The translations under genes and the position numbers were made by a program. The notes beneath the pieces were generated by a model, which saw only the letters and a program-made list of their open reading frames with translations, was not told the DNA's origin and searched no databases. Source: Anaerolineae bacterium (GTDB taxonomy: Bacteria; Chloroflexota; Anaerolineae; S140-20). From it: a stretch of DNA of 38,801 nt. The DNA lies in the NCBI GenBank assembly GCA_027021705.1, contig JALUTT010000025.1, positions 1 through 38,801 on the forward strand, read 5' to 3'. Position 1 is the stretch's first letter. The number at the start of each line of letters is the position of its first letter. This document shows, one piece after another, positions 1 through 38,801 of this stretch.

Positions 1-400
1 CCGCCGACAGCTATCCGTTGACAGCCATTCGCTCAATCCGTTCAATCCGCTCCCAAATCCGTTGACAGCCATCCGTTCAATCCGTTCCTTGAATCCGCCG
101 ACAGCTATCCGTTGACAGCCATTCGCTCAATCCGTTCAATCCGCTCCCAAATCCGTTGACAGCCATCCGTTCAATCCGTTCCTTGAATCCGCCGACAGCT
201 ATCCGTGGACAGCCATTCGCTCAATCCGTTCAATCCGCTCCCAAATCCGTTGACAGCCATCCGTTCAATCCGTTCCTTGAATCCGCCGACAGCTATCCGT
301 TGACAGCCATTCGCTCAATCCGTTCAATCCGCTCCCAAATCCGTTGACAGCCATCCGTTCAATCCGTTCTTGAATCCGTTGACAGCTATCCGCTAACAGC
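1..400. repeat. Tandem array of a 94-bp unit (4 copies plus a degenerate tail; possibly truncated by the window edge)
   Basis: The unit CCGCCGACAGCTATCCGTTGACAGCC...TCCGTTCCTTGAAT restarts at 1, 95, 189 and 283. Copy 3 has one substitution and copy 4 a 1-bp deletion. The unit is built from (A)ATCCGTT and TTGACAGCC sub-motifs, with no unique spacers. Confidence 0.95.
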
Positions 401-430
401 CCCCCGTTCCCAACGGACTGGAGGAACAAA

Positions 431-3400
431 TTGGGCAGAAGAGGACGGTTGGAACCGGTCGGAATCCTGTTCGCCTTCGCCGTCGGCCTGGCGCTGATGG
501 GGGCTTTCGGCGGCCAAGGGGATGCTCTCTCGGCTTCCCCCACCCCCTCTTCTCCCCTCCCCACCCCCCTGCCCTCCCTGCAAGAGGGCCTGCGTCCCCT
601 CCCGCCTGACACACCGCAGCTCCAGGCCCTGCGCGAAGCCGCCTTCCTGCTGGGCGAGGGTGACCGCCTCAGCGCCGCCGGCCAACAGGAAGAAGCTCGG
701 GAAAGGTGGCGAGAGGCGGCGGAGGCCTATCGCCGGGCAGAAGAGCCGCTGGGCGAAGCGGAAGCCTACCTCCGCCTGGCCGATTCCTACGTCCAGGCCG
801 GGCTGCTCAACCCTCAGAACCAGCAGAGGGCCTTCGATTCCTATTTCCAAGCCCTCCTGGCCGCCAGTCAGGTCTACGAGACACTCATCCAGGAGCGCTT
901 TCCCTACGACCAGGAAACGCTGGCCCAGGCCGAGGCCCGCTACGACGAAGGGGTAACCCTTATCCAACAGGGCCTGTGCGCCCAGGCCATCCCCCTGCTG
1001 GACGAAGCCCGCCGCCTCTACGCCCAAGCCGACTTTGGCGCCGGCGAGGTCCGGGCCCTGGCCTTCAAAGCCCGCTGCCTGGCGGCTCAGGACGACCCCC
1101 TCAGCGCCCTCAATGCCCTGACCACGATGCTGGAGGCCGTGCCCATCGTCCAAAGCCTCCCACTGGGCACCTCGACCGATGAGACCTACCTAGAGGGCCA
1201 GGACCGGCTGGCCCAGGGCGATTTGGATGGGGCCCGGGCTGCCTTCGAGAAGGCCCTGGCCGGCTACCAAGAGGCCGGGGAGCCCGACAACGTTGCCCAG
1301 GTCACCCTGGACCTGGCCAGCGTCTACGCCCTGCAAGGGGACTACCCCCAGGCCGAGCGTCTCTACCGCCAGGCCCTGGCCGCCTTCGCCGCGCAGGGGG
1401 ATCGCCGGAACGAGGCCACAGCCTGGCACAACCTGGGCAACCTGACCGTCATCACCGGCCGCTATGAAGAGGCCGTCACCGCCTACCGGACCGCCCTCCA
1501 GACCTGGCAACGCCTGGGCGATCCGGCCAATGAGGTCGCTTCCCTTAGCGGCTTGGGGCTGGCCCTCCACGGGCAGGGGGAGTACGCCGCTGCCCTGAAC
1601 GTCCTCGAGCGGGCTCTCGCCCTCCAGCAACGGCTGTCGCCCAACCCGGAGATCGAGGGCGACCTGCTCAACAACCTCGGTCGCGTCCACTACAGCCAAG
1701 GCGACTACCGGCAGGCCCTCGAACGCTTCCGGCAAGCCCTCGCCTTGCGCCGGGAGCTGCCCTACCGTCTGAAGGAAGCCGAAACCCTCTCCAACATCGC
1801 CGCCGTCCACGCCAGCCTGGGCCGTTTCGAGGAGGCGCTGACAGAATACCAACAGGCCGTCGCCCTGGAAGCGGAGCTGGGGTTGCCCCTCCTGGAGGCC
1901 AAGACCCGCCTCAACATCGCCGCCGTACAGATTCAGCGGGGGGAGTACCAGGCCGGCATCGCCACGTACCTCCAGGCCCTCCCCACCTTCGTGGAGCAGG
2001 GCGAGCGTCCCACCGAAGCCGCCATCCACCTCAACGTGGGCAGCGCCTACATCCTGCTCGGTGACCGGGATGCCGCCCGCGCTCACCTCGCCCAGGCCCT
2101 GGACCTCTTCGCAGCCATCGGGAACCCTGAAGGCGAAGCGACGGTCCACACCAACCTGGGGCTGTTGGCCCTCCAGGAGGGCGATTTGGACGGAGCCGAG
2201 CACCACCTGCAACAGGCCCTGACCCTCTGGCGCGACCTGGGCAACGCCACCGCCGCCGGCCGGGTGCTGGGCAACCTGGCCCTCCTCGCCCTCGGCCGAG
2301 GAAACCTTCAGGCCGCCCTGGACAACGCCAAGGCAGCCCTGAGCCAGAGCGAGACCACGGGCAATCAGGCCGACCAAGGCCGCCTCCTGATCACCATCGG
2401 CCTGATCCGTCTGGCCCAGGACGACGCCTCGGCGGCCCTGGACGCAGGGGGGCGGGCGCTCGCCCTCGCCGCTCAGGTGGGCGATCCGCTGGCCACCATC
2501 GGGGGCCACGTCGTCCTCGCCCTGGCCTACACCCTCCAAGGGGAGCGCCCACGGGCCTACGAACAGGTCCAGGAGGCCATCGCCCGGTTGGAAGCCCTTC
2601 ACGGGACCATCACCGTGGCCGAGTTGAAGACCGCCTTCCTGGGCAACCTGGCCGATCTCTACGGCCTGGCCGTCTTCCTGGCCACCGAGATGGGCCAACC
2701 CGAAGCCGCCTTCCGGTACGCCGAACAGGCCCGGGCCCGTGCCTTTCTGGACCAGTTGGCCAACCGTCGGCTGGGCTTCCGACGTGCCCTGGACCCGGCC
2801 TTGGCCGAAGAGGAGAGCCGACTGCGCCTCGCTCTGCGCGCGCTGGAGCAGCAACTGGCTCAGGAACGGGCCCGCCCTGTGAACCGGCGCCGGGAGGCGG
2901 CTATCGAGCAACTCACCCTCGAACTGGACCGCCGCCGCCAGGAATATGCCCGCATTCTGGCCGAACTCCGCCTCCAGAGCCCCCGCTACGCCGCGATGGT
3001 CAGCGGTGAGGTCCTCCCCTTGGCTCAGATCCAGGCCCTCCTGGATGACCGAACCACCCTGGTCGCCTACTTCCTGACCGCTCCTACGATCTCCCTCCTC
3101 CTCCATCCTGACCGTGGAAGCCCATCAGGAGCCGGCGAAGAGGGCTATGGATGCGATGGAGGCTGCGCCTACGCCTTCGTGATCCGCCACGACCGCTTCA
3201 CCCAGGTCCGGCTGCCCCTCTCCACCCGCGAGATCGTCAACCTGGTCTACCATGTTCGGGATCAGATGGGACCTCAGCCTCTGGCGGACCCGACCGCAGC
3301 GCTGGTTCAGCTCTACCAGGGGCTGATCGCCCCCCTGTTGCCCGAGCTGCCCCCCGGACGGCTGGGGATCATCCCCCACGGCTCCCTCTTCTACCTCCCT

Positions 3401-4228
3401 TTCGCCGCTCTGACCGATGGGGAGCGGTGGCTGGACGAGACCTACACCCTCTTCTACCTGCCCAGCGCCAGCCTGCTTCCCTACCTCGCGGACGGGTTCT
3501 CGGATTCGTCGGATGCATCCCCCCTGATCCTGGCCTACCCGGCGCCCCCCGGTCAACCTCGGCTGCGCTACGTGGAGGCCGAAGCCCGGACCGTCGCCCG
3601 TCTCTACGGTGTCTCCCCCTACCTGGGCCCCGAAGCGCAGGAGCGCCGGGTCAAAACCGACGCCCCTCAGACCTCCCTCCTGCACATCGCCGCCCACGGC
3701 ACTCTCGACCCCCGGGCTCCCCTCTTCTCCGCCTTGCTGTTGGCCGGCGATGAGGAGGAAGACGGCCGGCTGGAGGCCGGCGAGGTCTACGACCTGGACC
3801 TGAGTGCAGCCCGGCTGGTCGTGCTCAGCGCTTGCCAGACCCAGGGAGGCGAAGGGGTGGCAGGAGATGAGGTGATGGCGCTCCACCGGGCCTTCCTCTA
3901 CGCCGGGGCTCCGGCCGTCGTCGCCACCCTGTGGAACGTGGACGACCGGGCAACCGAGGAACTGATGGAGACCTTCTACGAGCACCTTCGCAGGGGAGCT
4001 CCGGCCGACGAGGCCCTGCGCCGGGCCCAGCAGGCAGTGCGTCAGCGTTACCCCTCTCCCTACTACTGGGCAGCTTTCACCCTGACCGGCGATCCCTCGA
4101 TCACCCTGCCGGGCCCCGGCACCTCCCCGCCGACATCGCTGCCCCAGGCGCCGTGCAGCCTCGGGCTGGGCTTGTTGGTGGCCGGGGGGATCGGGGGGCT
4201 AAGGCTTCGGAGACGGCGTCGGCAATGA
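431..4228 (+). CDS. TPR-CHAT (caspase/separase-like) protease, 1265 aa, with an N-terminal signal-like segment and a C-terminal hydrophobic/Arg tail
   Basis: TTG start with GGAGG RBS. Many ~40-aa TPRs (e.g. EATAWHNLGNL, EAETLSNIAAV), then AERARARAFLD-like pre-CHAT helix (AEQARARAFLDQL). CHAT motifs IIPHGSLFYLPFAAL, LLHIAAHG (His), LVVLSACQT (Cys), VVATLWNVDD and PYYWAAFTLTG. Confidence 0.93.
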   Translation: MGRRGRLEPVGILFAFAVGLALMGAFGGQGDALSASPTPSSPLPTPLPSLQEGLRPLPPDTPQLQALREAAFLLGEGDRLSAAGQQEEARERWREAAEAYRRAEEPLGEAEAYLRLADSYVQAGLLNPQNQQRAFDSYFQALLAASQVYETLIQERFPYDQETLAQAEARYDEGVTLIQQGLCAQAIPLLDEARRLYAQADFGAGEVRALAFKARCLAAQDDPLSALNALTTMLEAVPIVQSLPLGTSTDETYLEGQDRLAQGDLDGARAAFEKALAGYQEAGEPDNVAQVTLDLASVYALQGDYPQAERLYRQALAAFAAQGDRRNEATAWHNLGNLTVITGRYEEAVTAYRTALQTWQRLGDPANEVASLSGLGLALHGQGEYAAALNVLERALALQQRLSPNPEIEGDLLNNLGRVHYSQGDYRQALERFRQALALRRELPYRLKEAETLSNIAAVHASLGRFEEALTEYQQAVALEAELGLPLLEAKTRLNIAAVQIQRGEYQAGIATYLQALPTFVEQGERPTEAAIHLNVGSAYILLGDRDAARAHLAQALDLFAAIGNPEGEATVHTNLGLLALQEGDLDGAEHHLQQALTLWRDLGNATAAGRVLGNLALLALGRGNLQAALDNAKAALSQSETTGNQADQGRLLITIGLIRLAQDDASAALDAGGRALALAAQVGDPLATIGGHVVLALAYTLQGERPRAYEQVQEAIARLEALHGTITVAELKTAFLGNLADLYGLAVFLATEMGQPEAAFRYAEQARARAFLDQLANRRLGFRRALDPALAEEESRLRLALRALEQQLAQERARPVNRRREAAIEQLTLELDRRRQEYARILAELRLQSPRYAAMVSGEVLPLAQIQALLDDRTTLVAYFLTAPTISLLLHPDRGSPSGAGEEGYGCDGGCAYAFVIRHDRFTQVRLPLSTREIVNLVYHVRDQMGPQPLADPTAALVQLYQGLIAPLLPELPPGRLGIIPHGSLFYLPFAALTDGERWLDETYTLFYLPSASLLPYLADGFSDSSDASPLILAYPAPPGQPRLRYVEAEARTVARLYGVSPYLGPEAQERRVKTDAPQTSLLHIAAHGTLDPRAPLFSALLLAGDEEEDGRLEAGEVYDLDLSAARLVVLSACQTQGGEGVAGDEVMALHRAFLYAGAPAVVATLWNVDDRATEELMETFYEHLRRGAPADEALRRAQQAVRQRYPSPYYWAAFTLTGDPSITLPGPGTSPPTSLPQAPCSLGLGLLVAGGIGGLRLRRRRRQ

Positions 4229-5469
4229 CCAACGCGCCAGCGGGCCCAAAGCGTCGGAAAGATGGCTCAGGTGCCCCCGGCCCGCCCTCCCGATCCGCAG
4301 CGATCCGGGCCGCCGCAGCCCGCGACCGCCCCTACCGGGCCTTCGGAGAGCGGCTGCGGGCCTGGCGGCTGCGGGCCGGGATCGCTACCCAGCGCCAACT
4401 GGCCGAACGCCTCGACTACGATTACACCGCCATCTCCCACTGGGAGAGCGGCCGCCGCTGCCCTCCGCTGGACGTCCTGATCCGGCTGGTTGAAGTGCTG
4501 GTCGAAGCCGGCGGCATCGAGACCCCCGAAGAAGCCAACGAACTGCTCCGGCTGGCCGACCGACGCCCCCTTAACCCCGAGGAGGTCCAGCGCATCTTCG
4601 GCTCGACCGCCACCCCGGCTTCAAACAGGGGGGCCGGGCTCCCCCCCCGGCCTATCCCACCGGAAGAGGGGCCCGGCCCCCTTGTCGCCTCCGCTCCTCC
4701 GAGAGAGGCGACGACAGTAGAACGGATTGTCACGGGACTCCGCCGGCTGTGGACTTCTCACCGCCGATGGGGGCTCCCCCTGCTCCTCTCGCTCCTTCTC
4801 CTCGCCCTCCTGCTCCGTTTCCTCGGCGCCCCCTGGTTAGCTCGCCACTACAACACCCAGGGTCGCCAGGCCCTGCTTCAGGCACAGGACCCGGTGCGGG
4901 CGATGGACCGCTTCCGCCGGGCGGCCCGGCTCGACCCGGCCTCGGCGGTCTACCCCTACAACCTGGCCTTGGCCTGCCAGGAACTGGCCGACCTGGAGTG
5001 CGCCATCGAGGGCTATCGGGCTGCGCTGGAACGCAATCCCGATATGGTCCAGGCCTATAACAACCTGGGCACCCTGTTCATCCAGGTGGGCCGGTACGAC
5101 GACGCCATCCAGCTCCTGCGTCAGGGGGTGGCGCGGACGGCGGAGCCAACGATGACCGCCGTCCTCTACAAAAACCTGGGGGCAGCCCACTACGCCAAAG
5201 GGCTCTACCGGACCGCCCTGGAGGAACTGGAATGGTCCCGGTCATTGCTGGAATCGGCCGGCAAGCCGAACGCGAACACCTACGTCTGGCTGGCGGAGGT
5301 CTTCTGTCTGATGGGACAGGTTCACGACGCCCTCGGTCATCCCGACGATGCCCGGCGGGCCTGGCTCAACTGCCTGGGGCTGGCCGGCGCCATAGATACC
5401 CCCCTCGGCCGCGAGTGGGCGACCGAGGCCAGGGAGCGATTGCAACAAGCGGGCAGGGAGAGTCCGTAA
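4225..5469 (+). CDS. XRE-family HTH + single TM + TPR membrane-spanning regulator, 414 aa
   Basis: ATG overlaps the CHAT stop (ATGA). XRE HTH FGERLRAWRLRAGIATQRQLAERLDYDYTAISHWESGRRCP, Pro-rich linker, TM WGLPLLLSLLLLALLLRFLGA, then TPRs (YPYNLALA, AYNNLGTL, LYKNLGAA). Confidence 0.88.
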   Translation: MTNAPAGPKRRKDGSGAPGPPSRSAAIRAAAARDRPYRAFGERLRAWRLRAGIATQRQLAERLDYDYTAISHWESGRRCPPLDVLIRLVEVLVEAGGIETPEEANELLRLADRRPLNPEEVQRIFGSTATPASNRGAGLPPRPIPPEEGPGPLVASAPPREATTVERIVTGLRRLWTSHRRWGLPLLLSLLLLALLLRFLGAPWLARHYNTQGRQALLQAQDPVRAMDRFRRAARLDPASAVYPYNLALACQELADLECAIEGYRAALERNPDMVQAYNNLGTLFIQVGRYDDAIQLLRQGVARTAEPTMTAVLYKNLGAAHYAKGLYRTALEELEWSRSLLESAGKPNANTYVWLAEVFCLMGQVHDALGHPDDARRAWLNCLGLAGAIDTPLGREWATEARERLQQAGRESP

Positions 5470-5493
5470 GCGAGGGGACACGAGGAGGGGGAA

Positions 5494-6633
5494 ATGGGAA
5501 GGAAGAGCTTCTGGTACTACTGGCTGCTGCTGACAGGGGTGCTGATCCTGGCGGGGGTCGCCTGTGAGGAGGGAACGCCCGGCCCAACGGCGGAGGGACG
5601 GGCTGTCGCCACCCCGGTACCGACTCCTGCTTCAGCGATCTTGCCCAACCTGCTGATCCAGACCGAAGGTCAGGTCGCCCTCCGGCGGCTGGACTGGTAC
5701 GACTACCGGCCGGCCCCCTTCGGCGTGGAATTGCAGCCCGGCGACCTGCTGCGGATCGGGCCGGGAGGGCGTGCCCTCATCTTCTGTGGAGAGATCGGCA
5801 TCCTGGACCAGAACCCCATCCCTATGGGGGAAGGAGACCATCAGCCGATCCCCTGCTCCTCCTGGAGGCCGATCCCTTTGGAGGATCTCGCTCCACCCCG
5901 AGGCGGTCTGGAAAGCATCCCCTACGTCATCTTCCCCCGAGCCACCCGGCTGCTGAACCCCCGCCCGACCCTCCGATGGCACCTCTTGACCGGCATCACC
6001 ACCTACACCGTCTCCATCCGGGGTCGGGAGGGGATCGTGGCCTCGGCCCAGGTGCAGGGCAACGTCTGGCCCTATCCCTCCCATCTTCCCCCCTTATCGC
6101 CGGGGGAATCCTACCAAGTCATCGTCGAAGCCAACGGATATTCCTCAGAGGAAGACCCCACACCCTGGACGGGCTTCACCCTGCTCAGCGAAGAAGAAGC
6201 GGCAGCCGTCCACCGCCTCCGCGAACGGCTGGAGGCTCTTCCTCTGGAGGAATCGGCCCGCCGGCTGCTGACGGTGCACCTCTACACCGCCTACGAACTC
6301 AGGGGCGAGGCGCTTGAGCTGTTGCAGGGCGATGCTCTCATCCAGCAGGAGCCTGTCCCCGCCCGGCTCCTGGCCGACCTCTACTTCGATACTGCCCTCT
6401 ACGACGAAGCTTGGACCGCCTATCAGCAGGCCCTGCAACGGGCGGAGCAGTGGGGGGATTCGGAGGGGGTGGGGCTGGCCCTCGTCGGACTGGGATTGAC
6501 CAGCCACCATCTGGGGGATACCGCCAGCGCCGTCCGCTTTCTGGAGCAGGCCAAAGCCTTCTTCGAGGCGTTGGGCGACCGGAGGAGGACAGAACGGATC
6601 GAGGAGATACTGCAGGGGCTCCAAGGCCCGTAG
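5494..6633 (+). CDS. Putative lipoprotein with FecR-like N-terminal region, DUF928-like beta domain and C-terminal TPRs, 379 aa
   Basis: GAGGAGG RBS and signal peptide ending LAGVA-C (lipobox-like). TEGQVALRR...LQPGDLLRIGPGGRALIFC is FecR-like. PYVIFPRATRLLNPRPTLRW resembles the CHAT-associated DUF928-type segment. C-terminal TPR pair. Domain names are pattern-based. Confidence 0.75.
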   Translation: MGRKSFWYYWLLLTGVLILAGVACEEGTPGPTAEGRAVATPVPTPASAILPNLLIQTEGQVALRRLDWYDYRPAPFGVELQPGDLLRIGPGGRALIFCGEIGILDQNPIPMGEGDHQPIPCSSWRPIPLEDLAPPRGGLESIPYVIFPRATRLLNPRPTLRWHLLTGITTYTVSIRGREGIVASAQVQGNVWPYPSHLPPLSPGESYQVIVEANGYSSEEDPTPWTGFTLLSEEEAAAVHRLRERLEALPLEESARRLLTVHLYTAYELRGEALELLQGDALIQQEPVPARLLADLYFDTALYDEAWTAYQQALQRAEQWGDSEGVGLALVGLGLTSHHLGDTASAVRFLEQAKAFFEALGDRRRTERIEEILQGLQGP

Positions 6634-6649
6634 GGCCTGGCAGCCCCTC

Positions 6650-6835
6650 TCACCGCGTCCGGCTCACCAGGTGGTCCAACACCAGGAAGATGCCCAGGGC
6701 CAGCACGCCGAAGAGGCCCAGGAGCTGCCATCCCGACAGACGAACCCAGACGACCAACCGCAACTGCCGCCAGATCAACCAGAAGGCCAAGAGGATCGCC
6801 AACCCCACCAGACACCCACTGCCTCGAGATCGCAT
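6650..6835 (-). CDS. Small two-TM membrane protein, 61 aa
   Basis: GAGAGG RBS and two hydrophobic segments; follows 6849-7040 in operon-like spacing. Confidence 0.7.
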   Translation of the reverse strand: MRSRGSGCLVGLAILLAFWLIWRQLRLVVWVRLSGWQLLGLFGVLALGIFLVLDHLVSRTR

Positions 6836-6848
6836 TGGATTCAGCCTC

Positions 6849-7040
6849 TCAATTCGTCATCTGTAGGAAGAGCAGGACGAAGATCGCCACCAGGATGATC
6901 AGACAACCCAATTGCAACAGCGCCTTGCCCAGCTTGAGCAGGAGCTGCAGGACGAAGAGGGCGACCACCAGCCCCACGACGATCTTGACGATCAGGATGA
7001 GCTCGTCCAGGGTCAGGCCCAGAAATCCTTCGCTTCCCAT
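6849..7040 (-). CDS. Small hydrophobic membrane protein, 63 aa
   Basis: ATG immediately after the lipB stop, GAGAGG RBS, two hydrophobic segments, and a near-consensus promoter upstream. Confidence 0.7.
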   Translation of the reverse strand: MGSEGFLGLTLDELILIVKIVVGLVVALFVLQLLLKLGKALLQLGCLIILVAIFVLLFLQMTN

Positions 7041-7811
7041 TCAATACCTCTCAACCATCGGCCTCATCGCGCCGCCTTCGACTCCCGGCACCTCTATGAT
7101 AAGCCCTTCGGCCTCCTTTGTCAACTTCTCAAGGGCCTCCCTTGGGAGAGGTCGCACCCGGAAGGTGCGGAGGAAGGCCACGACGACCGCTTTGACGACC
7201 TCCTCCATCGGGATAGGCCGGCCCAACAGCCGGGCCAGCGAGGTGACCCTTCGGTCGGCGATGCCACAGGGGACGATGCCCTCGAAGTAGCTCAGGTCGG
7301 GATCCACGTTGAGGGCGAAGCCGTGGCTTGTGATGCCCCGGGCATCCACCTTGACGCCGATGGCCGCGATCTTCTCCGGTGTCCCCTCCGCTCCTCCAAC
7401 CCAAACGCCTGTGTAGCCCGGCTCCCGATGGGCCGGGACGCCCAGCGCCCCCAGCGCCTGGATGAGCACCTCCTCCAGCGCCCGCAGGTAGCCGTGGTAG
7501 TCGAGCCCGTAGTCGGCCAGGCGCAGGATCGGATAGCCGACCAACTGGCCGGGGCCGTGGTAGGTGACGTTGCCCCCCCGGTCCACGTCGTAGAGGGCGA
7601 TGCCCCGCCGGGCACACACCTCTTCGGAGAGCCGCAGGTGCTCCCGCCGGCCGGAGCGCCCGAAAGTGTAGGTAGGCGGATGCTCCAGCAGCAGCAGTGC
7701 ATCGGGCCGCCGGCCCTCAGCCCGTGCCGCCGCCCACGCCCGCTGGAAGGCCCACGCCCTCCCGTAGTCTATACGACCCAACCACCGGAGAACGCACCTG
7801 GCAGAATTCAT
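7041..7811 (-). CDS. lipB: Lipoyl(octanoyl) transferase LipB
   Basis: LLLEHPPTYTFGR, DRGGNVTYHGPGQLVGYP, KIAAIG, HGFALNV and IVPCGI motifs; adjacent to 2-oxoacid dehydrogenase genes. Confidence 0.95.
   Translation of the reverse strand: MNSARCVLRWLGRIDYGRAWAFQRAWAAARAEGRRPDALLLLEHPPTYTFGRSGRREHLRLSEEVCARRGIALYDVDRGGNVTYHGPGQLVGYPILRLADYGLDYHGYLRALEEVLIQALGALGVPAHREPGYTGVWVGGAEGTPEKIAAIGVKVDARGITSHGFALNVDPDLSYFEGIVPCGIADRRVTSLARLLGRPIPMEEVVKAVVVAFLRTFRVRPLPREALEKLTKEAEGLIIEVPGVEGGAMRPMVERY
7096..7124 (-). promoter_or_regulatory. Sigma70-type promoter inside the 3' end of lipB
   Basis: TTGACA (7124-7119), 17 nt spacer, TATCAT (7101-7096). Confidence 0.6.
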
Positions 7812-7835
7812 CTCACAGTTGGGACAGCTCCTCCC

Positions 7836-8108
7836 TTAACCAAGCCTGCCAGCGATCTCATAGCTGGTACGGGCTTCATAGATTTGTTCATCCGGTGAAT
7901 AGTCAATCACGGAAAATCCATGCTCGGTCAGGAGCCGGTAAAACTCGTAGCGATCGCAATTCAAGATACGAGCACCAAAACCAGAAGAGATCTTCCCTTG
8001 CTCGTACAGATGGCCAAGGGTATAGATCACCACATGTCGAGCAAATTGCTCCCGGTCCTCCCTCACAGCGACCAGCAACTCTTCGGGAAACGTCACTTGC
8101 ACGCTCAT
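7836..8108 (-). CDS. UPF0175-family protein (antitoxin-like HTH), 90 aa
   Basis: [32 protein letters not shown] matches the UPF0175 pattern. GGAGG RBS; visibly lower GC than neighbours. Confidence 0.8.
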
Positions 8109-8157
8109 TTCATCTCTCCCTCCACCCAAAGGATACAAGAGCAAGCTATCATCAAGG

Positions 8158-8166
8158 ATTATAGCA
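8158..8166 (-). promoter_or_regulatory. Extended -10 promoter element upstream of the UPF0175 gene
   Basis: TGCTATAAT on the minus strand just after the lpdA stop. Confidence 0.55.
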
Positions 8167-8172
8167 CATTTC

Positions 8173-9582
8173 TCAGAGATGTACCGGCTGCCCCAGGGCG
8201 ACGTGGGCGGCCTCCATCACGACCTCGGAGAGGGTAGGATGGGGATGCACGGTGTGGGCCAACTCCTCCACCGTCGTCTCCAGCCGGATCATCCCCGTCG
8301 GGCCGGCGACCAACTCCGTCACGTGGGGGCCGATCATATGAACACCCAACACCTGGTTGTAGCGGGCGTCGGCGACGACCTTAACGAAGCCCTCGTAGTC
8401 GTCCAGAGCCAGCGCCTTGCCGTTGGCCCTGAAGGGGAACTGCCCCACCCGCACCTCGTAGCCCTGCTCTCGGGCCTGGGCCTCCGTCAGGCCGACGCTG
8501 GCCACCTCCGGCGACGCATAGGTGCAGCGGGGCATACGGGTGTAGTCCAGGGGCTCCGGCTCCCGACCGGCGATGGCCTCCACCGCCACGATCCCCTGGG
8601 CCGAGGCCACGTGGGCCAGGGGGAGCTTCCCCGTCACGTCGCCGATGGCGTAGATGCCGGGCACGTTGGTCTGCATCCGCTCGTCCACCACGATCCAACC
8701 CCGCTCCGTCGCCACGCCGACCGCCTCCAGCCCCAGCTCCTCGCTGTTGGGCCGGACGCCGATGGCAACCAGCGCCTTCTCCGCCTCCAGCGTCTGGGTT
8801 CGACCCTCGGCCGAGAGGGTGAGGCACAACCCCGGCCCCTCGGCCCCCGCCTCACCCGCCTCCACCCGCTCCACCTTCTCGACCCGGGTGCCGGTCAGCA
8901 CCCGAATCCCCTGCTTGCGCAGCGCCTTGCCCAGCGCCTTCCCTACCTCGGCGTCCTCCAGGGGCAGGACGGTGGACATCATCTCCACCAGCGTGACCTC
9001 GGCCCCGTAGGCCCGCCACAGGTAGGCAAACTCAACCCCGATGGCCCCGGCCCCGATGACGACGATGGAACGGGGCACCTCGGTCAACTCCAGGGCGTGG
9101 CGGGCGCTGAGCAAGCGGTCGCCATCAATGGGGATGCCGGGGATGGCGCGGGCGCGGGCGCCGGTGGCCAGGATGACGTGGCGCGTCATCAACCGCTCGC
9201 CGGTGGAAAGCTCCACCTCCGTTGCCGAACGCAGCCGGCCCGTCGCCTCAAAGACCTCCACGCCGTTCTTCTTCATCAGGAACCGAACGCCCTTGACCAG
9301 CCGTGCGGCCACCCGCCGGCTCCGCTTCTGGGCCGCCGCGTAGTCCACCGTCAGGCTCTCCGGATCGAAGCGGAAGCCGTAGGTCTTGCCCTGGCCCAGC
9401 AGGCGGATCACTTCGGCGTTGCGCAGCAGCGCCTTGGTGGGGATGCAGCCCCAGTTGAGGCAGACACCGCCCAGGTGCTCCCGCTCGACGAGGGCGGTCT
9501 TGAGGCCCAACTGGCGGGCGCGGATGGCGGCCACATAGCCTCCCGGCCCGCCGCCGATGATCACCAGGTCATAGTCGGCCAT
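8173..9582 (-). CDS. lpdA: Dihydrolipoamide dehydrogenase (E3)
   Basis: GGGPGGY FAD motif, redox [22 protein letters not shown] motif, [16 protein letters not shown]. Alternative GTG start at 9585. Confidence 0.96.
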
Positions 9583-9621
9583 CACGTGTGCCTCCTGTGA
9601 GGTTGTAGGTTATACGGTTGG

Positions 9622-10989
9622 TCAGGACCAGTGCTCAAGGACCTCGACCACCTTGGCCAGAAAACGGTCGGCCACAGCCCCGTCCAGGACCCGGTGGTCG
9701 AAGGTGAAGCTGAGGTAACACATCGGCTTGATGGCGATGCTGTCCACCCCTTCGACGGTGACGACGACGGGGCGCTTCTGGATGGCCCCGATGCCCAGGA
9801 TGCCGACGTTGGGCTGGTTGATGATGGGCGTGGCGAAGAGGCTGCCGCTGACCCCGTGGTTGGTGATGGTGAAGGTCGCACCCTGGACCTCATCGGGCCG
9901 GAGCTGTTTGGAGCGAGCCCGCTCGGCCAGGTCGGTGACGGCCCGCTGCAGACCGCTCAGGCTCAGCCGGTCGGCATCCCGGATGACCGGCACGATCAGC
10001 CCATCTTCCAAAGCCACGGCGATGCCGATGTGGATCTGCCGGTGAAGCAGGATACCGTCGTCGGTGAAGCTGCTGTTGACCTGGGGCACCGCCTTCAACC
10101 CCTCGACGACAGCCCGGACGAAGAAGGGGGTGAAGGTGAGCCGAATCCCCTCCCGTCGCCGGAACTCAGCCTGCCATCGCTCCCGGTAGGCGACGATGCG
10201 GCTCATATCGGCCTCCATCACCGTCGTGACGTGGGGGGCCGTCCGCTTGCTGTGCACCATGTGCTCGGCGATGGCCTTGCGCATCCTGGTGAGGGGGATC
10301 ACCTCGCCGGCCGAGGATGGTGGCGGTGGCGAGGGGGCTGCCCGCTCCGGTGAAGGGGACGGCAGGGGGGGCGGAGGGGCCGCCTGTTCCGGCGGCGGTG
10401 GTGCTCCCACCTCCTCGGTGGGACGGAAGAGCTCGCCCGTGCCCGGCTGCTCCCAAGGGGGCAGCTCCTCCACCGCCTCCCTCGCAGGCGCGGCCTTCAT
10501 CCGTTCGACGTAGGCCAGGATGTCCTTCTTGGTGATGCGCCCTCCGCGACCGGTGCCCTGAATCGGGGCCGTGTTCAGGTCAATGCCGTGCTCGGCCGCG
10601 ATGCGGGCCACGACCGGGGTGATGCGCCGGCGCCCTTGGGGCTTCCCTCGCTCCCGTCCATCGCCTCGGGCTGTAGTCTTCTTCGTCACCTTGGGCTCGG
10701 GCCCCGGCCGGCTGGTCGGGACACTGTCCGGTCTTTTCGGTAGGGCCTCCCCTGGCTGGCCTATGTAGGCCAACACCGTCCCAACCGCGACCGTCTGCCC
10801 CTCCGGCACCAGGATTTTGAGCAGGACACCGCTGGCCGGCGCGGGGACCTCGGCGTCCACTTTATCGGTCACCACCTCCAGCAGCGGCTGGTACTGCTTC
10901 ACCTCTTCCCCCTCGGCGACGAGCCACCGACCGATGGTGCCTTCGACGACGCTCTCGCCCAACTGGGGCATAATCACTTCTGTAGCCAT
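9622..10989 (-). CDS. bkdB: Dihydrolipoamide acyltransferase (E2) of a branched-chain 2-oxoacid dehydrogenase
   Basis: One lipoyl domain (VVTDKVDAEVP), E3-binding GTGRGGRITKKD, catalytic FDHRVLDG. Confidence 0.9.
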   Translation of the reverse strand: MATEVIMPQLGESVVEGTIGRWLVAEGEEVKQYQPLLEVVTDKVDAEVPAPASGVLLKILVPEGQTVAVGTVLAYIGQPGEALPKRPDSVPTSRPGPEPKVTKKTTARGDGRERGKPQGRRRITPVVARIAAEHGIDLNTAPIQGTGRGGRITKKDILAYVERMKAAPAREAVEELPPWEQPGTGELFRPTEEVGAPPPPEQAAPPPPLPSPSPERAAPSPPPPSSAGEVIPLTRMRKAIAEHMVHSKRTAPHVTTVMEADMSRIVAYRERWQAEFRRREGIRLTFTPFFVRAVVEGLKAVPQVNSSFTDDGILLHRQIHIGIAVALEDGLIVPVIRDADRLSLSGLQRAVTDLAERARSKQLRPDEVQGATFTITNHGVSGSLFATPIINQPNVGILGIGAIQKRPVVVTVEGVDSIAIKPMCYLSFTFDHRVLDGAVADRFLAKVVEVLEHWS

Positions 10990-11042
10990 AGCGCCTCCTG
11001 AGGACGTATTGCGTGCCGCGTGCTCTGAGCGTCTCGCCGGAT

Positions 11043-12026
11043 TCAGTAGGCGGCCAGGTCACGGATAGCGGCGGCGATCTTGGCGGCGTTGGGCATGAAG
11101 AAGTGCTCCATCGGACGGCTGTAGGGCACCGCCGGGATGTCGGGGCCGGCCACCCGCACAATGGGACCGTCCAGCCACTCGAAAGCTTCCTCGGCAATGA
11201 TGGCTGCGATCTCACCGCCCAAACCACCGGTCCGGTTGTCCTCGTGGACAATGACCACCTTGCCCGTCTTCTCCACCGACCGGAGGATGGTCTCCTTGTC
11301 CAGCGGGTGCAGGGTGCGCAAGTCTATCACCTCCACGCGGATCCCCTCACCCTCCAGCTCCTCGGCCGCCTTCATCGCCTCGTGGAACATCAGGCCGTAG
11401 GCGATGACCGTCACGTCGTCGCCCTGACGGGCCACCCGGGCCTTGCCCACAGGCACCAGGAAGGGCTCCTCGGGCACCTCCCCCTTGATCAAGCGGTAGG
11501 TCTTCTTGTGCTCCAGGAAGAGGACGGGGTCCTCCAACCGCAGGGCGGTGCGGAGCATCCCGGCCATGTCTGCCGGCGTCGAAGGGGCGAAGACGTAGAG
11601 CCCCGGCACGTGGGCGAAGAAGGCTTCCACCGACTGGGAATGGTAGAGGCCACCGGAGATCCCCCCGCCGTAAGGCGTGCGGATGACCAGGGGGCAGGTC
11701 CAGTCGCCGTTGGAGCGGTAGCGGACGCGGGCCGCCTCGTTGACGATCTGGTTGAAGGCGGGATGGATAAAGTCGGCGAACTGGATCTCGGCGATGGGGC
11801 GCATGCCGTTGAAGGCCAAGCCGATGCCCACGGCCACGATGGAGAGCTCTGCCAGAGGCGCGTCAATCACCCGCTCCGGCCCGAACTCCTCGATGAGCCC
11901 TTGGGTTGCCCGGAAGACGCCGCCGCGCACCCCCACGTCCTCGCCCAGGACGACGATCCGCTCGTCCCGGCGCATCTCCTCGAACATTGTATCGCGCAGC
12001 GCTTGAATGATCGTTTTCACAGCCAT
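11043..12026 (-). CDS. bkdAB: 2-oxoacid dehydrogenase E1 beta subunit (branched-chain type)
   Basis: GEDVGVRGGVFRAT, AEIQFADFI, GGLYHSQS, EVIDLRTL. Confidence 0.9.
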   Translation of the reverse strand: MAVKTIIQALRDTMFEEMRRDERIVVLGEDVGVRGGVFRATQGLIEEFGPERVIDAPLAELSIVAVGIGLAFNGMRPIAEIQFADFIHPAFNQIVNEAARVRYRSNGDWTCPLVIRTPYGGGISGGLYHSQSVEAFFAHVPGLYVFAPSTPADMAGMLRTALRLEDPVLFLEHKKTYRLIKGEVPEEPFLVPVGKARVARQGDDVTVIAYGLMFHEAMKAAEELEGEGIRVEVIDLRTLHPLDKETILRSVEKTGKVVIVHEDNRTGGLGGEIAAIIAEEAFEWLDGPIVRVAGPDIPAVPYSRPMEHFFMPNAAKIAAAIRDLAAY

Positions 12027-12039
12027 CGCTTTCCCTCAG

Positions 12040-12180
12040 CCTCTCGTGTCTTGCCTCTTGCCCCTTGCCCCTCGCCCCCTGCCCCCTTCCTCTCTTGCCC
12101 CTTGGCCGCTTGGTCACGTGGTCGGGTGGTCGAGTGGTCCTCAGTCCCTGGTCTTTGCCCCTTGCCCCCTGCCTCCTGTA
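12040..12180. repeat. Low-complexity 7-8-mer tandem tracts (CCCCTTG-like, GTGGTCG-like)
   Basis: TTGCCTCTTGCCCCTTGCCCCTCGCCCC..., GTGGTCGGGTGGTCGAGTGGTC and TTGCCCCTTGCCCC between E1b and E1a, overlapping the E1a 3' end. Confidence 0.75.
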
Positions 12181-13208
12181 TTCGGGGGAAGAGGCCCCCA
12201 GACCGGCTCCAGGGCCTCCTCGGGGTCGGGATAAGGAGCACGCTCGGCATAGGCCGTGGCGTCGTCCACAGCCGCCATCACCTCCTCCAGCATCTCCTGC
12301 CGGAGTGCCGGGGTCAGGATGCCCGCATTCTCTAGATAGGTCTCGAAGAGGCGGAGCGGGTCACGCCGCTTCCAGGCCTCCACCTCCTCGCGGCTGCGGT
12401 AGCTGCGATCGTCGTCATCGGAGGAGTGGGGGACGAGGCGGTAGGTCTTGGCCTCCAACAGCGTGGCCCCCTCCCCGGCGCGGGCCCGCTCGACCGCCTC
12501 CTTCGCCGCCTCGTAGACGGCCAGCACGTCGTTGCCGTCCACGACGACGCCTCGGATGCCGTAGGCCGCGGCCCGATCGGCCACGTTCTCGACGGCCATC
12601 TGCTTGTGCTGGGGAACCGAGATGGCGTACCGGTTGTTCTGGCAGAGAAAAATGACCGGCAACTTGTAGATGCCGGCCCAGTTCAACCCCTCGTGAAAGT
12701 CCCCTTCGGAAGTGCTCCCCTCGCCGAAGGAGGCCACCACCACCGTGTCCTCCCCCCGGAGCTTGGCGGCCAGGGCAATGCCCGCCGCCTGGGGAATCTG
12801 GGTGGCGACGGGGCTGGAAAGAGAGACAATCCTGAGCCGACGGTTGCTGTAGTGGTTGGGCATCTGGCGGCCGCCGCTGAAGGGGTCCTCCCGCTTGCCG
12901 AAGAGGGAGAGCATCATATGGCGCGGTTCAACCCCCAGGCTGAGCAGCAGGCCGATGTCTCGGTAGTGGGGGTGCACCCAGTCGTAACCGGGGCGCAAAG
13001 CAAAGGCCACGCCCACGTGAGTGGCTTCGTGGCCTATGCCGGAGATGTGGAAGGCAACCTTGCCCTGACGGTGGAGCACCCACATCCGCTCATCCAGCTT
13101 GCGAGCCAGGAGCATCTTGTGGTACATCTGCAACAAGGTCTCCCGGCTAAGGCCCAGGGCCGTGCGCACGGCCCCTACCTCCTCCTTCCTTTCCATTTCG
13201 GCAATCAT
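12141..13208 (-). CDS. bkdAA: 2-oxoacid dehydrogenase E1 alpha subunit (branched-chain type), 355 aa
   Basis: TPP motif GEGSTSEG...QNN; PHSSDDDDRSYR and GKVAFHISGIGHEA resemble Bacillus BCKDH E1a. Start 13208 has an AAGGGG RBS and lies downstream of a promoter. Confidence 0.9.
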   Translation of the reverse strand: MIAEMERKEEVGAVRTALGLSRETLLQMYHKMLLARKLDERMWVLHRQGKVAFHISGIGHEATHVGVAFALRPGYDWVHPHYRDIGLLLSLGVEPRHMMLSLFGKREDPFSGGRQMPNHYSNRRLRIVSLSSPVATQIPQAAGIALAAKLRGEDTVVVASFGEGSTSEGDFHEGLNWAGIYKLPVIFLCQNNRYAISVPQHKQMAVENVADRAAAYGIRGVVVDGNDVLAVYEAAKEAVERARAGEGATLLEAKTYRLVPHSSDDDDRSYRSREEVEAWKRRDPLRLFETYLENAGILTPALRQEMLEEVMAAVDDATAYAERAPYPDPEEALEPVWGPLPPNTGGRGQGAKTRD

Positions 13209-13260
13209 CTTATCCCCCTTATCCTGGTTCTCGGTATGGCCGACCGGACCGTCAGGGGCT

Positions 13261-13289
13261 ATTATAGCATAACCGGTAAAATCCGACAA
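13261..13289 (-). promoter_or_regulatory. Sigma70 promoter of the bkd operon
   Basis: TTGTCG, 17 nt spacer, TATAAT with an extended TG (TGCTATAAT). Confidence 0.7.
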
Positions 13290-13327
13290 AGAGGCTCTAC
13301 TTAGGTGAATTTCTTCATCTAACACGA

Positions 13328-13447
13328 TCATCCGGGCACCAGATCTAGCACGTACTCGCTGGCATGATCGAGAAACGCCTGGCTCGCTAAGCGCACAGCC
13401 TCAGCGATAGCCTCTTCCGTAATGCTCCCACTCACTTTTCGCTCCAT
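13328..13447 (-). CDS. Unannotated small ORF, 39 aa (MERKVSGSITEEAIAEAVRLASQAFLDHASEYVLDLVPG)
   Basis: Perfect SD AGGAGGT 5 nt before ATG and a dedicated upstream promoter. Below the ORF-track cutoff. Confidence 0.5.
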   Translation of the reverse strand: MERKVSGSITEEAIAEAVRLASQAFLDHASEYVLDLVPG

Positions 13448-13545
13448 ATGACACCTCCTATGCGGCAAGAACCGCTTCCTGCTCCTCCTTTCCCATCAAA
13501 CGGATTTTGATAAACCGTGGTGAAGGGCAAGGAAGACTTGAACGT

Positions 13546-13574
13546 ATTATAACGGACTCTCTCTATCACCGCAA
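13546..13574 (-). promoter_or_regulatory. Sigma70 promoter upstream of the small ORF
   Basis: TTGCGG (13574-13569), 17 nt spacer, TATAAT (13551-13546). Confidence 0.6.
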
Positions 13575-15395
13575 ATTTACCTGCTGTCGCCGGCGCTTCC
13601 CCACCTGCTCCACGTACTCCAGCGACTGGTGGCGGAAGTAGGTCTCGTAGAGCTCGGCGTAGTAGCCCCCCCGAGCCATCAGGGTTTCGTGATCGCCTTC
13701 CTCGATGATGCGCCCCCGCTCCAGCACGATGATCCGGTCCACCGCCCGCACGGTGGAGAGCCGATGGGCGATCAAGATGGACGTCCGGCCCCGCAGGAGG
13801 AGGGCGATGGCCTCCTGGATCTGGGCCTCGGTGAAGGGGTCCACGCTGGCCGTCGCCTCGTCCAGGATGAAGATGGCCGGCGACTGGACGAGGACCCGCA
13901 GCAGGGCGACCAACTGCCGTTGCCCCATCGAGAGGCGTGCCCCCCGCTCCCCCACGTCGGTCTGGAGGCCGGCGGGCAGCGTCTCCAGCCACTCGCCGCC
14001 CCCGATGCGCCGGGCCATCGCCTCGATCTCGGCATCACCCAGGTCGGGCCGGGCGTAGCGGATGTTGTCGGCCACCGTGCCGGAGAAGAGGAAGGGCATC
14101 TGCGAGACGATCCCCAACCGGCGGCGGTAGTCCTGGAGGTCAAAGGTGCGGATGTCCCGCCCATCCACCGTGATCCGCCCCTTCTGGAACTCGTAGAAGC
14201 GGGCGATGAGCCGGGCGATGCTGCTCTTGCCGGCGCCGGTGTGGCCCACCAGGGCCACGCTCTCCCCCGGCGCGATGTGGAGCCAGAAATCCTCCAACAC
14301 CGGCTGCCGCTCCGTGTACCAGAAGTGGACCCCCTCGAAGCGGATCTCCCCCCGCAGCCGCCCCACCGGGCGGCGATCCACCTGCCGCACCCGGGGCTCG
14401 GCGTCCATCAGGGCGAAGATCCGCTCGGCGGCGGCGAGGCCGGCCTGGAACTGGCTCCAGAAGGCGGCCAGGTTGATCATCGGGAACCAGAAGCGGTCCA
14501 CGCTCAAGATGAAGAGGTACCAGCGGCCCACCGAGACCTTTCCCAGGGCCGCCATCAGCCCGCCCCAGTAGACCAGCGAGGCGGTCCCACCGCCGGCCAG
14601 GACGCTGAGGGTCGGAAAGATGGTCGCCAGCACAAAGCCCCGCCAGAGGTTGATCCGGTAGGACTGGCGGTTGACCCGGTCGAAGGCGGCGTAGATGGTC
14701 GCCTCCTGGCGGAAGTTCTTGGCCACGCTGATGCCGGTCACCACCTCCTGGATGGCGGCGTTGACCTCGGCCAGGGCCCGGAAGCCCCGCCGGGTGACGT
14801 AGCGGGCGAGCCGGCGGAAGGCCATCGCCGTCAGCAGCACCAGCGGGGAGAGGGCCAGCACCATCAGCGTCAGGGGCCAGGAGACGGTGAAGAGGGCGGC
14901 CAACAGGATGAGCACGAGGGTGACCTGGCCAACCAGGTCGGTGATCAGGAGGACCACCTGGGAGAACTCCTGGGTGTCGGAGGTGATACGGCTGATGATG
15001 CGCCCGGTGTGGAACTCGTCGAAGAAGGCCAGGTCGTGGCGCATCGAGGCCTGAAAGGCATCCCGGCGCAGGGCCAGCACCACGTCGCCGATGACGCGGG
15101 CGGTGAGGCGACGGCGCAGCCAGTTGGCCCCCCAGTTGAAGAGGCCAATGGCCAACACCACGGCGGCCAGCCCCACGAGGAGAGGCAGCCGGGGTGACAG
15201 GACGAGGGCGTCCACCCCTCGGGCGACGATGAAGGGCTGGGCGGCGCCGGCCACAGAGACGGCGGCGATCAGCAGGGCGACCGCCAGGACCCGCCGCCGG
15301 TGGGGTGCGAAGTAGTGGGCGATGCGCCGGATCAGCTCCCGGTCGCCGTAGCTCCGGTCGTAGGCTTCCGTGTCGAGGCCGTAGAAGATGGACAT
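13566..15395 (-). CDS. ABC exporter, fused TMD+NBD, half of a heterodimer
   Basis: About 6 TM segments; Walker A GHTGAGKS, signature LSMGQRQ, Walker B ILDEA, IAHRLS. Confidence 0.93.
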   Translation of the reverse strand: MSIFYGLDTEAYDRSYGDRELIRRIAHYFAPHRRRVLAVALLIAAVSVAGAAQPFIVARGVDALVLSPRLPLLVGLAAVVLAIGLFNWGANWLRRRLTARVIGDVVLALRRDAFQASMRHDLAFFDEFHTGRIISRITSDTQEFSQVVLLITDLVGQVTLVLILLAALFTVSWPLTLMVLALSPLVLLTAMAFRRLARYVTRRGFRALAEVNAAIQEVVTGISVAKNFRQEATIYAAFDRVNRQSYRINLWRGFVLATIFPTLSVLAGGGTASLVYWGGLMAALGKVSVGRWYLFILSVDRFWFPMINLAAFWSQFQAGLAAAERIFALMDAEPRVRQVDRRPVGRLRGEIRFEGVHFWYTERQPVLEDFWLHIAPGESVALVGHTGAGKSSIARLIARFYEFQKGRITVDGRDIRTFDLQDYRRRLGIVSQMPFLFSGTVADNIRYARPDLGDAEIEAMARRIGGGEWLETLPAGLQTDVGERGARLSMGQRQLVALLRVLVQSPAIFILDEATASVDPFTEAQIQEAIALLLRGRTSILIAHRLSTVRAVDRIIVLERGRIIEEGDHETLMARGGYYAELYETYFRHQSLEYVEQVGKRRRQQVNLR

Positions 15396-15398
15396 CCC

Positions 15399-17186
15399 TC
15401 AGCCACCATCCCGTGCGAAGATGCGCCGATAGGCCGGAGAGGTCTGCATCAGCTCTTCGTGCCTCCCGACGGCGGCCACCCGCCCCTTACGCATCACGAT
15501 GATCAGGTCGGCCCAGCGGATTTGGGAGAGCCGGTGGGTGATCAGGAAGGTGGTGCGCCCGGCCGCCGCCCGCTCGATGGCCCGCTGGATGCGGTCCTCC
15601 GTCGCGCTGTCTATGGCGCTGGTGGCATCGTCCAGGATCAGGATGCGGGGATCGGTCAGAAAGGCGCGGGCGATGGCCAGCCGCTGTCGCTGTCCCCCCG
15701 ACAGCGTGACCCCCCGCTCCCCGATGACGGTGTCGTAGCCGTCGCGGAAGCGCACGATGAAGTCGTGGGCCTGGGCGGCCCGGGCGGCGGCCTCGATCTC
15801 CTCGCGGGTCGCGTCGGGCCGGCCAAAGGCGATGTTCTCGGCCACGGTGCGCGAAAAGAGAAAGATGTCCTGCTCGATGACGGAGATCTGCCGCCGCAGG
15901 GCCTCCAGGTTCCAGTCCCGCACGTCCACCCCGTCTATCAGCACCCGACCCCCGTCCACGTCGTAGGTCCGGTTGATCAGCTTGGCGATGGTGCTCTTGC
16001 CCGCCCCCGTCTGCCCCACGATGGCCACCGTCTGTCCCGGCAGCACGCGGAAGCTGACGTCCTCCAAGGCGGCACCGCCTTTCCCCTCCCCCGGTCGCCC
16101 GTCGGCCGTCGGATAGTGGAAGGTGACGTGCTCGAAGACCACCTCGCCGCGCATCGGGGCCGCGTAGCCCCCCACGTTCTGGTCCAGCGCCGTCTCGGCG
16201 TTGATCAGTTCCAGGATACGTCGGGCGCTGGCGATGCCGGAGGAGACCTGGGAGTAGGCGAACTGGGCGACGAAGGTGGGGAAACCGAAGAGGAGCAGCA
16301 GGCCGTTGAAGGCCACCACGTCGCCGATGCCGATGGCACCGGCCCGGAAGAGGAGCAGGCTGTGGAGGAGCCCCAGCCCCTGGACCAGCCCCATCAGGAG
16401 CAGGGGGATGAAGCGGGCCTCCAGGTCTCCCTGCACGACGTAGGCATCCCGCCAGCGGGTGACGGCCTCCAGGAAGCGGGCGACCTCCCGTTGCTCCTGG
16501 GCCGCCCCCTTCACCGTCTCGATCCCCTCGATGGCCTCGGCCAGCGTGGCGTTCATCTGGCCGAACTCCCGGCGCACCCGCTCGGCGGCCGGGCGGAGCT
16601 GCCGCAAGTAGTGGCGCACGGCGATCCCGTAGGCCAACAGGTAGGCCAGCGGGGTCAGGATGAGGTGGGGGTGGATGCGGGGCGAGACGATGATGGGCAT
16701 CAGGAGGAAGTTGCCCGACCCGATGACCAAGTTGAGGCCCGGGTTGAACATCAGGTTGATCTCGCGCACGTCGTTGGTGGCCCGGGCCATCACGTCGCCG
16801 GTAGCCCGCAGGTCGTGGAAGGCCATGCTCTTGCCCAGCAGGCTGAGGTAGAGTTCGTCGCGGATGTCGCGCTCCAGCCGCTGTCCGATCACCTCGCTGA
16901 AGAAGTTGCGCCCCAGTTGGAGCACGGCTCGGACCGATTGGGTGAGGACGATGAGGCCGGCGGCGACGGCCACTCCGCGCCGGTCGGGTGGGGTGGTCGC
17001 AACGGCGTCGAAGGCCCGGCCCGTGAGGACCGGCATCGCGGCGGCCAGCAGGGCGTTGCCCAAGGCCCCCACCAGCACGCCGACGACGAAACGCTTGTAG
17101 CGGGCAACGTGGGAGAGGAGCCAGCGGACCGGCCCTCGCCGGTCCCACTGCCATCGTTGAGGAAGGGTGAACTCGCTGGAGGTCAT
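15399..17186 (-). CDS. ABC exporter, fused TMD+NBD, heterodimer partner with degenerate Walker B
   Basis: [20 protein letters not shown] (catalytic Glu replaced by Asp), ITHRLS; 3-nt gap to the partner gene. Confidence 0.93.
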
Positions 17187-17261
17187 CAACGGGAGGGCTG
17201 CAGCACGTTGGTCGGGATCATCTCAGCGCCTTCCCAGGCACGCCTGGAGCACTCACAGCAT

Positions 17262-18497
17262 CTACCACCGGGAGGCCGAAGCAAGGGGTGGGGGGACCTC
17301 GGCTATCGCTGCCGGTGGCTGCCAGTCGGTGGGCCTCCAGGGAAAGGCCCCGTGTTGCATCAGGAGCACCCCGTCCCGGGTCGCCTCCTCCCGCAGGGTG
17401 CGCATCCCGGGGATGGTGTGGATAACCTCTCGGCCATCCTCGGTGATGTAGTGGGTCACGTCCTCTTCGGGAAGCGCACGCCGGAAGTGGACCAGCCCGA
17501 TGGCGGGCCACCCTTTCTCCCGGAACGCCCTCAGCCACTCGGCAATGCGCCGGACATCGCGCAGCGCGATGGTGAACGTCACCTCGTACACCAGGAAGCG
17601 GTATCCTGAGTCGGTTTTGAGCAGCATCACCCCATCGGGCACGGAGCTCACGTTCAGGTGCTCCTGCAGCTCTCCCGGCAGGTACTCGCGGGCGATGGAC
17701 ACGCCACGCCCCCGGAGCCAGATGCCGATCTCCCGATAAGCGCCGGCCTCGGCCGCAACCCCGGAGACGTCGTCGAGCCGAATCCGTTGTTCTCGGATTT
17801 CGCCCGTGAGCTTGGCGATCTGGACCTCGACCCGCTCCATCCGCTCCGTCAGCGCGGCGATCTGCCGACCGTTCTCGGCAATCTGCCGGCCGTTCTCGGC
17901 GATCTGGCCCTCGACCCGCTCCATCCGCTCCGTCAGCGCGGCGATCTGCCGACCGTTCTCGGCGATCTGCCGACCGTTCTCGGCGATCTGGGCCTCGACC
18001 CGCTCCATCCGCTCCGTCAGCGCGGCGATCTGCCGACCGTTCTCGGCGATCTGCCGACCGTTCTCGGCAATCTGCCGACCGTTCTCGGCGATCTGGGCCT
18101 CGACCCGCTCCATCCGCTCCGTCAGCGCGGCGATCTGCCGACCGTTCTCGGCAATCTGCCGGCCGTTCTCGGCAATGAGTCGGCCGTTCTCGGCGATCTG
18201 CCGAGTGTTCTCGGCGATGAGTCGGCTGTTCTCGGCAATCTGCCGGCTGTTCTCCTGGACCTGCCGGGTTAATTCGTGGAGAGCTTCGCCGACGGCCTTG
18301 AACCCCTCCTCCACCACCATAGCCAGGTGGTCGAGGCGGTCGGAGAGGTCTCGAATGCTCTCACGAAGTTCCTGCACCGAGGATTGCATCGCCTCCAGCA
18401 GGATACGTTGGACGGCTTCACGGAACGCCGCATCCTCGCGTAGAGCCCGGAGGAGGCGTGCTTTCTCTTCTGCTGTAAGGGAAGGGTTCACGGTCAT
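17262..18497 (-). CDS. Long coiled-coil protein with a C-terminal PD-(D/E)XK-like domain (DUF3782/DUF1626-like architecture), 411 aa
   Basis: N-terminal LLRALREDAAFREAV, heptad repeat stalk, C-terminal AE...VPDGVML...LVYEVT nuclease-like pattern. Confidence 0.75.
   Translation of the reverse strand: MTVNPSLTAEEKARLLRALREDAAFREAVQRILLEAMQSSVQELRESIRDLSDRLDHLAMVVEEGFKAVGEALHELTRQVQENSRQIAENSRLIAENTRQIAENGRLIAENGRQIAENGRQIAALTERMERVEAQIAENGRQIAENGRQIAENGRQIAALTERMERVEAQIAENGRQIAENGRQIAALTERMERVEGQIAENGRQIAENGRQIAALTERMERVEVQIAKLTGEIREQRIRLDDVSGVAAEAGAYREIGIWLRGRGVSIAREYLPGELQEHLNVSSVPDGVMLLKTDSGYRFLVYEVTFTIALRDVRRIAEWLRAFREKGWPAIGLVHFRRALPEEDVTHYITEDGREVIHTIPGMRTLREEATRDGVLLMQHGAFPWRPTDWQPPAAIAEVPPPLASASRW
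17812..18260 (-). repeat. Intragenic in-frame tandem repeats (21-bp and 42-bp units)
   Basis: 12 copies of IAENxRx and 4 copies of IAALTERMERVExQ, near-identical at the DNA level. Confidence 0.95.
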
Positions 18498-18624
18498 CTT
18501 TACGCCTCAAAGGTCGGGGGAACGTGCTCCCAAGCGATCGCAACCGTCCGACGACAAAGCTCCCAACGCAGCCCCACAAGGGCCGCCCGCTTCCTGAACG
18601 CTGTGGGAACGCAGGTGTACCGCG

Positions 18625-18969
18625 TTATCCTCCTCCATCCGGCTCGCGACCGACGAACACGGCGGCCAGCAGGAGACCGAGGGCCAGCGCCCGAATCAGG
18701 GAGCCGGCCAGCGTGTTGACCATCAACACCCGCCCTACCTTGCCGGCCTCCCAAGTCAGGCCGGCCCCCCTGTAGACGACGTAGGCACCCAGAAGCGTCT
18801 GTCCGAGCAGGGTCAGCACCAGCAGCCCCATCGCGGCCAACGTGAACGCGCAGGGACGTGGATACCGAGGCCGAAACGCCAAGGCGAGGACGATCCCCAC
18901 GAGATAGGCGAGCAAGAGAGGGGATTGTCCTGCAAGCTGGGTCAGAAACAGGACGAGCAAATCGTTCAC
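18625..18969 (-). CDS. Hypothetical membrane protein, 114 aa (about 3 TM)
   Basis: GGAGAGG RBS; GTGA overlap with the upstream gene; hydrophobic segments. Confidence 0.7.
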   Translation of the reverse strand: MNDLLVLFLTQLAGQSPLLLAYLVGIVLALAFRPRYPRPCAFTLAAMGLLVLTLLGQTLLGAYVVYRGAGLTWEAGKVGRVLMVNTLAGSLIRALALGLLLAAVFVGREPDGGG

Positions 18970-19373
18970 GTTTCACCTCTCCACACAGCCCGGATGAAGG
19001 AGATCAGGCTGAGGACCAGCACCAAAAGGCCGTCCATCCGGGCCACCCAGACGTCAGGGTAGTTCAGTTCGTGAGCCACAGCCGCAATGGCTACCACACC
19101 GACCATGATCGTCACGCTAAACACGACATTCCAAGACGGCATCGCACTGCTCGCCTGGAACCAGTACCCCACCGTTACGGTGATCAGGGCGAAGTCCACG
19201 AGGAATATCCACACCGGGGAAAGCCTCCAGCGGCTTCCGAGCACCTGGACGGCCGCGAAGACGAGTACCAACCCGAAGAGGCTCAGGGCCGGTCGCTTCC
19301 CAAATGCCCAGATCAGGAACGCCCATAGAAGCGCGAGAATGACGGCCAGCAAAGCAAGGAGCCGGATGGGCAC
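18966..19373 (-). CDS. Hypothetical membrane protein, about 135 aa (4-5 TM)
   Basis: GTG start with GGAGG RBS; almost entirely hydrophobic. Confidence 0.65.
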   Translation of the reverse strand: MPIRLLALLAVILALLWAFLIWAFGKRPALSLFGLVLVFAAVQVLGSRWRLSPVWIFLVDFALITVTVGYWFQASSAMPSWNVVFSVTIMVGVVAIAAVAHELNYPDVWVARMDGLLVLVLSLISFIRAVWRGET

Positions 19374-19528
19374 CGTGGCTGTCCCTCCAGAGGGCCCGCT
19401 ACAGAGCCGAGAGGACAAGGTGCGGGCAAACCGCCTTGGGATAGTCCGCTTCGAGCGGGCAGGCCCCCTAGCCTGGCGATCGGTTGCCAGGTGGCGGCCG
19501 ACGATAGGTTTCCGAGCACTCTCTGAGG

Positions 19529-19558
19529 ATTATACCCTGTAGTCGCCCTTCCTGTCAA
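19529..19558 (-). promoter_or_regulatory. Consensus sigma70 promoter
   Basis: TTGACA (19558-19553), 18 nt spacer, TATAAT (19534-19529). Confidence 0.75.
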
Positions 19559-19646
19559 AAGCTATGATCGCCCGGCTCTCCCCGGGGAGACCGACCCGTT
19601 ATCGGGGGCCACCCGAAGGCCGAAGCGGTGGCCGGCGAGAGCAGCC

Positions 19647-20480
19647 TCAGAGGCTGAACCCCAAGATGAGGGCCAGGGCGACCAGCGCCACCACCGCGAA
19701 CTCGGCCAGAACCCGGCGGTTCAGCCGCTCCAGGAGGTGCTGCTGCGCGATCCCCACGCTCAGGTAGAAGAGCAACAGCAGGAGCAACCCGCCGGTCCAA
19801 GGGCTGATCATCCAGTAGTTCAACGCCCAGGCGCTCTCCCCCATCAGCAGGGCGACGAGGAGGGCGTATAGGCCACTGCGCCGCTGCCCCGCCTCCGTGG
19901 TGTTCAACAGCTCAAAAGCCAGGACTAGGCTGACGCCCAGCGTGGCCGTGGCCGTCACCAGGCTCCGAACCCGGGTGGCGTAGATGAGGGTGAAGCTGAT
20001 GAAGGCCAGACCATAGGCGATGGCGTTGAGGGCCAGGCGGGCGCGGGGAAAGCCGAAGCTGTCCGGGTCCACCGCGCCGAACTCGGCGATGACCACCAGA
20101 GTCAGGAAGGCCCCCAGGAGGAGCAGGCCGCCCCACCAGAGGGGCCAGGGGGAGAGGCGGGGCAACAGCACCGCCCCCAGCAGCGCGGTGAGGCCGGGCA
20201 GGGGCCAGAAGAGATAGAAGGGGGGACGATGGGGCTGCTGCATCCTCGGGTGCAGGCGCAGGACGGCGTTCGTCCCACTGCAGGCCAGAGCGGGAAGCAC
20301 CGTCGCCAGCACCCAGTGGCCGGTCAGGGTGAAAGAGAGGGGAGACCCCAGCGCCATCAGCGTGAAGGTCCGGGGGGGGAGTTCGACAAAGCGCAGGAGG
20401 ACCGGCGTGAGCAGGATGAAGCCCACCAGGACGCTCAGCCGGTCTCGATCGGGGGTCGGGAGGGTTTCGGGCTCGAACAT
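19647..20480 (-). CDS. Multi-pass membrane protein, 277 aa (possibly DUF5656-like)
   Basis: About 9-10 hydrophobic segments; ESAWALNYW motif. The family name is tentative. Confidence 0.8.
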   Translation of the reverse strand: MFEPETLPTPDRDRLSVLVGFILLTPVLLRFVELPPRTFTLMALGSPLSFTLTGHWVLATVLPALACSGTNAVLRLHPRMQQPHRPPFYLFWPLPGLTALLGAVLLPRLSPWPLWWGGLLLLGAFLTLVVIAEFGAVDPDSFGFPRARLALNAIAYGLAFISFTLIYATRVRSLVTATATLGVSLVLAFELLNTTEAGQRRSGLYALLVALLMGESAWALNYWMISPWTGGLLLLLLFYLSVGIAQQHLLERLNRRVLAEFAVVALVALALILGFSL

Positions 20481-20487
20481 AGCCGGG

Positions 20488-20516
20488 ATTCTACTGCCAG
20501 CGCCCACTTTTGTCAA
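20488..20516 (-). promoter_or_regulatory. Sigma70 promoter, probably producing a leaderless mRNA
   Basis: TTGACA, 17 nt spacer, TAGAAT, then 7 nt to the ATG at 20480; no SD. Confidence 0.7.
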
Positions 20517-20527
20517 ACGGCGGTCGG

Positions 20528-20536
20528 TGGTATAAT
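20528..20536 (+). promoter_or_regulatory. Extended -10 promoter for the prepilin peptidase transcript
   Basis: TGGTATAAT, divergent from and overlapping the minus-strand promoter region. Confidence 0.65.
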
Positions 20537-20560
20537 GCGTTAGGGCGACCCGACACTTGG

Positions 20561-20853
20561 TCGGCGTCGGGAGACTCGGCGCCGGGAGACGCCTCCTACA
20601 TCTGGCCGGCGTAGGAGGGCTATCCTAGCCCGACCTCGGCGTCGGAGGACTCGGCGTCGGGAGACTCGGCGTCGGGAGACGCCTCCTACATCCAACCGGC
20701 GTAGGAGGGCTATTCTAGCCCGACCTCGGCGTCGGGAGACGCCTCCTACATCTGGCCGGCGTAGGAAGGCTATCCTAGCCCGACCTCGGCGTCGGAGGAC
20801 CCGGCGTCGGGAGACTCGGCGTCAGAGGACGCCTCCTACATCCAACCGGCGTA
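20561..20853. repeat. GTAG-family REP/REPIN-like cluster
   Basis: GTAGGA(G/A)GGCTAT(C/T)CTAGCCCGA at 20611, 20701 and 20761. Inverted partner TCGGCGTCGGGAGACGCCTCCTAC-like at 20576, 20666, 20726 and 20816. 15-bp sub-repeats and a 150-bp higher-order duplication. Confidence 0.85.
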
Positions 20854-20867
20854 TTTGGGAGAAGGCG

Positions 20868-21608
20868 ATGATCCTGCTCTACAGCCTTTTGGGGCTGCTG
20901 ATGGGTGGCCTGGTCAACGGACTGGCCGACACCTTGCCCCGAGAACGACGCCCGGCGCGTCCCCAATGCCCCTACTGCGGCGTCCCACGTCCGCCGGCTG
21001 ACTGGCTGGCCGTCGTGAGCTACCTGCTGGGCCGGGGGCGATGCCCCGCCTGCACCGCCCCCATCCCCCTGCGCTCCGTCGTCGTGGAGCTGAGCCTGGC
21101 CCTGGGCTTCGCCTACCTCTACGGCCTCTACGGCCCCACCCTCCACCTGCTGCTGGTCAGCCTCTACGGGATCATCCTGGCCCTGATCACCGTGATAGAC
21201 CTGGAGCACCGACTGATCCTCAACGTCGTCATCCTGCCGGCGATCCTGCTGGCCCTCGTCACCGCCCCTCTCCTGCCGGCGATGACCTGGAAGCGGGTGC
21301 TGGTGGGGGGGCTGGTCGGCTTCCTCTTCTTCTACCTGGCTGCTCTGGCCTATCCAGGCGGAATGGGGGCCGGCGACGTGAAGCTGGCCGCTTTCATCGG
21401 CCTCATCAGCGGCTTCCCCGGCGTTGTCGTCGCCCTCCTGGTCACCCTCTTCGCCGGCGGCTTCGTCAGCCTCCTCCTCCTCCTGACCCGGCTCCGCTCC
21501 TTGAAGGACCCCATCCCCTACGGCCCCTTCCTGGTCGTGGGGGGGCTGACCGCCCTCCTGTACGGCCAGCAGATCGTCGCTTGGTACCTGGCCCGGGCCG
21601 GCGTGTGA
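20868..21608 (+). CDS. pilD: Prepilin peptidase (A24 family)
   Basis: CPYC/CPAC zinc motif, catalytic IDLEHRLI and GMGAGDVKL, IPYGPFL; multiple TMs. Confidence 0.9.
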   Translation: MILLYSLLGLLMGGLVNGLADTLPRERRPARPQCPYCGVPRPPADWLAVVSYLLGRGRCPACTAPIPLRSVVVELSLALGFAYLYGLYGPTLHLLLVSLYGIILALITVIDLEHRLILNVVILPAILLALVTAPLLPAMTWKRVLVGGLVGFLFFYLAALAYPGGMGAGDVKLAAFIGLISGFPGVVVALLVTLFAGGFVSLLLLLTRLRSLKDPIPYGPFLVVGGLTALLYGQQIVAWYLARAGV

Positions 21609-21618
21609 AGGTGTTCCC

Positions 21619-22677
21619 GTGTCGGACAGAGCCCGTGAGACCCGGCGCTCGGACTGGCGCGACCTCCTCCGGGGCGATCCCCTCCCCTGGCTGTTGGAGC
21701 CCACCAACCCCTCGGTCCGCTACCTCACCCTCACCCAACTGCTGGACCGGCCCGAGGACGATCCCCAGGTGCAGGCAGCAAGAGGCCAGATCGAGGGCTC
21801 CCGACCGGTGCAGGAGATCCTGGCCGCCCAATACCCGGCCGGCTACTGGATGCGCCCCGGCATCGGCTACAGCCCCAAGTACCGGGCCACCCTGTGGCAG
21901 ATCATCTTCCTGGCCGAACTGAGGATGCAACGCAACGAGGCGCTGGACCGGGCCGTCGTCCACGCAATCCGGCAGGCCCAGCGCCCCGATGGCCACTTCA
22001 TCGCCAACCGGGAGCGGGGCGGTGCTATCCTCTGTCTCCACGGCAATCTGCTCCGCGCCCTCGTCCTCTTGGGCTACGGGGAGGAGCCGGCCGTACAGCG
22101 GGGCTGGGAGGCCCTGGCGCAGGCCGTGGAGCGAGGCGGCTTCCACTGTCGTTACAACGGTGGGCTCCCCTGCGCCTGGGGCGCGGTCAAGGCCCTGCGG
22201 GCCATCGTCACCCTCCCGTCGGAGAGGCGTCCCCCCATCCTGGAACAGGCCCTCGCAGCCGCCGCGGACTTCCTGCTGGCCCACGACCCGATGGCGGCCA
22301 CCTATCCGACGCCGACCCGGCCTAGCCCCCGCTGGTTCCAGTTGGGCTTCCCCCCCACCCACGAGGCCGACCTGCTGGAACTCCTGGAGGCCCTGGTCGC
22401 CGCCGGCCGGGGGGACGACGAACGGCTGCTCCCCCTGCTCCGGTGGCTGCTGGCCCGCCAAGACGAGGCCGGCCGCTGGCGGTTGGGCCGCACCCCCTCC
22501 CCCACCTGGACCGCCTTCGAGACCGTCGGCCGGCCCTCCCGGTGGATCACCTGGCGGGCCCTGCGCCTGCTGAAACGTCTCTTCGCCTCAGATCTCCCGC
22601 AGGATCTCCCGGAACTCCTCGAAGGGGATCGCCGTCATCGTCTGGGTGGTGGAGACGCCGAAGCTGTTGGCCAGTAG
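21619..22677 (+). CDS. Prenyltransferase/squalene-cyclase repeat (alpha/alpha barrel)-like hypothetical protein
   Basis: WLLEPTNPSVRY N-terminus, QW-like repeats (ILAAQYPAGYW, WLLARQDEAGRW), GRPSRWITWRAL. Confidence 0.7.
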   Translation: MSDRARETRRSDWRDLLRGDPLPWLLEPTNPSVRYLTLTQLLDRPEDDPQVQAARGQIEGSRPVQEILAAQYPAGYWMRPGIGYSPKYRATLWQIIFLAELRMQRNEALDRAVVHAIRQAQRPDGHFIANRERGGAILCLHGNLLRALVLLGYGEEPAVQRGWEALAQAVERGGFHCRYNGGLPCAWGAVKALRAIVTLPSERRPPILEQALAAAADFLLAHDPMAATYPTPTRPSPRWFQLGFPPTHEADLLELLEALVAAGRGDDERLLPLLRWLLARQDEAGRWRLGRTPSPTWTAFETVGRPSRWITWRALRLLKRLFASDLPQDLPELLEGDRRHRLGGGDAEAVGQ

Positions 22678-22884
22678 GGCCACCTTGGCCGCCGTGTTGG
22701 AATCGGGAGCCTCGAAGATGTGGAGGAAGTCGTAGGCCCCCAGCAGAGCGTAGCTGGCGATCCGCTTCACCTCGGGAAAGCGTTCCTCGAGCTGGCGTTG
22801 GAACTCCTCGTCCATCTGGGCCAGGGATTTCACCCGGCGGGCGCCCTCGGCCGAGACCTTGGAGAGCAAGACAAAGGTAGCCAT
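22588..22884 (-). CDS. GYD domain protein, 98 aa
   Basis: AGGAGG RBS; YALLGAYDFLHIFEAPD and TQTMTAIP match the GYD pattern. Confidence 0.85.
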   Translation of the reverse strand: MATFVLLSKVSAEGARRVKSLAQMDEEFQRQLEERFPEVKRIASYALLGAYDFLHIFEAPDSNTAAKVALLANSFGVSTTQTMTAIPFEEFREILREI

Positions 22885-22942
22885 CGCGCACCTCCTGCCC
22901 AGCAGCAACCGGTGAGGGGGGCTCGCCGAAAGGGGCCCCCGC

Positions 22943-24763
22943 TCACGACGTTCGACCGAACTCTCGGGCCAACTGTTCCGCGCTCAGGACGAGCACCGTG
23001 GGCCGGCCGTGGGGACAGGTCCGAGGGGCTGTACACTGCTCCAGTTGGCGGAGCAGCGATTCCATCTCGGCGAGGGAGAGCACCTTCCCCGCCTTGATCG
23101 CCGCCCGCTTGCAGACCCGACGGGCGATCCGCTCGCCGATCTCCCGGGCCAACGGCTCCTCCCCCGCCTCCAGCTCGGCCACCAGATCGTGCACCATCTG
23201 GGCGACGTCGGCATCGGCCATCATCGCCGGCACCGCCCGCACCAGCACCGTCTCCCGGCCAAAGAGCACGATGTCGAAGCCCAGCGAGGCCAGCAGCGCC
23301 TGGTGCTCCTCGACCAGGGAAGCACTCCCCGGGTCCAGGTCCACCGGCAGCGGCTCCAACAGGGGTTGGGACGTCACCTGAGCCCGGGCCTGCTCTGCCA
23401 AGAAGCGCTCGTAGAGGATCCGCTCGTGGGCTGCATGCTGGTCAATCAGGTACATCCCATCCGGCCCCTCGGCGATGATGTAGGTCGCCTGCAACTGCCC
23501 CACCACCCGCAGGATGGGCAATCCGCCGCCGGGGATCCCCTCGGCCCCCTCCGCCCGTGCCTCAGCCTCACCTGCCACCTCCGCCGGATGGGGAACCGGG
23601 AGGGTGAGCTGGCGGCCTTCTTGGCGGGGGACCTGGGTGAGGACGGGGCGAGGTCGGCCCTCCGTCCACCCTCCCGTGACCGTTGGAGGCAGCGTCGAGC
23701 CTTCAGCCGGGGCCTCTCCCTCGACCATCGGCGCCGCAGGAGCTCCCCGAACCTGAGGGATGGGCGCCTGCTCCAGCAGCGCCTGGCGCACCGCCCGCTG
23801 GACCAGCCGGAAGACCCCATCCCCGTCCCGGAAGCGGACCTCCGTCTTGGCCGGGTGGACGTTGACGTCCACCTCTTCCGGCGGGAGCGTGATCTGCAGC
23901 ACCGCCAGGGGGTAGCGCCCCGTGGGTAGGAAGGTATGATAGGCCTGGATCACCGCGTAGGTCAAGCGAGTGTCCGCAATCCAACGACCGTTCACGAAGA
24001 GGGTGATCTCCTGCCGGTTGGCCCGGTGGAGGGCCGGCGGGCTGACGAAACCCCTCACCCCCCGGCCATCGCCGCGCTGGGCATCCGGTGAGCCCACGGC
24101 CAGCATCAGCCGCGCCACCTCGACGCCGTAGACGGCGACCAGCACCTCCCGCAGGTCCCCGCTGCCGTCGGTGTGGAAGACCTCCCGCCCATCGTGGGAG
24201 AGCACGAACCGGATGTGGGGGTAGGCCATCGCGTAGCGGGTCACCAAGCGGTCTATCCGGCGCTGTTCCGAGCGGGGCGTCCGCAGGAACTTCCGCCGGG
24301 CCGGGACGTTGAAGAAGAGGTCCTCGACGGTGATCACCGTGCCCGGGGGGCGCCCCACACGGGAGTGAGCAACGACCTGCCCCCCCTCCAGGCGCAACCG
24401 GGTGCCCACCTCCTCCCCCTTGGCCCGCGTCACACAGGTCACCCGGGCCACGGCGGCGATGCTGGCCAGAGCCTCCCCTCGAAAGCCCAGGGTGCGGATA
24501 TGGCTCAGCTCCTCGGCCGTCTGGAGCTTGCTGGTGGCGTGACGGGCGAAAGCCAGACGCACCTCGTCGGCGGGGATGCCGCAGCCGTCGTCGGCGACCT
24601 GAATACGGCGACGACCGCCCTGGCTCACATCCACCGTGATGGTGGACGCGCCCGCGTCTATGGCGTTTTCGATCAACTCCTTGACCACGGAGGCGGGCCG
24701 CTCGACCACCTCGCCGGCCGCGATCCGGGCCACGATCTCCGGTGGTAGGATGTGGATGGACAT
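22943..24763 (-). CDS. mutL: DNA mismatch repair endonuclease MutL
   Basis: IAAGEVVERPASVVKELIENAIDAG, GFRGEALASI, DVNVHPAK, endonuclease motifs DQHAAHERILYE and CPHGRP. Confidence 0.97.
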   Translation of the reverse strand: MSIHILPPEIVARIAAGEVVERPASVVKELIENAIDAGASTITVDVSQGGRRRIQVADDGCGIPADEVRLAFARHATSKLQTAEELSHIRTLGFRGEALASIAAVARVTCVTRAKGEEVGTRLRLEGGQVVAHSRVGRPPGTVITVEDLFFNVPARRKFLRTPRSEQRRIDRLVTRYAMAYPHIRFVLSHDGREVFHTDGSGDLREVLVAVYGVEVARLMLAVGSPDAQRGDGRGVRGFVSPPALHRANRQEITLFVNGRWIADTRLTYAVIQAYHTFLPTGRYPLAVLQITLPPEEVDVNVHPAKTEVRFRDGDGVFRLVQRAVRQALLEQAPIPQVRGAPAAPMVEGEAPAEGSTLPPTVTGGWTEGRPRPVLTQVPRQEGRQLTLPVPHPAEVAGEAEARAEGAEGIPGGGLPILRVVGQLQATYIIAEGPDGMYLIDQHAAHERILYERFLAEQARAQVTSQPLLEPLPVDLDPGSASLVEEHQALLASLGFDIVLFGRETVLVRAVPAMMADADVAQMVHDLVAELEAGEEPLAREIGERIARRVCKRAAIKAGKVLSLAEMESLLRQLEQCTAPRTCPHGRPTVLVLSAEQLAREFGRTS

Positions 24764-24822
24764 AGGCATCCTTCGGTGAGCCCATAGGGGAGAGACGAGA
24801 GAAGGGTGGATGCTCCGAAGAT

Positions 24823-24893
24823 ATTGTACCACAAAAAGGGGCAGGTGGACACAGGCGAACCCGACTTGCCTTTCCTGGAAGTTTGTATACAAT
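24823..24893. promoter_or_regulatory. Divergent mutL/folC promoters
   Basis: Minus strand: TGGTACAAT (24831-24823). Plus strand: TTGCCT (24866), 16 nt spacer, TACAAT (24888). Confidence 0.55.
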
Positions 24894-24933
24894 GCTTACT
24901 TGGAACACCATCCACGGTTCACAGGAGTGACTG

Positions 24934-26331
24934 ATGACCCTAACCTACAACGAGGCCCTAGACTACCTTTACAGCCTGATTGATTACGAGAAGACGCGGA
25001 TCGCTCGCTACGATCCGAAGACGTTGAACCTGGAGCGGGTGGCCCGTCTGCTGGAAGCGTTGGGGAATCCGCACCGGTGTTACCCGACGCTGCACATCGC
25101 CGGGACCAAGGGGAAGGGCTCTGTGGCGGCGATGTGTGAATCGGCGCTACGGGCGTCGGGCGTGCACACCGGCCTCTACACCTCCCCTCACCTGCACACC
25201 TTTCGAGAGCGGATCCGCGTGGATGGGTGGCCGGCCGATCCCCAGGCCATCGCCGACCTGGTCTCCCGGCTCCAACACCTACTGCCCGACCATCCCGGGA
25301 TCACCTGGTTTGAGGCGGTCACAGCCATCGCCTTCCTTTACTTCGCCGAGATGGGCGTGGAGTTCGCCGTCGTCGAGGTGGGTCTGGGCGGGCGGTTGGA
25401 CGCCACCAACGTCATCACCCCCCAGGTTTCGGTGATCACCTCTCTGAGCTACGACCACACCTATCTGCTGGGGGATTCGTTGGCCCAGATCGCCGCCGAG
25501 AAAGGGGGGATCATCAAGCCAGGCGTGCCGGTGGTCTCCGCACCTCAGGCCGAGGAAGCCCTCACCGTGCTGATGGAGATCGCCGAGGCCCGCCAAGCCC
25601 CCCTGACCCTGGTGGGCCGGGACTGGCAGTGGGAGTTCGAGGAAGAATCCCTGGACTGGCAGCGCTTTACCGTCCGCCGGATACCCGCCCAGCCGGGCGA
25701 CTTGAGCGGACCTTACCAGATCCCTTTGCTCGGGCGTCACCAACTCGATAACGCCACCGTAGCCCTCGCCGCCCTCGATCTGCTACGCGAAGCGGGACTG
25801 CCCCTCTCCCAGGAGGCCGTCCAGGAGGGGTTGAGCACGGTGCGCTGGCCAGGCCGTTTCGAGGTCCTGGACCGCACCATCCCGCTGGTGGTGGATTGCG
25901 CCCACAACGGGGACTCAGCAGCCAAGCTGGCTGCTGCGCTGGCCGAGTGGTTCCCGGGTCGGCGCTGGACCTTCGTCTTCGGAGCCTCCAACGACAAGGA
26001 CGTGGCCGGTATGCTCACCGCCCTGCGTCCGGTGGCCGCCCGCTTTCTCTTCACCCGTTCTCGCCATCCCCGGGCCGCCGATCCGACCGCCCTGGCCGCT
26101 GTGGCCGGGGACGACCTGCCCTTTGAGACGATCGCCGACCTCCCTACCGCCCTTCAGCGGGCCCTCCTGCTCGCGGGGCCGGAGGAAGGGGTCTGCGCAA
26201 CCGGGTCCATCTTCATCGTTGCCGATGCCCGGGAGACCTGGTCCTGGCTCACCGGCCATCTGCTTCTGGAGGTCGAACCCGACGTCATCTGGCATCCTCT
26301 GCCCCATCCGGCAGCGGAGAGCTTGGTGTAG
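24934..26331 (+). CDS. folC: Bifunctional folylpolyglutamate/dihydrofolate synthase
   Basis: HIAGTKGKGS, YTSPHL, VEVGLGGRLDATNV, WPGRFE, DCAHN. Confidence 0.95.
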   Translation: MTLTYNEALDYLYSLIDYEKTRIARYDPKTLNLERVARLLEALGNPHRCYPTLHIAGTKGKGSVAAMCESALRASGVHTGLYTSPHLHTFRERIRVDGWPADPQAIADLVSRLQHLLPDHPGITWFEAVTAIAFLYFAEMGVEFAVVEVGLGGRLDATNVITPQVSVITSLSYDHTYLLGDSLAQIAAEKGGIIKPGVPVVSAPQAEEALTVLMEIAEARQAPLTLVGRDWQWEFEEESLDWQRFTVRRIPAQPGDLSGPYQIPLLGRHQLDNATVALAALDLLREAGLPLSQEAVQEGLSTVRWPGRFEVLDRTIPLVVDCAHNGDSAAKLAAALAEWFPGRRWTFVFGASNDKDVAGMLTALRPVAARFLFTRSRHPRAADPTALAAVAGDDLPFETIADLPTALQRALLLAGPEEGVCATGSIFIVADARETWSWLTGHLLLEVEPDVIWHPLPHPAAESLV

Positions 26332-26493
26332 CGGTCGGTCTAGCTCCCTGACCGTTGTCGCCCTCCCGCAGGCCACCCAGTGCCCGGCGACAGCCATGGC
26401 TTACCGGAGACTGCCTATGACGCGCTTCAGGCCATAGGGGGAACCTGCAGGAGGGTCGCCGGGAGATGGGTCAAGCAGCTCAGTGGCTGGTCG
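26332..26493 (+). ncRNA. Candidate structured RNA between folC and lon (6S-like or a cis-acting leader)
   Basis: Nested long-range complementarity with G-U pairs favouring the + strand. CCCTGACCG...GGGTCAAG loosely resembles 6S RNA stem motifs. Not verified. Confidence 0.25.
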
Positions 26494-26533
26494 AATCCTT
26501 GGTAACTTGGTAACTAGGAGAGATCCAAAAGCG

Positions 26534-28993
<2,460 letters not shown>

Positions 28994-28996
28994 TGA

Positions 28997-29027
28997 CGAG
29001 GGGGCGTAGCCATGCTACGCCCCCTCG
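28997..29027. terminator. Perfect 14-bp inverted repeat after lon (terminator-like or REP-like hairpin)
   Basis: CGAGGGGGCGTAGC-CAT-GCTACGCCCCCTCG; no clear U-tract. Confidence 0.55.
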
Positions 29028-29070
29028 GTTGTGGGGCCTTCGCAGGATTAGCGAACGTAGGGGGAGTGCG

Positions 29071-30186
29071 ATGTGTGTGACTAGGTTCTTCAAGGGATTC
29101 TCGTTGCTTCTATTGCTCGTGGTTGTCGCGACAGGTTGCAGGACCGTCCAGGGAGAGGAGTCCAGTACGATGCAGGTAAACCTAAGCAACATCTTCCCTG
29201 GAAACCTGCAGCCCCTACCCAATCCCGGCCCACCGGCCGGAGCGGGGGGTCAGTCGGAGCGCTGGATCGTCTTCTACCGCTTCGACCTGGCGGGGCGAAA
29301 GGGGGATTCCGAACCCATCGGAGCCGTCGTCTACCAGCCCAATTCGAGCAGCGGTCCCCCACCCGTGAGCCCCTATCCTCTGGAGCTACCAGGGTGGGAG
29401 TACCTCTGTGAGCACACATGCACCGCCGAGCTCAAAGACGTGGTGGGAGACAAGGAGAAAGAGTTGCTCATCAAGGACAGCTTCCAGGACCAGCTCGTGC
29501 GGGTCAGCATCTTCACCTGGGGCGAGAATGGGGGGAAGGAAGGTGGGGAGGAGAAGTACAGACCCTTGGGCCACTTCTGGGGCGATGGCGGCGTGAAGGT
29601 GGAGAAGAACAAGGTCACGGTCCTGCGCCTCCTGCACGATCGGAGCCAGCTCGCCTGGCGCTACCTCTACTACCCCTGGAACTATCCCGATGGGAGGAGC
29701 TACTACCGCCCCGATCAATCCCTGGTCGAACCCTTCGAGAAGGAAATCGTTCCGGTCCACGGGCTGCCCGAAAAGCCGTGGGAGTCTCGCTACCCGGAGA
29801 AAGTGATCATCGGCTTCTACTACCAGGTGCTCGCCGGTCAAGACGGCAAGAACCGACAGGATCCGGTGGGCACCTACATGACGGCCGATCTCTGGAACCG
29901 CCTTGAGAAGTGCGAGGGAACCCAGTGCGGCTGCCCCTGGCCCCGCAGTGAGGTCAGGCGGGTCCTCATCAAGCAGATTGGGCTGCCCGGCGAGGTCAAC
30001 GTAACCCCTATCCCGTCGGAGGTGGGCGGGACTCAGAAAGAACGCTTTCGGGTCCAGGTGCCCATCCAGGTGGTCTGCGAATCCAAGAACGGACGTCTGC
30101 GGGGATCGCCGGTGATCTGGACGTTGGAGAAGACGGAGCGGTATGGCTTTTGGAAGATCATTGAGGTGAAGCCGGCCTCCCAGTGA
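29071..30186 (+). CDS. Hypothetical lipoprotein, 371 aa
   Basis: GGGGAG RBS; signal MCVTRFFKGFSLLLLLVVVATG-C (lipobox); several Cys pairs; no recognised family. Confidence 0.75.
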   Translation: MCVTRFFKGFSLLLLLVVVATGCRTVQGEESSTMQVNLSNIFPGNLQPLPNPGPPAGAGGQSERWIVFYRFDLAGRKGDSEPIGAVVYQPNSSSGPPPVSPYPLELPGWEYLCEHTCTAELKDVVGDKEKELLIKDSFQDQLVRVSIFTWGENGGKEGGEEKYRPLGHFWGDGGVKVEKNKVTVLRLLHDRSQLAWRYLYYPWNYPDGRSYYRPDQSLVEPFEKEIVPVHGLPEKPWESRYPEKVIIGFYYQVLAGQDGKNRQDPVGTYMTADLWNRLEKCEGTQCGCPWPRSEVRRVLIKQIGLPGEVNVTPIPSEVGGTQKERFRVQVPIQVVCESKNGRLRGSPVIWTLEKTERYGFWKIIEVKPASQ

Positions 30187-30263
30187 CCCTGAGATTCCCG
30201 AGGTCGTAACTGTTCACCCTCCCGCAGGTTAGGCGCGTTTCCGACTCGAAACCGTGTTTCAAA

Positions 30264-30298
30264 TCCATTCGTGCATTCGTGAGAAATTCGTGGACGGC
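30264..30298. repeat. Short ATTCGTG trimer element
   Basis: ATTCGTG-C-ATTCGTG-AGAA-ATTCGTG-GACGG; similar style to the ATCCGTT sub-motifs at 1-400. Confidence 0.5.
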
Positions 30299-30343
30299 CT
30301 GCCGCGGTCCATTCCTTCGTTCACTTATGCAGTAAAATCCCGG

Positions 30344-30372
30344 TTGCATTGAGCCCCAGCCTATGTTACAAT
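30344..30372 (+). promoter_or_regulatory. Sigma70 promoter of the cNMP-radC unit
   Basis: TTGCAT, 17 nt spacer, TACAAT with an extended TG. Confidence 0.7.
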
Positions 30373-30414
30373 AGTTGGGCCAACATCTCCCTGATGCAGA
30401 AAGGCGGTGCGACG

Positions 30415-30909
30415 ATGGACTACGTGCGAATTCTGAAACAGGCGGACATCTTCTACGACCTGAGTGACACCCAGTTGCAGATGGTTGCCAGCCTCTGCGG
30501 TGAGCGCCACTGCAAGATGGGGGAGACGATCTTCGAGGAGCAGAGCGCCTCAGACGACCTCTACGTCATCGCCCGGGGGGAGGTGGACATCTTGATTAAC
30601 CCGGGCATCGTTGGCGCGCAGCCGGCCCAGGCCGAGCCGGTCACCATCGCCACCCTGCGGTCCGGGCAGATCTTCGGTGAGATCGCGTTGGTGGACCAGG
30701 GGCTCCGGTCGGCCGGTGCTCGCTCTGCGTCTAACGACACCCTCCTCCTGGTCATCCCCCGGGAGAAGCTCCTGAGCCTCTGCGACACCTACCCTGATTT
30801 GGGATACCGGATTATGCGCAACGTGGCCGCTGACCTGGCGATGAAGATGCGCAACGCCGACCTCACCATCCGCCAGCACCTCCTGTGGGGTGCCCAACAG
30901 TACCGGTAA
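30415..30909 (+). CDS. Stand-alone cyclic-nucleotide-binding domain protein, 164 aa
   Basis: GETIFEE, LYVIARGEV, FGEIALVDQGLRSA phosphate-binding cassette; no C-terminal HTH. Confidence 0.88.
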   Translation: MDYVRILKQADIFYDLSDTQLQMVASLCGERHCKMGETIFEEQSASDDLYVIARGEVDILINPGIVGAQPAQAEPVTIATLRSGQIFGEIALVDQGLRSAGARSASNDTLLLVIPREKLLSLCDTYPDLGYRIMRNVAADLAMKMRNADLTIRQHLLWGAQQYR

Positions 30910-30915
30910 CCCCCC

Positions 30916-31635
30916 GTGAGCGGCCTGGAGTACCACCCGACCATCAAGGAGCTTCCCCTGGGAGAGCGCCCCCGAGAGCGCCTGGTCCAGTACGGAGCGG
31001 GGGCTCTCTCCACGGCGGAGCTGCTGGCCATCATCCTGCGCACCGGTATCAGCGGTGAGAATGTGCTGACCCTGGCCAGCCGCCTGCTGGCCCGCTACGA
31101 AGGGCTGAGCGGCCTGGCCCGGGCCAGTTTCGGCGAGCTGCAGCGGGAGCGGGGCCTGGGCGTCGCCAAGGCGGCCCAGATCAAGGCTGCCCTGGAGCTG
31201 GGACGCCGTCTCTTGGTCACCTCGCCCCAGGAGCGCCCGCAGGTGCGCTCTCCCAGCGATGCAGCCCGGTTGGTGATGGCCGAGATGGGGCTGCTAGAGC
31301 AAGAGCAGCTCCGCCTCATCCTGCTGGACAGCAAGAATCGAGTCCTGGCCATCCCCGTCGTCTACCAGGGCTCTCTGAACACCAGCCTGATCCGTATCGG
31401 TGAGCTTTTCCGCTGCGCCCTGCAGCGCAATTGTGCAGCTTTCATCATCGTGCACAACCACCCCTCGGGCGACCCCACCCCCTCTCCTGAGGATGTAGCC
31501 GTTACCCGCCAGATCGTTGCTGCCGGCACGCTGCTGGATATCGAGGTGTTGGACCACTTGATCATCGGCCACCAGCGGTTCATCAGCATGAAGGAACGTG
31601 GCCTCGGCTTTGACGGCCAGGAGATCGCCCGATAA
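30916..31635 (+). CDS. radC: RadC/JAB-domain protein (UPF0758)
   Basis: [24 protein letters not shown] Hh[21 protein letters not shown]. Confidence 0.95.
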
Positions 31636-31713
31636 GACCGAAGTCCGTCGCCGTGGGTCCTTCCCCAACGGTGCAACCTGTGCAATCCGTGGCTGGACCA
31701 ACAGGAGGCTCCT

Positions 31714-33960
31714 ATGTCTGGCTATGTCAGCCACATCATTTTGCTGCCGCAGAGCGCCGATTGGCCTTGGTATGAAGCCCTGCGTCCCTACATCGAGCGC
31801 TACAAGGTGACCATTACCAAGAGCGCCGACGACGCCGGCAGCTTTCACGGTGCCCGGCACACGGTGACCATCGTGCAGCCCCCCGGGGCGTGGCCTGACG
31901 GGATCATCCCCTTCTTCCAGCAGCGCTACCCCCACGCCCGCCTTGATTACCTCCTTGTCCAGGACGTCAACGACCTGCGCCGCGTCGTGAGCCGGCGGCT
32001 GGAGGAGGGGCGACGCTATGGCCGGCGGCTGTTGGGACCCTTTGGTGAGCCTCCCGCCGGCCCCTCCACCTACGACAGCCACATCCTGCTCCTCCCCCAC
32101 GGCTCCGACTGGCGCTGGTACGAGGCGGTCCGGGAATACGTCCTCCACTTCCGCGTCACCGTAGCCCAGTCGGCCGACGATGCCGGCAGCTTCCACGGAC
32201 GTAACCACGTGGTAACCGCCGTGGTCTACCCGGGAGCCTGGGGAGGGGACGACATCATCGCCTGGCTGCAGGAGCACTATCCCCAGGCCCAGACTCAACG
32301 CATCGCCGTGGAATCCCCCGAAGCGCTGAGCCGCTGGCTGAAGGCCCGGGTGGTCCACGAGGACCGTTTCGGCCAGGGGGAGCCCTACGAAGAGGTGGTG
32401 CCCCCGGAGGAAGCCCGCCCCTTCCGCCTGCGCTGGCCGCTGGACCCGGCGCTGATCACCCGCTACGGCCCGCCCTGGGCCGCCTTCTCCCGCCACTTCG
32501 CCGCCAGCCCCTGGGATTACCGGCCCTACCTGCCGGGCCACGAAGGGCTCGACTTCCTCGCCCCCCACGGGGAGGTCGTCTACGCCTGCGCCGACGGCAT
32601 CGTGGCCCAGTTGGACCGGGACCCCAGCCACCTGAGCCAGCCGGGCCGCTTCCCCTACGGCTTCTTCGTCCGCATCCGCCACACCCACGGCGACGAGACC
32701 TACGAGACCCTCTACGCCCACCTTTCCGAGGTGCTGGTGGACCCCAACGCCCAGGTCAGCGCTGGTCAGCCCATCGGTCGGGTGGGAGCCACGGGACGCA
32801 CCACCGGCCCCCACCTCCACCTCAACCTGAAGCGGCTGGGCCGGCCCCCCGAGGGCTACCCCTACCCGCCTGGCTATCCCTCCGGCACGCTCCTGGACCC
32901 TCTGCGCTACCTGGAGTGGCCTGATGGCTGGGTACTGACACCCGACGAGGAACTGCCCCACCTCTACGGCGTCCACGAGGACTACGAAGGTCCCGAGGAC
33001 GAGCGGAAGGCAGGCTACCTGATGAAGCAGGCCGGCGTGCGGGGGTACATCCTCTGGAGCGAGGCCATCGGCGCAGACCCCGATGACACGCGGGGGATGG
33101 ACTACCGCCAGCGGACCTACGGGGACCACGTGGTCATCGTGCGCCTAAACTACAGCTATGCCGGCCACCAGCCCGACGGGACCCTCCCCCCGCCGGAGAA
33201 GTACGAGGATTTTGCAACCCGCTGCTACCAGTTCGCCCGCAACAGCCAGGGGGCGCACATCTACGTCGTCGGCAACGAGATGAACAACCCCCGCGAGTGG
33301 CCCAACGGCCAACCCATCTGGCCGGAGGAGTACGCTCGCTGCTTCAACCTCGTCTACCGGCGCATCAAAGAGGCCGATCCCGAGGCCATCGTCTGCCCGG
33401 GGGCCATTGACCCCTACCACGCCTCGCTGGCCTTCGCCCCCTACAACTCCCCTTACGGGGACATCCGCAAGTACTGGCGGACGATGCTGGAGGCCATCGA
33501 AGCCTGCGACGGCCTGGCCATCCACGCCTACACCCACGGCCCGGACCCCCGTCTGCTAGAGGATACCCGGCGGGTCTTCACCGCCTACCCCCTGGAGGGC
33601 GTGCGCTACCACTTCTGGGTCTTCGAGGATCTCCTTCAAGCCACGCCGGAGCGGTTCCGACACCTCCCCGTCTACCTGACGGAGACGACGCCCCTCTTCA
33701 AGACGCGCGATGAGCCGGCCTGGGAAGACGCCGACAAGTGGGGCTGGCCCGATGTCAACGAAGGGTGGATCTGGACGATGTACCAGCAGGTGGATGCGTG
33801 GAACAAGCGCGGTGGTCAGCAGATCCACTGCGCGTTGCTCTACCGCTACCCGCCGAAGGACCGGTGGGTGATCTACGACAAGCCCCGTGTCATCGAGGAC
33901 TTCACCCAGGCGCTGGGACTGAAGTTTCGGCCCTACAAGCCCCGAGAGCGGTTGGAGTGA
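31714..33960 (+). CDS. Multidomain protein: two SADDAG repeats + M23 peptidase + clan GH-A-like glycoside hydrolase, 748 aa
   Basis: AGGAGG RBS. M23 motifs HEGLD, YAHL, GPHLHL. GH-A-like VVGNEMNN (acid/base), AIHAY and VYLTET (nucleophile). No signal peptide. Confidence 0.85.
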   Translation: MSGYVSHIILLPQSADWPWYEALRPYIERYKVTITKSADDAGSFHGARHTVTIVQPPGAWPDGIIPFFQQRYPHARLDYLLVQDVNDLRRVVSRRLEEGRRYGRRLLGPFGEPPAGPSTYDSHILLLPHGSDWRWYEAVREYVLHFRVTVAQSADDAGSFHGRNHVVTAVVYPGAWGGDDIIAWLQEHYPQAQTQRIAVESPEALSRWLKARVVHEDRFGQGEPYEEVVPPEEARPFRLRWPLDPALITRYGPPWAAFSRHFAASPWDYRPYLPGHEGLDFLAPHGEVVYACADGIVAQLDRDPSHLSQPGRFPYGFFVRIRHTHGDETYETLYAHLSEVLVDPNAQVSAGQPIGRVGATGRTTGPHLHLNLKRLGRPPEGYPYPPGYPSGTLLDPLRYLEWPDGWVLTPDEELPHLYGVHEDYEGPEDERKAGYLMKQAGVRGYILWSEAIGADPDDTRGMDYRQRTYGDHVVIVRLNYSYAGHQPDGTLPPPEKYEDFATRCYQFARNSQGAHIYVVGNEMNNPREWPNGQPIWPEEYARCFNLVYRRIKEADPEAIVCPGAIDPYHASLAFAPYNSPYGDIRKYWRTMLEAIEACDGLAIHAYTHGPDPRLLEDTRRVFTAYPLEGVRYHFWVFEDLLQATPERFRHLPVYLTETTPLFKTRDEPAWEDADKWGWPDVNEGWIWTMYQQVDAWNKRGGQQIHCALLYRYPPKDRWVIYDKPRVIEDFTQALGLKFRPYKPRERLE

Positions 33961-33984
33961 AGCGAGGAGAGGTGGTGGGGCGGC

Positions 33985-34055
33985 GGGGTGGCAAGACAAT
34001 GAGGGAACGAGGGAATGAGGGAATGAGGCAACGAGACAACAAGACGACGAGAGAA
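33985..34055. repeat. Low-complexity 8-mer repeats (GAGGGAAT-like, ACGAGACA-like)
   Basis: GAGGGAAC-GAGGGAAT-GAGGGAAT-GAGGCAAC, followed by GAGACAACAAGACGACGAG. Confidence 0.65.
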
Positions 34056-34066
34056 GGAGCAGGACG

Positions 34067-35332
34067 ATGAGCCGCAATTTGCTGAAGAACGGAGATTTCG
34101 AGGGCGGATGGACGCACCGCAGCATCGTCTTCCCCACCCAGGGTGCACCCTACGAGGCGGAGCGGGGAGAGATCTTCACACCGGAGGGATGGATCACCTT
34201 CTTCAAGCACGGGTTGCCGGTGGAGCACGACCCGGACAACCAGGTGGGCTGGGCCCAGCCCGAGGTGCAAGTCATCAACAAAGAGCCCCCCTTCCTAGAC
34301 CCCCCTCGCATCCGCTCGGGCAAGCGAGCCGTGAAGCTCTTCACCTTCTGGAAGATCCACGACGCGGGCCTCTACCAGCGCGTCGCCCAAGGCGTCCGGC
34401 AGGGCATGCGGCTCCAGCTCTCCGCCTGGGCCCACGCCTGGTCCAACCAGGCCGATGACCCCTACACCTCCATCAACGATGAAAACATCAGCCTGATGGT
34501 CGGGATTGACCCCAAGGGCGGGACCAACCCCTGGGCGGAGAGCGTGGTCTGGAGCGAGCCCCAGAACATCTACGACCGTTTCGGGCGTCTGCGGGTGACG
34601 GCCGAAGCCCACGCCGATGTGGTGACCGTCTTCCTCCGATCGCGGGTGCTCTGGCCCTACAAGCACTGCGACGTTTACTGGGATGCCGCCGAATTGGTCG
34701 TCCAGGAGATCCAAGTTGCCGAGGAGGCGGAGATCCGCTTCGACCCGGCGGAACCGGTCGCTGGTGAGCCCGTTCAGGTCATCGTCCAGTCCGAGAGCGC
34801 CTTCGCCTCCGTGGGCCTGACGGTGCTGGACCCGACGGGACGCCCGGTGATGGCCCAGGGTGGCGGGCACCAGAAAGCGGGTGCACAGCACACCTGGCAA
34901 TGGCAGTTCACCCCTCCCCGGGCCGGCACCTACACGATGCGTTTCACCGTCGAGCAGGGGGCCCGAACGGTGGCGGAGACGACGGTCACGGTGAAACCGC
35001 CGGCCGTCAGCCCCTGTCGGGGCACGCCTCGAGAGCCCTACAAGCGCACCTACGTCCTGCTGCCCCCCGGAGCCGACCGCCGATGGGTCCAGGCGATCCT
35101 GGACAGCGGCCTCTGGGAGCAGGAGCGCTGGACCATCGGGGCCAGCGCCGACGACGCCGGCATCGGCGACCTGGATGACCGGACGGTGATCGCCATCAAC
35201 CCGGCGGCCTGGCCCGACGACCTGGCGGCCTTCTTCGAGCGCTACTACCCCGGCGTGACCTACAAGCCCCTGAACGTCTCCACGCCGGCCGAACTCCGAG
35301 AGGCCCTGCGGGAGATGGGCACGCCCCGCTAA
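34067..35332 (+). CDS. Hypothetical protein: CBM-like beta-sandwich + Ig/PKD-like domain + C-terminal SADDAG domain, 421 aa
   Basis: NLLKNGDFE start and YWDAAEL end typical of CBM4/9-like folds; FTPPRAGTYTMRFTV is Ig-like; the C-terminal domain resembles the N-terminal repeats of the upstream gene. No signal peptide. Confidence 0.8.
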   Translation: MSRNLLKNGDFEGGWTHRSIVFPTQGAPYEAERGEIFTPEGWITFFKHGLPVEHDPDNQVGWAQPEVQVINKEPPFLDPPRIRSGKRAVKLFTFWKIHDAGLYQRVAQGVRQGMRLQLSAWAHAWSNQADDPYTSINDENISLMVGIDPKGGTNPWAESVVWSEPQNIYDRFGRLRVTAEAHADVVTVFLRSRVLWPYKHCDVYWDAAELVVQEIQVAEEAEIRFDPAEPVAGEPVQVIVQSESAFASVGLTVLDPTGRPVMAQGGGHQKAGAQHTWQWQFTPPRAGTYTMRFTVEQGARTVAETTVTVKPPAVSPCRGTPREPYKRTYVLLPPGADRRWVQAILDSGLWEQERWTIGASADDAGIGDLDDRTVIAINPAAWPDDLAAFFERYYPGVTYKPLNVSTPAELREALREMGTPR

Positions 35333-35383
35333 CCGCTACGTCGCTACCCGCCAGCCGCTATGCCGCTACTCGCTACGCCGCCG
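35328..35383. repeat. Heptamer tandem tract (CCGCTA-like)
   Basis: CCGCTAA CCGCTAC GTCGCTAC CCGCCAG CCGCTAT GCCGCTAC TCGCTAC GCCGCC. Confidence 0.7.
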
Positions 35384-35387
35384 TTTT

Positions 35388-35765
35388 ATGCACGAACTGC
35401 CCGTTACCGAGAGCATCCTCAAGATCGTCCTGGAACAGGCCCATCAGGCCGGCGCGGTCCGGGTGAGCGATGTCTACCTGGTCATCGGCGACCTGAGCAG
35501 CATCGTGGACGACTCCGTCCAATTCTACTGGGAGATCCTCAGCCAGGGGACCATCGCCGAAGCGGCCCGGCTCCACTTTCGGCGCATCCCCTTTGAGCTC
35601 ACCTGCCAGGACTGCGGCCACCGTTTCACCCCGGACGGCTCCGACTACCTCTGTCCGGCCTGCGGGGGGCTTCACGTCCAGATCACCGGAGGCAACGAGT
35701 TCTACGTGGAGAGCATCACCGTCCTAGAGCCAGAGAACCTGGAGGACCTCATTGACCCAGGGTGA
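35388..35765 (+). CDS. hypA: Hydrogenase maturation nickel metallochaperone HypA
   Basis: MHE N-terminus; CQDC and CPAC zinc motifs. Confidence 0.95.
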   Translation: MHELPVTESILKIVLEQAHQAGAVRVSDVYLVIGDLSSIVDDSVQFYWEILSQGTIAEAARLHFRRIPFELTCQDCGHRFTPDGSDYLCPACGGLHVQITGGNEFYVESITVLEPENLEDLIDPG

Positions 35766-35769
35766 AGCG

Positions 35770-38070
35770 ATGACCCAAGCTCGCCACATCTGGATCACCG
35801 GCGTTGTCCAGGGGGTGGGATTCCGGCCCTTCGTCTACGGGCTGGCCACCCGCCATGGCCTGACCGGCTGGGTCTGCAACACCTCGGCCGGCGTGGAGAT
35901 CGTGGCCGAAGGCCCATCGGCGGCGCTGGACGCCTTCGTCACCGGCCTGACCGCCGAGGCCCCCCCGCTGGCCCGCATCGAACGGGTCGAAGTGACAGAG
36001 GTCCCACCCAACGGCTTCGAGCGCTTCGAGATCCGCCACAGCGTGGCCCAGGAGGGGGCCTTCCAACCCGTCTCCCCCGACATCGCCATCTGCGACGACT
36101 GCCTGCGGGAGCTCTTTGACCCCAGCGACCGCCGCTACCGCTACCCCTTCATCAACTGCACCAACTGCGGGCCGCGCTTCACCATCATCCGGGACATCCC
36201 CTACGACCGGCCCAAGACGACGATGGCCCCCTTCGTGATGTGCCCGGACTGCCAGGCCGAGTACGACGACCCGATGGACCGTCGCTTCCACGCCCAGCCC
36301 AACGCCTGCCCCGTCTGCGGCCCCCAGGTGACCTTCGTGCCCAGCCCCCACGCCACCACCGCCCGGCCCGAGGCCCAAGGGGAGCAGGCCATCCAGGAGG
36401 CCCGAACCCTCCTGCGCCGGGGCGGGGTGGTCGCCATCAAGGGGTTGGGCGGCTTCCACCTGGCCTGCGATGCCACGGACGACGCAGCGGTCCGGCGGCT
36501 GCGGGAGCGCAAGGGGCGGGTGGACAAGCCCTTCGCCATCATGGCCTTCGACCGGGCCACCGTGGAGCGGTTCTGCTTCGTGGACGAGGAGGAGGGGCAG
36601 TTCCTGGAAAGCCGGGAACGCCCCATCCTCCTGCTGCGGGAGCGCCCCGACTCGCCCATCTCCCCCCTGGTCGCGCCGGGCAACCGCTACCTGGGCGTGA
36701 TGCTCCCCTACACCCCCCTCCACTACCTGCTGCTGGAGCCGGCCGAGGAGTTCCCCATCGCCCTGGTGATGACCAGCGGCAACTACAGCGAGGAGCCCAT
36801 CGCCACCGACAACGAGGAGGCCCTGCACCGGTTGGCCGACCTGGCCGACGCCTTCCTGCTCCACAACCGGGAGATCCACGCCCGCTGCGACGACTCCGTC
36901 ACCCGCGTCTTCCGGGGCGTCGAGCTCCCCATCCGCCGCTCTCGGGGCTACGCCCCCTACCCCGTCCACCTCCCCTTCGCCGTCCGCCAGGTGCTGGCCG
37001 TGGGGGGCGAACTGAAGAACACCTTCTGCCTGACCCGGGAGCGCTACGCCTTCCTGAGCCAGCACATCGGCGATATGGAGAACTACGAGACGCTGCGCTC
37101 CTTCGAGGCGATGGTGGAGCACTTCCAGCGCCTCTTCCGCATCCGGCCCGAGGCCATCGCCCACGACATGCACCCGGCCTACCTGAGCACCCGCTACGCC
37201 GAGCGCCAGGACCTGCCCCGCGTGCCGGTGCAGCACCACCACGCCCACGTCGCCGCCTGCATGGCCGAGCACGGCCTGAGCGGGGAGGAACCGGTCATCG
37301 GCGTCACCTTCGACGGAACCGGCTACGGCACCGATGGGGCGATCTGGGGGGGCGAGTTCCTGATCGCCGACTACGCCGGCTTCCGCCGGGCCGCCCACCT
37401 GGCCTACATCCCCCTCCCCGGCGGCGACGCGGCCATCCGCCGGCCCTACCGGATCGCCCTGGCCCACCTGTGGGCGGCCGGCCTCCCCTGGGACGAGGTG
37501 CTGCCCCCGGTGGCCGCCTGCCCCCCCGTCGAGCGGCGGGTCCTGACCCGCCAACTGGAGCGAGAGGTCAACACCGTGCCCACCTCCAGCATGGGCCGCC
37601 TCTTCGACGCCGTCGCCGCCCTGGCCGGCCTGCGCCAGACCATCACCTACGAAGCCCAGGCCGCCATCGAGCTGGAGATGCAGGTGGACGAGACGACAGG
37701 GGATGCCTACGCCTTCTCCCTGGTCCGGCAGGGGCCCGACGAGCCCCTCCTCGTTGACCCGGCTCCCGTCATCGAGGCCGTCGTCGCCGACGTGCGGGAT
37801 GGTGCACCCGTCGGCACCATCGCCGCCCGCTTCCACTGGGGTGTGGCCCAGATGATCCGCCGGGTCTGTGAAGCGCTGCGCCGGGAGACGGGTCTGGATC
37901 GGGTCGCCCTCAGCGGCGGCGTCTTCCAGAACGTCACCCTACTGGGCCGGACCTTGGACCTGCTGGCCGAGGCCGGCTTCACCGTCTACACCCATCGGCT
38001 GGTCCCGCCCAACGACGGCGGGATCGCCCTAGGACAGGCCATCGTCGCCCATGCCCAACTCGATCGTTGA
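35770..38070 (+). CDS. hypF: Carbamoyltransferase HypF
   Basis: Acylphosphatase GVVQGVGFRPF, zinc fingers (CDDC..CTNCGPR, CPDC..CPVCGP), KGLGGFHL, QHHHAH, PPNDGGIALGQ. Confidence 0.97.
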   Translation: MTQARHIWITGVVQGVGFRPFVYGLATRHGLTGWVCNTSAGVEIVAEGPSAALDAFVTGLTAEAPPLARIERVEVTEVPPNGFERFEIRHSVAQEGAFQPVSPDIAICDDCLRELFDPSDRRYRYPFINCTNCGPRFTIIRDIPYDRPKTTMAPFVMCPDCQAEYDDPMDRRFHAQPNACPVCGPQVTFVPSPHATTARPEAQGEQAIQEARTLLRRGGVVAIKGLGGFHLACDATDDAAVRRLRERKGRVDKPFAIMAFDRATVERFCFVDEEEGQFLESRERPILLLRERPDSPISPLVAPGNRYLGVMLPYTPLHYLLLEPAEEFPIALVMTSGNYSEEPIATDNEEALHRLADLADAFLLHNREIHARCDDSVTRVFRGVELPIRRSRGYAPYPVHLPFAVRQVLAVGGELKNTFCLTRERYAFLSQHIGDMENYETLRSFEAMVEHFQRLFRIRPEAIAHDMHPAYLSTRYAERQDLPRVPVQHHHAHVAACMAEHGLSGEEPVIGVTFDGTGYGTDGAIWGGEFLIADYAGFRRAAHLAYIPLPGGDAAIRRPYRIALAHLWAAGLPWDEVLPPVAACPPVERRVLTRQLEREVNTVPTSSMGRLFDAVAALAGLRQTITYEAQAAIELEMQVDETTGDAYAFSLVRQGPDEPLLVDPAPVIEAVVADVRDGAPVGTIAARFHWGVAQMIRRVCEALRRETGLDRVALSGGVFQNVTLLGRTLDLLAEAGFTVYTHRLVPPNDGGIALGQAIVAHAQLDR

Positions 38071-38265
38071 ACGCGCCACCGAATACCTGCGCACCGTCCC
38101 CGAGGTGGAAGCCGCCTAATGCGGAACATCCTGGTCCACGGCTACCTGGAGGTCGTGATGGATCAGGTCTACCGGGCCCTCCAGGGGGACCTGGGCGACC
38201 CGGCAGCCTTCTGCCAGGCAGTCCTGGACTACATCGCATCCGAGACCGATACAAGCGAGGAGTGA
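38051..38265 (+). pseudogene. Collapsed MNT (MntA-like) / HEPN (HepT/DUF86-like) toxin-antitoxin remnant
   Basis: 38051-38119 encodes MPNSIVERATEYLRTVPEVEAA*, an MNT-like N-terminus cut just before the expected YLFGS. 38119-38265 encodes MRNILVHGYLEVVMDQVYRALQGDLGDPAAFCQAVLDYI..., a HEPN C-terminus with the RX4HXY motif. Confidence 0.75.
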
Positions 38266-38270
38266 ACCCG

Positions 38271-38558
38271 ATGTGCCTTGGCGTTCCCGGCAAGATCGTA
38301 GAGGTGTGGGACAACGCTTTTATGCGCATGGGCAAGGTGGACTTCGGCGGTGTGACCCGCGAGGTCTCCCTGGCCTACGTCCCGGAGGCCCAGGTGGGCG
38401 ATTACGTCATCGTCCACGTGGGCTTCGCCATCAGCGTGCTGAACGAGGAGGAAGCCCAGGAGACGCTGGCCCTGCTGGCCGAGATGGGGCAGCTTGAGGA
38501 GGAACTGGGCATCGGAGCAGAAGGGGGAGCCGATGAAGTACCTGGAGGAATACCGTAA
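38271..38558 (+). CDS. hypC: Hydrogenase maturation chaperone HypC
   Basis: [18 protein letters not shown]-terminus; [11 protein letters not shown]. Confidence 0.95.
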
Positions 38559-38801
38559 CGCCGACCTGGTCCACAAGGTCCTGGACGAAATCCACCGCAT
38601 CACGACCCGGCCCTGGACGATTATGGAGATCTGCGGCGGGCAGACCCACTCCATCCTGCGCCACGGGCTGGACCAACTGCTCCCACCCCAGATCACCCTG
38701 GTCCACGGCCCCGGCTGTCCGGTCTGCGTCACGCCCCTGGAACTGATTGACAAGGCCATCGCCATCGCCTCGCGCCCAGAGGTGATCTTCTGCTCCTACG
38801 G
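38533..38801 (+). CDS. hypD: Hydrogenase maturation protein HypD (5' part, runs off the window)
   Basis: Manual translation MKYLEEYRN...[12 protein letters not shown]...[12 protein letters not shown]. Confidence 0.95.

Follow-up and report, generated by a model that had tools for sequence, protein, structure and literature searches.

A conserved three-gene cassette of Chloroflexota encodes a predicted exported TPR-CHAT protease, a putative TPR receptor and an MtxA-like lipoprotein

The window analysed here is a stretch of 38,801 nucleotides of contig JALUTT010000025.1 from an Anaerolineae bacterium. Three ORFs were found on its forward strand at 431-4228, 4225-5469 and 5494-6633, encoding in this order a TPR-CHAT protein, an XRE-HTH/TPR receptor and a lipoprotein. 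Genes 1 and 2 overlap by ATGA (4225-4228), and a gap of 24 nt separates gene 2 from gene 3, which has GAGGAGG upstream. The initial annotation had described three tightly linked genes that all code for TPRs; coordinates, overlap and gap are all borne out, and so are the repeats (Pfam TPR matches in genes 1 and 3, TPRs in gene 2). Downstream of the cassette follow lipB and a 2-oxoacid dehydrogenase operon. The signal-peptide and membrane assignments given below are based on hydropathy, motifs and conservation.

Gene 1 and its surroundings comprise:
420..425, + strand: Shine-Dalgarno sequence GGAGGA, read directly from the sequence, 5 nt upstream of the TTG start of gene 1
431..4228, + strand: gene 1, predicted exported, C-terminally anchored TPR-CHAT protease, 1265 aa (ORF, translation, Pfam)
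431..529, + strand: signal peptide, aa 1-33, with a basic n-region, hydrophobic residues 10-28 and GDA/LS (hydropathy)
1178..2380, + strand: TPR array, about aa 250-650 (TPR_12, E 1e-65, seven stretches; other TPR families too)
3299..4093, + strand: CHAT domain, aa 957-1221 (Pfam PF12770)
4142..4225, + strand: C-terminal membrane anchor, aa 1238-1265, with an RRRRRQ tail (hydropathy, relatives)

The GGAGGA just ahead of it supports TTG as the start codon of gene 1, and with this start the signal peptide belongs to the protein. The hydrophobic segment 10-28 has Kyte-Doolittle values of 2.09-2.45 and runs into GDA/LS, and a linker rich in Pro, Ser and Thr comes after the signal peptide. PF12770 matches nearly end to end (profile positions 3-289 of 289) with an E value of 1.5e-69 and 235.1 bits, where the cut-off is 24. 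His1089 lies in the motif 'LLHIAAHG' (codon 3695-3697) and Cys1135 in 'LSACQT' (codon 3833-3835), two columns which we take, from knowledge of the motif rather than from structural superposition, to be the caspase-type catalytic dyad. The two residues that the earlier reading had pointed out are thus present, and both columns are invariant in the CHAT proteins of all 13 cassettes compared. The N-terminal signal and C-terminal anchor proposed at the same time agree with hydropathy and recur in the relatives, the export signal in 13/13 and a hydrophobic C-terminus in 11/13 cassette CHAT proteins. The C-terminal end of gene 1 reads PCSLGLGLLVAGGIGGLRLRRRRRQ and gave only weak matches to the NCBIfam sorting-signal models (GVDTG_CTERM, E 0.011, 16 bits, cut-off 29). 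No solved CHAT chain matches gene 1 by sequence at E<=0.01.

The identity of gene 1 as Csx29 was considered and rejected, as the NCBIfam model NF041237 reached 35.5 bits against a cut-off of 300. As had been noted before, the window contains no CRISPR-like array, the contig beginning only 430 nt upstream of the cassette, and a scan of 30 large ORFs yielded neither a sigma factor nor a kinase; it gave no Cas gene either. Craspase likewise uses a TPR-CHAT protease as a switch upstream of transcription, but it is cytoplasmic and RNA-guided (Cas7-11, Csx29, Csx30, RpoE).

Gene 2 was assigned as follows:
4225..5469, + strand: gene 2 (P0002), XRE-HTH/single membrane helix/TPR ectodomain protein, 414 aa (ORF, translation, Pfam)
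4339..4500, + strand: XRE-type helix-turn-helix, aa 39-92 (HTH_31, HTH_3)
4771..4839, + strand: transmembrane helix, aa 183-205, the sole hydrophobic helix (hydropathy, KD 2.35 for residues 184-202)
4840..5466, + strand: TPR ectodomain, aa 206-414, to which conservation of the protein is confined (alignment)

Both HTH families of Pfam match above their cut-offs (HTH_31, E 2.3e-11, 44.3 bits, cut-off 27; HTH_3, E 2.9e-9, 37.3 bits, cut-off 23). A Pro-rich linker of roughly 90 residues (93-180) leads from the HTH towards the membrane helix, which corresponds in the alignment to the last membrane helix in 12 receptor-like relatives, and the TPRs span about residue 215 to 345; the order of XRE HTH, one membrane helix and TPRs read at first from the sequence was therefore retained. 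When 401 genomes were searched with P0002, all matches started at residue 164 or later, no HTH-bearing homologue was retrieved among these genomes, and 8 of the 12 best non-self matches were genes adjoining the lipoprotein gene. The receptor ectodomain is orthologous across the cassettes, the alignment running from the last membrane helix to the C-terminus, and a pair of cysteines (Cys361/Cys383) is present in 10 of the 13 aligned sequences and absent together in the other three. As judged by these comparisons, conservation in the receptor is limited to its predicted outer TPR part.

Two known types of membrane regulator were tried for gene 2 and rejected. Its C-terminal part consists of TPRs, and the RodZ-type DUF4115 is not among the 22 Pfam families listed at E<=0.1. 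Gene 2 shares with ToxR, CadC and BcrR a DNA-binding domain in the cytoplasm that is linked through a membrane span to a sensor outside; however, ToxR and CadC carry OmpR-type winged helices, whereas gene 2 is matched by XRE-type HTH families alone, so that only the topology is alike. We know of no membrane-bound one-component regulator with a dedicated exported caspase-like protease.

Gene 3 comprises the following features:
5494..6633, + strand: gene 3 (P0003), MtxA-like TPR lipoprotein, 379 aa (ORF; AF2 model; Foldseek top match 4z29)
5494..5565, + strand: lipoprotein signal, aa 1-24, with lipobox AGVAC, Cys24 (motif, hydropathy, family consensus L-x-A-C)
5641..5868, + strand: N-terminal beta domain, aa 50-125, with invariant Cys98 and Cys121 (model, family conservation)
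5920..6186, + strand: Ig/fn3-like domain, aa 143-231 (model; match to the Ig-like domain of MtxA)
6190..6621, + strand: C-terminal TPR domain, aa 233-376 (TPR_12 at 292-358, E 2.1e-9; model helices 233-376)

The lipobox seen earlier holds, also in the family consensus, and together with the LGT of the genome (four matches, all above cut-off) it makes gene 3 a predicted lipoprotein. The label 'FecR/DUF928-like' given to it, however, is remote at best. Neither FecR (PF04773) nor DUF928 (PF06051) matches P0003 at E<=0.1; among 61 relatives weak DUF928 matches were obtained in 6 (best E 0.015) and weak fn3 matches in 7, and FecR is not among the 25 Pfam families listed for them. A literature search retrieved no paper that holds 'DUF928' together with 'CHAT'. 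Among solved folds, that of gene 3 resembles MtxA: the AF2 model (pLDDT 90.7, pTM 0.84) has 4z29 as its best Foldseek match (E 2.5e-4, TM 0.68 on the target, 180 columns, 17% identity). In the profile search with the gene 3 family 4z29 is absent from the 60 matches listed of 172 at E<=1. The beta domain modelled in isolation matched only an adhesin retention domain (5ix9, Z 8.8, rmsd 3.0, 71 residues; next Z 4.1). With the non-TPR part (aa 1-255) as query, 846 family representatives out of 1.84 billion are retrieved at E<=1e-3, and 430 when the threshold is lowered to E<=1e-10.

According to its description, MtxA of Magnetospirillum (PDB 4z29) is exported and consists of an N-terminal, an Ig-like and a short TPR domain; its gene is clustered with one for a CHASE2 adenylate cyclase, mtxA deletion gave no phenotype there, and CHAT is nowhere named in the paper (PMC4439547). 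In gene 3 the same parts follow the signal peptide, the model showing the beta domain at 52-118, the Ig-like domain at 145-230 and the short TPR domain at 233-376, and both genes adjoin a membrane sensor with cytoplasmic output. In difference to this published cluster, the partner of gene 3 is a TPR-ectodomain protein and not a CHASE2 protein.

The host genome (94.9% complete) contains two sortase genes and M50 proteases, LPXTG-like tails occur on other proteins of the host, and Omp85 gave no match. From this gene content the host is best explained as a single-membrane (monoderm-type) bacterium. All three proteins are predicted to lie on the outer face of the cytoplasmic membrane, likewise in the relatives. 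The initial proposal that all three TPR regions face outside is in line with the export signals in 13/13 CHAT proteins, the receptor cysteines that are kept or lost as a pair, the lipobox and the two invariant cysteines of the lipoprotein, and is kept as a prediction.

To follow the cassette in other genomes, a census of the gene 3 family was made; it covered 15 genomes, all of this phylum, with 16 loci between them, the named members being Anaerolineae-type MAGs. Two of the loci are truncated by a contig end, and of the other 14, 12 have a TPR-CHAT gene next to the lipoprotein gene. A receptor-like gene encoding the same TPR ectodomain adjoins it at 13 of the 16 loci, and at one more the two are fused. 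Since genomes within one class are related, these counts overstate independence. Ten loci show the order receptor, lipoprotein, CHAT; G425 and G767 lack a CHAT gene in the vicinity, and the locus of G499 (L047) is without a receptor. The flanks are unrelated housekeeping genes that differ from genome to genome. The three-gene set, for which co-occurrence elsewhere had been proposed as a check, is a conserved cassette rather than a one-off. As side observations, the cluster around the G010 cassette has four CHAT-bearing genes, together with weak papain-like, C25-like and M64-like protease matches, and one weaker family member adjoins NACHT-FGE-sulfatase and Macro-domain genes.

The cytoplasmic part of the receptor differs between these loci. 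Among 14 receptor-like proteins it is an HTH in two (this window and G480, where HTH_31 matches with E 9.8e-10), a second CHAT domain in one (G010), a short stretch in one and an unnamed N-terminal 'WWW' domain in ten, these ten proteins having three membrane segments. The two HTH variants share only 25% identity (E 0.01). Such variation is as expected of interchangeable outputs, and the XRE regulator, first taken as a core component, turns out to be present in only 2/14 partners. The transcriptional output may be a lineage-specific add-on, because most partners carry 'WWW' and no conserved regulator was found beside these cassettes.

That most cassettes lack a recognisable output domain would also suit a machine for surface processing, in which the CHAT protease matures or trims exported proteins or peptides, the receptor and the lipoprotein serve as substrate adaptors and the HTH autoregulates the operon. 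Clan CD comprises, among other peptidases, transpeptidases and enzymes that process surface proteins, and the protease-rich cluster of G010 would fit as well. However, the cassettes contain no conserved candidate substrate gene, their flanks are unrelated, and the cytoplasmic domains of the receptor differ from locus to locus as sensor outputs do. We regard this explanation as unlikely.

Contact between receptor and lipoprotein, which had been part of the first proposal, is suggested by two lines of evidence. In G767 a single protein of 801 aa contains both the receptor module and the lipoprotein module, and no membrane helix separates the two. In addition, lipoprotein residues 46-379 were co-folded with receptor residues 205-414 in three runs and with three controls. 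The score was 0.62 (median of 0.68, 0.62 and 0.00) against 0.00 for the best control; the mark was reached by 116/157 solved complexes and 2/215 mismatched pairs, a calibration that holds only roughly here because the alignments were self-built. The pLDDT of the partners was at least 82, and agreement between runs was reported only as 'at least 0%' of contacts. The interface lies on conserved patches, namely G83/D84 and the vicinity of C121 in the lipoprotein and W380, the vicinity of C383 and residues 399-406 in the receptor. This predicts that the gene 2 ectodomain docks on the beta domain of gene 3. Together with the resemblance of gene 3 to MtxA (Ig-like plus TPR), fusion and co-fold speak for joint action of the three proteins outside the membrane.

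These results bear on the simplest explanation, an accidental linkage of three unrelated TPR neighbours with a cytoplasmic CHAT protein. TPR similarity is indeed generic, and a word-index search with the P0002 ectodomain retrieved unspecific TPR proteins only. Yet the adjacency recurs at 12/14 (CHAT) and 14/16 (receptor) loci in differing contexts, and the fusion protein, the conserved export signals and the co-fold that passed its controls all contradict chance, which makes this reading highly improbable.

The initial annotation knew of no described system of this kind. However, an extracytoplasmic TPR-CHAT protein wired to transcription has been described with DdvA of Myxococcus (PMC11506125). 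DdvA is reported to be an anti-sigma factor with a periplasmic TPR-CHAT, in which one polypeptide combines a zinc anti-sigma domain, a helix, a 50-residue linker and the TPR-CHAT and is paired with an ECF sigma factor; a signal-induced cut by CHAT is proposed as site 1, and an M50 protease would act next. DdvA is the closest characterised system, and the cassette may be read as a split form of the DdvA kind. Alike are, here by prediction, the TPR-CHAT with a His-Cys dyad outside the cytoplasmic membrane, the coupling across one membrane helix to a transcription factor and the proposed logic of a CHAT cut followed by an M50 protease. Unlike DdvA, the protease here is a separate protein with its own signal peptide and C-terminal anchor and without a cytoplasmic domain, the output, an XRE HTH, resides on another protein that has a TPR ectodomain of its own, and the lipoprotein is a third obligatory partner; a sigma or anti-sigma domain was found neither in the three proteins nor, for sigma, in the 30 ORFs scanned.

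What the analysis shows is how the cassette is built, that it is conserved, that a fusion exists and that receptor and lipoprotein are predicted to touch; protease activity, its substrate, the relay and DNA binding are inferred in the following scheme. The TPR-CHAT protein would be exported via its cleavable signal peptide and held by its C-terminal helix, with the short Arg-rich tail in the cytoplasm. The beta domain of the lipoprotein would dock on the TPR ectodomain of gene 2 at its C-terminal end, and the pair would form the receptor, gene 2 spanning the membrane with its output inside, here an XRE helix-turn-helix on a Pro-rich linker. An outside cue would activate the CHAT protease, which would then cut the receptor/lipoprotein complex as a site-1 cut. 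Subsequently an M50 membrane protease, or a conformational change, would free or activate the cytoplasmic domain, and the HTH would alter transcription. This would be the scheme proposed for DdvA, divided over three polypeptides. As the receptor is joined here to a DNA-binding domain, the cassette may report outside events to gene expression. We hold this explanation as a whole, a surface-tethered signalling module of protease, receptor and lipoprotein, with medium confidence.

With regard to the cleavage step, the TPR domain of P0002 begins directly past the membrane helix ('ARHYNTQG' at about residue 207) and thus has no obvious juxtamembrane linker to cut, as opposed to the long linker of DdvA. 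Signalling could also proceed without cleavage, the HTH acting membrane-tethered via oligomerisation or conformation while CHAT processes a ligand or recycles the complex. ToxR, CadC and BcrR act while tethered, the long cytoplasmic linker 93-180 could let the HTH reach DNA, and the receptor-lipoprotein contact backed by co-fold and fusion would serve this mode equally. However, a protease with an intact dyad is kept beside the pair at 12/14 assessable loci, and outputs like the cytoplasmic CHAT of G010 are more easily explained by release; we consider tethered signalling unlikely.

A role in defence or kin conflict, as for DdvA, was considered as well: the module would sense an attacking phage or a damaged envelope and trigger a response. 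The DdvA precedent (PMC11506125), the 13 CHAT genes of the host genome and the family member beside NACHT-FGE-sulfatase and Macro-domain genes speak for it. However, PADLOC returned generic TPR/HTH matches only, and the flanks, here lipB and the dehydrogenase operon, are without defence genes, as in most other genomes, so that this role seems quite unlikely.

A wider form of the cleavage scheme is a modular protease-gated relay, in which one exported caspase-like protease and one MtxA-like co-receptor would act on a common TPR receptor that carries an exchangeable cytoplasmic payload freed by cleavage, and which would be widespread, and undescribed, in single-membrane Chloroflexota. We put this forward as a tentative possibility. 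If it is true, the payload would be an XRE repressor or activator here and in G480 and the 'WWW' domain in most genomes, and the cytoplasmic CHAT payload of G010 would turn the relay into a transmembrane caspase cascade of two steps.

CHAT proteases of the caspase fold are familiar as switches in the cytoplasm, with separase and Craspase as examples. To our knowledge, DdvA is the only characterised case with a CHAT protease outside the membrane, and its cleavage is still a proposal. The split cassette would be easier to dissect, as protease, receptor and co-receptor are separate soluble ectodomains that can each be expressed alone, the natural fusion and the co-fold model both point to one interface, and natural variants bear different cytoplasmic payloads. 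MtxA has a solved structure, and the cassette may offer a first functional context for the MtxA-like lipoproteins (846 representatives) and for the 'WWW'-domain TPR receptors.

The initial annotation had placed three closely linked ORFs at the left end of the window, and translation combined with Pfam searches recovered them as described:

431-4228, gene 1: TPR-CHAT protein of 1265 aa with many TPR matches and a CHAT domain at residues 957-1221 (E 1.5e-69); TTG start codon 5 nt downstream of GGAGGA
4225-5469, gene 2 (product P0002, the receptor): XRE HTH/TPR protein, start overlapping the end of gene 1 (ATGA)
5494-6633, gene 3 (product P0003): lipoprotein, beginning 24 nt after gene 2

The gene 1 product begins with a basic/hydrophobic stretch (residues 10-28), continues with GDA/LS and a Pro/Ser/Thr linker, and terminates with a short Gly-rich hydrophobic segment and RRRRRQ. 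The putative catalytic residues are both kept, His1089 in HIAAHG and Cys1135 in LSAC. The parts previously assigned to the receptor are likewise present: HTH_31/HTH_3 matches at residues 39-92, a single strongly hydrophobic helix (184-202) and TPRs, which start immediately past this helix. Between the HTH and the helix lies a Pro-rich linker. Gene 3 carries the reported lipobox (AGVAC, Cys24), followed by 255 residues without any Pfam match and then by a TPR_12 match. PADLOC gave generic TPR/HTH matches and nothing more specific. The triad is single-copy in its genome, which contains 13 CHAT genes. Sequencing runs listed as containing this sequence are DNA runs of three studies, with no RNA run among them.

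As the window is an entire contig and only 430 nt precede gene 1, there is no upstream gene context. Downstream, housekeeping genes are encoded on the opposite strand (lipB, UPF0175 and the E3, E2 and E1 components of a 2-oxoacid dehydrogenase). A promoter scan returned no sigma-70-like sites and past gene 3 no convincing terminator was detected. Directly upstream of gene 1 lies a tandem array (1-410) that extends to the contig end, with 4.3 copies of a 94-nt unit (97% matches). The array is composed of ATCCGTT heptamers together with some 13 occurrences of a 22-nt motif in which TTGACA is found. An operator array for the HTH was considered and rejected, since the genome contains the same kind of heptamer array at 47 sites, of which 16 lie no more than 300 nt from a contig end; the array is therefore one of a dispersed family of repeats at which the assembly probably breaks. 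Four of the 13 CHAT genes (contigs C25, C49, C80 and C133) are located at most 1.5 kb from a heptamer array, compared with 156 of 4169 crude ORFs of at least 300 aa (3.7%), a crude background in which contig ends bias the count. Two further repeat regions were seen in the window. In-frame 21-nt and 84-105-nt tandem repeats (17814-18254) lie within the minus-strand ORF 17262-18497, which has only weak coiled-coil or surface-antigen-type Pfam matches, and between two minus-strand ORFs the intergenic DNA at 20561-20853 carries tandem repeats with 30-, 60-, 90- and 150-nt periods, including GC-rich palindromic pieces.

Conservation of the triad was analyzed in sampled genomes of the phylum and class of the window. 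A query with the gene 3 sequence outside the TPRs matched in 11 of 401 class genomes; in the phylum sample the family-profile alignment A1 matched 92 of 401 genomes, but covered the non-TPR part in only 5 of 401, the rest being TPR matches only. Together with genome G010 these matches form a census of 16 loci from 15 genomes and at least 10 GTDB families, all of which were fetched. As the proposal of a functional unit had implied, the genes co-occur in other genomes: a TPR-CHAT gene adjoins the gene 3 relative at 12 of the 16 loci, and a membrane protein with a C-terminal TPR part matching residues 215-414 of P0002 is adjacent at 13 and fused at one. No CHAT gene was present near the gene 3 relative in G425 and G767. 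G425 also lacks the receptor gene, as does one of the two loci in G499; the loci of G662 and G480 reach a contig edge. Ten loci are arranged as receptor, lipoprotein, CHAT; the arrangement in the window is CHAT, receptor, lipoprotein. The flanks are unrelated and differ by genome (hydrolases, S9 peptidase, CysNC, aconitase, isocitrate dehydrogenase, sulfotransferase, APH-type kinase). The triad is thus a conserved cassette.

Two of the fetched loci have a content of their own. In G010 (L012, C22:7000-24000) proteases of exported or membrane type cluster together, with weak M64-like, papain C1 and C25-like matches, a CHAT-GIFT/ABC_transp_aux protein, a receptor of CHAT-helix-TPR layout, a lipoprotein and two consecutive TPR-CHAT genes. 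In G425 (L045, contig C168), where neither a CHAT nor a receptor gene is present, a weaker member of the lipoprotein family stands beside a Macro-domain protein and two FGE-sulfatase-domain proteins, one of which also has a NACHT NTPase domain.

Export of the CHAT protein had been proposed from the window alone, and the prediction extends to the other cassettes. All 13 cassette CHAT proteins carry an N-terminal hydrophobic signal, usually with an AxA-like end, and His and Cys are invariant in all of them. The C-terminal anchor is found in 11 of the 13 as a terminal hydrophobic helix; a basic tail is visible in 10 of these, the 11th sequence being incomplete at the end of the fetched region. 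Alignment of the receptor ectodomains extends from the final membrane helix (AR.YN..G) to a common C-terminal motif. Ten of 13 sequences have counterparts of both Cys361 and Cys383 of P0002, and the remaining three have neither; being kept or lost together, these cysteines show a disulfide pattern, which argues for an extracytoplasmic domain. In a reciprocal search of 401 genomes full-length P0002 matched 12 non-self genomes (E<=1e-12); eight of these matches are genes adjoining the lipoprotein and all begin at residue 164 or later. A word-index search with the ectodomain returned generic TPR proteins only. Its best paralogue in the same genome is an 890-aa ORF (contig C73, 75257-77929, minus strand; E 2.9e-28).

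The host genome (5.19 Mb, 94.9% complete) encodes two sortases, M50 intramembrane proteases and four LGT matches, several of its proteins terminate with LPXTG-like sorting signals, and no Omp85 match was found in it. Envelope controls split in the same way, with sortase in Gram-positive genomes and Omp85 in diderms. Where members of the gene 3 family are named, they come from MAGs labelled Anaerolineae, Ardenticatenales or Anaerolineales. From all of this, "outside" is most likely the outer side of a single membrane.

A word-index search with P0003 gave one true relative. Using phmmer with residues 1-255 against 1.84 billion representatives, 846 sequences, mostly of 350-390 aa, were obtained at E<=1e-3; of these, 430 pass E<=1e-10 and 13 pass E<=1e-30. 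In an alignment of 61 members a lipobox consensus is seen, Cys98 and Cys121 are invariant and the segment PR.T.LL..RP.LRW is conserved; by sequence, gene 3 represents a populated family without a name. Its AlphaFold model (pLDDT 90.7, pTM 0.84) consists of a small beta domain (52-118), an Ig-like domain (145-230) and TPRs (233-376). The best PDB match in Foldseek is MtxA (4z29; E 2.5e-4, TM 0.68 by target, 180 columns), and a wide VIA-align search with the whole model returned TPR proteins only. MtxA is an exported Ig-like and TPR protein of magnetotactic bacteria whose gene adjoins a CHASE2 adenylate cyclase gene and whose deletion gave no phenotype (PMC4439547). The MtxA/CHASE2 cluster has some parts in common with the cassette. 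Folded by itself the beta domain reached pLDDT 90.3, with an adhesin retention domain as sole match (5ix9; Z 8.8, rmsd 3.0, 71 residues; next Z 4.1). The label FecR/DUF928-like, originally given to gene 3, fared less well: neither Pfam nor the fold search with the isolated beta domain recovered FecR, and DUF928 matched weakly in 6 of the 61 relatives (fn3 in 7). In two family representatives, P0061 (1002 aa) and P0280 (762 aa), the lipoprotein module is C-terminal to an N-terminal domain, membrane segments, a segment that by eye resembles a WD40-type propeller, and another partial beta-domain match. The family therefore also exists as a membrane-anchored fusion; one member is labelled Ardenticatenales.

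A predicted complex had been part of the original proposal, and for the receptor and the lipoprotein two lines of evidence point to contact. In G767 a single 801-aa protein combines an N-terminal "WWW" domain, three membrane segments, the receptor TPR part (242-430) and the lipoprotein module (473-798), with no membrane segment between the two modules. Co-folding of lipoprotein residues 46-379 with receptor residues 205-414 scored 0.62 (runs 0.68, 0.62 and 0.00) versus 0.00 for the best of three controls; in calibration, 116 of 157 solved complexes attained this mark, as did 2 of 215 mismatched pairs, rough counts as own alignments were used. Partner pLDDT was at least 82, and agreement between runs was given only as "at least 0%" of contacts. 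The predicted interface sets the lipoprotein beta domain (64-69, 82-85, 116-124) against the C-terminal end of the receptor (343-406), both sides being conserved patches, and its geometry agrees with the fusion. From the fusion and the co-fold model, receptor and lipoprotein probably bind each other.

Cassettes differ in the cytoplasmic end of their receptor. Among 14 receptor-like proteins the N-terminal part is an XRE HTH in two, a CHAT domain in one, the "WWW" domain in ten and short in one. The HTH receptors are those of the window and of G480, the latter with Pfam HTH_31 (E 9.8e-10) followed by three hydrophobic segments; their HTH domains share 25% identity. The CHAT domain of the G010 receptor has no signal peptide and contains His and Cys. 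The "WWW" domain is helical, comprises about 110 residues ending in WWW, precedes three hydrophobic segments and has no Pfam, PADLOC or usable ESM Atlas match.

Gene 1 falls outside the Csx29/Craspase family, its score of 35.5 bits being below the cut-off of 300, and CRISPR was, as noted at the outset, not seen in the window. In phmmer no PDB sequence matched the CHAT region at E<=0.01. Searches of the literature outside subscription journals turned up neither an account of the triad among the papers listed nor any paper joining DUF928 with CHAT. In its proposed scheme the cassette would work most like DdvA, a Myxococcus anti-sigma factor with a periplasmic TPR-CHAT; it lies outside that family, having no anti-sigma domain, no sigma factor and another polypeptide layout.

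We favour a relay by cleavage, in which the CHAT protein would make the site 1 cut and an M50 protease or destabilisation would provide the second step. It is favoured because an intact protease stays with the receptor-lipoprotein pair, because the exchangeable payloads resemble released parts and because an equivalent scheme has been proposed for DdvA, where the RseP-dependent step is demonstrated and the CHAT cut and the signal are not (PMC11506125). Two observations count against it, namely that P0002 has no juxtamembrane linker and that the majority of cassettes have no known output domain, and it has to be weighed against tethered, cleavage-free signalling and against a machine for processing surface proteins. 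With relay by cleavage as the preferred mode, the best-supported reading is that the cassette would form an extracytoplasmic module of protease, receptor and co-receptor, with its output on the cytoplasmic end of the receptor.
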